Both the position numbers and the translations under genes were made by a program. Source: an uncultured Patescibacteria group bacterium (GTDB taxonomy: Bacteria > Patescibacteriota > JACMRA01). From it: a stretch of DNA of 62,989 bases. Shown here piece by piece: positions 1 to 62,989 of the stretch. Location of the stretch: positions 1 to 62,989 of the forward strand of contig CALIJC010000009.1 in assembly GCA_938017575.1 (NCBI GenBank). The letters run 5' to 3'. Each line of letters begins with the position of its first letter. Within the stretch, counting starts at the first letter, position 1. Below the pieces are notes generated by a model. It was not told the DNA's origin. It saw only the letters and a list, made by a program, of their open reading frames with translations, and ran no database searches.

Positions 1-251
1 AGAGATAAGTTGTGTAAACTCAGTCAAAGAAGCTAGTAGGTAACACAAATTTGTGAAACCGTGTTTTCTTAACAAAACAACACACCAAAAAGACAAGTTT
101 TTTGTTAAGATTTTTGCTAATTCCTCTGACTGATAAAAACCAATATAGCATAAAAAAAAGGTAATGTCAAATACTTTTTTCGAGGTATTCTTTTTAATAA
201 AAAAATTTTGATTTGACCTATAATTTTATCTCTGGCATTTTCAACCTTAGT

Positions 252-767
252 ATGAAATCAAAAAAATATATTGCAGCTGTGTTGGTAGTATTGGTAATTA
301 TAATTGGTCTGGGGGTTTTTGTTTGGTATAGAAATACTTTATCAAAAGCTATTACCGAAAGAGAAAATGCAGAAACCAGATTGGTGCAAAATGATGACTT
401 TATAAATTCTGGAGAAACTATAAAATCGGGAAGATTTGTGAATTTAGATCCAATTCATTATGGAAGTGGGGGTGTCAATATTAATAAAACTGGTCAAGAT
501 GTTTTTGTTGAATTTGCAGAAGATTTTGAAACTAATCCTGATGGCCCAGATCTGTATGTCTGGTTAGTAAGTGAGCAAAATATTGGAGGTGCTATTGGAG
601 GGGTTGATACAGACCCAGACACATTCTTAGAATTAGGTCCATTAGATAAATTTGAAGGAAAACAAAGCTACAGAGTTTCACAGGCGGAATTTGAAAAGTT
701 TGATTACGCAGTCGTTATTTGGTGTAAAGCTTTCGGAATCCAATTTACAAATGCAATCTTGGAATAG
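252..767 (+). CDS. DM13 domain-containing protein with N-terminal membrane anchor
   Basis: The track ORF 213..767 starts at TTG. The first ATG (MKSKKYIAAVLVVLVIII) is at 252. The C-terminal region (GSGGVNI...NPDGPDLYVWLV...YAVVIWCKAFGIQF) matches the DM13 domain pattern as I remember it. Confidence 0.7.
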   Translation: MKSKKYIAAVLVVLVIIIGLGVFVWYRNTLSKAITERENAETRLVQNDDFINSGETIKSGRFVNLDPIHYGSGGVNINKTGQDVFVEFAEDFETNPDGPDLYVWLVSEQNIGGAIGGVDTDPDTFLELGPLDKFEGKQSYRVSQAEFEKFDYAVVIWCKAFGIQFTNAILE

Positions 768-776
768 GCAGTCTTA

Positions 777-2408
777 TTATTTTTTAATAGATTTAATTAA
801 TCCAACAAATAGTGGGTGAGGTTTGTGTGGGCGAGACAAAAACTCTGGGTGTGATTGAGTAGCTACAAAGTAAGGGTGTTTTGATTTTTCTAGCTCAATC
901 ATCTCCACCAAATATTCTTTTGATTTTTTATCAAAAAAGAACTTACCACTAATTTTCATTCCATTTTTTTCTAGATCAGGTACGAATTGATTTTGAACTT
1001 CTAATCTGTGTCTATGTCTCTCTCTAATATTGGTAGAGTTTCCAAATAATTTTGCAATTTCTGTTCCTTTTTCCAACTGACAATCATACCCTCCAAGCCT
1101 CATGGTTCCTCCTTTTTTGCGAATATCTTCTTGGCCAATCATATAATCAACAATCATGTCTTTGTTAATTTTCTTAGTTTTCCCATCCTCATCAAACATC
1201 TCTCTAGAATATACATCCAGTCCACACTCATTTCGAGCAAATTCAATAACCGCCATCTGCAGCCCCAAACAAATTCCCAAAAATGGCTTTTTAGTTTCTC
1301 TAACATGTTTAATGGCTTTTATTTTCCCATCCATCCCTCTCCTGCCAAAACCTCCAGGGACAATAATTGCATCAACCTCATCAATCTGATCAATTAAATC
1401 ATCACTGCTGCTATCAATTAATTTTATCTCCAAATTGTATCCAGAATCAACCGAAGCTGCTTTGAGGGCTTCTATCACAGATAAATAGCTATCTTCTAGT
1501 CTGGTATATTTTACAACCAAACCAACTTTGCAGTTTTTATTCTGGTTGAGATGGTCAAATTTTGCATAGAATTTAGGCAAATTAAAGTCGACTTTTTTAC
1601 CAATGAAATTAGAAAGGTTTTGAGCAATAGTTGTGTTTTTCAAAAAAACTGGAACCGAATATATACTATCTAAATCGGGTAGGCTAATTACATTTTCTGG
1701 TTTGAGGTTACTAAATAGGGCGATTTTATCGAGGACTTCTTTGTTCAATGGTCTCTCGCTGGTTGCTTCTGATCGGCAAATTAATAAATCAGGCTGCAAG
1801 CCGCTGCGTAGTAACTCCCGAATTGATCTCTGCATCGGTTTAGATTTGTATTCTCCACTGCAGGCCAAAAAAGGAATGTATCCTAAATGAACATGGTAAA
1901 CGTCGGAGGGATTTTGGGTTTTGAATTGACGGAAACTTTCTAAAAATATCTCTCCTTCCATGTCGCCGCTACTGCCACCAATTTCAATTATTCGGATATC
2001 ATAATCTTTATTGTTCTCTACAAAAGCTTCTTTAATTTGGTTAGTTACGTGGGGAATTAGCTGAACATTTTTACCTAGAAAAGACCCTTCTCGCTCACCT
2101 TTGATAATTTTGTCATATATTTTTCCAGCTGTTACTGAAGAAGATCCAGTCAAATTAACATCCAAATATCTTTCATAGTGGCCTAAATCCAAATCTGTTT
2201 CAGAACCATCATCTAATACATATACTTCACCATGTTCAAAAGGTGACATAGTCCCTGGGTCAATGTTCAAATATGGGTCAAATTTTATAGCGTCAACATT
2301 ATATCCAGCCGATTTCAGTATCAATCCTATGGATGCTGCAGCGATTCCTTTACCAATCCCAGAAACAACTCCACCTGTTACAAAAATATATTTGGTCTGC
2401 TTTTTCAT
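777..2408 (-). CDS. pyrG: CTP synthase
   Basis: 543 aa. The N-terminus is KYIFVTGGVVSGIGKG. The C-terminal class-I glutamine amidotransferase domain carries the GICLGLQ nucleophile elbow. Length is typical. Confidence 0.97.
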   Translation of the reverse strand: MKKQTKYIFVTGGVVSGIGKGIAAASIGLILKSAGYNVDAIKFDPYLNIDPGTMSPFEHGEVYVLDDGSETDLDLGHYERYLDVNLTGSSSVTAGKIYDKIIKGEREGSFLGKNVQLIPHVTNQIKEAFVENNKDYDIRIIEIGGSSGDMEGEIFLESFRQFKTQNPSDVYHVHLGYIPFLACSGEYKSKPMQRSIRELLRSGLQPDLLICRSEATSERPLNKEVLDKIALFSNLKPENVISLPDLDSIYSVPVFLKNTTIAQNLSNFIGKKVDFNLPKFYAKFDHLNQNKNCKVGLVVKYTRLEDSYLSVIEALKAASVDSGYNLEIKLIDSSSDDLIDQIDEVDAIIVPGGFGRRGMDGKIKAIKHVRETKKPFLGICLGLQMAVIEFARNECGLDVYSREMFDEDGKTKKINKDMIVDYMIGQEDIRKKGGTMRLGGYDCQLEKGTEIAKLFGNSTNIRERHRHRLEVQNQFVPDLEKNGMKISGKFFFDKKSKEYLVEMIELEKSKHPYFVATQSHPEFLSRPHKPHPLFVGLIKSIKK

Positions 2409-2416
2409 AATTAGAA

Positions 2417-2445
2417 ATACTATGAGTTTTACAAGGTCTAGTCAA
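2417..2445 (-). promoter_or_regulatory. sigma-70-like promoter for pyrG (TTGACT-N17-TAGTAT), -10 box 8 nt from the ATG
   Basis: The reverse complement reads TTGACT agaccttgtaaaactca TAGTAT ttctaatt ATG. No Shine-Dalgarno sequence lies between the -10 box and the start. Confidence 0.5.
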
Positions 2446-2464
2446 TTATATGGTGTTAGCATGG

Positions 2465-2494
2465 TTGACATAATTATCATTATATGTCTATATT
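2465..2494 (+). promoter_or_regulatory. candidate promoter upstream of miaA (TTGACA-N18-TATATT)
   Basis: TTGACA at 2465-2470 and TATATT at 2489-2494. About 100 nt of leader follows before the SD (aaggggg) and the ATG at 2601. Confidence 0.45.
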
Positions 2495-2600
2495 ATATGA
2501 CCTAGACACATTATTGTCCTGGTTACTCAGTTTGAATTAATTGAAATATATTCAAGCTCCTCAACCTCCCCCAAAAGAAATATTCTAAGGGGGTTTATTT

Positions 2601-3512
2601 ATGCCTCAAACAACATTAATTACTTTGTTAGGTCAAACTAGCAGCGGCAAATCTGAAATGGCAGTTAGCCTAGCCAAAAAACTTGGCGAAGCTTGGGTGG
2701 TTAATTGTGATTCCCGTCAAATCTACAGGGGGCTAAATATTGGTACCGGTAAGGTAGAAGGTAAGTGGGTCTATGGTAAATATATTTATAAAGGTATCCA
2801 GCACCATTTGATTGATTTTGTTGACCCAAAAAAACGCTATTCATTAAAAAACTTTTTATTAGATTTTAACAAGGTTTGTTCTACCCCTAATATTCCAAAA
2901 TATATAATTTTAACAGGAGGTACTGGCATGTACGCAGATAGTATTATTAATAAATATGAATTAGCCAATCTAAGCGAGTCGCAGGAAAAACAGTTTCAAA
3001 AAACCAAAAAAGAATTGGAACAATTAGATCTAGAAACTCTCCAAAATAAATATAATTCATTAAAAAATATAAGGCCCAATTCTGGCAGTCTTAATAACTC
3101 AGATTTTCATAATTTGCGTAGACTGGTAAATTGGTTAATGAGACAGCAAGATGATTTCTGCAATGCGGATATAATCTCAATACCAGAGTTTAGGAAAACA
3201 TATAATTTTGCTATTAAAATTGACCAAGATATATTAAAGAAAAAAATCACCAGCAGGCTAGAAGAAAGGTTTTCCCAAGGGCTGATGGATGAAGTAAATC
3301 AATTAGATTTAAGTAGTGATAGGCTAAATGAATTAGGGCTGGAGTATAAAATAGTTAGCCAGTATCTGTCTGGTGACATAGATAAAGATGGCATTATTCC
3401 AAAATTAAAAACAGCTAATATTTCTTTGGCAAAAAAACAAAAAACCTGGCTCAAAAAAAGAGATTTAATTTGGGTTAAATCAGAAGATGAAATTATGGAT
3501 TATATTAAATAA
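2601..3512 (+). CDS. miaA: tRNA dimethylallyltransferase
   Basis: P-loop GQTSSGKS, DSRQIYRGLNIGTGK motif, 303 aa, SD aaggggg upstream. Confidence 0.9.
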   Translation: MPQTTLITLLGQTSSGKSEMAVSLAKKLGEAWVVNCDSRQIYRGLNIGTGKVEGKWVYGKYIYKGIQHHLIDFVDPKKRYSLKNFLLDFNKVCSTPNIPKYIILTGGTGMYADSIINKYELANLSESQEKQFQKTKKELEQLDLETLQNKYNSLKNIRPNSGSLNNSDFHNLRRLVNWLMRQQDDFCNADIISIPEFRKTYNFAIKIDQDILKKKITSRLEERFSQGLMDEVNQLDLSSDRLNELGLEYKIVSQYLSGDIDKDGIIPKLKTANISLAKKQKTWLKKRDLIWVKSEDEIMDYIK

Positions 3513-3518
3513 GTGCTT

Positions 3519-3660
3519 TGAGAAGATATTAAATAGGCTAACTTACAAATTAAATACTATTTATTAGAACACTTCTACTATAGAAATAGGGATAGGTGAC
3601 AGCAACAATAATATGCCCTCTCCCAAAAATAGTCATGGGCAGAGGGCAGTCTGAGAACAG
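3519..3660. repeat. Fragment of the dispersed intergenic repeat family, ending in two abutting inverted type-1 termini
   Basis: The module agatattaaatagg...aaatact resembles 44885-44930 and 48735-48800. The segments gccctctccc (3615-3624) and gggcagagggc (3637-3647) form a palindrome made of the GCCCTCTGCCC terminus seen at 45697, 61260 and (reverse complement) 48891. Confidence 0.6.
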
Positions 3661-3687
3661 ACATAGTTATACATACTTGCCAATTGG

Positions 3688-4098
3688 GTGAATATATTTT
3701 TTAATTCAAATATGAATCTAAAAGAATTCTTTCGTTTACCAATTGTAATGTTTATGGTGCACGTTTTCTTGTTGCTAGGAATTTTTGTTAATGTTTATCA
3801 ACTATATAGATTAGATGATATCCAGAGAGAGGTGGATAAAAAAGCATTTAATTTAGATACTCTGAGACAACAAAATGAAGATAGCCGCAACAACAAAGAC
3901 TATTACAATAGTGATTTGTTCAAAGAAAAATTTGCCAAAGAAGAGGATTTTAAAAAACGCGGTGAGATAGTAATTGATACCAGTTTGATCGAAGGTGAGG
4001 TTAACAATCCTGATTCAAACTATATTCCAGAAGAAAAAATTGTAGAAAAAAGCAATCCCTTGATGTGGTGGGAATTGATTTTCAATAGAGAGAGGTAA
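3688..4098 (+). CDS. FtsB/DivIC-like septum formation initiator (putative)
   Basis: Single N-terminal TM helix, then a coiled-coil-like segment and a DivIC-like tail (DYYNSDLFKEKFAKEEDFKKRGEIVI). The start is uncertain: GTG at 3688 or ATG at 3712. Confidence 0.5.
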   Translation: MNIFFNSNMNLKEFFRLPIVMFMVHVFLLLGIFVNVYQLYRLDDIQREVDKKAFNLDTLRQQNEDSRNNKDYYNSDLFKEKFAKEEDFKKRGEIVIDTSLIEGEVNNPDSNYIPEEKIVEKSNPLMWWELIFNRER

Positions 4099-4104
4099 AA
4101 AGTA

Positions 4105-4130
4105 CCGCATCTAGATAGATGCGGCTTTGG
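4105..4130. terminator. Bidirectional hairpin between convergent genes
   Basis: ccgcatct (4105-4112) pairs with agatgcgg (4117-4124) around a 4-nt loop. T-rich runs follow on both strands. Confidence 0.55.
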
Positions 4131-4163
4131 CTGTGTGTTCAACTCACTAGTCACAGTTTTAGC

Positions 4164-4727
4164 TTAGTGAATTACATGAGCCCGGTTGTGAGCCCTGAAT
4201 ACGTGATATCGTCCAGCATCATCGATCACGAAATAGCAGTTTTCATCGTATGTACGATTGCTTTCATAGGGTCCGATGTACCTATTCCGAGAATAGAATC
4301 TATTGTACTGCTGGTCTCTACTTACTCGATAGTATCTATCTCTATTTGAAAGTGCGTCAAATAGTGAGCTAAGCAGAATCCTCTTCAGCTTACTAGGTCG
4401 TTTTCTGTGTGAGTGAATCACACGGCGATGCTCAGTTGGGCAATACCTTGTACCATGTCGGTAAAAGCAATCTTTTTGTCTAAAAACTCCTCTTCTTCGA
4501 TTAAAAACTCTCCGGCGAATTCGGCGGCTTTTTTGCTGCCTTCTTTTTAGGTTGTGAGCATAGTTCTCACACCATTGGTGGTTGTTATTCCGATCCATAC
4601 AACTCGAATAAATCGAGAAGTAATTTTCACGTCGTTCGTGAGCATTTACTGAAGTAGTAAGTAGAATGGAAGGTAGTGTGATTCCAGCTGTAAACAAGAG
4701 GGCAAGGATTGATTTTGTAAGTTTCAT
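4164..4727 (-). CDS. Secreted, extremely basic Arg/His/Tyr-rich protein with 6 Cys (hypothetical)
   Basis: Signal peptide MKLTKSILALLFTAGITLPSILLTTSVNA, SD ggag upstream, own promoter. The region is visibly GC-richer than its flanks. Confidence 0.6.
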   Translation of the reverse strand: MKLTKSILALLFTAGITLPSILLTTSVNAHERRENYFSIYSSCMDRNNNHQWCENYAHNLKRRQQKSRRIRRRVFNRRRGVFRQKDCFYRHGTRYCPTEHRRVIHSHRKRPSKLKRILLSSLFDALSNRDRYYRVSRDQQYNRFYSRNRYIGPYESNRTYDENCYFVIDDAGRYHVFRAHNRAHVIH

Positions 4728-4771
4728 CGAAAAGCTCCTAAAATAAAATCAAAATAAAACCTTAGAACTAA

Positions 4772-4800
4772 TATCTATCTGATTTAATCAATTTTGTCAA
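4772..4800 (-). promoter_or_regulatory. Promoter TTGACA-N17-TAGATA for the 4164..4727 gene
   Basis: The reverse complement reads TTGACA aaattgattaaatcaga TAGATA, followed by a leader with an aggag SD. Confidence 0.55.
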
Positions 4801-4868
4801 AAAAACACATAAAATTAATGCTACCTTTATTCAAAGTAGCATATAGGAAAGGGCGGAAGAAGCTAAAT

Positions 4869-5237
4869 TTAGTCAGCTCTTCTGTATTCCTTCCCTTGGA
4901 TAATAATAACATCGGGCGGGGAATCAATATCCCCTTTTGGAAAAAAACGCTCGACAGTTTCTTCCCTTCTTGGCAAAATCCGAATTGTTTTGTTGGAATT
5001 CCGCCCTTCAAAGACGAAGGGGCAGCCTTTGCCGCCATCGGCGCAGTGCCGACCAGCGTTGTCAAATTTTGGCTTTCTCGTTCGCCCTGAATTGCCAAAA
5101 GAAGGCTTCTGCACTCGGCCTGAGTTTCCGAACCCAGAGAAGGGCTTCCCTTTCTGGTTATGCCCAGCAAGTGCTGGAGAAGATACAGAAAAAAGAGCCA
5201 AAAAAACAATAGGTAGAAAAATTTTTACGTTTTTCAT
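4869..5237 (-). CDS. Small secreted basic protein with internal (K)P(S)FG(F)GNSGR repeats (hypothetical)
   Basis: Signal peptide MKNVKIFLPIVFLALFSVSSPALA. Repeats KPFSGFGNSGRV / KPSFGNSGRT / KPKFDNAGR. Chosen over the overlapping ORFs because it has the signal peptide and a matching promoter. Confidence 0.6.
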   Translation of the reverse strand: MKNVKIFLPIVFLALFSVSSPALAGHNQKGKPFSGFGNSGRVQKPSFGNSGRTRKPKFDNAGRHCADGGKGCPFVFEGRNSNKTIRILPRREETVERFFPKGDIDSPPDVIIIQGKEYRRAD

Positions 5238-5275
5238 TATACAATCCCCAATTAAAAATTACGTTTACCTCTTAT

Positions 5276-5304
5276 ATAATAGCCTAAAAAGAGGCTTTTG
5301 TCAA
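5276..5304 (-). promoter_or_regulatory. Promoter TTGACA-N17-TATTAT
   Basis: The reverse complement reads cTTGACAaaagcct...TATTAT. It shares the extended context AGGCTTTTGTCAAG with the promoter at 45384-45412. Confidence 0.6.
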
Positions 5305-5315
5305 GCCCAAAAGAC

Positions 5316-5340
5316 AACAAAAAACCACCCCGAAGGGTGG
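5316..5340 (-). terminator. Rho-independent terminator of the pilin-like gene
   Basis: ccaccc cgaa gggtgg hairpin. On the minus strand it is followed by tttttttgttg. Confidence 0.7.
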
Positions 5341-5362
5341 TTAAATTCTGGTAAAACTAATT

Positions 5363-5797
5363 CTAATTATTACCTCCACCAATATCGACAACACCAGTAG
5401 ATCCTACCAGTCCTCCGATAAGGCTGACGATTGTATAGGCTACGATTGCTAATACTAATCCAATCAAAGCGTTTTTAACAATAGTTTGACCTTTTTTAGC
5501 ATTATCATCATTACCACCTGGGTTAACTACGAATAGGAAACCTCCATATACCAAGAATAACACAGCTAGTGCACCAACGATAAAGGTTACAAAGCTAGCT
5601 ATTCCCAAAATGAAATCAGCAATTGTTCCCTGATCTGCATCTGACAAATCTGAGTCTCCAGTTACTGGACATCCAGTGCTAGGACAAACTTGTGGGATTC
5701 CTTGAGCTGTAGCTCCAACATTACCAAGAGCTGTTACAGCAACGAACATAAATACACCTAAAGCGGCGCCTAAAATAATTTTCTTTAAAGTTGACAT
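5363..5797 (-). CDS. TrbC/VirB2-like 'T4SS pilin' family protein (single domain)
   Basis: Signal/TM segment, then two TM helices flanking YGGFLFVVNPGGNDDNAKKGQTIVKNALIGLVLAIVAY. This is the pattern typical of CPR T4SS_pilin-type proteins. Confidence 0.7.
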   Translation of the reverse strand: MSTLKKIILGAALGVFMFVAVTALGNVGATAQGIPQVCPSTGCPVTGDSDLSDADQGTIADFILGIASFVTFIVGALAVLFLVYGGFLFVVNPGGNDDNAKKGQTIVKNALIGLVLAIVAYTIVSLIGGLVGSTGVVDIGGGNN

Positions 5798-5919
5798 ATA
5801 TAATATATATTATAATTTGAGTTTACCATATTTAACTGTTTTGACGAGCAAAATCTGTTTTATGGATTAGGTGGATTTTAATGAAGATAAATTTAGTTGT
5901 CAACAGAAATGCTTACTGG

Positions 5920-7062
5920 CTACTGGATTTTATGGTTTTGATAATATTTACTCAGACCAGCTAGTCCAATCATAACTGCGTTATCGCCAGTCAAACTCAT
6001 TGGAGGCAATAAAAGTGGTAAATTTGAATCAACGTTTTGAATATATTTTCGTAGCATTGGGTTGGCAGAAACACCACCAGAAAGACCTATAGATTGAATA
6101 TTTCTATCAATAATTGCAGTTGATAATTTGTTTGTCAGTTGTCTGATAATTACAGTTTGGGCCGAGATACAGACTTTTTTAATAAAATCTAATTTTGGAT
6201 TTAGTTTCGAATTTGAATCTACTAGTAATTTTAATTCTGATTCGGTTAATTTTTGTTCAATGTCAAACCCTGGAATTTGAGGTTTTTCTAAATAATTCCT
6301 AACACTAGTTTTTAGCCCTGAAAACGAATAAGCAATGGTTTTATTTTTGCTCATTCCAATTGGAAAATTCATTGGGTTATCATAGTTTTCACCAGCAATT
6401 TTACTAATCCAAACACCTCCTGGGTAAGGAAGCCCTAGCATGCGACCAATTTTATCAAAACTTTCACCAGCTGCGTCATCCAGTGTTGCCCCAATAATTT
6501 CCCACTCGCTTGCAGAATCCAAAACCAAAATCTGAGAGTTTCCGCCGCTAACAATCAAATGCAGGTGAGGGAATATTTCATTATCTTTTTGAAATTTATG
6601 GTTTTTATCAAAAAAACAGCTAATCAAATGACCATTTAAGTGGTTAATATTGTTTATAGGAAATTTTTTTCCAGATTCTTTTTCTAAATAATAACGCAGT
6701 GATTTAGCAAACTCTATCCCAACACGCAGTGCAGATTTCAAACCAGGTTCAGTAGTTACAAAAATCTCTTGTAAATTCTCAGTTAGGTATTTAATTTTTT
6801 CATTAAAATCTCCTGGGATTTCTAGTTTCATAACTAATTCACGAAAAACAAAGTGAATTTGCTTACTATGTTCACGAGCTCCGATTTCTGGCACAACTCC
6901 ACCATATTTTTTGTGAATATTAATTTGCGACGAAATAATGCTAGATTTAACTTCGAAAGAATTTATATAATCGTAAAAACTATTTCCGGAAAAATTCTTA
7001 TCACCCTGGAGAATACAAATCGAAGTCTCATCGCAGCTTGTCTCAATAGCTATGAATAACAT
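5920..7062 (-). CDS. tsaD: tRNA N6-adenosine threonylcarbamoyltransferase
   Basis: IAIETSCDETS N-terminus and GGVSAN motif. I prefer the ATG at 7062 (MLFIAIE) over the TTG at 7098, because a perfect TATAAT sits 6 nt upstream of that ATG. Confidence 0.9.
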   Translation of the reverse strand: MLFIAIETSCDETSICILQGDKNFSGNSFYDYINSFEVKSSIISSQINIHKKYGGVVPEIGAREHSKQIHFVFRELVMKLEIPGDFNEKIKYLTENLQEIFVTTEPGLKSALRVGIEFAKSLRYYLEKESGKKFPINNINHLNGHLISCFFDKNHKFQKDNEIFPHLHLIVSGGNSQILVLDSASEWEIIGATLDDAAGESFDKIGRMLGLPYPGGVWISKIAGENYDNPMNFPIGMSKNKTIAYSFSGLKTSVRNYLEKPQIPGFDIEQKLTESELKLLVDSNSKLNPKLDFIKKVCISAQTVIIRQLTNKLSTAIIDRNIQSIGLSGGVSANPMLRKYIQNVDSNLPLLLPPMSLTGDNAVMIGLAGLSKYYQNHKIQ

Positions 7063-7068
7063 AGGTTT

Positions 7069-7098
7069 ATTATAGGCATGTTTTTTGGTTTTTCGCAA
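7069..7098 (-). promoter_or_regulatory. Promoter TTGCGA-N18-TATAAT, -10 box 6 nt from the tsaD ATG
   Basis: The reverse complement reads TTGCGA aaaaccaaaaaacatgcc TATAAT aaacct ATG. Confidence 0.5.
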
Positions 7099-7138
7099 GC
7101 ATAATATCTTTTATCAAATGTTTTTTACTTTTCTAGAT

Positions 7139-7481
7139 CACCCACCGCTTTTGAATATTTTAGTGAATAATTGAAATCGACCCTGATTTCAATTATTTGC
7201 GTTAAGAAATTTTCATCTAAGTATGGTTTTGTGTAACTTTTTTTAAATTGATGCTACTGTCATCAATTCCTATTTCAATTATAGGAAGTGTTTTTAAAAA
7301 TACACTAAACTATTTAAAATCATAATTAAATCCCATTTCCTAATATACTTTTGGTAAATTGAGGCTACTGCCCTCAATTCCTGTATATGCAAAACTGCTC
7401 TTAAATGAAGTTTTATTAACGCAATTTTCCTAATTCAGGGTCGAATTAGAAAAATCACTAAAACCTTCATGGGTAGAGAGC
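7139..7481. mobile_element. MITE-like element, full copy (about 340 bp) with imperfect terminal inverted repeats of about 85 bp
   Basis: Left arm 7139-7221: cccaccgc...ttttagtgaataattgaaatCGACCCTGatttcaattatttgcgttaagaaattttcat. Right arm 7397-7481 is its inverted counterpart and ends in the reverse complement of gctctctacccatgaagg. Internal twin hairpins are aattgatgctactgtcatcaatt and aattgaggctactgccctcaatt. No ORF. Confidence 0.65.
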
Positions 7482-7515
7482 AATAGAACGAAATCATAAC
7501 CAATATTAATTATAC

Positions 7516-10500
7516 TTAAGTGCTTTTCTCAATCCATTCACGTGCTGCAACAAAAGCCATTGCCCATGGGGTTATTTGGTCTTGGTTGTTAGTCTTTGGA
7601 TAATTTGCCCAGTTCCATGAAAACAGTGACCTCTCTATATGGGGCATCATAGCCAAGTGTCTACCGTCTTTGGAAACCAATCCTGCCGCTGAAAATTCTG
7701 AACCATTTGGATTAGCTGGGTAGTCAGGGTACGAATATTTGATAGCAATATCGTAATCAGATTCATTTGCTAGATTGAATTTACCTTCTCCGTGAGCGAC
7801 CCAAATACCAAGTCGACTACCTGAAAGTGAGGATAGTATTATAGAGTTGGTTTTAGGTATATCAACATTCACAAATCCACATTCAAATTTTTGCGAGTCG
7901 TTATGATCCATCTTTAAATGATTTTCTTTATATTCTGGCTCAATTAACCCCAGCTCCATCATTAACTGACAGCCATTACAAACACCTAGTGACAATGTGT
8001 CTGGTCTGGAGTAGAATTTATCTAGAGCTTTTTTGGCTTTGTCGTTATACAAAAATGAACCGGCCCAACCTTTGGCAGACCCAAGAACATCAGAATTAGA
8101 AAATCCTCCAGTAAACACAATCATATTTAGCTCGCTCAAATCTTCACGTCCTGAAATTAAATCCGTCATGTGAATATCCTTGACATCAAAACCGGCCATA
8201 TATAATCCGTAAGCCATTTCTCTGTCGCCATTTATTCCTTTTTCTCTAATAATTCCAGCTTTTGGTTTGTTTTCAATCTTTGGCAAATCAGCTCTTTTCG
8301 AAATATATTCTTTGGGGAAAGCAAATTTCAGTGGCTGAGTACCAAGGTTTGATTGTCTAATATTGGCCTGCTCCCTATTGGTTTGGAGGGTGTCAAAATT
8401 GTGAGAGGTTTTGTTCCAAATATTTCTATAAAAATCAATATCTAATTTGTGTAATTCTTTACCGCTAGTTATTTGCAATTCTCTGGAATTACTTGTTCCA
8501 CCAATCTCATAAAAATCAATTGAGCTAGTTTTCAAAATATCAGTAAAAGAATTTGTGTGTTTTTTCTCTACCTGCACAACTAGGCCAGGCTTTTCACTAA
8601 AGAGCGTGTTAATTATATCACTATTTATTTCAGTTAAATCAATATCTAAGCCACCATTTTGGTTAGCAAAACACATCTCCAAAAGTGTTGTAATTAAACC
8701 ACCAGCCGAGACATCGTGACCAGCAGCAATCAAATTGTTTTTAATTAATTTTTGAACAGTCTTGAAAGTTTTTGCTACGTACTCTGGATTATCCACAGTG
8801 CAAGATTTACTACCAACACCTCCAAGAACTTGAGCAAAGCTAGATCCTCCCAATTCAAAGTCAGATTTAGTAATATCAATATAATAAATCAATGAATCAA
8901 TACTCGTATCAATACCAGGTTCGATTACTTTTGAAACGTCACTAATTTCACTACATGCAGAAATAATAACACTGCCAGGGGATAGAACAACTTGGCCATC
9001 GTCATAGGTTTGTTTCATAGAAAGTGAATCTTTACCTGTAGGAATATTTACACCTAATTCCACACAAAAATCTCCAAGAGATTCAACAGCTCGATACAAT
9101 CGGGCATTTTGGCTAGGGTTTTTTGCCGGCCACATCCAGTTAGCACTGAGTGAAACAGTACCTAATCCACCAGTTAAGGGTGCCCACACCAAATTAGTTA
9201 GAGATTTTACAACTGAGAGTTTAGATCCATTTGCTGAGTCAATTAAACCAGCAGCAGGTGCGTGGCCGATTGATGTGGCGATTCCTTTTTGGCTAGAATA
9301 ATCAATAGTCATGGCACCTAGGTTATTCAATGGAAGTTGTAGCTCGCCGCAGGTTTGTTGTTTGGCGACTTTTCCAGTGACACATCTGTCGACTTTGTTT
9401 GTAAGCCAGTCTTTGTTTGATACCGCCTCTAGTTGTAGTACTGATTCTAAATATTTTTCCAGGTTTTTTTGGTCGAATTCGAGCTCATCATATTCAGTAG
9501 TTGTTGCATTATCCTCTAATATGGTTTTTGGTGGATTACCAAACATATCACCGAGTTCCCAATCAATTGGCTTATCTCCTGTTTCTCTATCAACAAAAGT
9601 CAGTCTCATATCGCCAGTAACTTGACCACAGACATAAATAGGTGACCGTTCTCGCTGGGCAATCTCAGTCAACATGTTAATGTCTCGAGGATCTACAATC
9701 AAACCCATTCTTTCTTGGGACTCGTTACCAATAATCTCCTTGGCACTGAGTGTCAAATCTCCAATTGGTAGTTTATCAATGTAAACTTCTCCACCAACTT
9801 CCTCCACCAGTTCAGAAAGACAATTTAGGTGTCCTCCAGCGCCGTGATCGTGTAAAGAAATTATAGGGTTTGTAGTCATCTCCACAAAAGCCCTAATCGT
9901 GTTTGAGACTCTTTTTTGCATTTCTGGATTAGCTCGCTGGACTGCATTTAAAACCACGGTATTTTCTAGCTCCCCACCTCCAACAGACGAAACAGCACCT
10001 CCACCTAATCCAATGCGATAGTTGTCTCCACCTAAAACAACAATTAAATCACCTTTTTTTGGTTTTGCTTTGAAAGCCTGATCTTTTTTACCAAATCCAA
10101 TTCCACCGGCTTGCATGATTACTTTATCAAATCCAGTAACATTACCATCTTGTGTATTTTCAAAAGTTAACAGGGAACCGCAAATTAACGGTTGTCCAAA
10201 TTTATTTCCAAAATCACTAGCACCATTAGAGGCTTTTATTAAAATATCTTCTGGAGACTGATAAAGCCAATCTCGAGGTTTAGTTAGGTTTTCAAACGAC
10301 CTGCCAAATCTCGGATAAGAAGTCATATAAACTGCGGTCCCAGCAAGGGGAATGCTACCAATTCCACCAGCCATTCTGTCTCTAATTTCGCCGCCGCTAC
10401 CAGTTGCTGCTCCATTAAAAGGCTCTACAGTGGTAGGAAAATTATGAGTTTCTGCCTTGAGGGAAATTACGGATTCAAAATCTGACTCGCTAAAATATGA

Positions 10501-11190
10501 AGGTTTGGTTGGGTCTTTTGGAGAAAATTGAACCGATTTAGGTCCATCAATAAATGCCACATTGTCTTTATATGCAGACACAACCAGACCTGGAGTTTCT
10601 TTGGTAGTTTTTTTAATATGTTCAAAAAGAGTTTTAGGCTGTTTTACTCCATCAATAATAAAATCTCCATTAAAGATTTTGTGCCTACAATGCTCTGAGT
10701 TTACCTGAGTAAAGCCAAAAATCTCACTGTCTGTTAGGTTTCTGCCTATTTTTTTAGCAACAGATTCTAGATAATCAACCTCATCATCAGTTAGGGCTAG
10801 ACCTTCTTTTTTTCTATAATCAGCAATATTATCAATACTGAGAATGGGTTCTTTTTGAATCTCTAATACGAATATGTTTTGAGTTAGGTTTTCAATAACG
10901 CACTCTGTCATTGGGTCATGTCTTGAGTGGTTTTTAGAATCAATTTTGGTGTATTTTTCAACCCTTTTGATGTCACTCAAATTCATATTGTTAATCACCT
11001 CAACAACATTGGTACTCCATGGAGAAACAGTTTCAATCCTTGGGCCAACAAAAATTCCCTCAATAGTTTCTGTCTCATTTTGCTGGGTTTCAAATAACCA
11101 TTCTAGTTTTTGTAAATCTTTTTGACCTAGTTTTTTTCCTGTCTCTACTACAAAATAATCTTTCCCGCGCGCCCCAAAAAATAATATCAT
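7516..11190 (-). CDS. purL: Phosphoribosylformylglycinamidine synthase, single-chain large type
   Basis: About 1224 aa from the ATG at 11190 (MILFFGARG). Contains the NSEHCRHKIF motif and AIR-synthase-like repeats. The C-terminal GATase carries GVCNGCQLM and HGEG. Confidence 0.95.
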   Translation of the reverse strand: MILFFGARGKDYFVVETGKKLGQKDLQKLEWLFETQQNETETIEGIFVGPRIETVSPWSTNVVEVINNMNLSDIKRVEKYTKIDSKNHSRHDPMTECVIENLTQNIFVLEIQKEPILSIDNIADYRKKEGLALTDDEVDYLESVAKKIGRNLTDSEIFGFTQVNSEHCRHKIFNGDFIIDGVKQPKTLFEHIKKTTKETPGLVVSAYKDNVAFIDGPKSVQFSPKDPTKPSYFSESDFESVISLKAETHNFPTTVEPFNGAATGSGGEIRDRMAGGIGSIPLAGTAVYMTSYPRFGRSFENLTKPRDWLYQSPEDILIKASNGASDFGNKFGQPLICGSLLTFENTQDGNVTGFDKVIMQAGGIGFGKKDQAFKAKPKKGDLIVVLGGDNYRIGLGGGAVSSVGGGELENTVVLNAVQRANPEMQKRVSNTIRAFVEMTTNPIISLHDHGAGGHLNCLSELVEEVGGEVYIDKLPIGDLTLSAKEIIGNESQERMGLIVDPRDINMLTEIAQRERSPIYVCGQVTGDMRLTFVDRETGDKPIDWELGDMFGNPPKTILEDNATTTEYDELEFDQKNLEKYLESVLQLEAVSNKDWLTNKVDRCVTGKVAKQQTCGELQLPLNNLGAMTIDYSSQKGIATSIGHAPAAGLIDSANGSKLSVVKSLTNLVWAPLTGGLGTVSLSANWMWPAKNPSQNARLYRAVESLGDFCVELGVNIPTGKDSLSMKQTYDDGQVVLSPGSVIISACSEISDVSKVIEPGIDTSIDSLIYYIDITKSDFELGGSSFAQVLGGVGSKSCTVDNPEYVAKTFKTVQKLIKNNLIAAGHDVSAGGLITTLLEMCFANQNGGLDIDLTEINSDIINTLFSEKPGLVVQVEKKHTNSFTDILKTSSIDFYEIGGTSNSRELQITSGKELHKLDIDFYRNIWNKTSHNFDTLQTNREQANIRQSNLGTQPLKFAFPKEYISKRADLPKIENKPKAGIIREKGINGDREMAYGLYMAGFDVKDIHMTDLISGREDLSELNMIVFTGGFSNSDVLGSAKGWAGSFLYNDKAKKALDKFYSRPDTLSLGVCNGCQLMMELGLIEPEYKENHLKMDHNDSQKFECGFVNVDIPKTNSIILSSLSGSRLGIWVAHGEGKFNLANESDYDIAIKYSYPDYPANPNGSEFSAAGLVSKDGRHLAMMPHIERSLFSWNWANYPKTNNQDQITPWAMAFVAAREWIEKST

Positions 11191-11268
11191 AAAATTGCTT
11201 ATAGATAGATTAGGGCGAAGCCGCAAATAATTGTCAATATTACCTATACAAGGGTAGGTACTAATAAT

Positions 11269-11598
11269 CTATAGAAAAACTGCAATTATAGTAGTAGTAA
11301 TCACCAAACAACCTAGTATATTCTTTTTTGTTTTTGATAACTCTTTGTTTCTCCAAATGACTCCTAGCAGTAAAATCAGAGCCAGCACTAGTAGTTTCAT
11401 CATTACCTTTAATCCGTTAATCTCATCAATCTTTAGTGATGTTAAAACAATACCAGAAATCAGCTGAATTATAGAAGCTAAATAAAATAGTCGAGGTAAT
11501 TTCATTTTTTGATCTTTTTTAATCATCCCTAGAGATGAAATTACACCAGCAAATCCAAACAGATGAATAAACCTAAATGATAAAATTAATAATTCCAT
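11269..11598 (-). CDS. Small integral membrane protein (hypothetical)
   Basis: 109 aa with about 4 hydrophobic helices. ATG start. Confidence 0.45.
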   Translation of the reverse strand: MELLILSFRFIHLFGFAGVISSLGMIKKDQKMKLPRLFYLASIIQLISGIVLTSLKIDEINGLKVMMKLLVLALILLLGVIWRNKELSKTKKNILGCLVITTTIIAVFL

Positions 11599-11693
11599 AT
11601 TTATGTTATGAGTAAAATATTATTATATTGTCAATTGACCGAAGTTATGCTATATTTATCGAGTTCGTTGTGAATTTCGTTGGAGAAGAAAAC

Positions 11694-11942
11694 GTGAAGA
11701 AGCAATCTATTATTTTATTTTTGCCATTACTTCTAATAACAGCCTTATTTTCTAGCTGTTCAAGTGAGCAGCAGGTGAACCCGCTGAACATAAACAAAGC
11801 AGGGGTGAATTCTGAAGAGCTAAAAAAAGAGAAAGGGACATCCAACTGTCAGTATACCAAGAGACAACTAGATGAAGTTAAAAAATCTGGATATACTAGT
11901 GAATTGAGACAGGCTGAGAAGCTAGTCGAAGAGTCTTGCTAA
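11694..11942 (+). CDS. Small lipoprotein (hypothetical)
   Basis: GTG at 11694 preceded by ggaga. Lipobox LFSSC within KKQSIILFLPLLLITALFSSCSS. The track ORF begins earlier, at 11628. Confidence 0.5.
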   Translation: MKKQSIILFLPLLLITALFSSCSSEQQVNPLNINKAGVNSEELKKEKGTSNCQYTKRQLDEVKKSGYTSELRQAEKLVEESC

Positions 11943-11982
11943 AGTAGCCAAATTCATCAAGTAGATTCATGCGCAGAGTTTA

Positions 11983-12897
11983 TTAACTTTGCGCTTTATG
12001 TTTTTCTATTACTTCTATGATTGGCGTAAATAAATCTGTCTGATAAAGAGTTTCTTTTTGGTTCAAAACAGTCAAAAGCCTTTCATATCCAGCACCCGTA
12101 TCAATGTTTCTCACAGACAAATCAGATAAGTTTTTTGGTTCGCTGTTTTCATCTTTTTCACCCTCATATTGCATGAAAACATTATTCCAGATTTCTACAA
12201 TTTGATTTTCCAAGAAATCCTCAATTTGTTCACCGGACAAATTTCCCAACACCGACTGCTCAAAATCTAATGGGTTTTCATCCATCAAATAATACACTTC
12301 TGAGCATGGCCCACACGGTCCTTTATAAGGGAGACCCCACCAATTATCATTTCCACTTTTTTGAGTTATTCTATAAATATATTTTTGATCTGGTTTGTTG
12401 TTTTCTGGGTTTTTAAAGTCATATTCGACACCTGTTGTTGGCTCCACACCAGATTTATCAAATAAATCCTGCCAAACTTTTATGGCTTCATGATCAGCCT
12501 TAACATCGCCGCAGCCTCTGTAAACTGTAACAAATAATCTACGAGGATCTAATCCTAAATAGTCCGGGCTAGTCAAAAATTCATACGTATATTTGATTGA
12601 ATCTTCTTTGAAATAATCACCTAGTGACCAAACACCCATCATCTCAAAAAAGGTTAGGTGTCGATTGTCGCCAACTTCTTCTATATCTCCAGTTCTAATA
12701 CATTTTTGTAAATTTGCTAAACGATTTCCTGCTGGATGAGTCTGGCCAAGTAAATATGGAATTAGTGGCTGCATTCCAGCAGTTGTAAACAAAACAGTCG
12801 GATCTTCTTTTGGCACTAAAGAGCTTGAAGGAAGTATCGAGTGGTTTTTTGATTCATAAAATTTGATAAATTTCTCTCTGAGTTCTTTGGAGTTCAT
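11983..12897 (-). CDS. Stand-alone alanyl-tRNA synthetase catalytic-core protein (truncated AlaRS homologue)
   Basis: Class II AlaRS N-terminal signature: FIKFYESKNHSILPSSSLVP..DPTVLFTTAGMQ, RHLTFFEMMGVWS and motif-3 region DTGAGYERL. The ORF stops about 40 aa after that. The tRNA-recognition, editing and C-Ala domains are absent. Confidence 0.85.
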   Translation of the reverse strand: MNSKELREKFIKFYESKNHSILPSSSLVPKEDPTVLFTTAGMQPLIPYLLGQTHPAGNRLANLQKCIRTGDIEEVGDNRHLTFFEMMGVWSLGDYFKEDSIKYTYEFLTSPDYLGLDPRRLFVTVYRGCGDVKADHEAIKVWQDLFDKSGVEPTTGVEYDFKNPENNKPDQKYIYRITQKSGNDNWWGLPYKGPCGPCSEVYYLMDENPLDFEQSVLGNLSGEQIEDFLENQIVEIWNNVFMQYEGEKDENSEPKNLSDLSVRNIDTGAGYERLLTVLNQKETLYQTDLFTPIIEVIEKHKAQS

Positions 12898-12899
12898 AA

Positions 12900-13307
12900 T
12901 TATTTAAATAGTTTAGAATGAATATAGATTATTGCACTAGTTATTATTATCCCGAGCGTGGAACTAACCAAGGCGTCTGTTAGTTGAGCCTCTGATTGGA
13001 TTAAACTTTTCTCTTCTTGTTTGTCTTCGCATTCATCTATCTCTTCTTGGGATAGCTTGTCTTCAATAGGACCAAAATCCTGCCTGCCATTGATAATTTT
13101 TGAAGGGTTCTCATCCCAGCCACCAGCTTTTTCTACAATACATTGTTCATAAACAAAAGTCTCTCTACCTGGTTTAAGATCTGTAAAAACAAAGTTAACT
13201 AAAATTGATATTAACAAAGTGTAGATAGAAATCCCCAAGATTAAAATACTCACACCAGTTACAAAATAATAATAGAATTGTTTTGCCCAATGTGAATTTG
13301 ATTTCAT
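12900..13307 (-). CDS. Two-TM membrane protein, paralogue of the 13313..13651 gene
   Basis: N-terminal NSHWAKQFYYYFVTGVSILILGISIYTLL compares with NSHWVKILYYYLVIAGCLLFFSIGLYWLS in its neighbour. C-terminal TM helix. Confidence 0.5.
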   Translation of the reverse strand: MKSNSHWAKQFYYYFVTGVSILILGISIYTLLISILVNFVFTDLKPGRETFVYEQCIVEKAGGWDENPSKIINGRQDFGPIEDKLSQEEIDECEDKQEEKSLIQSEAQLTDALVSSTLGIIITSAIIYIHSKLFK

Positions 13308-13312
13308 AGTTA

Positions 13313-13651
13313 TTAATCTTTAATTTTTATAATTTTGGTGTGTAAGAAATATATTGCAACTGAGACCACCATCATCAGTGTCGAATTAAGAATATCTTCT
13401 TGGTATCTGATACTAATCTCCTTTGATCTGCGAGATTCGTCAACATATGAAAACGTGTTTTCGTTAACAACAGGAAAGAAAGTATTGATAATTACAGCCC
13501 TACTAAGCCAGTATAAGCCAATCGAAAAGAACAAAAGACATCCTGCAATCACTAAATAATAATATAATATCTTTACCCAATGGGAATTATTCTGACTTTC
13601 TTTGACTGGTTTATTAATCTTTTTTGGAGATTTTTTTTTATTTTCAGACAT
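13313..13651 (-). CDS. Two-TM membrane protein, paralogue of the 12900..13307 gene
   Basis: Same architecture and shared N-terminal motif. Tandem arrangement with a 5-nt gap. Confidence 0.5.
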   Translation of the reverse strand: MSENKKKSPKKINKPVKESQNNSHWVKILYYYLVIAGCLLFFSIGLYWLSRAVIINTFFPVVNENTFSYVDESRRSKEISIRYQEDILNSTLMMVVSVAIYFLHTKIIKIKD

Positions 13652-13671
13652 AAGTTAGAAAATGAGAAACT

Positions 13672-14652
13672 TTATAAGATCTCAATTTTTTGGATTTTTA
13701 TTTCCTGATTTGGTCTACCATCTTTTGTATCAGCTTCACTATCATCAACAGGATCAACCTCATCGGTGATTTTATCAAGCACGGCAAAATCTTCGCTGTC
13801 AACAATTCCAAAAACAGTATACTGTGCAGGCAAGGTTGTGTCATTCAAAGTTACAAAGAATTGACTACCAGCAGAGTCAGGAGCTGATGTTTTAGCCATA
13901 ATCAATAATCCTTTTCGGTATTTTACAGTTCCAGTGGTTTTGTCGAAATCTTCATATAGACTAGTGTCACTAAACACAGGGTCGTTTGTAATTGCTAATG
14001 AACCTTCAGATTGATTTGTTTCTGGCTCAACTTCCCAAAGTTCATCTGGAATTGGTGTACCAAATGCACTTGCCCCTCCTGTTCCAGTTCCGTCTGGGTC
14101 TCCACCCTGAATAACGCTAAATGTAGGACCTTCAACCATTCTATGGAAAATCTGGTTGTTATAATATTCTCGATAAGTTAACCTCAGAAAACTCTCTGTT
14201 GTTTTTGGTGCGGCCTGATCTTGGAGGGCAACTTTTATTTCACCATAATTAGTTTCAATAGCTACGTTTTGGTCTTGGAAATTCAAAACCTCATCTTCGG
14301 CAGCTAATTGGTCTTCGTTGGTTTGGTTATCTTCTTGGGCTTGGGCAGTTTGGTTGTCGTCATTAAATTCTTCCTCTCCAGTAATCTTTGGAATATATGT
14401 GTTATTTAACCAAACAAATCCTGCAATTATAGCCACACTAACAATAACTTTGAAAATCTTTGACAAGGCTTTTGTAAAATCCAGATCCTTTTGTTTTTTC
14501 TCAGTTGATGGGTTGTTTATGACTGTTTCTTTGATTTCAGTAGGGTTTTTTTCTACCTTGGTTTTTGTCTCAGCAATTTCTTTTTTGCTTGCTTTAGAAA
14601 CTGTTTTTTTGATAACCTTTTTCTTCTTTTTAGAGGTAACTTTTTTAGCCAT
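13672..14652 (-). CDS. Cyclophilin-type peptidyl-prolyl isomerase with Lys-rich N-terminus and TM anchor
   Basis: FHRMV..VIQGGDPDGTGTGG and GLLIMAKTS..SAGSQFFVT motifs. The N-terminal 60 aa are K-rich and are followed by a TM helix. Confidence 0.85.
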   Translation of the reverse strand: MAKKVTSKKKKKVIKKTVSKASKKEIAETKTKVEKNPTEIKETVINNPSTEKKQKDLDFTKALSKIFKVIVSVAIIAGFVWLNNTYIPKITGEEEFNDDNQTAQAQEDNQTNEDQLAAEDEVLNFQDQNVAIETNYGEIKVALQDQAAPKTTESFLRLTYREYYNNQIFHRMVEGPTFSVIQGGDPDGTGTGGASAFGTPIPDELWEVEPETNQSEGSLAITNDPVFSDTSLYEDFDKTTGTVKYRKGLLIMAKTSAPDSAGSQFFVTLNDTTLPAQYTVFGIVDSEDFAVLDKITDEVDPVDDSEADTKDGRPNQEIKIQKIEIL

Positions 14653-14827
14653 AATTGTATTGTTCTATATACATTTAACTAAAAGAAGTAAAAAAGTCAA
14701 GCTGCTAAATACCCTTAAAACGGTCTGAATAAAACCAAGATGAAGTTAATTATATAATAATATTATTCATGTAAAAACTTATCTTTGAGGCTGCAGCGAC
14801 GAGTATTTGACATTTATATGAAATTAT

Positions 14828-15451
14828 ATGAACATTTTTCTATATATGACCTTTGGAGAATTACGTAAAAAATTAATAAATAGGTGGTTAGTCGTAGCTA
14901 TCTTGATTATAGTGACTAATTTAGTCCTTTTACCTAGAATCAACCAAGAATCATACGTGGCTAGCATTGGTTTTGGTTTGAATCCAAGTACACAAAAAAC
15001 AGACGATTCTCTTTCAGCTGGGAATAATGGGGAGGGTTATGGTCTAGTATTAGAGCAGCTTAGCTTGTATATATCAAATAGGTTTAGCTCAATAGAAATC
15101 CAATCAAAAATTGCCAGCGAGTTAGGTTTTGAATCCAATTACAAAGTCGAGAGTCCTTTCTATGATGTTAATCCGCAGCAAGCCGGTTTTGTTAGTTTGA
15201 CTTATTCTAATCCTAACAAAGAAAATGCTGAAAAGTTTTTCCCAGCAACTAAAACTGTCTACCAACAAATAATTAATGAATGGAACAGTAGTCGCCCTGA
15301 GGTTTATAAAATTAGAGCAATGAAAGACTTTAATCAGTCAGTTAGTGTAAATTCTCCAACCAAGCAATTCCAAATTCTGCCAACTCTAGTTGGTTTGCTA
15401 GTTGGGTTAGCAATTATTCTAACTATACCTTTGAAATCAAATAAAAAATAA
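14828..15451 (+). CDS. Membrane protein with Wzz-like topology (hypothetical)
   Basis: TM helices near both termini flank a soluble domain. The N-terminus ELRKKLINRWLVVAILIIV resembles chain-length-determinant proteins. The call is weak. Confidence 0.4.
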   Translation: MNIFLYMTFGELRKKLINRWLVVAILIIVTNLVLLPRINQESYVASIGFGLNPSTQKTDDSLSAGNNGEGYGLVLEQLSLYISNRFSSIEIQSKIASELGFESNYKVESPFYDVNPQQAGFVSLTYSNPNKENAEKFFPATKTVYQQIINEWNSSRPEVYKIRAMKDFNQSVSVNSPTKQFQILPTLVGLLVGLAIILTIPLKSNKK

Positions 15452-15457
15452 TTTAAT

Positions 15458-16015
15458 ATGGATATTGTTGTAGGAATTATAGCACTAAACGCATTTATAT
15501 TTGTACTGCCTTATATTTACAGTTTTGGGCCAGGCGGGAGTAGTTTTTTGTATTTTATTTCTCAGGGCTGGAAAAGTAATAGTGAAATTAGTGACGGTGA
15601 GTATTTTCGATTATTAACAGCAACATTTCTCCATGGTGGCTTTTTTCATTTGTTTGTGAACATGTACTCACTGTTTCAAATTGGGCCAATAGTTCTAGCA
15701 GCTTTCAAAGGGCCGATTTGGTTTAGTGTAATTTATCTAGGTAGTGGAATTTTTGGCAATCTATTCTCATTCTTTTTCAACCCTTCTCCTAGTGTAGGAG
15801 CCAGCGGTGCAATTATGGGGTTAATGGGCTCGCTGTTTTCTTATGGCGTTTACACTGGAAATTATTCTATCCTTAGCTCAATATTTTTAAACTTGGTAAT
15901 TATTGCACTATATGGTTTATCCACCAGCTACATTGATAACTGGGGTCACTTTGGAGGTTTTATTGGTGGCTTTTTAATAGCAATGATTCTACTATATTCT
16001 GGACTTGTGGCATAG
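15458..16015 (+). CDS. Rhomboid family intramembrane serine protease
   Basis: GASGAIMGLMG (catalytic Ser), HFGGFIGG (catalytic His) and a HGGFFHLFVNM motif. Confidence 0.8.
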   Translation: MDIVVGIIALNAFIFVLPYIYSFGPGGSSFLYFISQGWKSNSEISDGEYFRLLTATFLHGGFFHLFVNMYSLFQIGPIVLAAFKGPIWFSVIYLGSGIFGNLFSFFFNPSPSVGASGAIMGLMGSLFSYGVYTGNYSILSSIFLNLVIIALYGLSTSYIDNWGHFGGFIGGFLIAMILLYSGLVA

Positions 16016-16016
16016 T

Positions 16017-17762
16017 ATGCAAATTCTCACAGTCAAAGACCTAGATTTTCATTTCTCCCCGCAAAAGGTGGTTTTTGATAAGGCTTCTTTTTCCCTAGAT
16101 TCAGATAATATTTGCGGCCTGGTTGGAAAAAACGGAAGTGGTAAATCCACGCTATTTGACATCGTCAGCCAAAAAATAGAAGCCGACAAAGGCGATATTA
16201 TTACACCAAAAAACCTGGTTATTTCTAAAATGCAGCAATCGGTCAAAGCAGCAGGAACAATTGGGCATTTCCTAAACAAAGATTATGATGACTTAACTCA
16301 GGATCACAAAGAATTAATTAGTTTTTTGAAAATTCCCAGTTTTGAAATATTTTTAAAAACTCTTTCTGGAGGTCAGCTACAGAGACTTTCTCTGGCAAAA
16401 ACCTTGATGGATCATGCAGATTTATATTTACTAGACGAACCAACAAATCATCTAGATTTAGAAACTATCCAAAAACTAGAATTGTTTATAAGTAAATCCT
16501 CTTCTTCGTTCATGATAGTTAGTCATGATAGATATTTTCTAGATAGAGTATGCAATAAAATTATTGAAATTGATAAAGCTAAAATCTACGAGTACAGGGG
16601 CGGCTACAAATCTTTTTTGAAATCAAAACAAATTCGAAATTCTGTAGGATTAGAAAAACAAAGAAAAAAAGAAGAGTTTTTAACCAAAGAAAAACATTGG
16701 GTAGATAGTGGCGTAAAGGCTAGAGAAACTAAAAATAGAGCCAGGCTCAAAAGATACTATGAGATTCTCGATAGTGGGGATTTTTCTATCGAAAAACAAC
16801 CAAAATTACAGTTACCGAATATTAAACCTTTTGGTAAAAAAATCCTAAATCTAAAAAACCTTGAGGTTGGTATAGATAATTTAAAATTTATAAAAGATTT
16901 TGATTTCGAGTTCCAAGAAGGTTATAAAATTGGAATAGTTGGTAATAATGGAGCAGGAAAAACCACCATTGTAAAAACACTAATTGGCCAAATTGAACCC
17001 GCTAAAGGGAAGGTAATTCAAGGAATCAATACGGAAATAAATTATATAAGCCAAGAAAAAGATGATTTAAATTACGGCAATACTGTGTTTGATGAAATCA
17101 CAGAAAAAACACCTATGGTAAGCTTTGGGGATAAAAAAATTAACGCCTTTTTTTACCTTTCACAGTATTTATTCGAAAGTGAGAAACTTGACAGTATGGT
17201 TTCTCAACTAAGTGGGGGTGAAAAAGCTCGACTAGCTTTAGCCAAAGAAATAAAAAAAGGTGGAAATTTTTTGGTACTAGATGAGCCTACAAATGATTTA
17301 GATATTGATATGATTGAGGTTCTTGAAAAGGCCTTGATGGATTTCAAAGGGTGTGAACTAATTATTAGTCACGATAGGTTTTTCCTAGATAAAATCTGCA
17401 CTCATATACTATATATTTTTGGCGATGGTAGGTATTTACTCAGCCATGGGAATTGGTCAGATTTTGAAAAAAAATACCAAGACAGTCTAAAACCAACCAA
17501 GGTCCAATCCAAAAAAATTAACAAAAATGACCCCTATCAAAAATTTATTAATCGGCAGATAGAACAAAAAAGGAAAAAATCCAAGGATCTGGAAACACTC
17601 ATTGAAAAATATGAAGCCGAAAAATCCAAAACAGAAATAGCCATTAGCCAGCCAAATTTATATAATTCTGACTTAGAAAAGTTCACAAAGTTAACCAAAA
17701 GACTAGAGTTTTTGAATTCTAAAATAGATGAATTATGGGAAAATCTCTCTAGTCTAATTTGA
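16017..17762 (+). CDS. ABC-F family ATPase (two ABC domains, no TM domain)
   Basis: Two Walker A sites (GKNGSGKST, GNNGAGKTT), two LSGG signatures, a charged linker and a C-terminal coiled coil. I prefer the ATG at 16017 over the TTG at 16005. Confidence 0.9.
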   Translation: MQILTVKDLDFHFSPQKVVFDKASFSLDSDNICGLVGKNGSGKSTLFDIVSQKIEADKGDIITPKNLVISKMQQSVKAAGTIGHFLNKDYDDLTQDHKELISFLKIPSFEIFLKTLSGGQLQRLSLAKTLMDHADLYLLDEPTNHLDLETIQKLELFISKSSSSFMIVSHDRYFLDRVCNKIIEIDKAKIYEYRGGYKSFLKSKQIRNSVGLEKQRKKEEFLTKEKHWVDSGVKARETKNRARLKRYYEILDSGDFSIEKQPKLQLPNIKPFGKKILNLKNLEVGIDNLKFIKDFDFEFQEGYKIGIVGNNGAGKTTIVKTLIGQIEPAKGKVIQGINTEINYISQEKDDLNYGNTVFDEITEKTPMVSFGDKKINAFFYLSQYLFESEKLDSMVSQLSGGEKARLALAKEIKKGGNFLVLDEPTNDLDIDMIEVLEKALMDFKGCELIISHDRFFLDKICTHILYIFGDGRYLLSHGNWSDFEKKYQDSLKPTKVQSKKINKNDPYQKFINRQIEQKRKKSKDLETLIEKYEAEKSKTEIAISQPNLYNSDLEKFTKLTKRLEFLNSKIDELWENLSSLI

Positions 17763-17820
17763 CGTAAAATAAAATACTTTGAATTAATAAAATCGTACTT
17801 TATACTCGCGAAAAAAGGAA

Positions 17821-18036
17821 ATGATACTCTGTCCAAGTCAGTTTCCTGAAATCAATCAAACTCTTTTTGGTGCTGCAACTGTTGTGATAAATATTTATAA
17901 TAAAGTTGATGCGTATCCAGTCACTGGAAATAACCCAGAAGCTAAGTATTTTAAAATTATGGAACCTACAATTGGTGAGTTATTGATTGATTACAACGAT
18001 GATAGGATAATTTCTGTTTATGCTCTTCCAATTTAA
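17821..18036 (+). CDS. Small hypothetical protein
   Basis: 71 aa, ATG preceded by aaaggaa. No recognisable motif. Confidence 0.3.
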   Translation: MILCPSQFPEINQTLFGAATVVINIYNKVDAYPVTGNNPEAKYFKIMEPTIGELLIDYNDDRIISVYALPI

Positions 18037-18115
18037 TAATGCTTGGGTAATTCGGGTCAGATTTTCTCTGGCCTGCTTCTTTGACTAAAAATTGGATTTA
18101 TATCATGGATATAAA

Positions 18116-19600
18116 ATGGAAAAATTTTCTTCTACAAATTTATCAAAAGCCTCCAAACAATTATGGGAGTTTCTTTTGCCAAGTCTAAAATATTTAGAAG
18201 CTGCTGATTTGGCCAAAGTTGAATTGGCATTTTTGCAGATGGTCGAATCTCATAAAGATCAACGTAGAAAAAGTGGAGAATTCTACATAATTCATCCAGT
18301 TCATGCCTGTCAGACGCTAGCCAATATGCAAATGGATAGTGATACGCTTTCTGCCTGTTTAATGCATGATGTTCCAGAAGACACAGAAACAAGCCTGAAA
18401 GATTTGGAAGAAAATTTTAACCGCGAGATTGTTTTTTTGATCTCTGGAATTACCAAACTAGGCAAACTAAAATACAAAGGTGAGGATAGATATGCGGAAA
18501 ATCTACGGAAAATGTTTGTAGCTATGAGTCGAGATCTCAGAGTTATTTTCATAAAACTAGCTGATAGACTGCATAATTTACAGACCCTGGGTCACTTACC
18601 CGCTCATAAAGCTCATCGAATAGCCCTAGAAAGTCTAGAGATTTATGCACCAATTGCTCACAGGCTAGGAATTAACTATTTCAAAGGGGAGATCGAAGAT
18701 GCAGCTTTTCCTTACGTCTACCCAGATGAATACAAGCAGTTTAAATCTATTTCCGAGGTTGAAATTAATAAAAGGAGAAAGCAAGTTGAAAAAATAATTA
18801 AAAGAGTTCATAAAATCTTGACCGAAGAATCAATAGAAAATTTTCGTGTAAAAGGTAGAGCCAAAAGATATTATTCACTGTATCAAAAGTTAAATTCCCA
18901 GAATATTAAAATTAACCAGGTCTATGATTTGGTTGCTGCCAGGATTATTACCAGCAGTGTTGATGAGTGTTATCATGTACTTTCACTAATTCACAAGCAT
19001 TTCACCCCAATTGATAAAAGGCTAAAAGACTATATCCAAAAACCTAAACAAAATGGTTATCAAAGTATTCATACCAGTGTTAAAGATAATCAAAGTGGTG
19101 TAGTTTTTGAGGTTCAAATTAGAACTGATCAGATGGATGAGCAAGCTGAATTTGGAGTCGCCTCGCATTGGTCGTACAAAAATAAAAATAAAAGTAGTTT
19201 TGCCGACCCCAATAATCTCAAATGGATTAGTGAGCTTGTTTCACTTTCTCGCCAGGAAATTTCCAGTGAGGACTACCTAAAACATGTTAGGCTAGATTTG
19301 TTTCAAGATAGGATTTTTGTAATGACACCCAAAGGTGATGTAATTGATCTGCCAGCTGGGGCTACTCCAATTGATTTTGCCTACAGGATTCACCAACAAA
19401 TCGGTAATAAAGCTGTGAGAGCTTTTGTGGGAGGTCAGCCGATTAAATTAACAGATGAATTAAAAAACGGTGACCAAGTTGAAATCCAAACTGACAAAAA
19501 TCAATCGCCCAAACCAGATTGGCTGCGGGTGGTTAAAACTCACCAGGCTACCAGTCAAATCAGAAATAATTTGCGAAAACAAGGAATAAAATTAATATAA
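18116..19600 (+). CDS. RelA/SpoT homologue, (p)ppGpp synthetase/hydrolase (HD + synthetase + TGS only)
   Basis: HD motif MHDVPEDT, synthetase region RAKRYYSLYQKL...YQSIHT, TGS region VMTPKGDVIDLPAGATPIDFAYRIH. The protein ends right after TGS. I prefer the ATG at 18116 (MEKFSS). Confidence 0.9.
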   Translation: MEKFSSTNLSKASKQLWEFLLPSLKYLEAADLAKVELAFLQMVESHKDQRRKSGEFYIIHPVHACQTLANMQMDSDTLSACLMHDVPEDTETSLKDLEENFNREIVFLISGITKLGKLKYKGEDRYAENLRKMFVAMSRDLRVIFIKLADRLHNLQTLGHLPAHKAHRIALESLEIYAPIAHRLGINYFKGEIEDAAFPYVYPDEYKQFKSISEVEINKRRKQVEKIIKRVHKILTEESIENFRVKGRAKRYYSLYQKLNSQNIKINQVYDLVAARIITSSVDECYHVLSLIHKHFTPIDKRLKDYIQKPKQNGYQSIHTSVKDNQSGVVFEVQIRTDQMDEQAEFGVASHWSYKNKNKSSFADPNNLKWISELVSLSRQEISSEDYLKHVRLDLFQDRIFVMTPKGDVIDLPAGATPIDFAYRIHQQIGNKAVRAFVGGQPIKLTDELKNGDQVEIQTDKNQSPKPDWLRVVKTHQATSQIRNNLRKQGIKLI

Positions 19601-19626
19601 AAAAGCCCCCTGCAAAAAAACAGGGG
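19598..19626. terminator. Hairpin between convergent rel and pgi, with a T-tract only on the minus strand
   Basis: cccctg (19607-19612) pairs with cagggg (19621-19626). The minus strand reads cccctgtttttttgcagggggctttttt. Confidence 0.6.
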
Positions 19627-19769
19627 AGAGATGTTGGAGAAAACCTACGTATTGAAAGTATAGATACGTAGAATTGTAATCAGGCAGTTAATCCAAGCGA
19701 AAATGAAGCGAAAGAATATACCGACCTTCTAAAGAATAATATTCCATATTTTTTAGGTTTTGTCAAGTA

Positions 19770-21047
19770 TTAACTCAAAATCTCCTTGGTTAGAGTTTTA
19801 CTTCTCTCAACACCCGGCTGGTTAAATGCGTCAATATCATAGAATTCACCTAAGTATGCTGTGGCAATTTCAAAAATCATAAATAGGCCTCCAATATTCT
19901 TTTCGCTGATACCGTCTATTGTTAAACTACAATTTGCTTTGCCACTTTCAGTAAGAGATTGCTTCGAACCAGCCAACTCAGCTGCCAACAATTTTCCAAA
20001 ACTAACACCTGATAAATAGCTATTTTGCTCATCGTCAACCTGTGGAATACTTATATTCGACTCAAAATTCTCAACCTCTAAAAATATCAATAGCTTATCA
20101 AAAGGACCTTCTTTGAATAACTGCATTTGAGAGTGCTGATCTGTGACACCAATAGCAGGGTGTGGAGTTATCCCTGTGTTAACTACTTGGCCATTTCTAT
20201 CTATTTTCTTACCAATACTTTCAGAAAGTAGCTGGACATACCAATCACCAAATGTTTTCAATCGAGAAGTATACGGCATAATCACATTTATATTGTGACC
20301 CAACTTGGCCAAGGTGTACTGCGTTGCTGCCAGTAAAAAAGCTTTATCATTAGTGCCAGCTTGAGAGTCTTTAAATTCATCAGCTATTTCACTAGCACCT
20401 ATTAATAGCTTTTCTGTGTCTATACCCATGAACTCAGCGATTACCAAGCCGACATTTGATAGAACTGAGAATCTTCCTCCGACGTTTGATGGTATATCAA
20501 ATGCAGTGATTTGCTCTCTTTGACTTACTTCTCTGAGATATCCACTTTCTGGGTCAGTAATAAAAACAAAGTGGTTCTTTGGGTCGAGGTTTGCAGAAAC
20601 AGTTTTCTCTTTAAAAAACAAATACTGTGACATTGTCTCTGGAGTTCTACCAGATTTACTGATTACCAAAAATAGAGTTTTTTCCAGGTCGATATCTCTT
20701 GACCAGCTAGAAAGGTAATCAGGGTCAATGTTATCAAGAATTATAAACCTTTTAGATTTGTCTATTTTGTAGTTATAAAAACAATCTCTCAGGCATTTCG
20801 GTCCTAGACTAGACCCTCCAATCCCTAATAAAACTATATTTTCATATCTACTGCCGGTGGTTTCTACAAATCTTTTAACATCTTGTAGGTTTTCTCTATC
20901 AAAAGGTAACCCCAAAAAACCTAAATTCTGCCTATTCAAACTGTTTTTATATTCGCCGTATTTATCAATCAGTTGATTCATCTGATTAATATACTGAGGA
21001 TTACTCTCAAATATTTGTTGGGTGTTCTCATTATTAAAATTAATCAT
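19770..21047 (-). CDS. pgi: Glucose-6-phosphate isomerase
   Basis: LGIGGSSLGPK and GGRFSVLS motifs. 425 aa. Confidence 0.9.
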   Translation of the reverse strand: MINFNNENTQQIFESNPQYINQMNQLIDKYGEYKNSLNRQNLGFLGLPFDRENLQDVKRFVETTGSRYENIVLLGIGGSSLGPKCLRDCFYNYKIDKSKRFIILDNIDPDYLSSWSRDIDLEKTLFLVISKSGRTPETMSQYLFFKEKTVSANLDPKNHFVFITDPESGYLREVSQREQITAFDIPSNVGGRFSVLSNVGLVIAEFMGIDTEKLLIGASEIADEFKDSQAGTNDKAFLLAATQYTLAKLGHNINVIMPYTSRLKTFGDWYVQLLSESIGKKIDRNGQVVNTGITPHPAIGVTDQHSQMQLFKEGPFDKLLIFLEVENFESNISIPQVDDEQNSYLSGVSFGKLLAAELAGSKQSLTESGKANCSLTIDGISEKNIGGLFMIFEIATAYLGEFYDIDAFNQPGVERSKTLTKEILS

Positions 21048-21053
21048 GTAGAT

Positions 21054-21083
21054 TTAATACATCCTAAACAGTTGTTTGGTCAA
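21054..21083 (-). promoter_or_regulatory. Candidate promoter TTGACC-N18-TATTAA, -10 box 6 nt from the pgi ATG
   Basis: The reverse complement reads TTGACC aaacaactgtttaggatg TATTAA atctac ATG. Confidence 0.4.
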
Positions 21084-21273
21084 GAAAAAACAAGGCTTAG
21101 AAGTTGTTGTATTCTGTAATTTAGTCCCAACAAAGCAAGTTAGTTCAGACTTGTGTAATTATGATTCTATGTGATTACATCATTGCTGGGATAAGAAAAT
21201 TATAGTCTTTTGTTCATTCAGAGACTTGACAAAACAAGCAAAATCATTCACTTTATTATCGAAAGGACTTGCT

Positions 21274-21414
21274 ATGAAAAGAACGTACCAACCAAAGAAA
21301 AAACAGAGAATCAGGAAATGTGGATTTAGAGCTCGTAGCAAAAAATCACCTGATGTTCTTAAAAGAAGAAGAGCCAAAGGAAGAACAAGACTAGCTTTCG
21401 CAGTAAAGGTATAG
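21274..21414 (+). CDS. rpmH: 50S ribosomal protein L34
   Basis: MKRTYQPKKKQRIRKCGFRARS.. is the canonical L34 N-terminus. The track ORF begins upstream at 21226. Confidence 0.95.
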   Translation: MKRTYQPKKKQRIRKCGFRARSKKSPDVLKRRRAKGRTRLAFAVKV

Positions 21415-21427
21415 TTTTTATTGATAA

Positions 21428-21817
21428 TTGATTTGTGTGCTTGCTAAAAAAAATAGACTTGTAACAGATACAGAGATTAAAAAGGCTCTTAAAACTAAGT
21501 TTCAAAAGTTTGCAAAGTTTTATTCAGTTAAAATTTCGCCTAACGAAGAGCAACAATTTAAACTACTGGTTATAGTACCCAAAAAATCTATCAAAAAAGC
21601 CAATAAACGAAATCTTGTTAAACGTAGAATTGTTAGTATTTTTGAGGAACTCCAACATAAGAATCAATTACCGATAGGAGTTAATTTGATTATCCATATT
21701 AAATCCTCTGAAATTATTGATCTTGACTATATTGTGTTAAAAGATAATATTCTATCATCAGTTATTAATCTATATCAAAAATATCTTGATAAGAAGAATA
21801 ATCGACCAAAGCAATAA
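21428..21817 (+). CDS. rnpA: Ribonuclease P protein component
   Basis: Sits immediately downstream of rpmH. Basic protein with an RNR-like motif KKANKRNLVKRRI. The start (TTG 21428 or GTG 21437) is uncertain. Confidence 0.8.
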   Translation: MICVLAKKNRLVTDTEIKKALKTKFQKFAKFYSVKISPNEEQQFKLLVIVPKKSIKKANKRNLVKRRIVSIFEELQHKNQLPIGVNLIIHIKSSEIIDLDYIVLKDNILSSVINLYQKYLDKKNNRPKQ

Positions 21818-21820
21818 ATT

Positions 21821-21895
21821 GCCGAAGTAGCTCAGTGGTAGAGCAGTGGCCTGAAGAGCCTCGTGTCGACAGTTCAATTCTGTCCTTCGGCACCA
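21821..21895 (+). tRNA. tRNA-Phe (anticodon GAA), CCA encoded
   Basis: Manual cloverleaf: acceptor gccgaag/cttcggc, D arm gctc-agtggta-gagc, anticodon arm gtggc-ctGAAga-gcctc (one T-T mismatch), variable loop gtgtc, T arm gacag-ttcaatt-ctgtc, then ACCA. Confidence 0.95.
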
Positions 21896-22232
21896 CAACG
21901 TCTTAACAAATTTCATTAGTTCCGTTTTGCTTTAGCAAAACTTCACTTCTACATTTGTTACTCCTTCTCCCTAAAAATCAAATAGATTTCCAGGGTACCC
22001 AGGTAGATAAAGATGTTTAGAATTATCCAAAGTAGATAATTACCCAACATCTTCCTTAATTCATCCTTATCTTTATAAATAAAACTCGGTTCTTCACTCA
22101 GTGAAACCATTATTTAAAGAGGCTTCCAGGATTTATTTATGATTAGATGTAACTAGTTAGTTTTAATATATTTTTATTTTAATTGTCAGACCGTAAAAGG
22201 TAATTTTAATTTTTTTTAATTTAAATAACAAT

Positions 22233-24287
22233 ATGTTTAATAATAATAGTGGACAGAGTCGTAGCGGCTCTAGACCAAATACAAATAGAAATAGTTCAAA
22301 TAGTACTAATTCTAATAATCGAAATAATAACAGAAACAGAAATAATAATCGCAACAGATCTCGAAACAGAGGACCAAAAAAACCTTTTGATCCAACTGAG
22401 ATGAAAGCGAAAACAGTGCAAAGTGCGCACTATATGGTAAAAAGAGATGATGAAACAGTCAAAAAATCTTTGGCAGGTGCTTTGTCTAATCTTTCAGCCG
22501 TTAAAAGAATGAAAGAGACTAAATTACAAAAAGGTAATCTAGCAATCTCACATTTAAACCCAACATTAGCACATGGTTTAAAAATGCAAACCAACTCTCC
22601 ATTGAGTTTCCCAAGTGATAGCAAACCAGTTAGAATCATTCCAATTGGCGGTGTTAACGAAGTTGGAATGAATATGACGGCTTTAGAATGCGGTGATGAT
22701 ATTGTCATCGTTGATACAGGCTTTGGTTTTGGTGGAGGAGATAGATTCCCCGGTGTAGATTACATCATTCCTGATACTAGCTACTTGGAACGTAACCGAG
22801 AAAAAATCCGTGGTATTATATACACTCACGGTCACTTGGATCACATTGGTGGAGCTCCATATATTTTACCAAAACTGGGAGAAGTACCAATTTATGCAAT
22901 GCCATTGACTCTAGCTCTGCTTAAAAACAGACTGCAAGAATTTGAAATGCAAAATAAATTTGTTGGTAAAATAATCGAAGTAGATAAACCTTTGGTACTT
23001 GGTGCCTTCACATTTAATTTCTTTAGATTGAATCATTCAATTCCAGATGTTTTAGGACTTGGTATTGACACACCAATGGGTAGAATCATGTATTGTACTG
23101 ACTGGAAATTCGACAATACACCTTTCGATGGAATGCTTTCCGACTATGGAAAAATCGCTAAATTAGGTGATGGCGGAGTTAGATTACTACTAACTGACAG
23201 TCTTGGAATTATGAAACCTGGCTACGCAATTAGTGAGGCTGATATTCAAAAAACAATGTTTGGAATTTTCAAACAAGCTCAAGGTCGTGTAATTGTAACT
23301 ACATTCTCTACAACGATTGCCAGAATTCAACACACGATTAATAGCTGTGAGAAATTTAACAGGAAATTAGCTCTAATTGGTCGTTCAATGATAAACAATT
23401 TCAATGTTTGTACCCAGCTCGGCTACATCAAAGTACCACCAGGTTTGCTTATTGATATGAGAGATGCAGACAAGCTACCTCCTGAAAAAGTCTGTGTATT
23501 GTCTACTGGTTCGCAAGGTGAAGACAACGCTGCTTTGAGTAGAATGAGTAGGGATGAGCACCCAATGATTCGATTGCAAGGTGGAGATTCAGTTCTCTTC
23601 TCTAGCAAACCAATTCCTGGAAACGAGGATTCTGTACAAGACCTAATCGCTAAACTTTCTAGAAAAGGTGTTGAGGTATTTATGCATAAAGAATTCGATC
23701 TTCATGTTTCAGGCCATGCTTGTCACGAAGATTTGAAACTGCTATTCTCTTTGGCTAAACCAGAATATTTGATGCCGATTCATGGAGATCACTTCATGCT
23801 GCGTAAGGTATGTGAGTTAGGTGTTAAAATGGGAATCCCATGGGAGAAAAACCTGATTGTTGAAAACAACAGAATAATCGAACTAAGACATAATGGAATC
23901 GAAGTCACCGAAGAATTAGTAGGTGAAGGATTTATATTAGTAGATGGAACTGGAGTTGGGTCTGTTTCAGAAGTAGTTCTAGAAGAGCGAAGGCAAATGG
24001 CTACTCAAGGCTCATTAGTTCTAGTTTTGCTGGTAAACAGATCTAAAAAACTAGTAGGAGGTCCTGAAATTATCAGTAGAGGCTTTGTGTATATGAAATC
24101 GACTAGCGGATTATTTGATGAAATGAAAAAAGTCGTCCGCGATGAGTTTAATAAAATTGATTTAGATCCAAAATCAAAGACTTATTGGTCAGATTTACGG
24201 AATAAGCTACGAAACATTACTAGAGAGTTTGTCTACGACAAAACTGAGAAAGACCCAATCATTGTTCCTGTAGTGATTCAAGTCTAA
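22233..24287 (+). CDS. rnj: Ribonuclease J with Asn/Arg/Ser-rich N-terminal extension
   Basis: Metallo-beta-lactamase motif HGHLDHIGG and beta-CASP architecture. 684 aa. The first 60 or so aa are low-complexity N/R/S. Confidence 0.92.
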   Translation: MFNNNSGQSRSGSRPNTNRNSSNSTNSNNRNNNRNRNNNRNRSRNRGPKKPFDPTEMKAKTVQSAHYMVKRDDETVKKSLAGALSNLSAVKRMKETKLQKGNLAISHLNPTLAHGLKMQTNSPLSFPSDSKPVRIIPIGGVNEVGMNMTALECGDDIVIVDTGFGFGGGDRFPGVDYIIPDTSYLERNREKIRGIIYTHGHLDHIGGAPYILPKLGEVPIYAMPLTLALLKNRLQEFEMQNKFVGKIIEVDKPLVLGAFTFNFFRLNHSIPDVLGLGIDTPMGRIMYCTDWKFDNTPFDGMLSDYGKIAKLGDGGVRLLLTDSLGIMKPGYAISEADIQKTMFGIFKQAQGRVIVTTFSTTIARIQHTINSCEKFNRKLALIGRSMINNFNVCTQLGYIKVPPGLLIDMRDADKLPPEKVCVLSTGSQGEDNAALSRMSRDEHPMIRLQGGDSVLFSSKPIPGNEDSVQDLIAKLSRKGVEVFMHKEFDLHVSGHACHEDLKLLFSLAKPEYLMPIHGDHFMLRKVCELGVKMGIPWEKNLIVENNRIIELRHNGIEVTEELVGEGFILVDGTGVGSVSEVVLEERRQMATQGSLVLVLLVNRSKKLVGGPEIISRGFVYMKSTSGLFDEMKKVVRDEFNKIDLDPKSKTYWSDLRNKLRNITREFVYDKTEKDPIIVPVVIQV

Positions 24288-24305
24288 AAAAAAGTGTAAA
24301 ATATT

Positions 24306-24330
24306 AACCCCGAATTATCGGGGTTTTTTT
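24306..24330 (+). terminator. Rho-independent terminator of rnj
   Basis: aaccccg aattat cggggtt followed by ttttt. Confidence 0.8.
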
Positions 24331-24364
24331 GACGAAAAAATAATCATTAAATATTAATATTGAT

Positions 24365-24853
24365 ATGTTCAATCTGTATCTTCATATAAGTGCTTCAACA
24401 ACAGCGTTTCTTATAGGTATTATAGTATTCTTTTTTAAAATCCAAGGCACTAAAATTGAAAAACATTTATATAATATCCTCAAATTATCTCTTGTCATAA
24501 CTGCAGTAACTGGGGTGTTTCTAAATCTAGTTTATTTTAGCGCATTCCATGCACTCGCGATATTAACAATGGTAAATGTTCCAATATCAATTAAAGAACT
24601 TGCCAAAGGTAATCAATTAAAACATAACCAAAATTTATTTGAAAACTATCTTGGCCTCTTCATTGCTATGATTGGAACTACATTCCCTCTAAGGTTTATC
24701 GGGATTCGAATTTACAATGATCTATTAAACATTGAATACGATAATGCTGTTAAATATTTTTACATATCAATGATAATTGCAGTAATTCTATCAGCCATTC
24801 TATATATTCAGGGTAAAAAGAAAATTCTAGCATATAGTAAATACACAAAATAA
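24365..24853 (+). CDS. Integral membrane protein (hypothetical)
   Basis: 162 aa with 4-5 hydrophobic helices. Confidence 0.5.
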   Translation: MFNLYLHISASTTAFLIGIIVFFFKIQGTKIEKHLYNILKLSLVITAVTGVFLNLVYFSAFHALAILTMVNVPISIKELAKGNQLKHNQNLFENYLGLFIAMIGTTFPLRFIGIRIYNDLLNIEYDNAVKYFYISMIIAVILSAILYIQGKKKILAYSKYTK

Positions 24854-24856
24854 TCT

Positions 24857-25204
24857 TTATCTAAAAGTAGTTTGGTATTTTGCTTCTTCAAATCCGATTA
24901 ATAATTCATCATCAAATTCAATTATTGGTCGTTTGATAGATGTTGGGGTTTCGATCATAAAATCAATTGCAGAATCCATATCTACGACGGCCAATTTACG
25001 ATTTTCTTCCGATTTACGCCACATCATTCCTCGGCGGTTTAAAACAGTCTCCCAGCCTAATTTCTGGCACCATTTTGACAGGTGGGTTTTATCAATACCA
25101 AGTTTTTTGTAATCATGGAATTCATATTCGATATTATTTTCTGCTAGCCAATTTCTAGCTTTTTTTACAGTGTTGCAATTTGTTATTCCGTAAACTTTAG
25201 TCAT
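24857..25204 (-). CDS. ArsC/Spx-family protein, YffB-like
   Basis: VYGITNCNTVKKARNWLAENNIEYEFHDYKK...LNRRGMMWRK closely parallels E. coli YffB as I recall it. Confidence 0.8.
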   Translation of the reverse strand: MTKVYGITNCNTVKKARNWLAENNIEYEFHDYKKLGIDKTHLSKWCQKLGWETVLNRRGMMWRKSEENRKLAVVDMDSAIDFMIETPTSIKRPIIEFDDELLIGFEEAKYQTTFR

Positions 25205-25304
25205 ATTTTATTACTCATTAATTAGTATATTTTGGAAATTGACAAGTTCTTTTGACACAACTTTGATACTATGAAATTGTTATGGTGGTTGTTGAGGTAA
25301 TGAA

Positions 25305-26003
25305 ATGCTTACATCCACTGATTTACCACATGCAATAATATTTAATCAGGTTATTGAATCATTCACTAATACACAGTCAGTTGGAATTGATGTTTTTAAA
25401 AAGGTACGTGATAGTTCCGTAGAAATAATTTGCCAAAAATTAATTGAATGCATTGATCGAGGGTATGTATCTATACTGCCAATTCCATATGTTAAAAATT
25501 TATCCTATTGGGAAAACTTTGATAATCCAAATGGTGATTTTTATAGAAATCTAACCCCTAATATAAATCTAATTAATTTACTAAAAGATCTCTGTTGTTT
25601 AGATGACAGTGATCTGCTAAGTAATTATTATTTCGTTCAAGAAAATATACTATCATTTTCCACAGAAACCATACTCTGTCGCCAGAGAGCAGGAAAGGAA
25701 CAAATAAAGCTTGTTCTAACTATTCCAGCTTGTTTATGCGAGAATGATCCAGTATGGACGCAAGTCATCATGATAACCACAATATATTATATGTTATGGC
25801 ATGCATATGATATCTGGGGAGATGGTCTTGGTCTGTGTGATATGAAAATTGTAGATTTAAAGACAGATTTGTTCACAGGGTGGTTTGTTTTAAATCATGC
25901 TCCAGAAGTATTAAAATATTGCCATTATAAAAACTTGGCAGAAAAATTTACAAATAGTGGCAAAACAGTTGAATCACTATTGCAACACATTAAATTCATA
26001 TAG
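25305..26003 (+). CDS. Hypothetical protein, 232 aa, paralogue A
   Basis: SD gaggtaa. Shares motifs with the 26327..27025 product: W.Q...(I/V)T..Y(Y/F).(L/M)W.A(Y/F)..WG.G and L.D(L/I)FTG.FV. Confidence 0.6.
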   Translation: MLTSTDLPHAIIFNQVIESFTNTQSVGIDVFKKVRDSSVEIICQKLIECIDRGYVSILPIPYVKNLSYWENFDNPNGDFYRNLTPNINLINLLKDLCCLDDSDLLSNYYFVQENILSFSTETILCRQRAGKEQIKLVLTIPACLCENDPVWTQVIMITTIYYMLWHAYDIWGDGLGLCDMKIVDLKTDLFTGWFVLNHAPEVLKYCHYKNLAEKFTNSGKTVESLLQHIKFI

Positions 26004-26031
26004 ATTTATAGAAAAAAGCAAAATATCCGTT

Positions 26032-26057
26032 AGGGCCAAAGTCTGGCTCTATTTTTT
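26032..26057 (+). terminator. Terminator after paralogue A
   Basis: agggcca aagtc tggctct (one G-U pair) followed by atttttt. Confidence 0.5.
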
Positions 26058-26326
26058 AGTAATTTAAAACCGTAGCTGAGTTTATTTCTCAATTATATCT
26101 TTGAATGTGGATAGTGTAATGTCTTTGAAAGAAATTCTAAACGTTAAAAATAGAGGGTTTAGGTTATACCCATTTCTTTATTTTTGGCAGAAAATAAGTA
26201 CCAAATTTTGAAGTTTGCAGTGGTGAGCGAATCAATATTTCTTTGAAATTTAGTTAAAGAACATTTTGACAGTTTCTCAACAGTATGAAAATCTAAATAG
26301 AGACTTTCGAGGAAGGACGTGGCGTT

Positions 26327-27025
26327 ATGAAAAAAAATATCAGCCCACAAGTTAAGTTTCTATATGAGGCTATAATGTCTCTGTCTAGAGCTACTCATCC
26401 TGAGAATTGTTCTGCAGGGTTTGTGTTTCACGATGATTGGATTTTGAAAAAACTATTTAATAAATTCATTAACTTTTTCAAACAAGGTAAAATAAAAATA
26501 TTATTAATGCCCAAGGTTCCCAATATTAAATATTGGATTGAGGTGGAAGGGGAGATACCAGTTGATGGTGACTATTATAGAGAATTAGGTAAATCTAAAG
26601 ATATAATTAAGGTTTTAACAAAACTCGGGTTTTTAACACCTGATGACTATAATAACTCTGCTAAAATGAGTGATATGATTAGTGATTTCTGTTCAGATTT
26701 TATGAGTGGCCGGACTGCTAATGATCAGTTAATCCTATCAGTTCCTAATCGTATTCACCATGAAGAGTGTCTGTGGGTACAAACAAATCTAGTCACATCT
26801 GTCTATTTTATTATGTGGTCTGCTTTCTCAATGTGGGGATCAGGTCAGATGCTGGAAGAATCAGACGTGATGGCACTTACTGATATTTTCACGGGGCGAT
26901 TTGTTTGTTTATATGCAAAGGAATTAATGATATACGAGCATTATTATAGTCTGGTAACTGCTTTTCAAGAATATGGATCTTGTGATGATTATGTTTTAAT
27001 TCAAACCCTTATTGATAATTTATAA
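26327..27025 (+). CDS. Hypothetical protein, 232 aa, paralogue B
   Basis: SD gaggaagga. Same length and same C-terminal motifs as the 25305..26003 product. Confidence 0.6.
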   Translation: MKKNISPQVKFLYEAIMSLSRATHPENCSAGFVFHDDWILKKLFNKFINFFKQGKIKILLMPKVPNIKYWIEVEGEIPVDGDYYRELGKSKDIIKVLTKLGFLTPDDYNNSAKMSDMISDFCSDFMSGRTANDQLILSVPNRIHHEECLWVQTNLVTSVYFIMWSAFSMWGSGQMLEESDVMALTDIFTGRFVCLYAKELMIYEHYYSLVTAFQEYGSCDDYVLIQTLIDNL

Positions 27026-27063
27026 TTAGCATTTTGTTTGTAAATATTCCAATCAGTAGGGTT

Positions 27064-28599
27064 TTATCTAGCCCTACGTTTTTTTATATTTTGAATTGAC
27101 TCTATCCACCAATTTGATCTTTGGATGTAGTTAGTAAAGTCCTTGAATGAAGTTCCACATGGTGAAAATAGTACATTTAAATTATATTCATCTTTATTTA
27201 AAATAGCCTGACTTGATTGGTTATCATTAATTGAATCAAAGTTATTCACGAGCTCTTCTAACCATTTCGTAAATCCAGTGCGGATTTTTGCCAGGGATTC
27301 AAAATTAGCAGTCATTGATTGTTTAAAATCTTCATTGCTAGCTTTTATATCAATACCCATTTTTTGGTAAATACAATTTAGTAAATGCTCACCAACTTCA
27401 CCGCAATAGTTTACTTTATGTAGTTGATTCTTTTTTTGTACATCTAAAATTGCTTCAATCAAATTGCTCAGATCTCCACCTTTATCCAGTCCATCAACAA
27501 TTAACCATAGATAATCGCCTAACTCAGAATAGCTCAAAACGCCGGCTCTAACGGCTTCTGGCTCTGTAGCCGCCCCATCATCGATAAAATTAATATTCAG
27601 TTTTTTTTGAGTATCTTTGAGTAATATTTCAGTTGAAATTGTCTTAACTAATTGCTGTCTATGAGGTAGGTTACTAAAGCTCTTCATTTCTTTTTTAACA
27701 AACTCAGGTTTAGCGTTTATTCCAATTATTTTAATTAATTCCAAAGCAATCGATAAATTTTGGTAATTATGATAACCGCGCAGCTCAGGAATTTTATATT
27801 GCTCTATTATATTTTCGACATTTTCTTTGGTGATAATATTCTGATTGTTTATTGTATTTTCTCCAAGCCTTTCCTGGAAATCCTTTAAAAATACTATCGT
27901 ACCAGTATTATCTTGGTGTATAAAAATATTATCTTTCGAGGCCCAGTATTCTTTTTTGGTCTTATGCTGATCTAAATGGTCTATATAATAGTTAGTAATT
28001 CCAGAAATTTTCGGACTGGTTTTACTATATCCCAAATCCTCTAGCTGGAAAGAAGATAATTCAATTACAAAAAATACATCATCAGAAATATCAGCATCTA
28101 GTATATCCCAAAAAGTATAGGGGGAAATATTTGTTGTATTCCCGCAGTAATATGAAGTGTATTGAGTATCTTTATTAATTAGGTGATTTACAATCCCACA
28201 TGTTGTACTTTTGCCTTTGGTACCAGTAATCCCTATGATTTGATCTTTAAATTTCTCTATAAAAAATACTAAATTTGATAAAACTCTATCATCACCTTTG
28301 AGACTTCGAAAATCTTCTAATTCTTGAATTTTACTCCATATTCCAGGTGATTTGAATACATATTCCAGTTGTGGGTTTTCCAATACTGATAAATAGTTAT
28401 CACCAGCAAAGATATTTTCTGGGTCAAAGCCCATATTAACAAAATCTGCCAAGTCTCTTTGGTCGGCTAATAATATATTTGATTTCTCAAATTTAAAAAC
28501 ATTCACTAACCAATCTAAAAATTGTCTATTTTCCTGACCCAGCCCCAGTAAACAGATTTTATCATTTTGTTGTAAATTTTTCAGTTTCTCTAGATACAT
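27064..28599 (-). CDS. Mur ligase family protein, MurD-like
   Basis: GITGTKGKSTT ATP-binding motif and N-terminal Rossmann-like LLGLGQENRQFLDWL. 511 aa, longer than typical MurD. Confidence 0.7.
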   Translation of the reverse strand: MYLEKLKNLQQNDKICLLGLGQENRQFLDWLVNVFKFEKSNILLADQRDLADFVNMGFDPENIFAGDNYLSVLENPQLEYVFKSPGIWSKIQELEDFRSLKGDDRVLSNLVFFIEKFKDQIIGITGTKGKSTTCGIVNHLINKDTQYTSYYCGNTTNISPYTFWDILDADISDDVFFVIELSSFQLEDLGYSKTSPKISGITNYYIDHLDQHKTKKEYWASKDNIFIHQDNTGTIVFLKDFQERLGENTINNQNIITKENVENIIEQYKIPELRGYHNYQNLSIALELIKIIGINAKPEFVKKEMKSFSNLPHRQQLVKTISTEILLKDTQKKLNINFIDDGAATEPEAVRAGVLSYSELGDYLWLIVDGLDKGGDLSNLIEAILDVQKKNQLHKVNYCGEVGEHLLNCIYQKMGIDIKASNEDFKQSMTANFESLAKIRTGFTKWLEELVNNFDSINDNQSSQAILNKDEYNLNVLFSPCGTSFKDFTNYIQRSNWWIESIQNIKKRRAR

Positions 28600-28649
28600 G
28601 TAATATGTATCACTAAAGGGCTATCCCTTGTCAAGTATCTAATGCTAAA

Positions 28650-29588
28650 TTACCCTCCCAGGTTTGTGTTCTGTACGAAAAATACAATCAATTGAGAAAT
28701 AGTAACTGCTAGTAAAACAACAATTAATCCAATAATTGCATTGTTTAGCTTGTCTTTGGCGCTTTTTACCTTACCTTGGTCTCCTCCAGAGAAAATATAG
28801 TCATATCCTGCCCAAACTAAGAAAAATACAGTCAAAACCGCAGAAACAGGAATCAAAAAATTGTTCACGATAGTTGAGATAATTGAAACAATACTGCCTG
28901 TTTCCAAACTTAGCTGACTTTCTTGTGTACCAAAGGTAGATTCCACCAAATTCCGAATAGGTGTGGCAATTAATACAATCACAAGTCCAATAACACCATT
29001 GGCAATAGTCTGTTTACCATCTTCTTTGGCACCAGGTAGGGTAGATAGGAAAAATTTATAACCACCCCAAATAATTGTCAGCACAGAAACCAGTCCTGCA
29101 ATAGCAGTCAAAAATCCAATCACAGCGTTAATAATATTTTCTGTAGGCTCTGCATTGATTCCTTCGGCTGTAGTGCCCCGAAGTGTATCTTGAATAAACG
29201 TTAAAATAACACCGTCACCGCCACCGCTAACACCATAAGCTAGGAGGATCAAAGCGTAACCTATTACAGCAGAAGAAATTGCTCGCCGGCCACTGGTTTT
29301 TTGATCGAATCCACCCAAAAAATATAAATAACCACCCCAAATCAAAACCAGAGTTGCAAATATCGGTGCCAAACTAAACAAAAAGCTAACAATCGCACTG
29401 GCTAAATCATTTTTGCAAGTAGCGGTTTCAACCAAACAATCAAACGGAAGTAAATTCAATGCACCTGCGTCCTGAGCGTGAGCATCCACACTACCAGAAA
29501 TCATCGGTGCTAAAAGAGCTATTACAACAACAAACAATACCAAGGGTTTGTGTAAAAATTTATTTATTTTGCGAATTATATTAGTCAT
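28650..29588 (-). CDS. Triplicated TrbC/VirB2-like 'T4SS pilin' domain protein
   Basis: Signal-like N-terminus from the ATG at 29588 (MTNIIRKINKF...). Three successive units of [TM - W(G/A)GY.(Y/F)(F/L/I) - loop with K/R - A(V/I)IG..(I/V).L - TM]: LIWGGYLYFLGGFDQKTSGRRAISSAVIGYALILLA, IIWGGYKFFLSTLPGAKEDGKQTIANGVIGLVIVLIA and LVWAGYDYIFSGGDQGKVKSAKDKLNNAIIGLIVVLLA. Confidence 0.7.
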   Translation of the reverse strand: MTNIIRKINKFLHKPLVLFVVVIALLAPMISGSVDAHAQDAGALNLLPFDCLVETATCKNDLASAIVSFLFSLAPIFATLVLIWGGYLYFLGGFDQKTSGRRAISSAVIGYALILLAYGVSGGGDGVILTFIQDTLRGTTAEGINAEPTENIINAVIGFLTAIAGLVSVLTIIWGGYKFFLSTLPGAKEDGKQTIANGVIGLVIVLIATPIRNLVESTFGTQESQLSLETGSIVSIISTIVNNFLIPVSAVLTVFFLVWAGYDYIFSGGDQGKVKSAKDKLNNAIIGLIVVLLAVTISQLIVFFVQNTNLGG

Positions 29589-29592
29589 AAAA

Positions 29593-30117
29593 TTAGAATG
29601 TGAAGAAATCAGAAACATTTGTAGTACCAAGACTTTCAATACCCAGAACCTGTAAAACCGTAAAAACCAACATATAAGAACTGATAACTATTCCAAGAGC
29701 CATAACTGAATTCTGAATATCTCTTCGTGCATCCAAAATCATTCTCTCGGTATTATCACCAATTCCACCATAGATGTATTTTAATCCACTTACAATTAAT
29801 GTGATTCCAAAAACGTAAAAAACCAACGAAGCCATAAACCCATAACCTCTGATCAAAACACTAGGAAGTACTGCCAAAGACAGCGGTTGAGCGCCACCAT
29901 CACCGTCCGATGTACAGGCAGGGTCCAGTAGTGGGGTAAAACTAGTAGTTACAAAAATATCAGTAATTTTAATATCTTTTGTCTCCGTACAAGCTGCTGG
30001 GTCTGAAAATTGAGCATTAGCAGTTAAATTACTAAACAAACCAAAAGCCAAAAACATCAACCCCAAGATTGCCACAAGTTTTTTCGAGGTTAAACGCATT
30101 TTTGAAATGATAGTCAT
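29593..30117 (-). CDS. TrbC/VirB2-like pilin family protein (single, divergent domain)
   Basis: From the ATG at 30117 (MTIISKMRLTSKK). Signal peptide ..LTANA, then GLKYIYGGIGDNTERMILDARRDIQNSVMALGIVISSY. Confidence 0.6.
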   Translation of the reverse strand: MTIISKMRLTSKKLVAILGLMFLAFGLFSNLTANAQFSDPAACTETKDIKITDIFVTTSFTPLLDPACTSDGDGGAQPLSLAVLPSVLIRGYGFMASLVFYVFGITLIVSGLKYIYGGIGDNTERMILDARRDIQNSVMALGIVISSYMLVFTVLQVLGIESLGTTNVSDFFTF

Positions 30118-30127
30118 ACTTTTTTCT

Positions 30128-30156
30128 AATATAAATAAAAATGTCACATAAGTCAA
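30128..30156 (-). promoter_or_regulatory. Promoter TTGACT-N17-TATATT for the pilin gene pair
   Basis: The reverse complement reads TTGACT tatgtgacatttttatt TATATT agaaaaaagt ATG. Confidence 0.5.
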
Positions 30157-30205
30157 TTGACATTATGCTTTTCTTGTCCAAAGCTTGGCCATAAATAAAC
30201 TAATC

Positions 30206-31285
30206 ATGATCTATATCTATATTGTTCTAGGGTTTAGTTTCGCATTATCTTTTCTTGGATCTAGGTTGTCGATTTTACTGGCAAACAAATTGAATATCGT
30301 AGATGATCCAAAGTTCGAACCTACCCGAAAAAAACAAAAAACCCCAATTCCACTTTTGGGAGCTAGCGGTTTTATTATTATCGCTACAATTTTTTCATTA
30401 TTAACTTGGCTAACCTATATATTTGATTGGTTCGGAGTAGGTAGTTCGCTATATACAAACCTAGAAGGTGTAAATTTTGGCTGGATATTGGTTTCCGTAA
30501 TCATATTGCTGATAGGAGGGTTTATTGATGATAAATATAGGCTCAAAGCCAAATGGCTAGCTATTCCAATCACAATTGCCCTGCTAATTACAATATTTTT
30601 AGGAGGGCTGCAAATCGAAGCTCTTTCGTACCCTTTTGATTCATTCCTACCTCAAAATCAGTTTCTACCTCCGCTGCTTAGCTTTTTATGGCTTGGTCTA
30701 TGTGTTTCAGCAACCAAATTCTTAGACGGCCATGATGGGCTAGTCACTAGCATGGGTTTTGTGACTTTTTTGGTTATCGCCTCAGTTAGTCTTTTTGATA
30801 ATGTTTTCCAGCCTTTTACTGCTATTTTATCATTAATCTGGGCATTTTCTTTGCTTGGATTTTTACCTTTCAATTTCCCAGAAGCCAAAAGCTATTTAGG
30901 CGAGGGAGGTTCAGAAATAGTCGGTTTTATGATTGGAGTTTTGTCGATTCTGTCGGGAGCCAAAGTTGCCACCAGCAGTATGGTTATTGGCTGGTTTATA
31001 ATCGATATTATTTTCGTAATCTTGCTGCGAATTTACCAAAAAAAGAACCCCCTAAAAGGGGATAGACTACATTGGCATTTCCGATTGTTAGACATGGGAA
31101 TGAGTAAAATCCAGGTACTTGTATTAACTACAATATTAATTCTAATTACAGCCCATGCTGGTCTAATATTCCCAACAAACTGGAAATTATGGGTCATCAT
31201 CTCACAAATATTTTTCTTGGTTATAGTCTTTACTATTTCAATAGTTCAAACCAAATCAAAGAAATTAACCACGCAGGTTAGATAA
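30206..31285 (+). CDS. Polyprenyl-phosphate sugar-phosphate transferase, MraY-like (glycosyltransferase family 4)
   Basis: GGFIDDKYRLK, KFLDGHDGL, GEGGSEIVGF and C-terminal LHWHFRL (compare MraY HHHFE). Multi-TM. I prefer the ATG at 30206. MraY versus WecA is not fully resolved. Confidence 0.65.
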   Translation: MIYIYIVLGFSFALSFLGSRLSILLANKLNIVDDPKFEPTRKKQKTPIPLLGASGFIIIATIFSLLTWLTYIFDWFGVGSSLYTNLEGVNFGWILVSVIILLIGGFIDDKYRLKAKWLAIPITIALLITIFLGGLQIEALSYPFDSFLPQNQFLPPLLSFLWLGLCVSATKFLDGHDGLVTSMGFVTFLVIASVSLFDNVFQPFTAILSLIWAFSLLGFLPFNFPEAKSYLGEGGSEIVGFMIGVLSILSGAKVATSSMVIGWFIIDIIFVILLRIYQKKNPLKGDRLHWHFRLLDMGMSKIQVLVLTTILILITAHAGLIFPTNWKLWVIISQIFFLVIVFTISIVQTKSKKLTTQVR

Positions 31286-31828
31286 CTCCTTCTCAACAGA
31301 ATCAAGACCTTTAACACCTTGTTTACCACCTGTAACTAGGTTTTTAGAGTCGTCTGGTCTAAAGAATTTAATAATTCCATTTGCAAAACCAGTCTTTTTG
31401 TTAGGCTCTTCGTTTAGTGATTGAGCAATTTCAGAATTAATGTCTGGTTTTTTTGCGTCAACCTGGGGTTTAGTAGGATTCTGGGCTAATACTGGTTTCT
31501 CAGGGGTTTTCTCAGTTTTGATGTTTTTTGCTGAATCATTAGATCCGCCAGATAATGAAATATTTTCAAAAGACTTATCTGCCTGTGGTATTGGAGATTC
31601 CAAAGGTTGTTTAGGTGGCTCAAAAGTGTTAACCGGTTGGTTATTTACCTGAGGTTTATCGAGTTTTGGTGATAATTTTTTTAATGCAGCTAATTTATCA
31701 TGGTGCACAGAACCTGTACCGCTAGCAGCCTCTAGAGACTGATTAATATCGGGTGTATTAGTTTGTTGTGTGTTATTTCCTGGGATTGAAAAACCGTCCT
31801 CTGGGAAATTAAAATTAGAATCTTGCAT
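31265..31828 (-). CDS. Pro/Gln/Asn-rich hypothetical protein
   Basis: From the ATG at 31828 (MQDSNFNF). Low complexity. Its 3' end overlaps the convergent mraY-like gene by about 21 nt. Confidence 0.4.
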   Translation of the reverse strand: MQDSNFNFPEDGFSIPGNNTQQTNTPDINQSLEAASGTGSVHHDKLAALKKLSPKLDKPQVNNQPVNTFEPPKQPLESPIPQADKSFENISLSGGSNDSAKNIKTEKTPEKPVLAQNPTKPQVDAKKPDINSEIAQSLNEEPNKKTGFANGIIKFFRPDDSKNLVTGGKQGVKGLDSVEKELSNLRG

Positions 31829-31969
31829 AAAAATCAAATCTATACATATAATTATAGCATATATTCCCAATACAGTCAACAAAATTTCAATTATTTCTCC
31901 AAAATCTAATTTCTAAGGTGGTCAATTAGTTGAGGTTATGGTAAGATCGTATACAATAATCAATCAAAA

Positions 31970-32296
31970 ATGTTCACTCTCGCAGGAAAAAAAGGAAACT
32001 CAACATACTCCAGCAATCACTCAACAGCCATTGAAGGTAGTAAAGTATTTTTTGAGTCGTTATCCAAACTATCTTTTCCGCATAGAGTAAAATTAGGTAA
32101 AATCAATAACAAAGACAGACCAAAATCATATTTCATTAATTGCACCGTTCACAAAAATTCTTTGGAGTTCAAAATAGGTTTCAAAGGGGTTCAGCTAGTC
32201 ACGGTTACCACTTCGGCAAATCAAGAGGATTTCCTGCAAGAGCTCCAAAAAAACATAAATTCACCCAAGATCAAAGTTAGAAAATCTGGTGCTTAA
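31970..32296 (+). CDS. Small hypothetical protein, paralogue 1 (108 aa)
   Basis: Aligns along its length with the 32430..32789 product (M.TL.G.K.NS....NH.T...GSK.FF.SLSK....H.V.LG.INNK.R....F..C...KN.LEFKIGF.GVQ..TV). Confidence 0.55.
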   Translation: MFTLAGKKGNSTYSSNHSTAIEGSKVFFESLSKLSFPHRVKLGKINNKDRPKSYFINCTVHKNSLEFKIGFKGVQLVTVTTSANQEDFLQELQKNINSPKIKVRKSGA

Positions 32297-32327
32297 TATG
32301 CTAAACTCGTAATTTCTTATTCAAACC

Positions 32328-32356
32328 TTGAAATAATCATAAATATATGCTATACT
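32328..32356 (+). promoter_or_regulatory. Promoter TTGAAA-N17-TATACT for paralogue 2
   Basis: TTGAAA at 32328-32333 and TATACT at 32351-32356. The leader carries an aggag SD before the ATG at 32430. Confidence 0.5.
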
Positions 32357-32429
32357 ATGGGGAAATTGTTATTTGTATTACTATTACTTAACAATTTTAT
32401 TTCCTATATTGTTGTTAGGAGTTAAAAAC

Positions 32430-32789
32430 ATGTATACCCTTACAGGTACCAAAAAAAACTCAATATTTGGTACCAACCACACAACTACTGTAGGAGGCAG
32501 TAAAAAGTTTTTCACGAGTCTTTCAAAAACTCCCGATACACACAAGGTCATGCTGGGTTATATCAATAACAAATCCAGACATCGCAAAAACTTTGTAAAA
32601 TGCTACATATATAAAAACTGTTTGGAGTTCAAAATTGGCTTTAATGGTGTTCAAACTATTACAGTTATGCCAAGCACGATAACCCCTAAAGAGTTTTTAC
32701 TCAAATTCCAGAAAATATATAAGCAATTAAAAGTAAATATCGAAGATTATTCGGATACTGATAAATATATTCTAAATTCTGCCAATTAA
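32430..32789 (+). CDS. Small hypothetical protein, paralogue 2 (119 aa)
   Basis: ATG at 32430 (MYTLTG) with an aggag SD. The track ORF starts at an upstream TTG (32373). Confidence 0.55.
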   Translation: MYTLTGTKKNSIFGTNHTTTVGGSKKFFTSLSKTPDTHKVMLGYINNKSRHRKNFVKCYIYKNCLEFKIGFNGVQTITVMPSTITPKEFLLKFQKIYKQLKVNIEDYSDTDKYILNSAN

Positions 32790-32874
32790 TTATAGATTGG
32801 TTGTTATATTCGAATTCTATTCAGGAATCACCACCGTCACAGTTCTATTTGTGGCGGTTATTGTTATTTATTTG

Positions 32875-33336
32875 TTACAAAACTGAGTGAATTACACTTG
32901 TTACAACTCCCCAGATGCTAAAATCATTCTCACCGGTAACCACAATAGGTTGGTAATCAGGGTTTTGAGGGTGTAAAATAACAGTATGGCCTTTTCTTTG
33001 CATGGTTTTGACTGTAAACTCACCATCGACTACAGCCACCACTACCGAGCCATTTTTGGCATCAATCGATCTATCAACAATCAATATGTCATTATTATTA
33101 ATCCCAGCTCCAATCATAGATTCGCCACTAACTCGAACAAAAAACGTACTAGCTGGGTGGCTAATCAAATATTCGTTGAGGTCCAGTTTTTGATCCAAAT
33201 AATCGTCAGCAGGGGAAGGAAACCCAGCAGATATCATCGCACCAAAAAGAGGTAGCTCAATTTTGCTAAATTTCTCTTTTAGCCCGTAGATTCCGCTAAT
33301 ATTGCTGAGATAGATATTTTTCTGATTTTGCATCAA
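32875..33336 (-). CDS. UmuD-like S24 self-cleaving peptidase (no adjacent umuC)
   Basis: SAGFPSPADDYLDQKLDLNEYL..HPASTFFVRVSGESM...GEFTVK parallels E. coli UmuD. It includes an Ala-Gly cleavage site, the Ser of SGESM and the Lys of TVK. Confidence 0.85.
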   Translation of the reverse strand: MMQNQKNIYLSNISGIYGLKEKFSKIELPLFGAMISAGFPSPADDYLDQKLDLNEYLISHPASTFFVRVSGESMIGAGINNNDILIVDRSIDAKNGSVVVAVVDGEFTVKTMQRKGHTVILHPQNPDYQPIVVTGENDFSIWGVVTSVIHSVL

Positions 33337-33393
33337 CTAAGACAAACACATATACCCAGGTTTTGCAAGGCTGGTTCTTGGTAGAAGCTAATT

Positions 33394-34080
33394 TTAACTA
33401 GACTGCTCTCTCTTTTTTTTGATAAAACTAGGAATTAGTGCGATTAATCCAAGTAATACAAAACTAAAAATCAGCGAAGGAGATAATACATCTCCAATAC
33501 TGGAAATTTTACTGATTTCTGTCCCGGCGTTTACATATGCAAATGATCCAGGAATTATTCCAACAGCTGTTGTCCAGAAAAATGTTCGTAAATTAACTCG
33601 AGATAAACCTGCTAAAATATTAATCAAAAAGAAAGGAAAAATAGGGAGTAGGCGCAGAGTCAGTAAATAGCTAACTTGGTTTTCATCAATTTTCTTGTTA
33701 AATCCTTCCAGCTGTTTACCAAATTTCTTTTCTAGCGAGTCTCTAAACAAAAATCTAGTAAATATAGCTGTTAAAGTCGCTCCAACACTAGCTCCAATTA
33801 AAACATAGACAACACCGAGGAGACCAAATATTAACCCTCCTGATAAAGTCAAAACCGTCGCCCCAGGGACTGAAAAAGCAACAGAAATAATGTAAACAGC
33901 AATATATCCCAGAACAAACAAGATGTAATTATTATCCCGGAGATCAAATAGGTATTCTTGATTGTCTTTGAGGTTCTCTAGAGTAAGCAGGCCGAACCAG
34001 CCCTGCGAATAAGCCACAGCAATTAAGGCGATTATTACTGCTAAAATGATAAATTTCTTGTATTTGTTAATTATTGACAT
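33394..34080 (-). CDS. TVP38/TMEM64 (DedA-related) family membrane protein
   Basis: Multi-TM, 228 aa, with the SVPGATVLTLSGGLIFG and LRLLPIFPFFLINILAG pattern typical of the family. Confidence 0.75.
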   Translation of the reverse strand: MSIINKYKKFIILAVIIALIAVAYSQGWFGLLTLENLKDNQEYLFDLRDNNYILFVLGYIAVYIISVAFSVPGATVLTLSGGLIFGLLGVVYVLIGASVGATLTAIFTRFLFRDSLEKKFGKQLEGFNKKIDENQVSYLLTLRLLPIFPFFLINILAGLSRVNLRTFFWTTAVGIIPGSFAYVNAGTEISKISSIGDVLSPSLIFSFVLLGLIALIPSFIKKKREQSS

Positions 34081-34110
34081 AATGGTTTTTTAAACGTAAT
34101 ATATACATGA

Positions 34111-34139
34111 ATATTACAACCCAAATTGCATAAGGTCAA
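34111..34139 (-). promoter_or_regulatory. Promoter TTGACC-N17-TAATAT
   Basis: The reverse complement reads TTGACC ttatgcaatttgggttg TAATAT. Confidence 0.6.
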
Positions 34140-34174
34140 CATAAATATTATTTTTTATTACCAAACAATTAACC

Positions 34175-34918
34175 ATGGAGTATAAACTCAGAAATATAGT
34201 CACAAATTTCAAACTCAAGTTAGTCACCAAAGTCCTATTGGTCTGTTTTTGGATAGCCTTTTTTGGTCTGTTTGTAGTGGGCTTAATTAGCTGTGGTAGA
34301 GTAATTTTGATGGAGAACCCAGATATCGCCGCGATTAGTTTTACACGTGAAACTCTCTACCAAACAATCAAAAAAACTCAGGAGTTAGTTAGTTCATGGG
34401 GTGTTGCAGCACCAATTTCATTTCTATTTCTATATCTCCTTCGCCCTTTGTTTCTGGTCCCAGGCAGTATCATGGCAGCATTGTCAGGAGCATTTTTCGG
34501 TCCAATCCAAGGTGCTATGCTAACCATGTTAGGTGAGAACATTAGTGCCAACACAGCCTTTTTTACAGCTAGGTATTTTGGCGGCAAGAAAAAAATAATG
34601 GAAAAAACCAAAATAACCAGTAAATTAAATAAAAAACTAGAAGCTGATGGGTTGTTTTATGTGCTACTGCTAAGATTTCTGTGGCTCCCGTTTGATTTAG
34701 TGAATTACACGTGCGGTTTATCCAAAGTGAAATGGAAAAACTATGCTCTAGGAACTTTCTTCGGTATTATACCAGGGATGCTAACCTTTTTATTTCTTGG
34801 AGATACTATAGGGGGTAATAACTCCTCAATTTGGTTAGGTGTCATCTTTGGATTACTCACGACAACTATAGGGTATTTGATGCATCACAGTAAAAAAGGT
34901 CAAGTAGTTGATCTATAA
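34175..34918 (+). CDS. TVP38/TMEM64 (DedA-related) family membrane protein
   Basis: LVPGSIMAALSGAFFG and LLRFLWLPFDLVNYTCG. Divergent from the 33394..34080 paralogue. Confidence 0.75.
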   Translation: MEYKLRNIVTNFKLKLVTKVLLVCFWIAFFGLFVVGLISCGRVILMENPDIAAISFTRETLYQTIKKTQELVSSWGVAAPISFLFLYLLRPLFLVPGSIMAALSGAFFGPIQGAMLTMLGENISANTAFFTARYFGGKKKIMEKTKITSKLNKKLEADGLFYVLLLRFLWLPFDLVNYTCGLSKVKWKNYALGTFFGIIPGMLTFLFLGDTIGGNNSSIWLGVIFGLLTTTIGYLMHHSKKGQVVDL

Positions 34919-34977
34919 AAATATGACCAAAGTCGTAACAACAATGGTCATTATAATACCTCCCAAAGTTTGTCGAT

Positions 34978-35619
34978 TTAATTAAACGTATATATAAACT
35001 TGAAAGAAGTGATACTTTCTATTGGGTTAATGTATTGATATATTTTTGTAAAAAATTCAATTAGATTTAATTGAAGTTTAACTTCACAAAAAATAGTACC
35101 TTGGATTAAAAGCTGCTCATCATCAACCGGCTCACAACATGACACATTAGCAAGGCCAAAGTCGGTACATACCCCAGCTATATCTAATAAAATAGAACTG
35201 TTATCTTTATAACCTAACTCTACTTCATATACGATAGGCGCATATATATTAGGGTCTCGTTTTTTCAAAGCCGGCAAATTAAAAGAGGATTGAACATAAT
35301 TTTCAATAGACATTTGATCAATTGGGACACCAATATCAAAAGGTCTAACATACTCTAATAAATTTACAAAAGGTATCTCTAGCTCGGTTAATAATTCACC
35401 AATAGCCATTTGGTTGCAGACTGGGTCTAGTCCTTTTGAAGTAAATATAAAATCGTATGAATCACGAACTCTAATCAGAGATTGTAAATCAATATTTCTT
35501 TGTTGTATTTTAGAAACTAAACCAATTAGACCATCTAAATTCTCAGGTGTTTGTAATACAAAATAATTCTCCTTTGTAATAAATCTATATCCTGAAGCTG
35601 TATTTATAGAAGAAACCAT
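34978..35619 (-). CDS. Hypothetical cytosolic protein (possibly tandem ACT-like folds)
   Basis: ATG at 35619 preceded by ggaggg. The segments YFVLQTPENLDGLIGLVSKIQQRNIDLQSL and ILLDIAGVCTDFGLANVS look like ACT-type beta-alpha-beta units. This is a weak inference. Confidence 0.5.
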   Translation of the reverse strand: MVSSINTASGYRFITKENYFVLQTPENLDGLIGLVSKIQQRNIDLQSLIRVRDSYDFIFTSKGLDPVCNQMAIGELLTELEIPFVNLLEYVRPFDIGVPIDQMSIENYVQSSFNLPALKKRDPNIYAPIVYEVELGYKDNSSILLDIAGVCTDFGLANVSCCEPVDDEQLLIQGTIFCEVKLQLNLIEFFTKIYQYINPIESITSFKFIYTFN

Positions 35620-35712
35620 GACAACAACCCTCCAAGTCAAATAAAAACAAAGTCCTAAGCAGACGATTATGTGTAAATCAGTCTTTAGTCAAGAGTTGGT
35701 ATGAGAAAATTC

Positions 35713-35741
35713 TTTACAAGACCCTAATCATATGCTATAGT
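35713..35741 (+). promoter_or_regulatory. Promoter TTTACA-N17-TATAGT on the + strand, between two minus-strand genes
   Basis: TTTACA at 35713-35718 and TATAGT at 35736-35741. Confidence 0.55.
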
Positions 35742-35747
35742 AACCAG

Positions 35748-35878
35748 GCAACAACCGTTGAGTTTAGTCGACTCAATCAAAGTTGTGATTTGAATCTGGT
35801 ATCGCTTGTCCATAAATCATACTTTTGTATGGTTTTGGTAAGCAAACACTTCTACTTCCCCAGGGAGGTAGTTTTTTT
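35748..35878 (+). ncRNA. Candidate small RNA of about 130 nt, class unknown
   Basis: Bounded by the promoter at 35713-35741 and a + strand intrinsic terminator at 35852-35878. Internal hairpins: ttgagt/actcaa (35758-35776) and catac/gtatg (35818-35831). The only ORF, 17 codons, runs through the terminator and has no SD. Confidence 0.45.
35852..35878 (+). terminator. Strong + strand rho-independent terminator
   Basis: ctacttcc ccag ggaggtag followed by ttttttt. The reverse orientation has no T-tract, so it does not serve the DUF2207 gene. Confidence 0.75.
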
Positions 35879-35900
35879 GTAGTTAATCAATCTTCAAGGT

Positions 35901-37454
35901 TTACCAGCTTCCGCCGCCTCCTGAGAAACCTCCGCCTCCTCCAGAGTATCCACCACCTCCAGAAGAACTGCTTGGTGGGGTGTAGAATCTGGCAGAATTT
36001 AGATTAGTGGCTAGGAGTCCTGAATTATTCACTTGGTTGTTTTTAGGTAGAATTTTGCCAAAGTATTTATTAAACCCGGCGAGCATCCCGAAACTAGCCG
36101 CGTAGGGAACATTTTTCAAATAATACTGCACACCGTCACGAGGGTTGTTGCTGAAATCTAGCTTATCTTTGAGAACATAATCCAAAAAATACCGATATTC
36201 TTTGATGTGAATTTTGTCCATAATACCTTGCTTGTTCAGATTTCCCCACTTGCGAACAATCACTAATAGAAATGGCAAAAAGAAGAAAATATTAACCATT
36301 CCAAAGCCTATCCAGCTATCTCCCAGCAAAAGGGTTTCTTGGAATACATTAAATAAAATAATTCCGCCAATTACCAATATAAGTGAGATTCCCAGCCACA
36401 CTCCAAAACTAGCCGCTGGTGAAAAAGGTTTTTGGGAGTATTTATCCTGAATTGTTTTATAGACATGGCTGTGTAGTTTCTCGCTGTGCTGACCAGGGTT
36501 GAGTTTGGAGGATAGTAGTCCTTTTTTAATTCCTTTGGATACCATCAAATCAATTGATTTATTAAAAATGCTAGGAAGCAAGCCTGTTGGTAGTTTTTTC
36601 TTTTTTGTTATTTCCATTTTAGGTTTCTTTTGGGAATTATCAGGTTTTATAGAAATATATTTGTTATGGTTTAACCACAGTAGATAGGAAACCAATGTTT
36701 TTTTCAAATCCAGCGAGCCCTCGGATAAAATAAACTGAGATTGCCATGGGTGTAGTCCCTTGGGTGGTTCATATCTAGTACCGTCCTTGGTAATTTTTGG
36801 TAGCTTTGGATCTCTTGCTAGTATAAACCAAAGCAGGTAACTGATTATTGTAATGCTGGTGAAGCTAAATATATATAGTCTATTTAAATTAAAGAATTTG
36901 CCAAATTGACTAATTTTTTCACCCCCAGGGTTAATTGTTTCAGAAACTTTGATTCCTTGGCAGGTTAGATCTCCTGAACAGACTGGTTGACCATTCAATC
37001 TAACTTCTTTCAATGGGTCTAGCCAGTCACGAAGGTAAACAGGTGAGATTTTATAATCAGGATTTATTTGGGTTTCTAATTGAAAATTATATTCATAAGT
37101 TTCAGGTGCTAGAAAGGTATTTTTTTCACCAATGCGAAATCTAAACTGGTCTCTTTCTTTGATAATGGAATATGGCTCCGAGACTGGTTCAGGATTAGTC
37201 AAACTAGATTTAGTAATAGAATTTACTTTGTAATCAAGCCAAACCCCATCAGAAAAAGTAGGAAGACTTAGGAAAATTCCTCTATTTTGGTTAGTTGGAA
37301 ATGTGTGAGAAATTGTATAGTCCAAAATAAGTTTGTCGTCTTCTTGGGTAGTGTTTATTTCTATTAAATTAGTCTGGATAAACTGGGCCTGAGCTGGTAG
37401 ATTAATCAAAAATAGTGAGAAAGATATTATTATCAGAAATAATTTTCGAAACAT
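35901..37454 (-). CDS. DUF2207-family membrane protein
   Basis: Signal peptide, large extracytoplasmic N-domain, several TM helices and the family-typical Gly-rich tail SSSGGGGYSGGGGGFSGGGGSW. Confidence 0.8.
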   Translation of the reverse strand: MFRKLFLIIISFSLFLINLPAQAQFIQTNLIEINTTQEDDKLILDYTISHTFPTNQNRGIFLSLPTFSDGVWLDYKVNSITKSSLTNPEPVSEPYSIIKERDQFRFRIGEKNTFLAPETYEYNFQLETQINPDYKISPVYLRDWLDPLKEVRLNGQPVCSGDLTCQGIKVSETINPGGEKISQFGKFFNLNRLYIFSFTSITIISYLLWFILARDPKLPKITKDGTRYEPPKGLHPWQSQFILSEGSLDLKKTLVSYLLWLNHNKYISIKPDNSQKKPKMEITKKKKLPTGLLPSIFNKSIDLMVSKGIKKGLLSSKLNPGQHSEKLHSHVYKTIQDKYSQKPFSPAASFGVWLGISLILVIGGIILFNVFQETLLLGDSWIGFGMVNIFFFLPFLLVIVRKWGNLNKQGIMDKIHIKEYRYFLDYVLKDKLDFSNNPRDGVQYYLKNVPYAASFGMLAGFNKYFGKILPKNNQVNNSGLLATNLNSARFYTPPSSSSGGGGYSGGGGGFSGGGGSW

Positions 37455-37525
37455 ATGCTGAGCATTATAAACAAATTCTAGCCAGTATGTCCAATAATAA
37501 AAGGGTAGCTGGGATTAACCTGTAG

Positions 37526-37554
37526 TTGACAAATTTTGAGTTTTAATTTAGATA
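37526..37554 (+). promoter_or_regulatory. Promoter TTGACA-N17-TAGATA for tuf
   Basis: TTGACA at 37526-37531 and TAGATA at 37549-37554. Confidence 0.55.
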
Positions 37555-37589
37555 TAAAAAGGTTACAAACAAATTTATATAGTTATTAT

Positions 37590-38777
37590 ATGGCAGATGT
37601 ATTTAATAGAGATAAGGTTCACGTAAATATTGGAACTATTGGTCACGTAGACCACGGAAAAACAACATTAACAGCGGCAATCGTTGATTACGCATCGAAA
37701 GCTGGAAATGCAAAAGCAAGAAAATTTGATGAAATCGATGCTGCTCCTGAGGAGAAAGCTCGTGGAATCACCATTAACACAGCTCACGTTGAGTATGAGA
37801 CTACTCCTCGACACTACGCTCACGTTGACTGTCCTGGACACGCTGATTATGTTAAGAACATGATCACAGGTGCGGCTCAAATGGATGCAGCTATTTTAGT
37901 TGTTGCAGCTACTGACGGTCCTATGCCTCAGACTCGAGAACACATCCTTCTTGCTCGTCAGGTTGGAGTACCAAAGATGGTTGTATTCTTGAACAAATGT
38001 GATATGGTAGATGATGCCGACATGATTGAATTAGTTGAAGAAGAAGTTAGAGATCTATTGACAAAATATGGTTTCGATGGCGCTGCAACTCCAATCATCC
38101 AAGGTTCAGCTTTGAAAGCTCTTGAAGGGGATGCTACATACACAGCTAAAATTGGTGAACTACTAGACACCCTAGATAGTTATATCGAAGAACCAGTTCG
38201 TGAAACAGACAAAGATTTCTTGATGGCTATCGAGGATGTGTTCTCAATCACTGGACGTGGAACAGTATCTACTGGTAGAATCGAAAGAGGAACAGTAAAT
38301 CTAAACGATGCAGTAGAAATTGTCGGATTAGCTGACACACAAAACACTGTTGTTACTGGAATCGAGATGTTCAACAAACAATTAGACAAAGGTATGGCTG
38401 GTGATAACGCTGGATTACTTTTGAGAGGTGTTAACAAAGAACAAATTCAAAGAGGAATGGTACTTGCTAAACCAGGTTCAATCACTCCACACACTGAATT
38501 TGAAGCAACTTTGTATATCCTAACAAAAGAAGAAGGCGGTCGACACACTCCAATCCTACCTGGATACAAACCTCAGTTCTACATAAGAACAACTGACGTT
38601 ACTGGAGCTATGGCTTTCGCTGACGCTGGTAAACAAATGGCTATGCCTGGAGACACAGAAGTACCTGTTAAAGTTACTCTTGAAAAACCAGTAGCTATTG
38701 AAGATGGAATGAAATTCGCTGTACGTGAAGGTGGTCGAACAATCGGTGCCGGAATCGTTACAAAGATTGTAAAGTAA
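37590..38777 (+). CDS. tuf: Elongation factor Tu
   Basis: From the ATG at 37590 ([27 protein letters not shown]). DCPGH and NKCD motifs. 395 aa. Confidence 0.98.
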
Positions 38778-38819
38778 TTAAATATAACTATTTAATTTGA
38801 ATCTATCTAAATACAAGAT

Positions 38820-38842
38820 TACCCCGAAAGGGGTTTCTTTTT
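38820..38842 (+). terminator. Rho-independent terminator of tuf
   Basis: acccc gaaa ggggt followed by ttcttttt. Confidence 0.8.
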
Positions 38843-38942
38843 ATATATTTTTTATTAACATCACCCAGTAATCACTGTAGCCCCTTGACAATCCATAAAA
38901 TTACTAATATAAGGTTCTAATTACTTTGTAGGATGAACTGTT

Positions 38943-39320
38943 GTGAGAAATCTATCACTGATCAAGTATGGGGTATTCTGGGGTGGGTTAGTACTTCTGA
39001 ATTCCTGCTCGCAGGTTGGTTTTAAAGAAAAAGCAACAAAAATTGAGCCAGGAGCAACTGAATTCAGGCTTTCATGTAAAACTAATCCTCCCAAACATGA
39101 GGAAGCTTGGTATATAGTAGGTCTTGGATGCAGCGGTGACCAAAATAATAAGGTTACTATTGCTTTTAAAGAAGGTGATGGTCCAGATAAATGTATCCAG
39201 GCCTCCGATGGAGTAATCTCACTGAAAATTTGTAAAAATCAACTTGCTGGGAGAGTAGCAGTTTTTGAAAAAGTGTTTAACCCTAGCGAACGAATCAGTT
39301 TCAAAATTTTGAAAAGCTAA
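38943..39320 (+). CDS. Lipoprotein (hypothetical), paralogue of the 39427..39810 gene
   Basis: GTG start after agga. Lipobox LLNSC. Shares VGLGCSGD with VSVGCSGP in the neighbour. Confidence 0.55.
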   Translation: MRNLSLIKYGVFWGGLVLLNSCSQVGFKEKATKIEPGATEFRLSCKTNPPKHEEAWYIVGLGCSGDQNNKVTIAFKEGDGPDKCIQASDGVISLKICKNQLAGRVAVFEKVFNPSERISFKILKS

Positions 39321-39426
39321 TATTCGACTTACCAAAAAAAGTTCATATATCTATATGGGCTTTTCTGTTTTCTTGACAATAAAAAAGTAGAAGCGTATAA
39401 AAAACAGATTGTTGTGGGATGGGATT

Positions 39427-39810
39427 ATGATTCCAAAGAAAAGATGTCTCTTACTTAGTTTACTAACAGCCTGGTTAGTTTCAAGCTGTTCTCTTTTTGA
39501 AAAGAAACAATTAAAAACCACTGATCTAAGCACAGCCCTCAACTGCAGTGGGGGACCAAAAATTCTTGAGAATCATGATTTTGTAGTTAGTGTAGGATGT
39601 TCAGGTCCGACTTTGTCTCATGTAAGCACAACCTTCATTGAATCAAAAAATCCAATATCTCCATTAGAAATAGAATTGTTTACAATATTGCCTGGAGATC
39701 GTAAAATGAGCACTAGTCTAAACTCAGACAATTTTAGTTATGGTCAAAACATAACTTTGGCAAATTACTTTCCAAAAAATGCCAACATTGAAATTAGTCT
39801 AGTTAAATAA
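39427..39810 (+). CDS. Lipoprotein (hypothetical), paralogue of the 38943..39320 gene
   Basis: ATG at 39427 (MIPKKRCLLLSLLTAWLVSSCS). Lipobox LVSSC. Confidence 0.55.
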   Translation: MIPKKRCLLLSLLTAWLVSSCSLFEKKQLKTTDLSTALNCSGGPKILENHDFVVSVGCSGPTLSHVSTTFIESKNPISPLEIELFTILPGDRKMSTSLNSDNFSYGQNITLANYFPKNANIEISLVK

Positions 39811-39839
39811 TAAACATTTAATTTCGGTAAATTTGAAAC

Positions 39840-39874
39840 CACCCCCTTGTTTTTATTGGGGGTGTATATTTTTT
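39840..39874 (+). terminator. Rho-independent terminator
   Basis: caccccc ttgtttttatt gggggtg followed by tatatttttt. Confidence 0.75.
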
Positions 39875-39925
39875 AATTAGAATCCAATTGTTGACCACAA
39901 AAAAAGTATATAGTTTATTCAGGGT

Positions 39926-40465
39926 ATGAAATATATAGCGTTGTTGCGTGGAATTAATGTTGGTGGAAATAACAAAATTGATATGAAGGCATTAGTAAAA
40001 ACTTTTGCCAAAGCAGGTTATAAAAACGTATCAACCTATATAAATACAGGCAATATAATTTTTGAAACTAGTGAAACTGATTATAAAAAAATAGCCAGTA
40101 ATATCAATAAATGGATTAGTAATGATTTTCATTTAGATATTCCAGTTCTATTAAAATCAGCCGATGAGTTTATTGCTATTTCTAACCAAGTTCCAGAGAT
40201 CTATCAAAATAACAAAGAACAAAAAACAGATGTAATGTTTCTGTGGGCTGAGACTGATTCCAAAAAAGTTCTAGGTGAATTTAGTACTAATCCGCTAGTT
40301 GATAAAGTCAAATATGTTCCTGGTGCATTAATCTGGCATATAGATAAAAGTTCATATAATCAAAGTAAATTGGGAGATTTAATAAAATTAAAATTGTATA
40401 AACAAATGACAATTAGAAATGTGAACACAGTCAGAAAAATAGCAAAATTACTAACCTCTGATTAA
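39926..40465 (+). CDS. DUF1697 domain-containing protein
   Basis: MKYIALLRGINVGGNNKIDMKAL is the characteristic DUF1697 N-terminus. Confidence 0.8.
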   Translation: MKYIALLRGINVGGNNKIDMKALVKTFAKAGYKNVSTYINTGNIIFETSETDYKKIASNINKWISNDFHLDIPVLLKSADEFIAISNQVPEIYQNNKEQKTDVMFLWAETDSKKVLGEFSTNPLVDKVKYVPGALIWHIDKSSYNQSKLGDLIKLKLYKQMTIRNVNTVRKIAKLLTSD

Positions 40466-40475
40466 ACAATATTTT

Positions 40476-40504
40476 TTGACATAAAACCTATATTTAGCTA
40501 GTAT
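40476..40504 (+). promoter_or_regulatory. Promoter TTGACA-N17-TAGTAT, -10 box 7 nt from the ATG
   Basis: TTGACA at 40476-40481 and TAGTAT at 40499-40504, then catcaat and the ATG at 40512. Confidence 0.5.
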
Positions 40505-40511
40505 CATCAAT

Positions 40512-41180
40512 ATGCAAACAAAAACACGTAATAGCCAATCTTTTCTAGTAAAAGCTTATACTCATACCCTTGGTGGTTTGGTTGTTTTTGCAATATTTCA
40601 ATTTATTATGCAGCTCCTTGGAGTAGGTAGTTTTTTGATTAATTTAATATCAAGTGTGAATTTTTTCTCCTTTATTTATTTTATTCTCTTTGCAGGAATT
40701 ACCAGTTATGCCAGCAGCAATGCCCGAAGAGCTACTACTAAATCTAGTCAATATCTAGCTTTTTCCGGATATTTATTAGTTGAGGCTCTGTTTTTCTCAC
40801 CTCTTATATATGTAGCATATATGGCCGGAATTTTACCAATCGCCATAGCTGCAACGGCTGCGCTGTTTATTATTTTAACAATTACAGTTTTAATAACTGG
40901 AAAAGATTTTTCATTCCTGCGAGGTTTTATCACCTATGCTTCAATTCTCGCCTTTGTAATTTTACTAGCTTCGTTTATTTTCCCAGCCCTAGCCGCAAGT
41001 AGTATTTTCAGCGGGTTCATGATTCTATTGGCAGGTAGCTACATTTTGTTTGATACCTCCAAAATCCTTTATAATTACCGTGAAGATCAGTACATCTCTG
41101 CAGCGGTTGCTCTAACCAGTTCAATCATACTACTGCTATGGTATGTAATACGGTTTTTCCTTCGTTCTAGTAGGAATTAG
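40512..41180 (+). CDS. Bax inhibitor-1/YccA family membrane protein
   Basis: 7-TM protein with a C-terminal LAGSYILFDTSKIL...LLLW pattern. Confidence 0.8.
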   Translation: MQTKTRNSQSFLVKAYTHTLGGLVVFAIFQFIMQLLGVGSFLINLISSVNFFSFIYFILFAGITSYASSNARRATTKSSQYLAFSGYLLVEALFFSPLIYVAYMAGILPIAIAATAALFIILTITVLITGKDFSFLRGFITYASILAFVILLASFIFPALAASSIFSGFMILLAGSYILFDTSKILYNYREDQYISAAVALTSSIILLLWYVIRFFLRSSRN

Positions 41181-41188
41181 TTAGTGTT

Positions 41189-42919
41189 TTAACTATTTAA
41201 CTTACCTCTATTATCGTGGTATTCGCTAGCATTTAAAATCATAATTTGGGGTTTATTATTTTCAACATATACAATCATTCGGTCTCCAGTTGTTATATTT
41301 ATTTTAATTGCATTTTCTAATTTCTTTCCAATTATCATTCTTTTTCTTACCTCATTCTTTTTATATAAAATTTCACTTTGGTATTTCATTTCATACGATA
41401 TTGATTGGGCTAGGGAGCTAACATTATTATCAAAGTTATCCACATAATCAATCACTGAATCTATATAGGCTAAAAGTGTTGGGTTTATTTTTATATTTTT
41501 TAACTCCCCTTTTTCACCGTAATTACTTAACCTATTTGAAACTGATTCTTGAGATGGTTTAGTTTCCATAACCTCAGTCTGCACCTCCTCAGATTGCCCT
41601 TTTTGTTTAAAAGGCTTGTATTCATATTGGTATGCATCATTCTGAATTTTTTCTCCAACAGGCTGACTTCCAAGGCTATCAGAAATTTCCAACTTCAACT
41701 CATCTGCTTGTTCTAAAAGATTATCTGTAACACCTTCGGTTGAGTCTTCTTGTCTCAGTCTACTATTTGGGTTGATATATGTATCAAATAGGTCAGTATA
41801 TATTCTATATGTCTCACTAATTTTTTTTCTAAATTTCCGTAAATCTTTTGGAGGGGTTAATCTTTCTTCTTTTTTTACCTGCTGAGAAACCCATAAAGTT
41901 CTATAAAGTTGATTTAATAACTCTGCAATTGGAGTAGCATATTCATCAAACTCCATTCCGCCCATACCAGGATTATTTAAAATCAAGCTTACGCCATCTT
42001 GGCCACTTGAAAATGTATGCAACCCGATCAAAAGCTTCTCCATCTCAGTAAAATCAATATCCATTTGATCCAAGTCGTCATAGCCTAAATTAAAACTAAT
42101 TAATTGCATATTTTCAACAGGCTCTGAGTGTGAAATACCTTTTGAATTAAGCTTATTGATTATTGATTGAAACTGTTCTGGCTGGTGAGAGATAGAGGCA
42201 AATAATATCTTCAGCAAAGCTGATAACTGGCTAACATTCTTTAATTCAGTCCCTAAAATATTATACCCACCCATGTTGAGTTCTTTAATAGGCTCAACAA
42301 GTTTTATACTAACTTCATCGTCTTTGAAATACTCATTCATCCCATTAACTAAAAACCCAATCATGGAAATTCCTTTAACGTAATCAAAGTCACTATCGTT
42401 TAGCTTTACAATGTTGTTATATGAGTTGTATATTATTCTTCCAGCAATTATCTTGGAAACCATACCATGGTAATCAAATTCAGTAGATTTTTTAAAGCTT
42501 TCAAATTTCCCCCTAAAAACAACATCAAAATCATTTTTTGCTAAATTAACTCCTCTGGCTTTTTCGGTGGTGTAGAGTATTTCTTTAAATTTACCTACCA
42601 TTTTATAAAAAAGACCTTCTTCTAGGTATTCTTTTTTTAGTTCTATAAACAGTTTTAACTCGTCTTCTTTAAAGTTATATTGTTTATATGGAATTATAGT
42701 CTCAAAAAGTTTATCAAACAATTCATCCTGTATATCAACAATATCCTCCTTAATTCCTTCTCCATAAACTTGGGCGATAAAATACAAAGTATCCTTTATT
42801 TCAGTAATTCTTTCTTTGGCAAAATCACTTATAGTTTCAAAATTCTCAATCCTTTTTCCATTTAGAGATCTCTCACTTTTGTTAGGTTTATTTAATTCTG
42901 AATTATTCTCCTGAGCCAT
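41189..42919 (-). CDS. Large hypothetical protein (576 aa) with a RelE/ParE-like C-terminal segment
   Basis: No motif recognised in the first 460 or so aa. The C-terminus KINITTGDRMIVYVENNKPQIMILNASEYHD resembles the RelE/ParE core (K.KLR.GDYRLIY.V.D....V.VL.V.HR). Confidence 0.7.
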   Translation of the reverse strand: MAQENNSELNKPNKSERSLNGKRIENFETISDFAKERITEIKDTLYFIAQVYGEGIKEDIVDIQDELFDKLFETIIPYKQYNFKEDELKLFIELKKEYLEEGLFYKMVGKFKEILYTTEKARGVNLAKNDFDVVFRGKFESFKKSTEFDYHGMVSKIIAGRIIYNSYNNIVKLNDSDFDYVKGISMIGFLVNGMNEYFKDDEVSIKLVEPIKELNMGGYNILGTELKNVSQLSALLKILFASISHQPEQFQSIINKLNSKGISHSEPVENMQLISFNLGYDDLDQMDIDFTEMEKLLIGLHTFSSGQDGVSLILNNPGMGGMEFDEYATPIAELLNQLYRTLWVSQQVKKEERLTPPKDLRKFRKKISETYRIYTDLFDTYINPNSRLRQEDSTEGVTDNLLEQADELKLEISDSLGSQPVGEKIQNDAYQYEYKPFKQKGQSEEVQTEVMETKPSQESVSNRLSNYGEKGELKNIKINPTLLAYIDSVIDYVDNFDNNVSSLAQSISYEMKYQSEILYKKNEVRKRMIIGKKLENAIKINITTGDRMIVYVENNKPQIMILNASEYHDNRGKLNS

Positions 42920-43019
42920 ATATATTATGAATTTAAAAAGAAAAATGTTTTTTTACAAGTTGATTTGACCAAAATCAAATTTACATGGATAAAATGCAAG
43001 GTAGGTTCTCTAGAAAATA

Positions 43020-43700
43020 ATGGAAGTTTCTGGTAAAGTTTCTGAAATAAAGAATTATTCTGATATCATTCTTGAATTACTTAGACTATCAATTATCATA
43101 GCTTTAATGTTTATTGCTATGCCTATCTTAGAGCAAACTATTGGTAGCGAAAAAATCTCTAGAATTATCAACCAAGCTGGGCCAGTAGGGGTGCTGGGCT
43201 ATCTTTTACTAAAAGTACTATCTATAGTGATTCCCCAAATCCCTTTCGAGCCTGTAACTATTATCTTTAATAGGAATGTTGGTTTCTGGGTTGCTTTGTT
43301 TTATTCGATAATTACTATTCTTATCGGTGGGAGTATTAATTTTTTCATCAGTAGAAAATTCGGCCATCAAATAAAAGCATTAGTTGGTAAAAGAATAATT
43401 CAATTTATCAAACTACGAGCAACAAGGCTTTCAGATAAATCTTGGCTATTTGTTGTTTTCCTTTTTTTTGGGTTTAGTTTTAAATACACTAGCTATGTTC
43501 TCGGAATGAGTAATGTTAGTTATAGCGTTTTTATTAAATCAATGCTACCAGGCAGTATTTCAATCACTCTTTTATGCGTGCTTAGAGATATTAATATTGG
43601 TAGCAACAATTCGCTTGCCTTTGCATGTTTAGTTGGGGTTGTGTTAATTAACCTCTTAGGTATGTATGGAGTAAAACTATTATGTAGTATAAATCAGTAA
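43020..43700 (+). CDS. TVP38/TMEM64-like membrane protein (third, divergent copy)
   Basis: Multi-TM with IPQIPFEPVTIIFNRNVGFWVALFYSIITILIGGSINFFISRKFG. Confidence 0.6.
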   Translation: MEVSGKVSEIKNYSDIILELLRLSIIIALMFIAMPILEQTIGSEKISRIINQAGPVGVLGYLLLKVLSIVIPQIPFEPVTIIFNRNVGFWVALFYSIITILIGGSINFFISRKFGHQIKALVGKRIIQFIKLRATRLSDKSWLFVVFLFFGFSFKYTSYVLGMSNVSYSVFIKSMLPGSISITLLCVLRDINIGSNNSLAFACLVGVVLINLLGMYGVKLLCSINQ

Positions 43701-43809
43701 CTTTTAATATTTCATTGCAAGCAAGTTGGGTAGTAACCAGCTTGTTTTTTCTTGACTATATATTAAGTTTATATCTAAACTAAATTAGAGGATAGTTGGA
43801 GATTTATAA

Positions 43810-44070
43810 ATGATAGTACAAATAATCTATCTAATGTGTGGTTTTGGCTGCATATTACTTAGTCTCAATATATTATCTATTTCGATATGTGGATCATTAT
43901 TCTATTTACTAATGTTTAGTGGATTGATAACCCTCAGTATCGATCCCAGTTTATTAGATTATTTCGCTATTCCTTTTGTGATTTTTTCGATTATTTTCAA
44001 AGTGCTGGTTAGTTCTGGGCTAGATGAGCAAATAACTGCCAAAGAGCTTGGTTCATATTTCGACATTTAG
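43810..44070 (+). CDS. Small membrane protein (hypothetical)
   Basis: 86 aa with 3 hydrophobic segments. Confidence 0.35.
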   Translation: MIVQIIYLMCGFGCILLSLNILSISICGSLFYLLMFSGLITLSIDPSLLDYFAIPFVIFSIIFKVLVSSGLDEQITAKELGSYFDI

Positions 44071-44559
44071 TTATTCTAAATTAAAAATAAATTCGCTTCC
44101 AAATCCATCTTTTTTACGGGGTTTGGTCTTTTTTTTGGATAGTTTTTTTGTAATAAATTCAATAAACTCTTCCTTGTCTTCTAGTTCACTAACAGTAGTG
44201 CCATTGTAATAATAGGCAAACCTACCACGGCCCAGGTACATTTTGTAGTCAGGTTTTGGGTATAGCTTCATTATTAACTTATCATTCCAGCCTCTCTCTA
44301 CCATGTCTTGTTTGTTCAAAAAATAAATTTCTTCTTTACCCTCTTCGGCTATTTTGGTTTCTACCCATTCAAATAGTAAGATAAATTTTCCCGGATTCTT
44401 TCTCAGAGAAAGTGGTAAACGTGCACCGTTTTCTTTGTAGTATTCACGGCGAACATGACTCCAAATATGTTTCATCTTGGAAAACTGATCTCCATAAAGA
44501 ACCACCAATCTTTTGTGGATAGCGTTTAGTGATTTTAAATCTTTTTCTGTAGGTTCCAT
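44071..44559 (-). CDS. Hypothetical protein with Lys-rich C-terminus
   Basis: 162 aa, ATG start. Its stop abuts the stop of the convergent 43810..44070 ORF. Confidence 0.55.
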   Translation of the reverse strand: MEPTEKDLKSLNAIHKRLVVLYGDQFSKMKHIWSHVRREYYKENGARLPLSLRKNPGKFILLFEWVETKIAEEGKEEIYFLNKQDMVERGWNDKLIMKLYPKPDYKMYLGRGRFAYYYNGTTVSELEDKEEFIEFITKKLSKKKTKPRKKDGFGSEFIFNLE

Positions 44560-44593
44560 TTAGCTAATAGTTCCAAATAAGCAAAAAAAAGTC

Positions 44594-44621
44594 AAAAAAA
44601 GCTGACTCAGCAAGGGCTGAG
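44594..44621 (-). terminator. Minus-strand terminator
   Basis: ctcagc aagg gctgag. On the minus strand it is followed by tcagcttttttt. Confidence 0.6.
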
Positions 44622-44645
44622 CCAATAATATTTTAGACAATTTAT

Positions 44646-44852
44646 TCACATGGTGGTAATCACCACAGAAAAATGCTCTTTAAATATACTCACAGTTAAA
44701 CTGAATATAATTAAACATGGAAATCTATATTTCAAATTAATAGGCATGGTTAATACTGCGAACATGGCAATTATTACTAATAACTCCAGTGTAACTAAAA
44801 ACAGTAAATAGTTAACATGGATCATAGCAGCCCATGCCACTCCTTTTTTCAC
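44646..44852 (-). CDS. Small membrane protein (hypothetical)
   Basis: 68 aa with 2 hydrophobic helices. Weak call. Confidence 0.3.
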   Translation of the reverse strand: MKKGVAWAAMIHVNYLLFLVTLELLVIIAMFAVLTMPINLKYRFPCLIIFSLTVSIFKEHFSVVITTM

Positions 44853-45000
44853 AAAAAGTAACTTTCAGAAATGTTTTGAAAAAGATATTAAATAGGTAAT
44901 CTATAGATTAAATACTACTTATTTAATACTTTTGATAGCAAAAAGTTACAAAGAGAAACATTAATGAAAAATAGTTCAAAACAATTATGGCTATAAAAAT
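44850..45000. repeat. Fragment of the intergenic repeat family (internal module plus terminator-associated tail)
   Basis: 44855-44960 resembles 48700-48835 (gtaactttcagaa...attaaatag...atttaatacttttgNtaNcaaaag). 44935-45010 resembles 45790-45875 (agagaaacatta..caattat.gctataa.aataaaaaaatcc). Confidence 0.6.
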
Positions 45001-45031
45001 AAAAAAATCCGACTCAGCAGATGCCAAGTCG
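45001..45031 (-). terminator. Minus-strand terminator of the 45056..45355 gene
   Basis: cgact (45010-45014) pairs with agtcg (45027-45031). On the minus strand it is followed by gattttttt. Confidence 0.6.
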
Positions 45032-45055
45032 TGAGTATTGTTGTTGTCCGCCACC

Positions 45056-45355
45056 TCACCAGAGAGCTACTCCTTTAGAGAGAGCCTCCGGAAAGTGGGT
45101 TAGAAATGGAAAGAATAAAAGTCCAGTGCAAACGTAGCATGAGAGTCTAACCCATTTCCCAACAGGGAAAACGGAGAATCCCAAAAAAAACAGCATAATC
45201 CCCAATTCCACGGCTGGGAGGGTGTATATGAAATCCTTCGAAATCATATACCCAGGCAGGAGAGTCATTCCTCCAAAGCAAACAAGCATCAAGGAAATCT
45301 GAAGCTTGGTAGGTGGGGTAGCCTTTTGAAGACGCTGGGACAAGTTTGAGCGCAT
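45056..45355 (-). CDS. Small 3-TM membrane protein (hypothetical), visibly GC-richer than its surroundings
   Basis: Strong SD aaggagga and a consensus promoter upstream. 99 aa. Confidence 0.55.
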   Translation of the reverse strand: MRSNLSQRLQKATPPTKLQISLMLVCFGGMTLLPGYMISKDFIYTLPAVELGIMLFFLGFSVFPVGKWVRLSCYVCTGLLFFPFLTHFPEALSKGVALW

Positions 45356-45383
45356 GGGTAGGATTCCTCCTTACAACCCCTTA

Positions 45384-45412
45384 ATATTAGGCTATTTTAA
45401 GGCTTTTGTCAA
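45384..45412 (-). promoter_or_regulatory. Promoter TTGACA-N17-TAATAT
   Basis: The reverse complement reads cTTGACAaaagccttaaaatagcc TAATAT, then the leader with aaggagga. Confidence 0.65.
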
Positions 45413-45553
45413 GGGTTTATAGCATATCCATATTGTACCACTGCTTGAGAAAATTGAAGTGTTAATACCTTTATAAAAACCCAAGTAAAAAATACAAAGA
45501 TAACCAATATATTAAATCTATTTGTAATATACTTCATTAAATTAACTACTATA

Positions 45554-45620
45554 GTCATCCTGAATTTAGTTCAGGATCCAGTATCGTTAAATTAGATTCC
45601 GGATCAAGTCCGGAATGACG
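45554..45620. repeat. Two GTCAT...GGATYC-type palindromic hairpin units
   Basis: gtcatcctgaatttagttcaggatcc (45554-45579) and gattccggatcaagtccggaatgac (45595-45620). Same family as 52576-52834. Confidence 0.6.
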
Positions 45621-45694
45621 CACATACCTATCTTATCTATTGTATAAAAAATCTAATTTCTCTATTAGTGCTTCAAATCAAATTATTTTACCAA

Positions 45695-45870
45695 TATGCC
45701 CTCTGCCCATGAGAATTTTAGTGAATAATTAAATCGACCCTGATTTAAATTATTTGCGTTAAGAAATTTTCATTTAAGAGTGATTTTGCGTAACTTTTTT
45801 CACAAAAAGCTACTAAGAGAAACATTAAAGAAAAACAATTCAAAGCAATTATAGCTATAAGAATAAAAAA
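45695..45870. repeat. Partial MITE-like copy (type-1 arm only) plus terminator-associated tail module
   Basis: The arm atgccctctgcccatgagaattttagtgaataattaaatCGACCCTGatttaaattatttgcgttaagaaattttcatttaagag is nearly identical to the arm at 61260-61345. No opposing arm is found. Confidence 0.6.
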
Positions 45871-45887
45871 ATCCGGTTTTAACCGGA
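45864..45887 (-). terminator. Rho-independent terminator of gyrA
   Basis: The minus strand reads tccgg ttaaaa ccgga followed by ttttttt. Confidence 0.7.
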
Positions 45888-45911
45888 ATAATTAATTATA
45901 ACTCTAGTGTA

Positions 45912-48485
45912 TTAAACCACACTACCACTGACAACACTATCTGATTTATGTAGTCTAATAACCTTGATTCCTTGTGTATTTCTACCTAATTGACTGATGT
46001 CTTCTGGAGAGATTCTAATAGTAACACCTTTTTTGGTAGTAACAATCAAACTTTCTTCTTGGCCATCTAAAATTTGCACCAATACTGGTTTCCCTGTTTT
46101 CTTGGTCATGTTTAGAGTTTTGACTCCACCAGCAGCTCTCTTGGTTTTCCTGTAGCCATCTAAATATGTTTGTTTTCCAAATCCATTCTCAGTCACAACC
46201 AATAGAGAAGGGTAGGCTTTGTCTCCTGATTTCTCATCCTCAACCAAGGCATTATCTTTTGCATCACCCTCAGCCTCGTCGCCGCTAGCAAAGTTGAAAT
46301 TAGCGATCTGTAAACTAATTATATGATTATCTTTCTTGAGTCTCATTCCTTTGACACCTTGGGCAGTTCTACCAAGCGGGTTTAATTGTGTTCTATCAAA
46401 AATCACAGTCTTACCATTGTCAGCCGATAGAACAATCTTATCCTCATCGCTAGTAGATAAACATACAGCCATTACACGGTCATCGTCTTTTAATCCAATT
46501 GCAATAATTCCAGTTTGTCGCACATTTTTGAAATCGCTCAATTTAGTTCTCTTCACTAATCCATTATTGGTTGCAAAGATAATTGAACCTTGTTGATCTT
46601 CTTCGATTTCTTTGGTTACGGTTAATATTGTGCTAATATTTTCACCTTCACGTAAATTAAAGTAATTAATCAAAGCTTGACCTCTACCAACACGTGAACC
46701 GCTAGGCATTTCAAACACACGAGTTCTAAACACTCTACCCAAATTAGTAAAGGCGTAGATGTAATCATGTGAATTAGCAATCATGCTAGCTTTGACCCAG
46801 TCTTCGTCTTTTGGATTGAAACTAGTAACTCCAACACCGCCTCGACCTTGCTGCCGGAAATTGGTAATAGGGAGTACCTTGATGTATTGTGATTTAGTTA
46901 GTTGAATCAAAACTGTTTCATCCACAACAAAATCTTCTTTATTGTAATCGCCGACTTTGTGCTCAATAATTTCGGTTCGACGTGGAGATTTTAATTTGTC
47001 ACCCATATCAGTTATTTCCTTGGTAATCAAAGCTTTTTTCACTTCTGGGTTTTCCAAAATTTCTTTTAATTCACCGATTAGTTTCAATTTTGCTTCTCGC
47101 TCATCTTCTATCTTGGATTTGTCCAAATTAGTTAGAGTCTGTAGTCTCATTTGCAAAATAGCTTCGGCCTGCCTCTCAGATAATTTAAATCTTTCCTGGA
47201 GTTTTTTGCTAGCTTCTTCTTTGTCGTAAGAACCTCTGATTAGTTTAATTACCTCATCAATGAAATCTAGTGCGATTTTCAAACCATCCAAAATATGCAG
47301 TTCATCTTCAGCCTTTTTAAGGTCATATTTTGTTCTTCTGACTACAACTTCATCTCTATGAGCTAGGTATTCTTTGAGGATTTCAACCAAGGTTAGTAAT
47401 TTTGGCTGGCGACCTCGGTTGACCAAAGCTAACATGTTGAAATGCAAATTGGTCTGTAAATCTGATAGTTTGTACAGCTGATTCAAAATAACCTCAGGGC
47501 TAGCGTCTCGTTTACATTCGATAACAACTCTGATTCCATCTTTGTTAGATTCATCTCGGATATTTCTAATCCCAGTAATTCTCTTGTCATTAACTAATCC
47601 GGCAATTTTAACCAACAAATCAGCTTTGTTAACCTGGTATGGAATTTCGTGAACAATAATTCGGTTTTCAGTTAGTTCAACTTTGGAACGCAAAGCGCAT
47701 TTTCCTCGACCAGTTTTGTAGGCGTTTAAAATATCAGATTTTCCATAAATAATACCTCCTGTAGGCACATCTGGTCCTTTGATAAATTCCATCAAATCTT
47801 CGGCAGTAGCTTCTGGGTTGTTGAGCAAGTGAATTATCGCACCAATAACCTCATTTAGATTGTGTGGTGGAACTTCAGTGGCCATTCCAACAGCGATTCC
47901 AGTTTGACCGTTGACGATTAGGTTAGGGAATAAAGCTGGTAAAACCTGAGGCTCTCTTTGGCTGGCGTCATAGTTATCAACGAGGTCTACTGTGTCTTTC
48001 TCAATATCCTGGACAATAAATGTAGACGGTTTACCCATTCTACACTCGGTGTACCTCATACTCGCTGGGTTATCTCCATCGATTGAACCAAAATTTCCTT
48101 GACCATCAACTAATGTGTATCTGACTGAAAAATCCTGAGCTAAACGAGCTAGCGCGTTGTAAACAGAAGCGTCTCCGTGAGGGTGATATTTACCCAAAAC
48201 ATCTCCAACTACACGGGCACATTTCATGTATTTACTACCTGGAGTTAGGTTTAGTTTGTGCATTGCGTAGATAATTCTACGGTGAACTGGTTTTAGTCCA
48301 TCACGCACATCTGGAAGAGCACGGGAAACAATAACGCTCATAGCATACGATAGGTATGATGTCTTCATTGTTTCTTCAAGCATCTTTGGCTCGACCCGGT
48401 CTTCTAAAGATTGTCCGATAATATCTTCAACTGAATTATCTCCTTCATTTATTTGATTGTTCTCAGTAGTTACCTCGTTTGACAT
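45912..48485 (-). CDS. gyrA: DNA gyrase subunit A
   Basis: AMSVIVSRALPDVRDGLKPVHRR, YHPHGD, active-site region, C-terminal beta-pinwheel repeats. 857 aa. Confidence 0.98.
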   Translation of the reverse strand: MSNEVTTENNQINEGDNSVEDIIGQSLEDRVEPKMLEETMKTSYLSYAMSVIVSRALPDVRDGLKPVHRRIIYAMHKLNLTPGSKYMKCARVVGDVLGKYHPHGDASVYNALARLAQDFSVRYTLVDGQGNFGSIDGDNPASMRYTECRMGKPSTFIVQDIEKDTVDLVDNYDASQREPQVLPALFPNLIVNGQTGIAVGMATEVPPHNLNEVIGAIIHLLNNPEATAEDLMEFIKGPDVPTGGIIYGKSDILNAYKTGRGKCALRSKVELTENRIIVHEIPYQVNKADLLVKIAGLVNDKRITGIRNIRDESNKDGIRVVIECKRDASPEVILNQLYKLSDLQTNLHFNMLALVNRGRQPKLLTLVEILKEYLAHRDEVVVRRTKYDLKKAEDELHILDGLKIALDFIDEVIKLIRGSYDKEEASKKLQERFKLSERQAEAILQMRLQTLTNLDKSKIEDEREAKLKLIGELKEILENPEVKKALITKEITDMGDKLKSPRRTEIIEHKVGDYNKEDFVVDETVLIQLTKSQYIKVLPITNFRQQGRGGVGVTSFNPKDEDWVKASMIANSHDYIYAFTNLGRVFRTRVFEMPSGSRVGRGQALINYFNLREGENISTILTVTKEIEEDQQGSIIFATNNGLVKRTKLSDFKNVRQTGIIAIGLKDDDRVMAVCLSTSDEDKIVLSADNGKTVIFDRTQLNPLGRTAQGVKGMRLKKDNHIISLQIANFNFASGDEAEGDAKDNALVEDEKSGDKAYPSLLVVTENGFGKQTYLDGYRKTKRAAGGVKTLNMTKKTGKPVLVQILDGQEESLIVTTKKGVTIRISPEDISQLGRNTQGIKVIRLHKSDSVVSGSVV

Positions 48486-48491
48486 TCCCTA

Positions 48492-48520
48492 ATCCTGGCA
48501 CCGAGGCTGTTTTTTGTCAA
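48492..48520 (-). promoter_or_regulatory. Candidate promoter TTGACA-N17-CAGGAT, 6 nt from the gyrA ATG (weak -10 box)
   Basis: The geometry matches the other leaderless-type promoters in this window. The -10 hexamer is poor. Confidence 0.35.
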
Positions 48521-48555
48521 TAGGATGAAAAGAAATTTAACGATTTCCTAATTCC

Positions 48556-48903
48556 AAATTGCCCACCGCTTTGTAACTTTTTAGTTATTTTTCAGAGACG
48601 ACCCTGGCTTTGAAAAATAGCGTTAAGAAAAGTTACTCTAGGTCTGGGATCCCAAAAAATCTAAGATTTTTAAGGTGCCCTGGTCTGGTTTTATGTAACT
48701 TTTACCTCCTAAAGTGACTTTCAGAAGTATTTTAAGAAATATATTAAATAGCTTAAGTTATAAACTAAAGATAATTTTATTTAATACTTTTGCTATCAAA
48801 AGTATTACAAAACTACTCTTAATTATAGATTTATTAACGTAATTTCTCTAATCCAGAGTCGAATCAGAGAAACCACTAAAATCTATAAAGGCAGAGGGCA
48901 AGT
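48556..48903. mobile_element. MITE-like element, full copy (about 345 bp)
   Basis: Type-2 arm at 48561: gcccaccgctttgtaactttttagttatttttcagagaCGACCCTGgctttgaaaaatagcgttaag. The inverted type-1 arm ends ..gattcgactctggatt.. / ggcagagggcaag at 48891-48903. The interior contains the perfect hairpin aatacttttg ctat caaaagtatt. Confidence 0.65.
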
Positions 48904-48930
48904 GGAACAAAAAAAGAAAGAATTAAGCTG

Positions 48931-48959
48931 TTGACAAAGTCTGAAAAATAGGGTAAGAT
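48931..48959 (+). promoter_or_regulatory. Promoter TTGACA-N17-TAAGAT
   Basis: TTGACA at 48931-48936 and TAAGAT at 48954-48959. Confidence 0.65.
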
Positions 48960-48965
48960 TTGTAC

Positions 48966-49238
48966 ATGACTTGAGGTGGGTTTACCTTTATCGCAGTCCC
49001 ATTTGTTGGGGATCTTAGGCGAGCCAGTCACAAAACTGGTCACAATACATGTAGCTCATTTTCCGGGAAAGTTATCATGACTAGCTGTCATACGGTAGTG
49101 TGTATTCTACCAGCCCCCGTGCGATAACAAAGGCATAGTCTAATTATGTTGACTAATCAGTCCGGGAACAGTCCAGAAAGTTCCACCCCGTCATACCAAA
49201 TACCCTGTTGCAATCTAGCTCAGGGTATTTATCATTTT
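48966..49238 (+). ncRNA. Candidate structured RNA of about 270 nt, class unknown, upstream of der
   Basis: Visibly GC-richer than its flanks. No credible ORF: the track ORF from 49208 is only the der upstream extension. Closing helix: 48966-48970/49190-49194 plus 48975-48979/49183-49187. Second long-range helix: 48985-48995/49120-49133. Local hairpins: 49024-49039, 49094-49111 and 49136-49155. Terminator hairpin ataccctg/cagggtat (49200-49228) followed by ttatcatttt. Confidence 0.55.
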
Positions 49239-49294
49239 ATATATTTTCTATTCTGTTGACATTTTTGCATATCTATGACAGGTTGATTATTAAT

Positions 49295-51259
49295 ATGACC
49301 CAACCTAAAATCCCAACTGTTGCCTTGTTTGGATTACCTAATTCTGGTAAATCAACACTTCTCAACAGATTAACTGAATCTAAAAAAGCCATTGTTGCTC
49401 GTGAGGCTCACACAACCCGTGATATTAATTATGGTGAGGTTGAGTGGGATGGTTACTATTTCAAATTAGTTGATACAGGTGGTTTGGTGCCGGATCCCAA
49501 AGACAAAATTCAAAAACAAATCCAAATAAAATCTTGGGTGGCTCTGGAGCAAGCTGATATATTAGTATGGGTAATCGATCGCAAACAAAACCCAGAAACT
49601 ATTCATGAATCCATAATCCAAAGAGTTTGGAAAACAGGTAAACCAGTCACAATTTGTATTAACAAAGTAGACGATCCCAATATGGACGCCAGTGTCGGAG
49701 ACTACGCCCACCTCGGAGGTTTTGATTTTGTGAATATTAGTGCTACTACCAGCTATGGTACGGACAAACTACTCGATGGAATTATCAAAAAAATGGGTGA
49801 ATTAGGTTTTGAACCAGTTTCTCACCAAGAACTACCAAGCGATCAAATACTAGATAGTAAATATAAAAAAAAGAAATCCAAAAAGCTAACTCGAGACAAA
49901 GAAGGCAATTTTGTAGTCTTGCGTGAAAATACCGAAGATGGGCCAGGTCTGTTTTATTCCAGCCAAGAATCTCAAATCGTTAACCCAATTGATAACATTA
50001 TTACCGATATTGGTGGGGTAGTGACTGCTGATAATATCATCAACGAAGAGTACGTCGAGCAATTAAAATCCCTCAAAGAAAGCGGAGCTAGTTTATATTA
50101 TTTAACAACCTTCACCCAGGTACAATTAGACCCAATCATCGAAAAACTTCCTGATTTGTTTGATGGAGGTTTATGCAAGGATGATACCAAATGGACAAAA
50201 CCTGATCCGTACGTTTACCGTGAGCTAGCTGAAAAGTACAATTTTGAACCTAGTAAATCTATTTTTATTGACGACAGTCAAACCAATGTTGTGGCAGCTA
50301 GAGAAGTCGGTTTTTTTGGGATCCATTATCTATATGGCAAAACAAATATCTCAGCTATTTACGAAGAAATTATTTCAGGGCAATTAAACAAAATTCCAAA
50401 CCCTCCCAAAGTCCTTTTTATCGGTAAGCCAAATGTAGGAAAATCAAGCCTGTTTAATAGTATGATTGGTGAGGAAATTCAGATTGTAACTGACGTAGCT
50501 GGTACTACAATTAGCGTAAATGATACTCTATTAAACCGTGAGGTGTTTCATAATTTCCGGTCCGAGGATGGGTTTGTTAATATTTCCACTCCAGTTTCCA
50601 AAGACTACGTACTGCTAGATTCTACCGGAGTTCGTAAACCTGGGCAAAGAACCATGGGCGCTGAATCATTTGCCACCTTTAGAACTATTCAAGCAGCTCA
50701 CGAGTCAGACGTAATTTGTCTAATCATGGACGCTACAACACCTTTGACACACCAAGATCAAGTTGTCGCAGGTATTTGCCAAGAAGCAGGTAAGGGTATT
50801 GTTTTGGTAATAAATAAAATGGATATTGTTGATGCCGAGCAAAAACAGGCCTTTTTGAAAAGTTTCCACCATAAATTCGCCTTCTTGAAAATCGATAACA
50901 CAGTATTTGTTTCAGCCAAAGAAAATATTGGCATGAGAGAATTATGGCAATCAATTGATTTGGCACTGGAAGACAGGAAAAAAACCATCTCCAGAGAGCA
51001 GGTTCGAAAACTTTTCAATTACCTGATGAAAAAAAAGAGGCCAAACAAATTACGAAACAAAAAACGACCTGTCATCTACGATTTATTGTACAAACAGTCC
51101 AGCCCGCCAACTTTTGAATTATTAGTCAAAGACAAAGAAGCAATTCACTGGTCATGGGTCAGGTTTCTAGAAAACCAAGTCCGCCGACAATTCCGTTTCA
51201 CAGCCTCTGGAGTCAAAATCAAACTAGTAGAGGTAGACAGAAAAAACGTAGCTAAATAA
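49295..51259 (+). CDS. der: Ribosome-associated GTPase Der/EngA with a roughly 200-aa inter-G-domain insertion carrying a HAD-like domain
   Basis: ATG at 49295 (MTQPKIPTVALFGLPNSGKSTL). GD1 has INKVD. GD2 has GKPNVGKSSL and INKMD. C-terminal KH-like domain. Insert at about 49805-50407 with HAD-IA-like motifs IITDIGGV, LYYLTT, TKPDPYVY and IFIDDS. Confidence 0.9.
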   Translation: MTQPKIPTVALFGLPNSGKSTLLNRLTESKKAIVAREAHTTRDINYGEVEWDGYYFKLVDTGGLVPDPKDKIQKQIQIKSWVALEQADILVWVIDRKQNPETIHESIIQRVWKTGKPVTICINKVDDPNMDASVGDYAHLGGFDFVNISATTSYGTDKLLDGIIKKMGELGFEPVSHQELPSDQILDSKYKKKKSKKLTRDKEGNFVVLRENTEDGPGLFYSSQESQIVNPIDNIITDIGGVVTADNIINEEYVEQLKSLKESGASLYYLTTFTQVQLDPIIEKLPDLFDGGLCKDDTKWTKPDPYVYRELAEKYNFEPSKSIFIDDSQTNVVAAREVGFFGIHYLYGKTNISAIYEEIISGQLNKIPNPPKVLFIGKPNVGKSSLFNSMIGEEIQIVTDVAGTTISVNDTLLNREVFHNFRSEDGFVNISTPVSKDYVLLDSTGVRKPGQRTMGAESFATFRTIQAAHESDVICLIMDATTPLTHQDQVVAGICQEAGKGIVLVINKMDIVDAEQKQAFLKSFHHKFAFLKIDNTVFVSAKENIGMRELWQSIDLALEDRKKTISREQVRKLFNYLMKKKRPNKLRNKKRPVIYDLLYKQSSPPTFELLVKDKEAIHWSWVRFLENQVRRQFRFTASGVKIKLVEVDRKNVAK

Positions 51260-51454
51260 TCACAATCTCCACAAATGGAACCCGAAGATTTTCTTTGAAA
51301 ACTTCACCCTTTGTAGAGGCCTTAGGAATAAGAATAACATTTTAACATAATAAATCTGACCAAAATTTTGTTTAAGCATAGACTCAATTTCATAATTAAT
51401 AAATCCGCAAAATACGCTTTTCATTCCGGACTACGATCGGGAATCCAAAAAAAT

Positions 51455-51491
51455 TATAAAATAAAACCGACCTTTCATTACAAAAAGTCGG
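51455..51491 (-). terminator. Minus-strand terminator after the L,D-transpeptidase-like gene
   Basis: The minus strand reads ccgac tttttgtaatgaaag gtcgg followed by ttttatttt. Confidence 0.55.
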
Positions 51492-51521
51492 CAAGTTGAG
51501 GATTTATAGATTCCTCTAATC

Positions 51522-52307
51522 TTAGTCTAGGACAACCAGCTTGGGGTTTACTCCTCCCAGATGATTTCTCATCAAGAAAGTGTATAATGCCCAAACATCC
51601 CACCAGCCCATTCGGATACATCCGTGAGACTTATAGACTTGAGCAACTGTCTCGGGAGGTCGAGAACAACCAGGCGATTGACCCTGGAGAGGATTGTCCC
51701 CAAAGTAGTCAACTGGATTTGAATTTTGCAAATACTCCGCTTGCCGAGACTTAGAACACAAGCTCACATTGCTGTGGAATGCATTCACAAAGTCTCCCTT
51801 CCGTAAAGGTCTATTATCCCCCTCCGGCTTGAAAAACATCGTACACCATGTGGCGTGCGTCCTGTTCCCCCATGGAACTAGATCTACAAATTGTTCAGGA
51901 ACCTTTTTCTGAGTTCCTTCCAGGAGAGAGTATTTGTATATCTTACAAAACCCCTCCGAATTGACTTCACAGTCCTTACCACCATCGCCAGTAGCAACTG
52001 TTTTTGGAATTGGCATAGTCCGCCAATCGAACTGATACCGACCAGGCTGGATTCGGTAGGTTCTGTTCTGGGTCGGGCCCATGAATGGGTATCTGGTGAT
52101 ACCTCCAGCACCATTGTTAACCCAAATCTCGAGCCGCTTTTGACTGAGAAAGACTGTAGGTTTGTCAACAGAGTACACAACATCTGGAATTCCAGACTGA
52201 GCTGCAGCAGCTCGGGTGAATGAATCAAAGATCTTGGGAGCAGCTGCAGATGCCGCCCCCAATCCTAGAAATTTAAGAAATTTTCTTCTAGAAAGTTGGG
52301 TGGACAT
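51522..52307 (-). CDS. Tat-signal protein with L,D-transpeptidase (YkuD)-like catalytic motif
   Basis: Twin-arginine signal SRRKFLKFLGLGAASAAA. SHGCIRM near the C-terminus. SD caggagga. Visibly GC-rich. Confidence 0.6.
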   Translation of the reverse strand: MSTQLSRRKFLKFLGLGAASAAAPKIFDSFTRAAAAQSGIPDVVYSVDKPTVFLSQKRLEIWVNNGAGGITRYPFMGPTQNRTYRIQPGRYQFDWRTMPIPKTVATGDGGKDCEVNSEGFCKIYKYSLLEGTQKKVPEQFVDLVPWGNRTHATWCTMFFKPEGDNRPLRKGDFVNAFHSNVSLCSKSRQAEYLQNSNPVDYFGDNPLQGQSPGCSRPPETVAQVYKSHGCIRMGWWDVWALYTFLMRNHLGGVNPKLVVLD

Positions 52308-52351
52308 CGTGCTCCTCCTGTATATGGTAATATATCCTCAACTATGCCTAA

Positions 52352-52380
52352 ATTATAGCATAGTTTTAGCCTATTGTAAA
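52352..52380 (-). promoter_or_regulatory. Promoter TTTACA-N17-TATAAT
   Basis: The reverse complement reads TTTACA ataggctaaaactatgc TATAAT. Confidence 0.65.
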
Positions 52381-52575
52381 GAGTAAAAACCCTCAAACCT
52401 CTTTCTTTTTAGCTGATATTTATGCAGAGTCTATCTAAAAATTTTAATTGCTATTAGTAGCTGCGAAATCCATTTTTTTAAATCAAATTTATCTCATTTT
52501 TTCAAGGGATTAACATTAATTTTATAGCTACAATAAGACTTTTACCTAGAAGTCGGTTATTACATTAATTTGCAT

Positions 52576-52834
52576 GGATTCCCAGTCAAGCTGAGAATGA
52601 CTTTATGCTTTGTCACTGCTTATTATAGCTTGTCATTCCAGACTCGACGGGCTTCCAGCAACAACTACGAAGTAGCTTTGTAGGGGTTTAGTCACGATCC
52701 GGAATCCAATATTTAGTTATCTGGCGGATCCTGAATCAAGCTCAGGATGACTTATTTATTAAGCGTTTTCGTGGATTCCCAGTCAAGCTGAGAATGACAT
52801 TGAATTTTGTCATACCAAACTTGATTTGGTATCC
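52576..52834. repeat. Cluster of at least 6 GTCAT...GGATYC palindromic hairpin units
   Basis: ggattcccagtcaagctgagaatgac occurs twice (52576-52601 and 52773-52798). Also present: ggatcctgaatcaagctcaggatgac, gtcattccagactcgacgggcttcc, gtcacgatccggaatcc and gtcataccaaacttgatttggtatcc. A related single unit lies at about 51424-51447. Confidence 0.65.
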
Positions 52835-52930
52835 AGTTTATAAAAAAAGATATAAAAAAAAACGACACATAGATTAACTATATGCCGTCAGTAGGGAACA
52901 CTATTTCAAATTCAGACACATGGTCTAATT

Positions 52931-54172
52931 CTAAAATAAGTTCGCGGGCTTCTCCTGCTTTCGTACAGGGACACTCTGAACAGTTCTGCTAGGTGGGTTT
53001 ACCACCGAGTTGTCCTGTGCTGGAGGCTGGCTCCGAACAGGTTGACGCTGTACAGGTGTTCGTCGAGTTACAGGCTGCCGTTTAATTTGGCGCTGCGGAG
53101 TTCTACGAACCTGAACCGTGCCGTCGACACAGTCTGAGAAGTTGGTGTCGCCTTGCGCCACCATCTCGTCTACAATAGACTTAGCTAATGCTGCTGCATC
53201 AGCCAAAGACTGGCCATCTCGACCCTTGATTCCGCGAGACCTAATGTCTGCGGTTAATAGCCGCTCCATTCTGGTATACATAATCCGTCTTGCGACTGGA
53301 TTATGGGCATGCCTCGAGAGGCGTGCCAAGCCGGATTCGGCCTTGGAGATGATGATCTCAGCAAGGAGTTCCTGCTGTGAAGGGTGGATCATTCCGGCGG
53401 TTGCCCGTCCGAAATTAAACCCTCCCAGAAAACCTGCATCTACACCAACGTTAGTCGAAGTCTTGCCATCGGCAATGTTGTACTTGACATACTTCGGGCC
53501 AGATCCTGGAATACAGATGATATCACCAATGGTGCTACCATTGCTGTCACCGAAGTTGGTGACATTGGTACGGTTACGAGAAAACGATCTAGCGTCAGTT
53601 TCCCGACTGCTAGAATCTGTGACATTCAAGTTCACATCACCGGCGTTAACGTCACCTTGTTTAACACCGACGTTGTTCTCGGAGTTTGTACCAAGGTTAT
53701 TGTCACCAGTCCGGGTAGGCCCGGTTGTAACATCAGTCTTTGAAGACTGGCCAAGTGAGTTATTAATTGGTCCACTACCAGAGTTGATATCTCCGATAGT
53801 TGTACCAGCATTGATGTTGTTTTCATTATGACCATTAAGGCCATTTTTTATGTCAGTAACACTAGCATCATGTTGGTTCAGGGTCGAACTTGCCCCAGAC
53901 TGAGACTTTGGACTAAATGCACCATCTCCACCAACAGAAATGTCATTCTCGTTATTCGAAGACTGACCCTGTTGGGTCTTGATGAACTGCTGGTACTCCA
54001 GCCACTGCTGTGGCGTGAGAGTGTTTGTGTTGCCATTATGATTCTCAGAGTGCTGTCCTTGCTGGACTCCACCTGCATTAGCAGGTAACAATGAAGTGAA
54101 CAGGACTGTTCCTGAGGCAGCAACAGAGCAAAAGGTTACTCCAAGGATAGAAAAAAGACGTGTAGTTTTCAT
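52931..54172 (-). CDS. Secreted Asn/Gly/Ser/Thr-rich protein with Pro/Arg/Gln-rich C-terminus (hypothetical)
   Basis: ATG at 54172 (MKTTRLFSILGVTFCSVAASG...ANA) preceded by ggaga. Degenerate G-D-x-N type repeats (IGDINSGSG, TGDNNLGTN, KQGDVNAGDVNLNV, FGDSNGSTIGD). Chosen over five overlapping ORFs in other frames. Confidence 0.65.
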   Translation of the reverse strand: MKTTRLFSILGVTFCSVAASGTVLFTSLLPANAGGVQQGQHSENHNGNTNTLTPQQWLEYQQFIKTQQGQSSNNENDISVGGDGAFSPKSQSGASSTLNQHDASVTDIKNGLNGHNENNINAGTTIGDINSGSGPINNSLGQSSKTDVTTGPTRTGDNNLGTNSENNVGVKQGDVNAGDVNLNVTDSSSRETDARSFSRNRTNVTNFGDSNGSTIGDIICIPGSGPKYVKYNIADGKTSTNVGVDAGFLGGFNFGRATAGMIHPSQQELLAEIIISKAESGLARLSRHAHNPVARRIMYTRMERLLTADIRSRGIKGRDGQSLADAAALAKSIVDEMVAQGDTNFSDCVDGTVQVRRTPQRQIKRQPVTRRTPVQRQPVRSQPPAQDNSVVNPPSRTVQSVPVRKQEKPANLF

Positions 54173-54292
54173 GATTTTCTCCAACCCCCGTATAGGGGAA
54201 CGTGTATAGTGTGTAAAACAACTCAAAAAAAACTAAACAATCCCAAAGGTTACCCAGTGGCCTGCCTAGTTATGATTTTTCAAGTTACTCTA

Positions 54293-54321
54293 ACTCTACC
54301 ATATATTATACATCATGTCAA
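54293..54321 (-). promoter_or_regulatory. Candidate promoter TTGACA-N17-TAGAGT (divergent from the rpoD promoter)
   Basis: tgtcaa at 54316-54321 and actcta at 54293-54298 on the + strand. Confidence 0.45.
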
Positions 54322-54332
54322 TAGCTATTTTC

Positions 54333-54361
54333 TTGACAAATCTAGGAGATTTATTTAATAT
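54333..54361 (+). promoter_or_regulatory. Promoter TTGACA-N17-TAATAT for the rpoD-tsaE fusion gene
   Basis: TTGACA at 54333-54338 and TAATAT at 54356-54361. The leader is about 230 nt. Confidence 0.6.
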
Positions 54362-54593
54362 TTGTACTCAGAACAATAGATTTTTATGTTAAAACCTTCG
54401 CAAAGGTTAATTAATTTGGAGAGGTGCTAACAAACAAAAATTTCAGCTTGTCATTTTGACAGGTTCATATTTGTTTTATATAGCATTTATATCCTCATTA
54501 TTTCTGATTTCAATAATTAATAGATATTTTTTAAACTCATTTGCTTTCGCTCAAAGGCAAAATAAATCCTCATTTCCAACTCAATAAACAATT

Positions 54594-56735
54594 ATGGCAA
54601 AAAAAACAATCGCAGAAACTCTGAAAAATAGTAATAAAAACGAGCCAGGTGTCAAAAAATCATCTGCAAACAGAAAAAGGCTAACAATTGGTTCAGCCAA
54701 AAAAAATCGTGCCAAAATTCCAAAAATCACCAAGATTTTCAAAAAGAAACCTACCGAAGTTAACAAAGAAAAATCCAAAGAAGCGCTGGAAACAGTAAAA
54801 ACTCGCCGAGCCATTAAAAAAGCTAATCCCAACGAATTAGTTACTCGTAAAGGTATTTTGGGGCTGAATTTGACCAGTACTGCTGATGCTAACAGAAAAA
54901 AAGCCTTGGCTGATGATTCAATCGAACAACGTGGTTCACGTCGTTACCGTGTAACCGAAGATGGTGTCAAAGTAAAGATGAAGAAGATTACCAAAAAAAG
55001 GACTTCTAAATCCAAAAAAAGAACCCTCAAAAAGTTCATTGAAAACGACGACGCTTTATACCCAGAGTTCCAAAAACAACCAGAAAAGTTCAAAAAGAAT
55101 GTTATCGAGGTTATTAAACAAGGTGTAACTCGTGGTTTCGTCACCGAAGATGAGCTATTGTATCTAATCCCAAATCCTGAAAATAATATTGAACTGGTCG
55201 AAGACATTATGGATCTTTGTGAGGACAGCGGTTCTCCAGTCAAATTCGATAGTACTTTGGATACTCTGTGGGATGCTCTGCAAAATGAAGAAGAAGTCAA
55301 AAAACGTGAAATCGAACTAGCTTCCAAATTAAAAAACTCTCTCGCAGGTGATGTTTCTGGGTCAGATCTCAAAGATGATGCTGTTCAAAACTACATTCGT
55401 GATATTTCTAGGTATCCTTTGCTAGCCAAAGAAGAAGAGGTTGAACTAGCCAAAAGGATTGAACAAGGGGATCAAGCAGCTAAATTAACACTTTGTAATT
55501 CCAACCTTCGTTTGATTGTTCACTCCGCTAAAAAATACATGGGTCGAAACCTAGCGTTTTTAGATTTGATTCAAGAAGGTAATATTGGTTTACTCCGTGC
55601 AGTTGAAAAATTCGATTGGAGACGTGGTTATAAATTCTCAACCTACGCCAGCTATTGGATTGACCAAAGTATCCGCCGCGCCTTGGCTGATCAATCTCGT
55701 CCAATTAGACTACCTGTTCACGTTGAAGAAAAACTAAACAGGTTCAAAAAAGAAAAAAGAGCTTTGGTTGATTCACTAGGTAGAGAACCAAGCGACGAAG
55801 AAATAGCAGAGAAATTGGAGGTAGATATTGACACAGTCTATTATTTCAAGAGGATCTCTCAGGATACAGTTTCTATCGATACAATGGTCGGGCACAGCGA
55901 AGATAGTGATACCCAAGTTGTTGAAACTATCGAAGACAACCGAACAGCCCCTCCTATTGATGTAGCAAGTAATAAAATCTTGCGTGATTACATGATGGAG
56001 ATCGTTGATGATTGTCTAGAGCCACGTGAAAAAAAGGTTATCTTGCTTCGTTTTGGTTTGGACGGTACTGGAGTAGCTCATACATTAGAGGAAATTGGAG
56101 AAGTTTTCCAAGTAACACGTGAGCGTGTTAGACAGATTGAAGAGGTTGCCTTGAATAAAATCAGACAACACCCAAGTAGCTATAAATTGGTAGATTTCTT
56201 GGAAGGTATTCATCCACAAACATTTGCACCAAGTAGCTACAAGAAAGAAAACGAGGTTGAGCTGGATATTCAATTCAACAAAAAAATTGACCTGGAAAAA
56301 GTCGTGGCTACTATTGTTGAGCAAATCAATACAAATAAATGTAGTTTGTATTTCCTTCGTGGAGATATGGGGGTAGGTAAAACTACAATCGTTCAAAATG
56401 TCTGCAAAAAAATCAGCACTATCGAAGAAGCAACTAGCCCAACTTATGCGTTAATGCAAAAATATAAACTTAGCAGCGGAAGCAGTGCCAGAAATACTGG
56501 TAATTTCGAAGAAGTTGTTCACATGGATTTACATAGATTGAAACAATTATCTCAAGAAGATCTAGGCTGGATAGAAGAAGAATTAATCAATACAAACAAT
56601 GTGATTTTTGTGGAATGGCCAGAAAAACTACTCAAAAAACAACATTTAATTCAGTTCCTTGGTAGAAAATTCCTAATAATTGAATGTAAGATTGGTAAAA
56701 AAGGAGATCATTATTTCAGAATCAAAGAGAATTAA
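54594..56735 (+). CDS. rpoD: RNA polymerase sigma-70 (RpoD-type) fused in frame to a C-terminal TsaE (YjeE) P-loop ATPase domain
   Basis: Lys-rich N-terminus. Region 2: DLIQEGNIGLLRAVEKFDWRRGYKFSTYASYWIDQSIRRA. Region 4.2: TLEEIGEVFQVTRERVRQIE. From about 56259: LYFLRGDMGVGKTT...ATSPTYALMQKY...HMDLHRL...FVEWPE, which is the TsaE signature. A single uninterrupted 713-codon ORF. Confidence 0.9.
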   Translation: MAKKTIAETLKNSNKNEPGVKKSSANRKRLTIGSAKKNRAKIPKITKIFKKKPTEVNKEKSKEALETVKTRRAIKKANPNELVTRKGILGLNLTSTADANRKKALADDSIEQRGSRRYRVTEDGVKVKMKKITKKRTSKSKKRTLKKFIENDDALYPEFQKQPEKFKKNVIEVIKQGVTRGFVTEDELLYLIPNPENNIELVEDIMDLCEDSGSPVKFDSTLDTLWDALQNEEEVKKREIELASKLKNSLAGDVSGSDLKDDAVQNYIRDISRYPLLAKEEEVELAKRIEQGDQAAKLTLCNSNLRLIVHSAKKYMGRNLAFLDLIQEGNIGLLRAVEKFDWRRGYKFSTYASYWIDQSIRRALADQSRPIRLPVHVEEKLNRFKKEKRALVDSLGREPSDEEIAEKLEVDIDTVYYFKRISQDTVSIDTMVGHSEDSDTQVVETIEDNRTAPPIDVASNKILRDYMMEIVDDCLEPREKKVILLRFGLDGTGVAHTLEEIGEVFQVTRERVRQIEEVALNKIRQHPSSYKLVDFLEGIHPQTFAPSSYKKENEVELDIQFNKKIDLEKVVATIVEQINTNKCSLYFLRGDMGVGKTTIVQNVCKKISTIEEATSPTYALMQKYKLSSGSSARNTGNFEEVVHMDLHRLKQLSQEDLGWIEEELINTNNVIFVEWPEKLLKKQHLIQFLGRKFLIIECKIGKKGDHYFRIKEN

Positions 56736-56757
56736 ATTCAATCATCGCAAAAATATT

Positions 56758-56781
56758 CCCCCAAACAAATGGGGGTTTTAT
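56758..56781. terminator. Hairpin terminator between convergent genes
   Basis: ccccc aaacaaat ggggg followed by tttta. Confidence 0.7.
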
Positions 56782-56801
56782 ATTGTCAGGGTTTGTGTTT
56801 A

Positions 56802-57236
56802 TTAACATTCTTCTGTGGAAACATATGTAGATCTAACCAGTACTGAATAGGCAGTGATTAGACTTTCTTGTAGCCAAGGGCAATAATTTACAAACCTATC
56901 AAACCTTTCAGGGTTCAAAATAGTTTCAATAATAGTTTTGTTGATCTCTACGTTGCCAGAGTTTTTCTTCCAGTGGATAGCCACAGCTAATATATTTATA
57001 TACCACCTGAGAGTTTGTTCAGATTCCAACTGAGTATAAATACTACTAGGTCGAAATACAAAACCATCCAAAAGAATTATATTAAATTCATTCCAAGTGT
57101 CTTCGAGTTCTCTGCGAATTCCAGGGTATTGTTCATCAATTGCTCCAATAAAACAGCCATAAGCCAATCCCAGGCTATTCGTGCTAATTCTGGAATTGGG
57201 TGTAATTACTAGTCGTACAAATGGTCTATTCTCCAC
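56802..57236 (-). CDS. Hypothetical protein (144 aa)
   Basis: GTG start. Candidate promoter TTGACC-N17-TTATAC at 57269-57297. No recognisable motif. Confidence 0.5.
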   Translation of the reverse strand: MENRPFVRLVITPNSRISTNSLGLAYGCFIGAIDEQYPGIRRELEDTWNEFNIILLDGFVFRPSSIYTQLESEQTLRWYINILAVAIHWKKNSGNVEINKTIIETILNPERFDRFVNYCPWLQESLITAYSVLVRSTYVSTEEC

Positions 57237-57506
57237 GTTTTGATAACCTTAAAACAGATTAATAGGGAGTATAAGCAGAAAATATTGCATTGGTCAAGGT
57301 GGTGCTTAATTTGACATAACCTTTTTTATAAGATAGATATGAACCTGTTCAAAATCTTTTTTGTTAAATTTATCCATATCCCTAAACAACCTTTGATTTC
57401 CTAAAAATTTGACATTGTAGCTAATACTACAACTTACAAATTATTTAGAAAATACAGGTATATTTATCAATATGCCTAAAGTTAAAAAAGATTTTGGACA
57501 GGTTCC

Positions 57507-57902
57507 TTGAACAGCAAGACAAAATTAATAGTTGGAGAAATAGGAAAAAAAATTATGTGGGTCTTTTTCACATTTTTAGGTTCATTTATTACTACTTTAA
57601 TGGTAGTTAGAAAGTTCTATATAAAAAGAATTAGACAATTTATAGTCAATAAAATTGATTTGAATAGTCGACATGTAATACTTCAAAGGCATAGCTGGGC
57701 AAATCTTTTTTTTGCCATATGTCTTCTCTCTTTGGTATTCATGCTCTTTACCCTGTTTATACCTGAAGTATTATTAACAATACCAGGTGTGAATTTTCTA
57801 CTCACCCCATATTTAGTCAGTTTCTTTTTAGCGGTTTTTCTGGCAACGATTATTTCTTCTTTTTGCATCAAACCAGGGAGTATCTTCACCTTGGAAGATT
57901 AA
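57507..57902 (+). CDS. Membrane protein (hypothetical)
   Basis: About 3 TM helices. The start is uncertain: TTG at 57507 or ATG at 57555. Confidence 0.4.
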   Translation: MNSKTKLIVGEIGKKIMWVFFTFLGSFITTLMVVRKFYIKRIRQFIVNKIDLNSRHVILQRHSWANLFFAICLLSLVFMLFTLFIPEVLLTIPGVNFLLTPYLVSFFLAVFLATIISSFCIKPGSIFTLED

Positions 57903-58126
57903 AACTAGGCTAGTTAGCCCTTTATTTCCAGTCAAAGTATTATCTTTGGCTGGTTTTCTTGACCAAATTTTCTTTATAGCTATAAAAGAAATAGTTATTC
58001 AACGGGTTCATTAGATTTTGACAAGAATAATATTATTACCAATTGATGAATAGTCTGGTTTATCTAGTTAATTAATAAACTTTCAAGCCGGCAAAAAATG
58101 CAATCAATTAACTCGAGGTAAAGATT

Positions 58127-58528
58127 ATGATTACCTTAGATAGATGGCTTTCAGTTATTTCATTTATTCTTTCGTTTTTAGCTCTCAGTTGTTTCTATAG
58201 TAGGTACCTTTCTCAAACAAATCAGATTCAAAATGACATAGAATCTAGAAAAAATGATATCTGTCTCTTGGATCCTAAACCAATTGAAAGATTGTTGTTC
58301 GTCAAAGACAAATTCAATCGCTTTTTGCCATGGATAGTGAGTCTTGGATTTCTCTTAGCAACAAATATAGACATAAGTATTGAATTACTGATTATCTGTT
58401 CAGGTGTTTACGCTGGTTTGGCCACCAGATACGCTATTTCAGTATTCAAAGTAAAATCATCAGTAAGGTTTTTTGAAAGCCTAGCTAATAACAATATGGT
58501 TACCTTTGTGAATACTTATCATGTTTAG
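58127..58528 (+). CDS. Membrane protein (hypothetical)
   Basis: ATG after gaggt. About 3 TM helices. Confidence 0.45.
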   Translation: MITLDRWLSVISFILSFLALSCFYSRYLSQTNQIQNDIESRKNDICLLDPKPIERLLFVKDKFNRFLPWIVSLGFLLATNIDISIELLIICSGVYAGLATRYAISVFKVKSSVRFFESLANNNMVTFVNTYHV

Positions 58529-58599
58529 GTGAGACAGAGAGTGAAATATGTCTTGGACAGGTGTTTCTATGCTGCAGATCAATATACTGCGGCAATTTT

Positions 58600-59988
58600 T
58601 TAGAATTTTAACCAGTCTGCCAAAGTTTTTCTTTTTGGAAAATGTAAAATATTAAAGTCTTCCATGATAATTTGACTATTTCTGACTCCATGTTTTTTTA
58701 AATCGTTAATTAGCCCATCACACATTACCCTAGGTCCACACATAAAGAACAATTTGTCCTTGGAATTTCCAGTTTTACCAATAATATAATCTGCTGTTAT
58801 ATACCCATTTTTATTGCTCTCGTACAGTTCATAACTACAATCAGAGTGGGTAACATTATTTTCATATTTGTTTTTGATCGCAATTTTTTGCATATCATTA
58901 TCAAAGCTCCCTTCAAGTGATTCTCCTACGACATAAAAAACGTCCACAGCTGGTTTGAAATCGCTATTTGCTAGTTTGTAGTCCCACATTCCCAAAAACG
59001 GTGTAATTCCAATTCCTCCACCAACAAACACACAGTCTTTATTTGAATTAACGAACTTATCTCCAAATTTACCGTAAGGGCCATATAATATAGCTCGGTT
59101 TCCAATTTCTAAATCAACCAAGGTTTCAGTATAATCTCCAAGCTGTTTGATTCCAAATTTTACTTGCCCATCTTTTTGTGGTGAATAGCTAATTGAATAG
59201 GGATGAGCCTCTCTGGAGATTTTTTTGTTGCAAAAGCTAATATAGGCAAACTGACCAGGGTGATAATCCATAATCTTGTTTTCTGGGGTCATTGTTAGTT
59301 CCAAGCTTTTGTCGACAACTTCAATATCACTAATTCGATAGTTAAACCTAGGTCCAAAGAATTTATACAAAATCTGAATATAAATCAGAGAATAAATTGT
59401 AAAAATAAACACGCCATAAATCCAAAAAGATAATAGTGGATAAGTTGCAACGTCTTGGTTTACAATCAAAACATGAAATATTGCCAAAACCAAAACTAGT
59501 CCAAAAAGCTCGTGAGATTTCTTCCAAATATGATAGGGGATCTTTATGTAGACCGATAAAGCTATCAGAATCGTCATCAAAGAAATCGCCAAAATTCCAA
59601 CATTATGACCTAAATTGTATGTGGAGTTTTCGATTGAGAGAAACCAAAAATTCCGTATAAACAGTTCAATGCTGGGTAGTTTATTCACCGCCAAAAATAT
59701 AGGGTGAATCAATATTAATAAAAATGCAGTCTTCCCAATTTTTTTGTGAGCTTGGTATACTCTGTCCAGCCCTCCAAACCAATTCTCGACGAATCGAAAC
59801 CTGGCTGATAAAATCACAGACCAGCACATTAAAATTACAGCAGATAAAGAAGCAGCTTTGGCTATATATTTAGGCCATGTCATTTCAAATACATCTTGAA
59901 AATATATTTTGGAACCGATCCAGATTGCCAGTGTTAGAAATACTGTTGCGGCTACAATTTTGAGGCCTTTATTCATTCTTTTTTCCAT
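58600..59988 (-). CDS. NOX/FRE-like flavocytochrome (ferric-reductase transmembrane domain + FAD/NAD(P)H dehydrogenase domain)
   Basis: Two His pairs in TM helices with NOX-type spacing: AHKKIGKTAFLLILIH, where the partner His is the 14th residue after the first, and SHELFGLVLVLAIFH, where it is the 13th. FAD motif HPYSIS, NAD(P)H motif GGGIGITPF, and MCGP. I prefer the ATG at 59988 (MEKRMNKG), 13 nt after the upstream stop. Confidence 0.8.
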   Translation of the reverse strand: MEKRMNKGLKIVAATVFLTLAIWIGSKIYFQDVFEMTWPKYIAKAASLSAVILMCWSVILSARFRFVENWFGGLDRVYQAHKKIGKTAFLLILIHPIFLAVNKLPSIELFIRNFWFLSIENSTYNLGHNVGILAISLMTILIALSVYIKIPYHIWKKSHELFGLVLVLAIFHVLIVNQDVATYPLLSFWIYGVFIFTIYSLIYIQILYKFFGPRFNYRISDIEVVDKSLELTMTPENKIMDYHPGQFAYISFCNKKISREAHPYSISYSPQKDGQVKFGIKQLGDYTETLVDLEIGNRAILYGPYGKFGDKFVNSNKDCVFVGGGIGITPFLGMWDYKLANSDFKPAVDVFYVVGESLEGSFDNDMQKIAIKNKYENNVTHSDCSYELYESNKNGYITADYIIGKTGNSKDKLFFMCGPRVMCDGLINDLKKHGVRNSQIIMEDFNILHFPKRKTLADWLKF

Positions 59989-60001
59989 AAAACTATTATT
60001 A

Positions 60002-61180
60002 CTAATGATGGTGTGAATGTCCATGGCTATTGTCTACTGCCAGTTCTTTTTCACTAAATTTATGATTTGCAAAAACCATTGCAGCCAAAAAACTACTAAT
60101 TGGAACAGAGATAACTAGAGCTGATGATCCAACCAGAATCTGAATTATTTCCTGGGTCAGAATTTCTGTGTTTAGGGTGAGCCAAAATGGCTGGAAATCA
60201 TTATTCACAAAAGCCAGTAAAAGAGGTAGAGAAGAACCAACATAAGCAAATGCTAGGGTGTTCACCAGAGAGGCAATATGTTCTTTTCCAACCACGATAG
60301 ATCTAGAATAAAGTTCTGTTAATCCAAATTTCTCATTGGCTTTTTTGAGCTGTTCAACCACAGCAGCCTGAGCCGTAGTTATATCATCTAAAACACCTAG
60401 GGCACTAATTAAAATCCCACCCAAAAACAAAGCCTTTAAATTAATCTCTCCTCCTCCGCTAAACTGCAAGGCCTGAGCTTCTTCGGTTCCTCCACCAGAG
60501 ATTTTAGCGACATTTGTAAATATAACTGCGATGATGGCTGCAATAATCAAGGTAATATAACTACTAAGTAAAGCAGTGTGAGTTCGACGATTAAAACCAT
60601 GAGCTAAATAGAATGAAATTATCCCAGCTAGTGCTACAGTAACCACTGCCACAAAAATCGGGTTAACTCCGTTATAAATCTGCGGTACCATGTAAAACAC
60701 AATAACCAAAATACTAGCCATAAGTCCCAGAATCGAGAAAAATCCCTTGCGCCGTGCCAACAAAATAACCATCAATAGAAATACCCCAAAAATAAATATA
60801 ATAGCGTTTAGTCTGTATCTATCTACATAAAAAAATGTATCTTCTTCCGGATAAAACCCGACAACTATTGTCTCTCCTTCTTCTAATTTATTTTGATTTC
60901 CATTCCTAACCAAAGTGTTTACAGCCACATCGACTTCTCGCTCCTTGTTTTCACCCTCTAAAATTTTTACAGTTGCAATCTGGCTCTCACCTCCAAAAAA
61001 CAGTCCATCTGCTATTTCTTCGCTAGCCTTGTCGTCAACTTCGATTACTCTAGCTTTGATATAATCAGCCTTCTGCGGCTCTGTATCTTGGTTTTCTTGG
61101 GCAATTGTAGGAATGACAAAAGAGAAAACCATCGACAATAAAAATAAGCCAAAAAATAATTTGGTAATAATTCTTTTCAT
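60002..61180 (-). CDS. YibE/F-like multi-TM protein with C-terminal His-rich tail
   Basis: Signal peptide, N-terminal extracytoplasmic domain, about 7 TM helices. Ends ..NSHGHSHHH. ATG at 61180 (MKRIITKLFF). Confidence 0.7.
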   Translation of the reverse strand: MKRIITKLFFGLFLLSMVFSFVIPTIAQENQDTEPQKADYIKARVIEVDDKASEEIADGLFFGGESQIATVKILEGENKEREVDVAVNTLVRNGNQNKLEEGETIVVGFYPEEDTFFYVDRYRLNAIIFIFGVFLLMVILLARRKGFFSILGLMASILVIVFYMVPQIYNGVNPIFVAVVTVALAGIISFYLAHGFNRRTHTALLSSYITLIIAAIIAVIFTNVAKISGGGTEEAQALQFSGGGEINLKALFLGGILISALGVLDDITTAQAAVVEQLKKANEKFGLTELYSRSIVVGKEHIASLVNTLAFAYVGSSLPLLLAFVNNDFQPFWLTLNTEILTQEIIQILVGSSALVISVPISSFLAAMVFANHKFSEKELAVDNSHGHSHHH

Positions 61181-61186
61181 AAACAA

Positions 61187-61215
61187 TTTTTATCATGTCT
61201 GGTGTTTTCAGTCAA
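61187..61215 (-). promoter_or_regulatory. Promoter TTGACT-N17-TAAAAA, -10 box 6 nt from the ATG
   Basis: The reverse complement reads TTGACT gaaaacaccagacatga TAAAAA ttgttt ATG. Confidence 0.5.
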
Positions 61216-61254
61216 CAACCATTCTCCTCAAATTTGTAGAATTATCTTCCGTTC

Positions 61255-61562
61255 CAATTGCCCTCTGCCCATGAGAATCTTAGTGATTATTAGAAATCGA
61301 CCCTGATTTCTAATAATTGCGTTAATAGATTTTCATTTAAGAGCAGTTTTACCTATACTTTTGCTGCCAAAAGTATAATGAGGTGGAGCATTAAAATTAT
61401 ATTAAATTGTGAAGGGTATTTTCAGAAAACATCTTCCTTTCATTACTTTTTGTAAAAAAAGTAACACAAAATCACACCTAGAGTAACTTTTCTTAACGCT
61501 ATTTTTCAAAGCCAGAGTCGTCTCTGCAAAATAACTAAAAAGTTACAAAGTGGTGGGCAACT
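61255..61562. mobile_element. MITE-like element, full copy (about 305 bp), opposite orientation to the 7139 and 48556 copies
   Basis: The type-1 arm starts at 61260: gccctctgcccatgagaatcttagtgattattagaaatCGACCCTGatttctaataattgcgttaatag. The inverted type-2 arm ends caaagtggtgggcaa at 61560. Confidence 0.65.
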
Positions 61563-61720
61563 AGCAAAAACTTATCTATCATCAATTCCCAAATTAGAAA
61601 CTTTACGTCAAGAAATTTTCATTTAGTAAATTGATACTCAGGTTATCAATTTACGGTTTTGTAATACTTTTGCTATCAAAAGTATTAAAAGAAATAGTGT
61701 TTATTTAATAGATTCAAACC
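61563..61720. repeat. Additional repeat-family modules adjoining the MITE-like copy
   Basis: Contains aagaaattttcatttag, a hairpin aattgatactcaggttatcaatt, and the perfect palindrome aatacttttgctatcaaaagtatt, identical to the one inside the 48556-48903 copy. Confidence 0.5.
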
Positions 61721-61754
61721 AATAAACTAGACCCACTTTGAAAAAAGTGGGTCT
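61718..61754 (-). terminator. Candidate minus-strand terminator
   Basis: agacccac (61729-61736) pairs with gtgggtct (61747-61754). The trailing sequence on the minus strand is only moderately T-rich. Confidence 0.45.
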
Positions 61755-61761
61755 GTAAGTT

Positions 61762-62094
61762 TCATTCATAATTTTGTTGAGATTCAATCTCAGATTTAGC
61801 TTGATCTGCAGCTCCTTGTTGTTTTTCAAAACTAATCCCATTACCTATTAACAGTAAACTCAATTTTGCATCTAATTGAGCTAGCATGATTTGGTTCTGA
61901 AAAGTTATATTTCTTATTTCAGATCTTTGTAAACCTGCATCTTTTTGAGATTCTCTAAAAATTACCAGCATTATACCTAAAACCGCCACAAAAATGGTCA
62001 ACATACCAATCATTGCTGTTATGAATTCACCAACAGATATATAATTAGTATTGTTATTACCATACAAACTTGCAAAAATGTCAAGATTTGTCAT
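61762..62094 (-). CDS. Single-TM hypothetical protein
   Basis: 110 aa, one central hydrophobic helix, ATG start. Confidence 0.45.
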   Translation of the reverse strand: MTNLDIFASLYGNNNTNYISVGEFITAMIGMLTIFVAVLGIMLVIFRESQKDAGLQRSEIRNITFQNQIMLAQLDAKLSLLLIGNGISFEKQQGAADQAKSEIESQQNYE

Positions 62095-62196
62095 ATTATT
62101 TTACTCTGAAACTTATACTAATCATATCATATAAATATGAAAAAGTCAAAAATATCTACCTGTACAAGAATCTCTATTTGTGCTTGATTTACTATA

Positions 62197-62989
62197 ATGA
62201 AAAATATCTGGCAGGATTTACAAAAACCTTTTTTTATCTTGGCTCCAATGGAGGATGTCACAGATAGTGTTTTTCGCCGTGTTATCGCCAGTGCTGGCAA
62301 ACCAGATTTATTCTTTACGGAATTTACATCAGTTGAAGGTATCCAGTCAGTCGGGCAGGCCAAGGTTATTCACAGACTCAAATACACTGAAAAAGAAAGA
62401 CCTTTGATTGCCCAAATATGGGGGAAAACTCCGCAAAACTACTATGATACTGCCAAGTTAATTACTGAATTAGGATTTGATGGAATTGATATAAATATGG
62501 GCTGTCCTGTTAAGGCTGTTATCAAACAAGGTTGCTGTTCGGCTTTGATTAATAACCATGAATTAGCCAGAGAAGTAATCGAGGCAACCCAAAAAGGTGT
62601 TGCTGGAAAAATCCCAGTTAGTGTAAAAACTCGAATTGGTTTCAATAAAATTCAAACAGAGGAGTGGTTTACATTTTTATTACAAAAAAATTTAGCAGCA
62701 ATTGGAGTTCATGGGAGAACAGTCAAAGAAAAATCCCTGGTTCCTTGTCACTGGGATGAGATTGGCAAGGTGGTGAAACTAAAAAATCAAATCAATCCAG
62801 AAACGATTATTTACGGCAACGGAGACATAAACTCTTTATACGAAGCCCAAAAATATGCAGATAAATACGACCTGGATGGGATAATGATAGGTCGGGGAGT
62901 ATTTCATAATCCTTGGTTGTTTAACCCTAATATTAACATTGAAAATATTACAATCAACCAAAAAATTGATTTATTGAAATACCATCTAC
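62197..62989 (+). CDS. dus: tRNA-dihydrouridine synthase (3' end outside the window)
   Basis: Not in the ORF track because no stop occurs before the window edge. My translation from the ATG at 62197: MKNIWQDLQKPFFILAPMEDVTDSVFRRVIA...FDGIDINMGCPVKAV...VSVKTRIG...IMIGRGVFHNPWLF. Confidence 0.9.
   Translation, partial: MKNIWQDLQKPFFILAPMEDVTDSVFRRVIASAGKPDLFFTEFTSVEGIQSVGQAKVIHRLKYTEKERPLIAQIWGKTPQNYYDTAKLITELGFDGIDINMGCPVKAVIKQGCCSALINNHELAREVIEATQKGVAGKIPVSVKTRIGFNKIQTEEWFTFLLQKNLAAIGVHGRTVKEKSLVPCHWDEIGKVVKLKNQINPETIIYGNGDINSLYEAQKYADKYDLDGIMIGRGVFHNPWLFNPNINIENITINQKIDLLKYHL

Follow-up and report, generated by a model that had tools for sequence, protein, structure and literature searches.

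The window analyzed here is a whole contig of 62,989 nt, and all copy counts given below refer to those 63 kb. It carries three full elements of a repeat family, together with one solo arm, one remnant and interior-type modules that have no arms. The genes flanking the three full elements are unrelated housekeeping genes: element A (7134–7487, plus strand) lies between the stop codon of purL (7516) and the promoter-like site and ATG (7062) of tsaD, element B (48555–48905, plus strand) lies between the divergent genes gyrA (ATG at 48485) and der (49208), and element C (61254–61564, minus strand) lies between the terminator of a 110-aa ORF (61754–61729) and a yibE/F-like gene (ATG at 61180). Every full copy has the end or the terminator of the upstream gene on one side and the promoter-like site of the downstream gene on the other. 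At 311–354 bp the full elements fall below the ~600 bp of a MITE and are, like a MITE, non-coding; the ORFs inside them are just 20–42 aa long, and none is kept in frame between copies.

For the census of the arms, we used the motif TTAGT-N11-14-CGAYYCTG-N11-14-RCGTTAA, which was distilled from the three regions pointed out in an earlier note on this DNA. The motif matched seven times in the window, versus 0.00 matches expected from 100 dinucleotide-preserving shuffles, and the positions form three inverted pairs (7160+/7416-, 48581+/48834- and 61280+/61493-) with 45718+ left unpaired. A covariance model of the arm (R1) scored the seven arms at 98–107 bits and the best other match in the window at 12 bits. 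The arms were also grouped independently by a repeat finder (family D1; inverted pairs I1–I6, 63–102 nt, 71–93% complementary). Each full copy has one GCCCTCTGCC-type tip (type 1) and one GCCCACCGC-type tip (type 2). Element A consists of the plus-strand arm A_L (7134–7232; type-2 tip ACCCACCGC; 99.2 bits) and the minus-strand arm A_R (7389–7487; type-1 tip GCTCTCTACC; 105.1 bits) around its interior. The corresponding arms of element B are B_L (48555–48653, plus strand; type-2 tip; 99.4 bits; inverted pair I1) and B_R (48807–48905, minus strand; type-1 tip; loop CGACTCTG; 103 bits), and those of element C are C_L (61254–61352, plus strand; type-1 tip; 106.6 bits; fold z = -8.6) and C_R (61466–61564, minus strand; type-2 tip GCCCACCAC; loop CGACTCTG; 102.4 bits). 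With C reversed, the three elements align end to end, interiors included, at 75% column identity; they are copies of one composite unit whose polarity runs from the type-2 to the type-1 tip.

The earlier note had reported three full copies, each with one end of either type; both points held, with the ends refined to the coordinates above, and its statement that the third copy is inverted relative to the other two was borne out by reading and by alignment. Missing from its description were two further, outer helices of the arm, the solo arm and the remnant, and its claim that the family occupies most of the long intergenic regions was overstated, since arms are found in just 4 of the 13 gaps of at least 300 nt in the ORF map.

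The solo arm S and its tail modules (45692–45875, plus strand) lie just past the intrinsic terminator of gyrA (45887–45872) and comprise a type-1 arm (45692–45789; 98.3 bits), a short hairpin GTAACTTTTTTCACAAAAAGCTAC and a 73-nt module. The same 73-nt module is found at two sites (44939–45011 and 45803–45875; 89% identical), each of them directly downstream of a different minus-strand intrinsic terminator (45031–45010 and 45887–45872). The degenerate copy at 3523–3648 contains an interior module (3523–3586, 72% identical to 48738–48801) followed by a tip-only palindrome TGCCCTCTCCC-N8-TCATGGGCAGAGGGCA (3615–3648), of which 16/16 nt match the tips of S and C_L. At 44843–45011, between two small minus-strand ORFs, there are armless modules of the interior type (families D2, D3 and D5), and a stand-alone short hairpin module ATACTTTTGCTATCAAAAGTAT at 61656–61710 is 84–100% identical to 48759–48813 inside element B. 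The tail of B_L has a 41-nt insertion relative to C_R (48648–48688), which is bounded by a 7-nt direct repeat GGTCTGG (48641–48647 and 48682–48688) and contains a small palindrome, AAAAATCT-A-AGATTTTT.

Only short contigs with identical sequences were reached through exact-protein matches to GyrA, TsaD and the 110-aa ORF. Copies B and C and the solo arm were recovered in independent assemblies (L033 for B, L070 for C) at 99.9–100% identity, so they are not assembly artefacts. Other contigs of the same population (ERR9287622, ERR9287624 and ERZ6864144) break inside the arms. Among the three available assemblies, we found neither an insertion polymorphism nor an empty site.

Arm anatomy, covariation and strand polarity

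Read from the tip inward, the arm is one extended three-helix hairpin of ~99 nt, longer than the ~85 bp given in the earlier note. In helix P1, the GC-rich tip pairs with an AAGAG or AGGTG tail, and helix P2 has 9 bp. Between P2 and P3 is an asymmetric internal loop with an invariant TTTTAGT on its 5' side and GCGTTAA on its 3' side. Helix P3, described earlier as a stem of 10–12 bp, contains 12–13 variable bp, or 17 pairs with the conserved G:C and wobble pairs at its flanks included, and is closed by the invariant apical loop CGACYCTG (CGACCCTG in five arms, CGACTCTG in two). The inner hairpin and its flanks, with TTTTAGT / GCGTTAA as a conserved foot, make up 46 nt.

The pairing of the helices is kept while their sequences change. 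In the alignment of the seven arms, 94.3% of the pair cells hold standard pairs, compared to 76.4% in column shuffles, and none of 500 shuffles reached the observed value; sliding the partners by 1–3 columns lowered the paired cells to 41–48%. Changes on both sides were seen in 16 of the 33 pairs of the three helices, and the tip type is compensated in the tail, with CTCT facing AGAG and CACC facing GGTG (pairs 11-89 and 13-87). Fixed across the arms are the tip, TTTTAGT, the CGACYCTG loop and GCGTTAA alone. Such free stems with fixed unpaired parts are the signature of a structure that is read by a trans-acting factor. The suggestion of the earlier note that the conserved loop hints at recognition thus gained support, with a conserved loop and bulge on variable stems pointing to a folded structure as what is recognized.

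The two arms of one element are 57–65% identical, and same-type arms of different elements reach 88%, as for B_L and C_R (88% overall, 97% in the body). What is conserved is the local hairpin of each arm, and neither the left-right complementarity that a foldback requires nor the sequence of a TIR. Because arms of the same element are only this similar while pairing within themselves at 94%, their behavior is that of self-folding palindromic units as in REP/BIME, and does not match TIRs that a transposase binds through a conserved sequence. The body of A_L is 92% identical to that of solo arm S, although the tip of S is type 1 and that of A_L type 2; A_L is therefore chimeric, joining a type-2 tip to a body like that of a type-1 arm, which is evidence that copies have recombined or undergone conversion.

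The hairpins also have a polarity. An A:C cell is a would-be G:U pair on the opposite strand, and P2 and P3 together contain 26 G:U(T) cells and 0 A:C cells. Leaving out three conserved wobble positions, there are eight variable wobble cells that represent about six independent changes, all on the same strand; in arm B_R, six G:U pairs can be read from the sequence, four of them in the inner stem. In 7/7 arms, and with both RNA and DNA parameters, the complement is less stable than the tip-to-inward strand, the mean fold energies over the seven arms being -27.4 (sense) versus -18.1 kcal/mol (complement) as RNA and -11.9 versus -9.5 kcal/mol as DNA, and the z-scores of the sense-strand RNA range from -1.7 to -8.6. 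These strand-biased wobbles and stabilities indicate that the arms were selected as single-stranded folds of defined polarity. Since the arms of one element are inverted, their functional strands differ. The bias is larger with RNA (~9 kcal/mol) than with DNA parameters (~2.4 kcal/mol) and fits a role at the RNA level at least equally well.

Host lineage, searches for relatives and other features of the contig

The TsaD homologues whose source carries an informative name come from Candidatus Gracilibacteria, SR1 and another Patescibacteria MAG (51–60% identity), the best TsaD identity in the protein collection being about 58–60%. The gene order is common to the Gracilibacteria contig JAAUOJ010000010.1 and to JGI contigs. 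From these gene-level similarities, we take the host to be a Gracilibacteria-related CPR bacterium. The 55 stop codons of the contig ORFs comprise 43 TAA, 10 TAG and 2 TGA. UGA recoding as in Gracilibacteria and SR1 (code 25) was excluded for the host, which uses the standard genetic code because the long ORFs have no in-frame TGA. The syntenic Gracilibacteria contig L059 has fragmented gene calls, and its tsaD fails to give the query protein under the translation table used, which we take as a sign of UGA recoding there.

Relatives of the arms were sought at several levels. The arm pattern gave 31 matches in the 185,579 species genomes of GTDB (596 Gb), 25 in JGI metagenomes and 5 in IMG/VR, all of them without hairpin stems; we rejected these matches as homologues and attribute them to chance or to conserved coding sequence, for example in a Pseudanabaena gene. 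A distant-mode BLASTN search with element B against plasmids and phages returned nothing relevant. On ~50 kb around tsaD in the nearest relatives (L059–L063), the covariance model R1 scored at most 18 bits, in a match that was non-homologous on inspection. An alignment of the translations of outward-reading arms, searched against 5.8 billion proteins to reach other copies through spurious ORFs at contig edges, gave no match. With Rfam 15, only tRNA-Phe reached the gathering score in the window, and among the matches overlapping the elements none had E <0.04, all being far below the gathering thresholds. Ribozymes and riboswitches were dismissed on architecture or for want of an Rfam match. As far as can be seen in public collections, the family would be private to the host lineage.

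No transposase, recombinase or HUH domain was found among the window ORFs of at least 100 aa, in agreement with the earlier statement that the window has no transposase, which now extends to recombinase domains. A 431-aa ORF coincides with a stretch of raised GC content (52001–54226; 0.44 versus ~0.35 for the contig) and was considered as a transposase; it was rejected as such, as its product is of low complexity and probably secreted, has a hydrophobic segment at its N terminus and finds no match in Pfam, NCBIfam or the PDB.

This ORF adjoins a cluster of 26-nt hairpins, which make up a second REP-like family in the contig. Each consists of GTCAT, a 6-bp stem, the loop RCTTGAY, the complementary 6-bp stem and ATCC, and they are located at 45554–45579(+), ~45596–45621(-), 52576–52601(-), 52726–52751(-), 52773–52798(-) and 52809–52834(+). 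The exact pattern occurs in 4 copies versus 0.01 expected, and the stems covary (TCTCAG/CTGGGA, CCTGAG/TTCAGG, ACCAAA/TTTGGT and TCCGGA/TCCGGA). The flanks, GTCATTCC...GGAATC, resemble the dRS3/RS motif of Neisseria.

Other parts of the contig deserve mention in their own right. In a single 713-aa ORF at 54594–56735 (plus strand), sigma-70 regions 1.2 to 4 are joined to a TsaE domain at the C terminus, giving an RpoD-TsaE fusion. The Der/EngA protein encoded at 49208–51259 (plus strand) has a HAD-hydrolase domain between its two GTPase domains (residues ~263–383). The alanyl-tRNA synthetase homologue at 11983–12897 (minus strand) comprises ~300 aa of the N-terminal catalytic part; a short alanyl-tRNA synthetase is also found in related contigs (L060 5399–6301; L063 946–1857), which makes this short version a conserved one and not the product of a local truncation. 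Some 240 nt between element B and der (48964–49207) look richer in G+C than their surroundings and follow a strong promoter-like TTGACA-17-TAAGAT (48931–48959), and they have neither an Rfam match nor unusual folding (z = -0.5). Finally, a GC-rich stretch at 45000–45360 was considered as an ncRNA and is better explained as a 99-aa ORF with a promoter-like site, a GGAGG before the ATG and a terminator.

Favored reading and rival explanations

The arm architecture, the two tip types and the conserved loop confirm that this is a genuine dispersed non-coding family, as the earlier note had proposed. We tentatively read it, with a probability of roughly 45%, as a REP/BIME/REPIN-like structured repeat that would be recognized in its folded, single-stranded form and be spread in trans. 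Its features fit the REP/BIME/REPIN type better than a DDE-type MITE, given the inverted, self-folding units of two types around a conserved linker, the singlets and remnants, the drifting stems, the strand-specific fold, the lack of target-site duplications and the extragenic location. The units come in pairs, as in REP/REPIN/BIME systems (three inverted doublets, one singlet and one remnant), and all seven arms in the 63-kb contig are extragenic palindromes. We do not claim membership among REPs or REPINs, since the unit size differs and both a GTAG foot and a whole-element hairpin are absent.

The strand bias and the position of the elements between genes would also be expected if the arms acted as RNA-level cis elements or as a small-RNA family, the hairpins serving as a barrier to read-through, a protector of 3' ends or a site for RNase III or an RNA-binding protein that insulates the downstream promoter, and a host function maintaining the elements however they spread. 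G:U is tolerated and A:C is absent, the sense strand is the more stable one as RNA by the margin given above, and, because the arms are inverted, transcription from either side would meet a sense arm first. GTTTTG follows the outer helix in four arms, with close variants in two more. From the outer arm end to the ATG of the next minus-strand gene there are 71 nt for tsaD, 69 nt for gyrA and 73 nt for the yibE/F-like gene, and all full copies end ~40 nt before the promoter-like site; each of these genes has a TTGNNN-18 nt-hexamer-5/6 nt-ATG arrangement, a leaderless-type geometry, and in gyrA the hexamer may instead represent a Shine-Dalgarno sequence. Elements face the downstream gene in either orientation, and the constant spacing of 69–73 nt was seen in three cases. 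Arm A_R begins 28 nt past the purL stop codon, where no other terminator is predicted. On the other hand, A_L, C_L and S are antisense to all predicted local transcription and yet are conserved equally well, and canonical intrinsic terminators elsewhere in the contig mean that the arms are not needed for termination. There is also no conserved promoter outside the tips and no Rfam match, and we regard this explanation as unlikely.

We likewise doubt that the elements are classical MITEs, that is, internally deleted DDE-type ISs whose transposase is encoded elsewhere and binds the tips and subterminal motifs as dsDNA TIRs, the hairpins being incidental. Such an origin would account for small, non-coding, dispersed elements with inverted ends and two conserved tip types, for the absence of a transposase from the window, as in a non-autonomous element, and for the conservation that runs ~6 nt past the tips (outer consensus GTTCCAATT). 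It is harder to reconcile with the arms themselves: those of one element are just 57–65% identical and carry two tip types, their stem sequences vary with pairing kept, and a bias of G:U over A:C is unexpected for a DDE transposase that binds dsDNA. Target-site duplications, which the earlier note had suggested looking for, were searched as direct repeats of 2–10 nt at boundaries from -2 to +15 nt outside the tips, and none is common to the three copies, which are old enough for such duplications possibly to have decayed. The autonomous element with the same termini to which the earlier note had pointed is absent from the window, and the exact arm motif lies beside no transposase in the 596 Gb of genomes, the JGI metagenomes or IMG/VR. 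The MITE label of that note holds in part: it suits a dispersed, small, non-coding repeat with no transposase in the window, and is at odds with the lack of target-site duplications, the 57–65% likeness of the arms and the strand-specific pairing. Tn3-type 38-bp inverted repeats were dismissed on architecture, the ACGTTAAG motif being all that they have in common with the arms.

A bolder version, which we consider improbable, would make the arm an undescribed motif (three helices, a 2x6 internal loop and a fixed CGACYCUG at the apex) to which a protein specific to the CPR lineage would bind; the doublets would then be orientation-independent insulators, maintained by the host 69–73 nt from the ATG and upstream of leaderless-type promoters, and not a selfish repeat. 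An inverton, in which a site-specific recombinase would flip the ~150-bp interior between the inverted arms and thereby switch the adjacent gene, would suit inverted arms around a short interior directly upstream of genes and the fact that one copy out of three faces its downstream gene the other way round, but is highly improbable given that no recombinase is nearby, the promoter-like sites lie outside the elements, the adjacent genes include housekeeping gyrA and tsaD, the orientation is the same wherever more than one assembly spans an element, and a solo arm exists.

The unit is bipartite: from its type-2 arm it runs through one short hairpin, an AT-rich core that is conserved and another short hairpin to the inverted type-1 arm. 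Under the REP-like reading, a protein encoded elsewhere in the genome would recognize the folded single strand from the tip inward, either as ssDNA exposed at replication or as RNA, and the same protein would have copied elements or single arms into permissive sites between the end of an upstream gene and the next promoter. The likeliest enzyme would not create target-site duplications; HUH/Y1 enzymes (RAYT or IS200/IS605 type), whose transposition leaves none, would be an example. The trans-acting enzyme, the single-stranded substrate and mobility, ongoing or past, are what we infer from these features. The solo arm, the tip-only remnant and the chimeric arm would be the mixed population expected of an evolving REP-type family. 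Counting against this reading are the absence of an HUH/Y1 or other candidate enzyme from the 63 kb, the modest number of three full copies and seven arms in the contig, and the 57–88% identity of the copies, with no sign of recent activity. REP-like spread and the RNA-level reading are compatible, as a selfish origin and a role in the host can coexist.

Patescibacteria (CPR) genomes are small and usually described as repeat-poor, and our literature search found no REP- or MITE-type family described for them. Seven large covarying hairpins in 63 kb, together with the 26-nt family, suggest that structure-recognizing repeat systems are at work in these reduced genomes too, and the 26-nt family, as a second case on one contig, hints that the phenomenon may be more general in the host genome. 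The arm model R1 is a probe with which the host can be binned and scaffolded and, given more of its genome, the partner enzyme sought; it is useful for binning and scaffolding because independent assemblies break inside the arms. If the strand-specific fold does belong to an RNA- or ssDNA-protein system, it would offer a new handle on gene expression or genome maintenance in an uncultivated lineage.

Comparison with known repeat systems

In BIME-1 (RIB/RIP) of Escherichia coli, two REP palindromic units, Y and Z1, are inverted around a conserved linker. The family described here is likewise extragenic and non-coding, with two types of self-folding unit inverted around a conserved center, mosaic and solo derivatives and no target-site duplication. 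In contrast to the ~35-nt single hairpins of BIME-1, its arms have ~99 nt, three helices and a conserved apical loop; the elements measure 310–355 bp instead of ~100 bp, have no GTAG/CTAC foot and reside in a CPR host, and no RAYT was seen. Compared to known REPs in general (unit ~20–40 nt), the arms are two to four times longer and also lack the GTAG foot.

Correia/NEMIS elements of Neisseria, ERIC/IRU of enterobacteria and BOX and RUP of pneumococcus are bacterial MITE families with structure at the RNA level, and elements of this type are often co-transcribed with neighboring genes. They share with the present family an intergenic location, a size of 100–350 bp, inverted ends, long hairpins, restriction to a lineage and, in some cases, modularity. 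However, they have short, sequence-conserved TIRs and usually target-site duplications (TA for Correia), and their hairpin arises from pairing of the two ends, whereas the present elements yielded no target-site duplication and have a separate covarying hairpin at either end.

The likeness to REPINs, the REP doublets of Bertels & Rainey, lies in an inverted doublet of palindromic units as the replicating unit, in sequences that vary while the hairpin is kept and in singlets that occur as remnants (PMC3116915, PMC3337134). The spacers of REPINs vary in sequence with their hairpin structure retained (PMC3337134), and their movement is attributed to RAYTs that act on single strands in folded form (PMC3116915, PMC3337134; for HUH enzymes see PMC6006769). 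A folded single-stranded substrate is presumed for both REPINs and the family here; no Y1_Tnp or other transposase match, as a RAYT gene flanked by the repeats would give, occurs in the window. A REPIN (~89 bp) folds as one near-perfect hairpin, left half on right, whereas each arm here pairs with itself (94%). IS200/IS605 ends and the non-autonomous PATEs derived from them, whose HUH enzymes work on hairpins of ssDNA, have subterminal imperfect hairpins with conserved unpaired bases that are strand-specific, without target-site duplications or classical TIRs, and in these respects they resemble our arms (PMC6006769). We rejected an IS200/IS605-derived PATE since the end hairpins of IS200/IS605 are on the same strand and the arms of each element here on opposite strands; no tnpA or tnpB is present either.

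TIGR arrays are tandem 36-nt units with unpaired spacers beside a Nop-domain Tas gene (PMC12045711); this identity was discarded, as our elements are dispersed rather than tandem, their variable segments are fully paired and no Nop-domain protein was found. Integron attC sites, whose folded bottom strand carries the core sites R'' RYYYAAC and R' GTTRRRY at its base, were rejected too: the hairpin base read from the sequence is GCCCTCT / AGAGCAG, neither GTTAAGA nor GTTAATA conforms to GTTRRRY, and an AAC partner is missing.

Lineage-specific structured repeat families, such as REP/BIME, ERIC, Correia, BOX, RUP and others, are common in bacteria. The family described here adds a new, lineage-specific case to the REP/BIME- or MITE-like repeats that many bacteria carry. 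It stands out by the size of its arms and their three-helix design, by strong covariation combined with a strand bias, by its host and by the constant distance that separates it from downstream start codons.

Follow-up and report, generated by a model that had tools for sequence, protein, structure and literature searches.

Alanyl-tRNA synthetase (AlaRS) has been described as the one synthetase to retain its prototype architecture in all of biology, the split enzyme of Nanoarchaeum equitans being the named exception (PMC10036535, 2023). In Nanoarchaeota, the enzyme is encoded by two unlinked genes that lie about half a chromosome apart in a tiny, symbiont-like genome without a full-length copy, with the catalytic core on the alpha subunit and the editing domain on the beta subunit (PMC11392972). 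The N. equitans alpha and beta subunits are fully active and specific for the G3:U70 base pair of tRNA-Ala only when they are together (PMC11392972). Our literature search, whose coverage was not exhaustive, found no report of a bacterial split alaS, and the nanoarchaeal enzymes were the only split AlaRS proteins reported.

Other described enzymes approach parts of the system analyzed here. The short-form AlaRS proteins without a C-Ala domain (NF002436 / PRK01584 type, ~590-650 aa) of Patescibacteria, Treponema, and some archaea are single polypeptides. Tupanvirus mini-AlaRS and the E. coli fragments 368N and 461N lack downstream domains but keep part or all of the tRNA-recognition domain with the core (PMC10036535, PMC11392972). 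The bacterial heterotetrameric glycyl-tRNA synthetase (GlyRS; GlyQ of ~300 aa plus GlyS) combines a near-bare class II core of AlaRS-like fold with tRNA handling on a separate chain.

We analyzed a window of 62,989 nucleotides, the whole stretch of DNA under study, from an uncultured Patescibacteria group bacterium. An ORF at 11983..12897 on the minus strand encodes 304 aa, made up of the class II catalytic core of AlaRS and one additional helix, and represents the first piece of alaS (hereafter alpha). The initial annotation, made from the letters alone, had described a stand-alone AlaRS catalytic core with class II motifs, and both points were borne out. Class II motifs 1-3 are present, and the Pfam AlaRS family PF01411 (tRNA-synt_2c) matched the ORF with an E value of 6.3e-71 (240 bits; cut-off, 30.3) over profile positions 1-258 of 552 only. 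Because the ORF is only part of a protein, it scored below the full-length cut-offs of the NCBIfam AlaRS equivalogs TIGR00344 (252.8 bits; cut-off, 457) and NF002436 (293.4 bits; cut-off, 529), the latter, a ~595-aa short form, being its best NCBIfam match. Judged as a full-length alanine--tRNA ligase, with an equivalog-level score and three domains in one chain, the ORF falls short. The motif 3 region, IDTGAGYERL, occupies residues 265-274 and is followed by 30 residues, close to the approximately 40 first estimated. The ORF starts with ATG and stops with TAA, and another TAA three codons before the ATG is the stop of the upstream gene. With TAA at each end, neither boundary depends on how TGA is read.

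Alpha aligned with E. coli AlaRS residues 4-268. AlphaFold2, with 64 homologues in the input, modeled the protein with a mean pLDDT of 88.9 and a pTM of 0.89, and a Foldseek search with this model returned AlaRS catalytic-fragment entries as the top 19 PDB matches (TM 0.69-0.74; E about 1e-22 to 1e-25), from human, E. coli, A. aeolicus, and other AlaRS proteins. Alpha is confidently predicted to adopt the AlaRS catalytic fold. The model also contains a clade-specific structured insertion at residues ~146-176, predicted with high confidence, and ends in a helix (residues 288-301) that aligns to E. coli residues ~258-271. From published domain limits and from the alignment, we take this to be the first helix past the catalytic core. 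A match to the GlyRS alpha subunit (3rgl, ~290 aa) was more remote than those to AlaRS (TMt 0.51, with about half of both proteins covered). Membership in the GlyQ family was rejected, as Pfam reported the AlaRS family only and the alanine-specific residues are conserved. The likeness to GlyRS is thus an analogy of subunit design only, with GlyRS beta being unrelated in architecture to the second AlaRS piece described below.

The initial annotation had proposed a search of the genome for a full-length alaS or for a separate gene encoding the missing domains. We searched the 78 contigs of the source assembly (1.04 Mb, 78% complete) with the PF01411 profile and obtained three matches. Besides alpha, which covered positions 1-259 in this search, an ORF of 329 aa outside the window, on contig C76 (1092-2081, plus strand), matched positions 269-453, the tRNA-recognition part of the profile, and carries a tRNA_SAD domain that represents the editing core. 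In this protein, hereafter beta, alignments identified a region equivalent to residues 281-439 of the E. coli enzyme and a region matching the A. fulgidus AlaRS editing core. The third match (positions 472-551) was an AlaX-like tail inside a long lysyl-tRNA synthetase frame on contig C41. No full-length alaS was found in this 78% complete assembly. Beta lies between a convergent BacA/UppP gene and a 332-aa ORF, which has no Pfam match and whose hydrophobic ends suggest a membrane anchor. Since beta is flanked by the same neighbors in a relative of the same genus (G001), contig C76 is not a binning contaminant. These findings agree with the suggestion in the initial annotation that the ORF could be one half of a split alaS as known for Nanoarchaeum: the missing domains are encoded by a separate gene, and, as described below, the split is conserved across the class.

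The AlaX-like tail belongs to a fusion of ~1030 aa (C41:3526-6675, plus strand) composed of a class II LysRS (OB fold and tRNA-synt_2), DUF2000, and an AlaX-like editing domain that carries HxxxH and CxxxH. The same fusion occurs within the genus as a 1004-aa frame. In G008, G013, G022, and G023, the AlaX part forms a protein of its own (~235-250 aa), and in G009 and G024 it lies within frames of ~810-824 aa. We also observed weak, distant AlaRS catalytic-core matches in G001 (C44:15073-15522, a 351-aa frame) and G012 (C4:86280-86477, a 373-aa frame), with 30-35% identity over 70-150 residues, which may be AlaRS-core-like paralogues. No paralogue of this type was found in the genome from which the window comes.

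We mapped the break by aligning eight concatenated alpha-beta pairs with 12 unsplit short-form AlaRS proteins and E. coli AlaS. The C terminus of alpha, ..KHKAQS, falls at E. coli position 272-274, and beta starts at ~281 with the N terminus MTKNYEYIIADH.., so that the two pieces abut, with short tails, without loss or addition of homologous sequence. The break fell at the identical alignment column in all eight split genomes. In the 12 unsplit relatives, the site is a loop of ~10-40 residues with lineage-specific inserts, and this variation in length and inserts among unsplit proteins indicates a loop that tolerates change. No added dimerization element was found in alpha or beta.

The position of the break sets this enzyme apart from that of N. 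equitans. The nanoarchaeal chain is broken at E. coli ~368 (PMC11392972), about 90-100 residues later than the ~272-281 mapped here, and because of this earlier break, alpha contains almost none of the tRNA-recognition domain. All of that domain but one helix is located elsewhere, in contrast to mini-AlaRS, 368N, and 461N. The two systems share two unlinked genes without a full-length copy (here on the contig of the window and on C76, and also in the single-contig genome G018), a catalytic core on alpha with the editing domain on beta, and a small host genome, and they differ in break point and descent. The split described here is bacterial and arises within a clade of bacterial-type short-form AlaRS proteins, and beta, unlike its nanoarchaeal counterpart, has no C-Ala domain.

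We next consider the functional residues, as a check of the active site in an alignment had also been proposed. The alanine/ATP-site residues R69, W170, N212, D235, and G237 of E. coli AlaRS correspond to R68, W187, N238, D266, and G268 of alpha. All five are intact and were invariant in an alignment of 25 split and 74 unsplit sequences, and likewise in 64 stand-alone alpha pieces, among which 61 columns were invariant, including every catalytic residue checked. The editing residues H564, H568, Q584, C666, and H670 were also invariant in the same 25 split and 74 unsplit sequences, with one split row gapped at the last two positions. This row probably belongs to G003, in which the third piece is cut off by the end of a contig.

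In E. coli AlaRS, the positions of Asn303 and Asp400 contact U70 and G3, respectively (PMC11392972, citing Naganuma et al. 2014), and the pair is read by these residues in A. fulgidus as well. The genome that encodes alpha and beta also encodes a tRNA-Ala(UGC) with G3:U70 and A73. In all 25 split enzymes, however, the Asn303 position is occupied by Gly, Pro, or Ala and the Asp400 position by Gln; in beta of the source genome (C76, L016), these positions are residues 28 and 129. Unsplit relatives have Asn, Arg, or Lys at the Asn303 position and D, E, Q, S, T, or A at the Asp400 position. Because both positions are replaced in the split enzymes, their tRNA recognition may differ from the textbook case.

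To place the split within the lineage, we relied on the 27 species genomes (2 families, 19 genera) of the GTDB class to which the source genome belongs. Alpha is present in 26 of the 27, with 57-73% identity and frames of ~300-350 aa except for one of 980 aa, and all 25 genomes that yielded extracted pieces also contain the beta part. Synonymous sites are saturated, as the closest alpha orthologue shows 72% protein identity, and counts of invariant sites were therefore used in place of dN/dS. All 16 genomes taken from 16 other families of the phylum contain an unsplit alaS of 580-650 aa. Public protein and metagenome collections hold more than 120 clusters of stand-alone alpha pieces of ~300 aa, which, if named at all, are called "alanyl-tRNA synthetase," "alanine--tRNA ligase-related protein," or "hypothetical protein," and the closest named MAGs are labeled Ca. 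Gracilibacteria, candidate division SR1, or Patescibacteria group.

The number of pieces varies within the class. Two alaS pieces occur in 15 of the 25 extracted genomes and three in the other 10, each from a different genus (G003, G006, G008, G009, G011, G013, G018, G019, G020, and G022). The second break lies in beta at E. coli ~383-392, in the loop before the LYQTHG subdomain, where one piece ends in ..EWAKILK and a stop codon and the next begins M..LTPQFLAQKTWDLYQTHG... This third piece is a further difference from Nanoarchaeota, and although the second break is near the Nanoarchaeum break, we do not claim that the two positions are equal. The two beta-derived pieces adjoin with a 44-nt spacer in G019 (L124:2630-2962 and 3007-3669), are separated by two unrelated genes in G022 (L125:2438-2974 and 4843-5508), and lie on different contigs in most other three-piece genomes. 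The G018 genome is a single contig of 1.27 Mb; it lacks a full alaS and encodes the enzyme solely as three pieces, two of which are separated from alpha by ~564 kb.

A phylogenetic placement against canonical AlaRS, also called for in the initial annotation, was obtained by a quick maximum-likelihood search with SH-aLRT as the only support measure. All 25 extracted split enzymes formed one clade (SH-aLRT 100) inside bacterial-type short-form AlaRS, on a stem of 1.07 substitutions per site. This nesting makes the fission an event independent of the Nanoarchaeum split, and the topology and stem fit a single fission in the ancestor and rapid evolution thereafter. Genomes with three pieces are dispersed over the quick tree, with at least three changes, but a single origin was not rejected by an AU test (p 0.08). 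The short-form proteins are the parent form: they share with the split enzyme the domain set and a four-residue deletion after the catalytic Arg, and they are 42-50% identical to alpha and 35-43% identical to beta. They differ in being single chains, and the split clade lacks an Asn303 equivalent and contains additional catalytic-core insertions.

Two members of the class show unusual alaS genes. G005 is the sole member with an unsplit alaS (630-647 aa), on a 3.5-kb contig (C27, L122); its product is 37-42% identical to the split pieces and forms a long branch with Paceibacteria/Saccharibacteria-type enzymes, representing either a horizontal replacement or a binning error. In G011, alpha is a 980-aa frame without stops (L121:2462-5401, plus strand) whose clade-specific loop, flanked by EYDFK and KYIYRIT, contains ~640 aa nested in frame that make up a guanylate kinase, a Ham1/ITPase-like domain, and an alpha/beta hydrolase. 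This protein has Gly in place of the Trp of EIWNN that is invariant elsewhere. The frame represents either a genuine insertion of several nested enzymes or a chimera created during assembly.

The initial annotation had pointed to the co-orientation of the ORF with two tandem membrane paralogues. These small proteins (135 and 112 aa; 12900..13651, minus strand; no Pfam match) are indeed co-oriented with alpha, with gaps of 2-5 nt, but the association is not conserved: homologues were absent beside the alpha piece in all 24 relatives checked, including one of the same genus. Further upstream lies a gene for a membrane-anchored cyclophilin-type PPIase (13672..14652, minus strand; PF00160, E 7.5e-32). 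A cyclophilin gene adjoins alpha on the same strand in G001, G007, G012, G016, G018, and G022, directly abutting it in G001 (same genus) and G018 and lying beside it in the four further genera. Because the membrane paralogues are absent from the relatives' loci, where the cyclophilin gene neighbors alpha, they represent a genome-specific insertion into a conserved PPIase-alpha pair. A conserved membrane-linked aminoacylation role was rejected on the same grounds.

Downstream of alpha, a convergent lipoprotein-like ORF of 104 aa (11628..11942, plus strand), with a signal peptide followed by Cys and no Pfam match, leaves the AlaRS frame without a continuation, as first noted. A 109-aa membrane ORF also gave no Pfam match. 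Between the convergent genes, a terminator-like 10-bp hairpin containing G+C (11971..11994, no strand assigned) overlaps the TAA of alpha and is followed by a T run on the plus strand in a consensus scan. Two terminator-like sites were found in the region against 1.8 expected by chance, which makes them weak evidence, and the promoter and terminator scans were otherwise at chance level.

Considering these observations together, we find it very probable that the ORF encodes the alpha subunit of a noncovalent, heteromeric alpha/beta AlaRS. The sequences themselves show how the genes are built, that the pieces complement each other and are conserved, and that no full-length copy accompanies them; physical association of the chains, and activity that depends on both, are what we infer by analogy with N. 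equitans. An ancestral short-form alaS of about 600 aa, comprising the catalytic core, tRNA-recognition domain, and editing core without C-Ala, would have broken once, in the variable surface loop past the first helix after the catalytic core, and the two halves would then have become unlinked genes. Alpha would bind alanine and ATP, make alanyl-adenylate, and transfer the alanine. The helical tRNA-recognition domain of beta would dock the acceptor stem of tRNA-Ala with its G3:U70 pair, and the HxxxH/CxxxH editing site of beta would clear Ser- or Gly-tRNA-Ala. Alpha and beta would reassemble noncovalently via the native interdomain interface, with the last helix of alpha (residues 288-301) possibly acting as a docking aid that hooks into the helical bundle of beta. 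In the three-piece genera, the roles of beta would be shared by a helical piece and a piece with the Asp400-equivalent subdomain and the editing core.

A different division of labor would have alpha work by itself, activating alanine for another acceptor or charging a tRNA or minihelix-like RNA without G3:U70, with the C76 protein acting as a separate trans-editing or tRNA-binding factor. N. equitans alpha by itself weakly alanylates independently of G3:U70 (PMC11392972), and such a role would suit a clade that lacks the N303 and D400 readers, has a stem branch of 1.07 substitutions per site and structured insertions of its own at residues ~146-176, and encodes alpha and beta in unlinked genes. 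We nevertheless consider it improbable: an AlaRS is indispensable and even the single-contig G018 genome offers no alternative, alpha and beta co-occur in all 25 extracted genomes, beta keeps a complete tRNA-recognition domain for which alpha is the only catalytic partner, and the membrane-protein neighbors behind a membrane-linked version of the idea are not conserved. The truncated paralogue serving another acceptor that the initial annotation had raised has no full-length alaS present of which it could be a paralogue. Covalent joining of the two products into a single-chain AlaRS by a split intein or RNA trans-splicing would have precedent, as unlinked protein halves are rejoined in this way in some systems, such as the split DnaE inteins of cyanobacteria. 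We think this very improbable for alpha and beta, since their ends are flush with homologous sequence and leave no room for intein halves. Furthermore, Pfam found AlaRS domains and no intein domains in either piece, Rfam detected no intron, ribozyme, or regulatory RNA around either gene at E <= 0.1, and each gene is an unremarkable ORF that has a start and a stop codon of its own.

The genome is small, reduced, and probably host-dependent, which might instead suggest that alpha is a decaying remnant of an alaS under loss, for example with its function supplied by the host. Degraded catalytic residues had been named as the sign of such a pseudogene, and the invariance of these residues speaks against it, as do 57-73% identity without internal stops across 19 genera, the 61 invariant columns, and the intact editing site of beta; decay therefore seems to us hardly likely. 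The least probable explanation, in our judgment, is an artifact in which a normal alaS only seems divided, owing to an interrupted assembly, a frameshift error in sequencing, or the wrong genetic code. The source genome is a fragmented MAG, and public relatives carry the labels Gracilibacteria or SR1; in both groups, TGA is known to be translated as Gly. Against this stand the TAA codons at both ORF boundaries, the location of alpha within a 63-kb contig between unrelated genes, the TGA codons that end several pieces at natural ends, and the recurrence of the break in 25 genomes that were assembled independently, including one that is a single contig. Frameshift, read-through, and an alternative code were rejected given the two TAA codons and a partner on another contig (~564 kb away in G018); no frameshift that restores a long AlaRS ORF was found.

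As to the code itself, several pieces in relatives end in TGA at expected natural ends, and no tRNA(UCA) was found in the source assembly (78% complete). TGA thus serves as a stop in this lineage. ARAGORN also called a tRNA-like gene at C72:15232-15306 whose anticodon loop has 8 nt (anticodon given as ttta, Lys or stop) and whose acceptor stem has 8 bp; this gene may be miscalled or may encode a tRNA of the suppressor-like or frameshift type. In addition to tRNA-Ile with anticodon GAT, genes with anticodons AAT and TAT, which are unusual in bacteria, were called at C4:31832-31903 and C73:4330-4406.

A bolder reading can also be formulated, which we regard as rather unlikely. The enzyme would be a modular one of two or three chains whose bare core charges acceptor-stem substrates alone, without reading G3:U70, in the manner of N. 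equitans alpha, and to which detachable beta (and gamma) chains add specificity and proofreading. Because both classical G3:U70 readers are replaced in the clade, the G:U pair would be read in a way that has not been described. If true, these bacteria would serve as a present-day example of how a synthetase could be put together, step by step, from modules that were once separate.

Our findings show a second, independent fission of AlaRS, in bacteria, that is fixed across a whole class and has led to an enzyme encoded by three genes in some genera. The bacterial break separates the catalytic core from the tRNA-recognition domain, a boundary that differs from the nanoarchaeal one and divides the domains more cleanly. 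For annotation, pipelines that demand a full-length equivalog score could report such genomes as lacking an AlaRS, because the pieces score below the full-length cut-off and are named "alanine--tRNA ligase-related protein" or "hypothetical protein." For the biology of the family, these enzymes may serve as natural material for studying how synthetase domains recognize each other in trans, what share of G3:U70 recognition resides outside the catalytic core, and how the G:U pair is read when the equivalents of Asn303 and Asp400 are absent.

Follow-up and report, generated by a model that had tools for sequence, protein, structure and literature searches.

We analyzed a window of 62,989 nucleotides, that is, the whole stretch from position 1 to 62,989 of contig CALIJC010000009.1 from an uncultured Patescibacteria group bacterium. 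Two adjacent genes on its minus strand encode pilin-like proteins, here called polypilin and partner, with a gene for a MurD-like ligase on one side and one for a GT4 transferase on the other. The features are:

5363..5797, minus strand: stand-alone single-unit T4SS_pilin gene, 144 aa (PF18895, 2.8e-10)
27064..28599, minus strand: MurD-like Mur ligase (TIGR01087 murD at 2.6e-51, full length yet under the cut-off; Mur_ligase_M)
28650..29588, minus strand: polypilin gene, 312 aa, putative signal peptide and three units, each a helical hairpin of VirB2/TrbC type
29478..29588, minus strand: putative signal peptide, about aa 1-37, MTNIIRKINKFLHKPLVLFVVVIALLAPMISGSVDAHA followed by Q, site AHA↓Q (hydropathy, AlphaFold2, homologue conservation)
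29157..29432, minus strand: unit 1, aa 53-144, IWGGYLYF, loop DQKTSGRR, AVIGY (unit-HMM envelope; predicted helices 62-91 and 94-118)
28908..29165, minus strand: unit 2, aa 142-227, IWGGYKFF, loop STLPGAKEDGKQ, GVIGL (unit-HMM envelope; predicted helices 147-181 and 187-219)
28659..28913, minus strand: unit 3, aa 226-310, VWAGYDYI, loop SGGDQGKVKSAKDK, AIIGL (unit-HMM envelope; predicted helices 230-265 and 271-307)
29593..30117, minus strand: partner gene, 174 aa, ATG at 30117 (hhalign against the unit profile; AlphaFold2 hairpin with helices 81-116 and 123-157)
30185..31285, plus strand, divergent: WecA-like GT4 phosphosugar transferase (PF00953, 5.9e-24; TIGR02380 WecA, 5e-20)

The polypilin reading frame spans 28650..29639 on the minus strand, with an ATG start at 29588 and a TAA stop at 28652-28650. 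Pfam searches with PF18895 (T4SS_pilin) matched the product in three stretches at E=2.7e-31 and 107.9 bits (curated cut-off 26.6 bits), and PF04956 (TrbC) likewise gave three stretches at E=1.5e-16 and 60.8 bits (cut-off 27.9 bits). In a six-frame search of the genome, all three PF18895 matches fell into this single stop-free frame. The NCBIfam model NF045849, built on Mycoplasma ICE pilin-like proteins, matched two stretches at 2.7e-11 and 43 bits (cut-off 40). These results bear out the original prediction of three covalently joined TrbC/VirB2-like units, and the motifs it had named, W(G/A)GY, K/R and A(V/I)IG, were found in each of them. Judged by profile score above the curated threshold, the polypilin belongs to the TrbC/VirB2 - T4SS_pilin family, while departing from that family's format of small single-hairpin proteins with its three units and 312 residues. 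TGA recoding (relatives are labelled Gracilibacteria or SR1) was ruled out, as 505 of 589 long ORFs were free of TGA and the remaining TGAs were confined to the ends of ORFs or to spurious frames.

Hydropathy analysis and AlphaFold2 modeling concurred on the layout of the product, a signal peptide followed by three helical hairpins. The N-terminus contains a hydrophobic segment at residues 16-34 and was modeled as a helix (residues 2-30) leading into a low-confidence stretch. An AxA↓Q-type site is kept among homologues and the signal peptide would thus probably be cleaved at AHA↓Q. The pattern of the TrbC/VirB2 family, an export signal, a hydrophobic helix pair and a short charged loop, occurs three times. 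Basic residues cluster in the inter-helix loop, where one lysine is 88% conserved, and acidic residues are located in the flanks and linkers. The pTM of the model was 0.44 and packing between units is uncertain.

The three units share 24-31% identity. At the DNA level, likeness between them is limited to one 23-nt motif encoding WGGY at a spacing of 270 nt, which indicates an old duplication and rules out a recent tandem duplication. In phylogenetic trees, unit 1 clusters with the first units of homologues, and first units of multi-unit proteins mostly group together. Unit 3 is a distinct C-terminal subtype; the C-terminal units from all 32 proteins form a single clade (support 100/96), so that the fusion itself is old and the units position-specific. 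The linkers, about 28 residues long between units 1 and 2 and about 10 between units 2 and 3, are kept in register across homologues.

The partner stop codon is separated from the polypilin ATG by only 4 nt, and the partner reading frame extends open to a TTG at 30156. Its product starts with a predicted signal peptide (ANA↓Q), followed by some 45 residues of ectodomain with two conserved cysteines, then a single diverged pilin hairpin and finally a conserved C-terminal tail that ends in SxFF. PF18895 detected the partner only at E=0.045. Profile-profile alignment with hhalign matched it to the unit profile with 96.6-96.9% probability (E about 1e-10), which identifies it as the diverged fourth pilin unit that had been suspected upstream, and the partner HMM in turn matches polypilins at 1e-9 to 1e-23. 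Together, the two genes can be counted as a tandem array, defined as at least two separate pilin genes in a row, with three of its four units fused. The fifth unit that had been proposed, at 5363..5797, is indeed a single-unit pilin; its gene is surrounded by housekeeping genes and its protein branches as sister of the C-terminal-unit clade.

Rather than being separate genes in relatives, a possibility considered at the outset, the units stay fused across the family. Of 18 same-family genomes, 16 contained multi-unit orthologues with 2-5 units per protein, as did a same-order genome, and the partner immediately precedes the polypilin gene at almost every related locus. The fused form and its partner are a core gene pair of this family-level lineage. 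Among public proteins at E<=1e-10, we obtained 231 clusters (50% identity) of proteins with 2-15 units each, and the fused architecture recurs across independent assemblies that stem from numerous samples and genera. A covalent multi-unit pilin, initially regarded as unusual, is therefore unusual with respect to the literature searched, where we found no published description, but not in sequence space, where fused pilins are common in metagenomes and form a class of hundreds of clusters.

The absence of VirB4 from the window was confirmed, though the genome (78% complete) does encode type IV secretion system (T4SS) components elsewhere. Its only strong VirB4 is located on contig C31 and adjoins dnaA, a PrgI/VirB3-like protein is encoded on contig C25, and two coupling-protein-like (T4CP-like) ATPases are encoded on contigs C32 and C43. 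These genes are scattered, each amid housekeeping genes. Proteins with TraG-D_C were present in all 20 family genomes. In the single-contig relative G018, VirB4 and PrgI are likewise isolated among housekeeping genes, and such surroundings are thus no argument against T4SS function in this family. The genome's only T2SSE ATPase is encoded on contig C48. In other lineages, fused pilins are found within T4SS loci. The two-unit homologue P0027 in L028 is part of a complete T4SS cluster with TrbL_3, PrgI, TraC-like, VirB4 and hydrolase genes alongside, and genomes G022 and G025 carry two-unit ORFs in pilin arrays 7-9 kb from virB4.

Based on these results, we consider the chances about even (roughly 0.5) that the polypilin is a covalent block of putative pilus subunits for a patescibacterial T4SS. 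It would be exported via Sec as three diverged VirB2/TrbC-type hairpins joined head to tail, each presumably inserted with both ends outside and its lysine-rich loop in the cytoplasm. Given this predicted topology, both linkers would be located on the outer face, corresponding to the outer surface of the tube in solved conjugative pili, all of which have their termini outside and the loop lining the lumen (10.64898/2025.12.18.695078). Polypilin and its ever-present partner may then be structural subunits of the lineage's chromosomal T4SS, which would be akin to monoderm conjugation systems and would consist of VirB4, the PrgI/VirB3-like protein and T4CP-like ATPases encoded at scattered sites. 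Depending on this machinery, the polypilin would polymerize into a pilus-like conduit, entering it as three consecutive, non-equivalent subunits on one helical strand, with the partner as a minor, initiating or capping subunit. The range of 2-15 units would suit an arrangement along the strand better than a five-fold layer. It is plausible that the protein would serve, as first suggested, as a pseudo-oligomeric subunit of a membrane or filament. Speaking against a pilus subunit, a six-helix protein is mechanistically harder to extract from the membrane than a two-helix pilin, and we know of no demonstration of filament formation by any patescibacterial VirB2-like protein. The T4SS genes missing from the vicinity of the polypilin, the undetected VirB6/TrbL platform and the uncertain packing between units also count against it.

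Alternatively, the polypilin may be a stationary, pilin-derived membrane protein with six helices, serving as platform, channel or scaffold of the secretion machine and never leaving the membrane, perhaps in place of VirB6. We regard this explanation as rather unlikely, although several observations fit it. No VirB6/TrbL platform was detected in the genome itself (78% complete), and none of five family genomes, among them the single-contig G018, yielded a homologue in searches for TrbL and TrbL_3. Non-equivalent, position-specific units are expected of a fixed multi-pass protein, and the conserved partner and the compact helical hairpins in the AlphaFold2 model agree with it as well. However, the TrbL_3 result carries little weight given that the same search was silent in every control genome. 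Using the real TrbL_3 protein of L028 as query, faint matches to large polytopic proteins were obtained in relatives, without Pfam support and with no counterpart in the genome's own assembly. L028 further combines a two-unit fused pilin with a clear TrbL_3 protein, and a freely varying number of 2-15 units would be unexpected in a fixed scaffold.

An envelope protein that has nothing to do with type IV secretion, with the hairpin as a mere generic membrane module and the gene working with cell-wall synthesis, seems less likely still. This explanation draws on the flanking genes, as did the original prediction, which placed the pilin genes between murD-like and mraY-like genes and considered this peptidoglycan-precursor neighborhood notable. 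The MurD-like ligase gene follows the polypilin on the same strand after a 50-nt gap with no terminator predicted between them, making co-transcription possible, and in none of the 14 same-family or near loci examined did a T4SS gene occur closer than about 8 kb to the polypilin. The pair is indeed flanked by genes for a MurD-like ligase and a GT4 protein, but the latter is WecA-like rather than MraY (TIGR02380 WecA 5e-20 vs TIGR00445 MraY 1.4e-6). A second GT4 on contig C57 is the better MraY candidate and, with the GT4 of the locus being divergent, a dcw-type mraY-murD precursor cluster was ruled out. The genome encodes four Mur ligases in total, the other three on other contigs. Among 16 loci, 6 have murD downstream of the polypilin gene and 6 have a divergent GT4 gene upstream of it. 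With this neighborhood retained in no more than about 6 of the 16, the significance attached to it was not upheld; the sole constant neighbor is the partner gene, and the partner-polypilin pair persists in relatives that have lost the adjacency. The housekeeping surroundings of all T4SS genes of the family and the more distant fused pilins inside T4SS loci also argue against a role outside secretion.

It is improbable that the polypilin is a polyprotein precursor whose units are split after export, for example by signal peptidase after each second helix, to yield three pilins at a 1:1:1 ratio. Classical VirB2/TrbC pilins undergo processing at both termini. Such cleavage would be in line with the second helix of every unit being oriented N-in/C-out like a signal peptide, and small residues are found at the end of unit 1 (AYG↓VSG). 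However, the second helix is not followed by a conserved site of the AxA type, the end of unit 2 reads ATPIRN and varies among homologues, the predicted helices continue through the would-be cleavage positions and the linker between units 2 and 3 has just about 10 residues. Tandem arrays of separate pilin genes are what has been described as usual for Patescibacteria (PMC12102498), but an assembly or frameshift artefact merging three adjacent pilin genes has a negligible chance of being correct in light of the stop-free frame, the linkers conserved in register and the same fused layout in independent assemblies.

Returning to the polypilin as a covalent block of pilus subunits, the conserved three-unit fusion has consequences for assembly. 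Neighboring units have to be placed side by side with their termini on the same face, and the machinery of assembly has to cope with a substrate of six helices; if polypilins build pili, their fusion thus constrains the mode of pilus assembly. A more specific proposal, which we put forward only tentatively, is that polypilins form covalent stretches of a pilus protofilament and that patescibacterial T4SS conduits are built from multi-hairpin blocks of non-equivalent subunits (three hairpins in this case and as many as 15 in others), which the single-unit partner would start or cap. In that case, six or more helices would be extracted from the membrane at once and the order of subunits along the filament surface would be genetically fixed. 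To our knowledge, no conjugative-type pilus has been described with either property.

We compared the polypilin with known systems at the level of structure and sequence. Foldseek searches of the PDB with the whole AlphaFold2 models of polypilin and partner returned only generic helical matches (E>0.05), and PDB profile searches with full-length and unit alignments gave no pilin match. Helical hairpins make poor queries, and these searches against solved pilins therefore speak neither for nor against a shared fold. PHROGs contained no match to the polypilin, which gives no link to phages. The Mbov_0395 family of Mycoplasma ICEs (NF045849) resembles the polypilin as a pilin-like hairpin from conjugation systems of wall-less monoderms, but consists of just one module of 80 residues carried by a mobile element, whereas the polypilin is chromosomal, has three units and lacks an ICE context. 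Classical TrbC/VirB2 pilins (RP4 TrbC, Agrobacterium VirB2) and PrgF, a VirB2-like protein required for Gram-positive conjugation (bioRxiv 10.64898/2025.12.18.695078), share with it the signal peptide, two long hydrophobic helices and a short charged loop, and each of the three polypilin units scores above the cut-off of the TrbC family PF04956. Classical pilins comprise one unit of about 70-120 residues, are encoded within a T4SS operon and are in some cases cyclized, whereas the polypilin units are linked C-terminus to N-terminus and encoded outside any T4SS cluster. In case of the patescibacterial MPF-FATA-like T4SS, VirB4, PrgI, pilins and T4CP-like ATPases are all present in the 78% complete genome, with VirB6 not detected.

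The closest comparison is with the pilins of Patescibacteria themselves. In Southlakia epibionticum, the one genetically tractable patescibacterium, a series of VirB2-like pilins in the T4SS locus is essential to epibiotic life (Wang et al. 2023, PMC10633639). Pilin gene arrays of 2-11 genes are common in the phylum (Quinonero-Coronel et al. 2025, PMC12102498). Fused pilins are mentioned in neither study. The polypilin differs from these arrays in being detached from virB4, in always being accompanied by a dedicated diverged partner and in carrying its units on one polypeptide instead of separate genes. The likeness is nonetheless substantial: both belong to the PF18895 hairpin family within the same phylum, both use several diverged paralogous units together, the identity of 24-31% between polypilin units is close to the mean of 25% within arrays (PMC12102498), and the same kind of VirB4 adjoins dnaA in this genome.

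The genes considered here are located in the window as follows.

27064-28599, minus strand: MurD-like ligase gene, starting 50 nt after the polypilin gene
28650-29588, minus strand: polypilin gene (312 aa), starting 4 nt after the partner gene
29593-30117, minus strand: partner gene (174 aa), first of three co-directional genes
30185-31285, plus strand: GT4 transferase gene, divergent from the partner and polypilin genes
5363-5797, minus strand: single-unit pilin gene

Profile searches bore out the original prediction that the 312-residue product contains three VirB2/TrbC-like units. Three stretches each were matched by the Pfam families T4SS_pilin (PF18895, E=2.7e-31) and TrbC/VirB2 (PF04956, E=1.5e-16), far above the curated cut-offs, and the Mycoplasma ICE pilin-like family NF045849 matched as well. 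The further pilin proposed at 5363-5797 is a plain one-unit pilin by Pfam. Hydropathy and an AlphaFold2 model (pLDDT 70.5) concordantly predicted a signal peptide ending at AHA before Q, followed by three helical hairpins (H62-91/H94-118, H147-181/H187-219 and H230-265/H271-307) with linkers of ~28 and ~10 residues between them. With a pTM of 0.44, the placement of the units relative to one another is not reliable in this model, and fold searches with the predicted models returned no informative match. Pairwise identity among the three units is 24-31%, and their likeness at the DNA level is limited to a 23-nt WGGY-coding motif with 270-nt spacing. Across 40 units from 12 proteins, the inter-helix loop is enriched in basic residues, one loop lysine being 88% conserved, while acidic residues are located in the unit flanks. 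This charge pattern fits a predicted topology in which the loops lie inside and the linkers outside.

The upstream gene, which had been proposed to encode a fourth, divergent unit, gave barely any Pfam signal (E=0.045). Nevertheless, profile-profile alignment of its orthologues with the unit profile yielded 96.6-96.9% probability, in line with the proposal, and the partner HMM matched polypilins at 1e-9 to 1e-23. In the partner model, a signal peptide leads into a small ectodomain, in which two cysteines are conserved; a single hairpin (H81-116/H123-157) and a conserved C-terminal SxFF tail complete the protein. The partner lies directly upstream of polypilin in nearly all of 22 related loci examined; exceptions are genome G011, where an 845-aa polypilin with a long N-terminal extension occurs without a separate partner gene, and G005, with two paired polypilin genes. 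In some relatives the partner is enlarged to 422-472 aa via a big Cys-rich, Thr/Pro-rich ectodomain (enlarged-partner or long-polypilin loci: L036, 192-1460; L021 of G006, 10528-11946; L025 of G011, 7521-10058).

VirB4, VirB6 and coupling-protein genes had been reported absent from the window. This holds for the window itself, but a search of the whole genome detected a single VirB4 on contig C31, beside dnaA and an HU gene, a PrgI/VirB3-like protein on contig C25 and two coupling-protein-like ATPases.

C31, 2084-4252, minus strand: VirB4, followed by the HU gene
C31, 4559-6016, plus strand: dnaA, divergent from VirB4
C32, 31570-33306, minus strand: coupling-protein-like ATPase, 578 aa, Lys-rich tail
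C43, 16100-18745, plus strand: coupling-protein-like ATPase, 881 aa, N-terminal membrane helix

No other T4SS gene lies on the 8.7-kb contig C31; placement of VirB4 near dnaA and the origin has been described for Patescibacteria (PMC12102498). Domains on the two ATPases are TrwB_AAD_bind (4.4e-13 for the C32 protein), TraG-D_C and T4SS-DNA_transf. TraG-D_C proteins occur in all 20 family genomes searched, with one to four matches each, often one of ~450-700 aa and one of ~820-940 aa. VirB6 was not detected in a weak search, the TrbL_3 profile being silent in control genomes too. In the single-contig genome G018, VirB4 (1.03 Mb), PrgI (1.06 Mb) and polypilin (0.86 Mb) lie far apart, each amid housekeeping genes such as those for EF-Tu, DnaN, DNA ligase and RRF; as a rule, then, the T4SS genes of this family are dispersed. 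Elsewhere, a 2-unit homologue (P0027) adjoins TrbL_3, PrgI, TraC-like, VirB4 and glucosaminidase genes, and 2-unit ORFs lie within pilin arrays 7-9 kb from virB4 in G022 and G025.

We propose, with a probability of about 0.5, that polypilin joins three non-equivalent pilus subunits into one covalent block, which would act together with the partner and the dispersed T4SS. A stationary scaffold in the membrane, derived from pilins, is a distinctly weaker candidate.

Somewhat less probable still is a T4SS-independent envelope protein tied to murD and wecA. Of the four Mur ligases in the genome, the MurD-like protein is the strongest candidate for MurD, and no terminator was predicted between the partner, polypilin and murD-like genes. 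Of the peptidoglycan-precursor neighbourhood originally described, the murD-like neighbour stands; the name mraY-like does not, as the GT4 protein scores 5e-20 against WecA vs 1.4e-6 against MraY, and conservation is loose (murD downstream and a GT4 gene upstream in 6/16 loci each). A second GT4 gene (C57, 2470-2991) is, judging from sequence, the likelier MraY. In two related loci, dnaA lies within 5-7 kb. In one relative (G018, locus L012), an rve-family transposase (8350-9405) separates the WecA-like gene from the partner-polypilin pair, with dnaA 5 kb downstream. Just upstream of the murD ATG, in the spacer 28600-28649, a perfect TTGACA hexamer (~28635-28630) precedes TACATA by ~18 nt; murD may thus be transcribed from a promoter of its own as well, an element not listed by the consensus promoter scan.

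We sampled 30 related genomes for multi-unit frames. Such a frame is open in 16 of 18 same-family genomes and in the single genome from the same order; the other two same-family genomes (88% and 68% complete) gave single-unit matches only. Other families of the phylum mostly carry rows of separate single-unit genes, with 2-unit ORFs among some rows. Close homologues (212-530 aa) all match both Pfam families, and proteins of these relatives hold 2-5 units by the unit HMM. In a maximum-likelihood tree of 116 units, all C-terminal units form one clade (support 100/96) to which the genome's own single pilin is sister, first units mostly group together, and internal units have duplicated in a lineage-specific manner. 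The tree indicates that the fusion is older than the family and that the units are not interchangeable. A polyprotein later cut into three pilins appears improbable. As for an assembly artefact that merged separate genes, the conserved frames leave it virtually no room and indicate that the fused gene is old. The draft genome (1.04 Mb, 78 contigs including the window as C9, 78% complete, ~35% GC) uses the standard genetic code, as seen from the scarcity of TGA, which terminates 27/547 long ORFs and is absent in frame from 505/589 long frames. A few 530-650-aa frames on C43 contain 5-6 in-frame TGAs when read through and may represent spurious frames, pseudogenes or foreign DNA. Submitter labels on relatives include Candidatus Gracilibacteria, SR1, Patescibacteria group and Paceibacterota.

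When 1.84 billion representative proteins were searched exhaustively with HMMER, 6034 matched at E<=1e-3, of which 231 reached E<=1e-10 and 60 reached E<=1e-30; the 164 proteins fetched held 1-15 units. Public metagenome proteins with 10-15 hairpin units per polypeptide include P0100 (1775 aa, 15 units, the biggest fetched), P0085 (1147 aa), P0098 and P0150. Several longer homologues (P0004, P0005, P0006, P0007, P0009) end in a Ser/Thr/Asn-rich low-complexity tail with a conserved extreme C-terminus, (S/G)LPTN or PNLN, which is absent from the window's polypilin and may serve as a signal for sorting or modification.

Full-text literature searches for fused, concatenated or tandem pilin domains returned nothing relevant. 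Three publications that report pilin genes in arrays, each encoded separately, do not mention fused units: PMC12102498 (a survey covering 3035 Patescibacteria genomes), PMC10633639 (on Southlakia) and PMC12857230 (a 2025 T4SS review). Every solved conjugative pilus has both pilin termini facing outward and a charged loop lining the lumen; pilins are believed to be recruited from a pool in the membrane onto a VirB6 pentamer (summarised in bioRxiv 10.64898/2025.12.18.695078). Head-to-tail joining of such N-out/C-out units would be topologically allowed, with the linkers on the pilus surface. Since unit number varies freely from 2 to 15, we infer that consecutive subunits along one helical strand are a better fit than neighbours within a five-fold layer.

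Follow-up and report, generated by a model that had tools for sequence, protein, structure and literature searches.

The interval 35713–35878 of the window, which is the whole stretch of 62,989 nt that was analysed, carries a promoter, two hairpins and an intrinsic terminator on its + strand (Table 1). This arrangement is best explained by a small non-coding RNA gene of about 130 nt, independent and specific to this species, and we hold this explanation with moderate confidence. A + strand transcript as such, either this small RNA or the functionless by-product considered below, probably exists. The earlier note had proposed a candidate sRNA transcribed from the spacer between two minus-strand genes. 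All of the elements of that unit were located, and its anatomy holds. Calibration over the whole genome makes an independent + strand unit the likeliest reading of the candidate. The comparison with Rfam by cmscan assigned it to no family.

To our knowledge, regulatory RNAs have hardly been charted in Patescibacteria/CPR bacteria, which have genomes of about 1 Mb, few transcription factors and reduced cells of the epibiont type. At present the unit is one more computational sRNA candidate, an entry in a list for metatranscriptomes. If it is validated, a chaperone-independent sRNA beside an ORFan, in an insertion specific to one strain, would add a little to what is known of accessory-gene regulation in reduced cells.

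The window is contig C9 of an assembly (G000) of 1.04 Mb in 78 contigs, with a GC content of 33% and an estimated completeness of 78%. For the calibration of promoters and terminators, genes were called crudely (985 ORFs, 87% coding) and terminators were scanned genome-wide.

Table 1. Location of the unit, its parts, its neighbours and similar units of the same genome. Positions refer to the window unless a contig is named.
Feature	Position	Strand	Description
-35 hexamer	35713-35718	+	TTTACA
Extended -10	35733-35741	+	TGcTATAGT; TG 35733-35734, TATAGT 35736-35741
Predicted transcript	35746-35878	+	about 131-133 nt; predicted start at purine 35746-35748, 3' end in the U-tract
Hairpin 1 (H1)	35748-35786	+	outer 5-bp stem 35748-35752/35782-35786; inner 8-bp stem 35757-35764/35770-35777
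Linker	35787-35803	+	GAUUUGAAUCUGGUAUC, 17 nt; unpaired in MFE and centroid structures
Hairpin 2 (H2)	35804-35843	+	17 bp with two 1-nt bulges
Intrinsic terminator	35852-35878	+	stem CTACTTCC/GGAGGTAG 35852-35871, loop CCAG, T7 35872-35878
213-aa ORFan gene, divergent neighbour	34978-35619	-	GGAGGG Shine-Dalgarno 8 nt before ATG
Likely promoter of the 213-aa gene	35664-35692	-	predicted; TTGACT-N17-TAATCG or N15-CATAAT
DUF2207 membrane protein gene, convergent neighbour	35901-37454	-	PF20990, 2e-14
Lineage-specific block	34081-35900		about 1.8 kb; VTT paralogue (+), ORFan (-), RNA unit (+)
Sister orphan unit	G000:C25:9954-10131	-	promoter-to-terminator, no ORF of at least 80 aa
Sister orphan units, two in tandem	G000:C27:15009-15322	+	promoter-to-terminator, no ORF of at least 80 aa
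Sister orphan unit	54362-54465	+	promoter-to-terminator, no ORF of at least 80 aa
Sister orphan unit	19606-19737	-	promoter-to-terminator, no ORF of at least 80 aa

Promoter of the unit

The sequence TTTACA-N17-TATAGT, which had been reported 110 nt upstream of a terminator, is present. It is accompanied by the TG of an extended -10 box, and the distance between the end of the -10 box and the terminator stem is exactly 110 nt. With its spacer of 17 nt, the promoter scores 10/12 against the consensus. The promoter class was then counted over the genome. TTTACA-N17 followed by a -10 box with at least 5/6 matches was found at 15 intergenic and 8 coding sites, which corresponds to a 12-fold intergenic enrichment per nucleotide, and 10 of the 15 intergenic sites lie at most 150 nt upstream of a gene. 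The hexamer TATAGT is 8-fold commoner in intergenic DNA. Among the -35 variants, TTTACA ranks third in frequency. At a score of at least 10/12, intergenic DNA has 1.23 sites per kb and coding DNA 0.31. When the extended TG is included, the densities are 0.22 and 0.03 per kb, respectively. Of the terminators with coding DNA upstream, about 6% have such a promoter by chance at an upstream distance of 30–260 nt.

On the other hand, a generic scan at 9/12 showed no enrichment, with 16 sites against 14.4 in shuffled sequences. Therefore, the promoter alone is weak evidence, and it is the combination of elements that counts. The same result is in favour of a different explanation, in which there is no independent transcript at all. 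The promoter would be a chance occurrence in DNA of 33% GC, and the hairpins would belong to the 3'-UTR or spacer of a DUF2207(-ORFan) mRNA or would be neutral leftovers of the DNA insertion. We consider this rather doubtful. The 8- to 12-fold intergenic enrichment of the promoter class argues against a chance occurrence, and further evidence on both sides comes from the hairpins, the terminator and the conservation of the interval.

Nearly all stable-RNA genes of the genome have a perfect TTGACA, from which the TTTACA of the unit differs. As judged from its sequence, the unit appears to have a good promoter, yet one outside the stable-RNA class, which counts against the small RNA gene.

Secondary structure

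Two hairpins had been claimed inside the interval, and both of them (H1 and H2) were recovered by RNAfold. The fold of 35746–35880 consists of three helices, which are H1, H2 and the terminator, with a minimum free energy of -41.1 kcal/mol. Its z-score is -3.87, and none of 200 shuffled sequences folds equally well. Compared with 6514 intergenic windows of 135 nt from the same genome (mean -21.7, sd 7.5 kcal/mol), the fold is in the top 1.4%. Its stability is on par with that of intergenic windows containing tRNAs or RNase P RNA. With a GC content of 0.38, the predicted transcript is above the mean of the intergenic DNA (0.29).

The structure is strand-specific. The reverse complement of the 135-nt fold reaches -30.5 kcal/mol, and the values of the single hairpins on the + and - strands are -11.0 and -8.3 kcal/mol for H1, -16.5 and -9.1 kcal/mol for H2, and -10.6 and -5.5 kcal/mol for the terminator hairpin, respectively. 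The - strand of the 260-nt region has a z-score of only -0.81. All three hairpins are stronger on the + strand because 6 of the 38 pairs are G·U, which become C·A mismatches on the - strand. These values argue against the explanation without an independent transcript, by which the hairpins would be a part of the minus-strand mRNA.

Terminator

The 8-bp stem followed by TTTTTTT, as described in the earlier note, was identified. The stem has four G-C pairs, and the element has all that defines a canonical intrinsic terminator: a stem of 5 bp or more that contains G+C, a short loop, and a U-tract directly 3' of the hairpin. Its free energy on the + strand equals the median of the 370 terminators of the genome. 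A total of 235 of the 370 terminators directly follow a gene on the same strand, and their median distance from it is 28 nt. Therefore, intrinsic termination is the norm in this genome and is directional.

It had also been claimed that the terminator has no T-tract in the opposite orientation and thus cannot terminate the neighbouring DUF2207 gene. The first part is correct. On the - strand the hairpin is followed by AAGTGTTTGCTT, and its stem has a C·A mismatch. The second part was worded too strongly. The stop codon of DUF2207 and the hairpin are 30 nt apart, a distance close to the genome median, and the hairpin could still stabilise or weakly end the DUF2207 mRNA.

This typical terminator position is in line with the explanation that the hairpins belong to the DUF2207 mRNA, and so is the frequency of read-through. 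Of the 558 tandem gene pairs, 454 are without a terminator, which indicates that operon read-through is common. However, only the + side has the U7 tract, and other terminators of this kind belong to real RNA genes. In nine of the 558 tandem pairs, the only terminator near the stop codon of the upstream gene is on the opposite strand. Three of these nine end the RNase P RNA (C43), tRNA-Ser (C48) and another tRNA (C72), the present unit is a fourth, and the other five are unassigned. Therefore, orphan 'wrong-strand' terminators mark RNA genes in this genome and are a good predictor of them.

Neighbouring genes

The unit had been described as divergent from the promoter of the 34978–35619 gene. 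Prediction from the letters gave such a back-to-back arrangement, in which about 20 bp separate the -35 boxes of the two promoters. The predicted promoter of the 213-aa gene is below the threshold of the promoter scan, and it resembles the tRNA promoters of the genome with their strong -35 and weak -10 boxes. The 213-aa protein has no match in Pfam, NCBIfam, PADLOC or PHROG, and no homologue was found among 5.8e9 or 1.8e9 proteins in two large protein searches. Its AF2 model is poor (pLDDT 45). The ORFan is considered a real gene because of its GGAGGG Shine-Dalgarno sequence and its native codon usage, which is at the 73rd percentile of genes. A 13-nt inverted repeat with 92% complementarity connects 35248–35260 inside the ORFan with 35716–35728 in the spacer of the + strand promoter; it is probably there by chance.

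On the other side, the TAA stop codon of the DUF2207 gene starts at 35901, 22 nt past the U-tract, and the gene has no canonical terminator of its own. Its orthologues in relatives share at most 53% identity. The two nearest relatives have the DUF2207 gene in two or three ORFs, broken up by frameshifts or an internal stop (L061:2186-3844; G001:C43, L036), which reflects either a pseudogene or an assembly error.

The position of the unit between these two genes allows for a functionless by-product or insulator. The AT-rich promoter region of the ORFan might fire both ways, and the terminator would stop antisense transcription from entering DUF2207. Conversely, the convergent unit might block the read-through of DUF2207 into the ORFan and uncouple both genes. 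We regard this explanation as unlikely. The promoters are indeed back to back, and the terminator is placed immediately before the 3' end of a DUF2207 gene without a canonical one. However, a terminator alone would suffice for these purposes. Two hairpins biased to the + strand, and a fold that few intergenic windows of the genome equal, would be left unexplained. The comparison with convergent or bidirectional terminator insulators points both ways. The hairpin is 22–30 nt from the stop codon of the convergent gene as it is in those elements, whereas the unit differs from a classical bidirectional terminator in its one-sided T-tract and in a stem that is weakened on the other strand.

Coding potential and known RNA families

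No credible ORF had been noticed in the interval, and the analysis agrees. The longest frames have 29–30 aa, lack a Shine-Dalgarno sequence and overlap the terminator. There is no start codon at the predicted transcript start, and translation from the first TTG would yield 11 aa. In some Gracilibacteria TGA encodes glycine, and a relative of the same genus is labelled 'Candidatus Gracilibacteria bacterium'. Genetic code 25 was rejected for the window, where the long genes (1250, 858, 715, 700 and 696 aa) are without an in-frame TGA and TGA ends ORFs. Table 11 applies, and 35620–35900 is therefore truly non-coding. A small-protein gene or a type I toxin-antitoxin system was also rejected, as there is neither an ORF with a ribosome-binding site nor a leaderless start.

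The scan of the window with Rfam 15 (4227 models) at the gathering thresholds found tRNA-Phe only. A permissive scan (E≤10) of 35500–36000 returned noise only, with E-values of 3.6–7.5. In the whole assembly, no covariance-model match was obtained for SRP RNA (RF00169, RF01854) or for 6S RNA (RF00013). Since both RNAs are undetected across the assembly, a 'missing' RNA might hide in the unit. The unit would then be a diverged form of a known RNA (SRP RNA, 6S RNA, a riboswitch or a toxin-antitoxin antitoxin RNA), or it would encode a small or leaderless peptide. All of this is extremely unlikely. Besides the lack of an Rfam match beyond noise at E≤10, the unit has three separate hairpins, where 4.5S or 6S RNA would form one long hairpin. 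Specifically, SRP RNA was rejected because the unit does not form a single long hairpin with the domain IV motif and no Ffh partner is present; neither Ffh nor FtsY was detected in the genome. 6S RNA was rejected because the three hairpins do not make a rod of about 180 nt with a central bubble. A leader or riboswitch was discarded because nothing to be regulated follows downstream on the + strand. The unit is not a housekeeping RNA because it is absent from the nearest relatives. As for a peptide, no ORF exceeds 30 aa, has a ribosome-binding site or has a start codon at the predicted transcript start, and the ORFs overlap the terminator.

Conservation and the lineage-specific block

The unit is located in a stretch, 34081–35900, that is considered a lineage-specific block because G001 and GCA_012031015.1 (L061), the two nearest relatives, lack it. 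The gene order in these two genomes is tuf <-> DUF2207 -> VTT, and their VTT gene is the orthologue of 33394–34080 of the window, with 65–68% amino acid identity. The corresponding spacer is unrelated, about 150–185 nt long, unstructured (z -0.8 and -0.2) and without a terminator. At the flanks of the block, no convincing repeats or compositional break were seen. The neighbours downstream of DUF2207 differ in every relative, and no relative that keeps both flanking genes was found. A homologue of the VTT paralogue with 66% identity is located on a contig of 1,695 nt (ENA ERZ22067504). No genome closer than the known relatives was found in the class.

The sequence of the unit was searched for by several routes. 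A BLAST search of 40 relatives with the spacer returned only chance matches of 15–30 nt, one of them inside a large repeat-protein gene on contig C6. A covariance model built from the single sequence was run over 26 genomes of the family, and its matches were all chance ones in coding sequence (the best in G024:C60 and G000:C67). Phages and plasmids contained no match to the unit. A 21-mer match in one metagenome contig was rejected, as the contig is unrelated and the match is due to chance. By exact-protein look-ups, other copies were found in two assemblies only. Both are of the same strain and are 100% identical over 3.7–4.6 kb. Therefore, no covariation or purifying-selection signal can be obtained from them.

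A sequence unique to one strain speaks for the explanation without an independent transcript, and the lack of conservation, together with the lack of an identifiable target, speaks for the by-product or insulator. Confinement to one species or strain is likewise a property of lineage-specific orphan sRNA genes. Such genes have a sigma-70 promoter and a Rho-independent terminator. The unit is like them in being free-standing, intergenic and about 130 nt long, and in having stem-loops, a single-stranded stretch and a U-tail. It differs from them in that it is predicted from sequence only and in that no Hfq or ProQ and no target or homologue were found.

Proposed mechanism and comparison with known systems

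For the preferred reading, an independent and species-specific small RNA gene, the following mechanism is proposed. The putative sigma-70-type promoter TTTACA-N17-TGcTATAGT would start transcription near 35746–35748. The transcript is predicted to form two stable hairpins parted by the 17-nt single-stranded stretch. It would end at the 8-bp stem and U7 terminator, 22 nt short of the convergent DUF2207 stop. The RNA may act as a base-pairing riboregulator, independent of a chaperone, through its unpaired 5' end or the linker. In the modelled fold, the linker is a possible seed region. Two features of Hfq- or ProQ-type sRNAs, a U7 tail and an A/U-rich single-stranded linker beside a hairpin, were found in the unit. 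However, Hfq (PF17209) and ProQ (PF04352) were not found in the assembly, which is 78% complete, and any base-pairing would therefore be chaperone-independent.

The divergent ORFan is a possible target. The segment CAACAACC (35749–35756) of the sRNA could pair with GGUUGUUG (35629–35622), which is between the Shine-Dalgarno sequence and the AUG of the ORFan mRNA. The complementarity covers 8 nt. In RNAduplex, the duplex with the translation-initiation region of the ORFan ranked 47 of 966 and was not significant. A blastn-short search found no extended complementarity to the unit in the genome.

The arrangement resembles the divergent protein-sRNA pairs OxyR/OxyS, GcvA/GcvB and SgrR/SgrS. As in those pairs, the promoters of the protein gene and the sRNA are back to back, and the sRNA has its own terminator. 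The difference is in the neighbour, which here is a 213-aa ORFan with no recognised DNA-binding or other domain. A regulatory link between the unit and this neighbour is thus pure speculation. In a bolder version, the RNA and the divergent ORFan would form a recently acquired, self-contained RNA-protein module, which was inserted as a block of about 1.8 kb and in which the RNA controls or partners the protein. Such a module might be, for example, a toxin-antitoxin, defence or host-interaction system of a new kind. We think this version very unlikely.

The genome contains roughly 15 orphan promoter-to-terminator units in total. Some of them are listed in Table 1 as sister units. Those on contigs C25 and C27 belong to no Rfam family, and the two in the window (54362–54465 and 19606–19737) were covered by the window-wide scan, which found tRNA-Phe only. 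The C25, C27 and 19606–19737 units share the architecture, the lack of an Rfam family and the lack of detectable relatives with 35713–35878, but they have no sequence or structure similarity to it.

Other observations in the genome and phylum

The search for SRP components was extended to a phylum sample composed of G000 and 40 relatives, 15 genomes of which are at least 90% complete. The Ffh M domain (PF02978) and the SRP54 GTPase domain (PF00448, covering Ffh and FtsY) were found in none of the 40–41 sampled genomes, and neither were the small (RF00169) and large (RF01854) SRP RNAs. A tblastn search of G000, which contains no N runs, with E. coli Ffh gave no match, and the TrmD control gave 3e-31. 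SecY was found in 41 of 41 sampled genomes. Some CPR genomes are believed to be annotated with ffh and ftsY. If the absence of SRP is real, co-translational membrane targeting would work without SRP in this group. Among the papers searched, none was relevant to sRNAs or SRP in CPR bacteria, and none dealt with the absence of SRP in the phylum.

The length of SecY divides the sample. Its frames are about 570–600 aa long in all 25 genomes of the family of the window (f1) and in the one genome of the same order (for example, G000:C60:11280-12758). Across the remaining 15 families sampled from the phylum, they are about 425–475 aa long. The difference points to about 150 aa added to SecY in this lineage, by extension or insertion.

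Two paralogous intergenic elements were observed at G000:C27:1887-2145 (+) and G000:C54:620-928 (-). Each of them has two copies of GTAAATCGATATATTGATATC, which are about 65–70 nt apart. The second copy is extended to a perfect palindrome of 28 nt and forms a terminator-like hairpin. These elements could be iterons, operators or a small mobile module.

At G000:C72:15232-15306 (+), ARAGORN reported a tRNA of undetermined identity with the four-base anticodon 'ttta' and an enlarged anticodon loop. This tRNA has a terminator and a TTGACA-N18 promoter of its own. Genome-wide, nearly all tRNA promoters have a perfect TTGACA as the -35 box, a spacer of 17 nt and a poorly conserved -10 box. Therefore, promoter recognition in this genome seems to be dominated by the -35 box.
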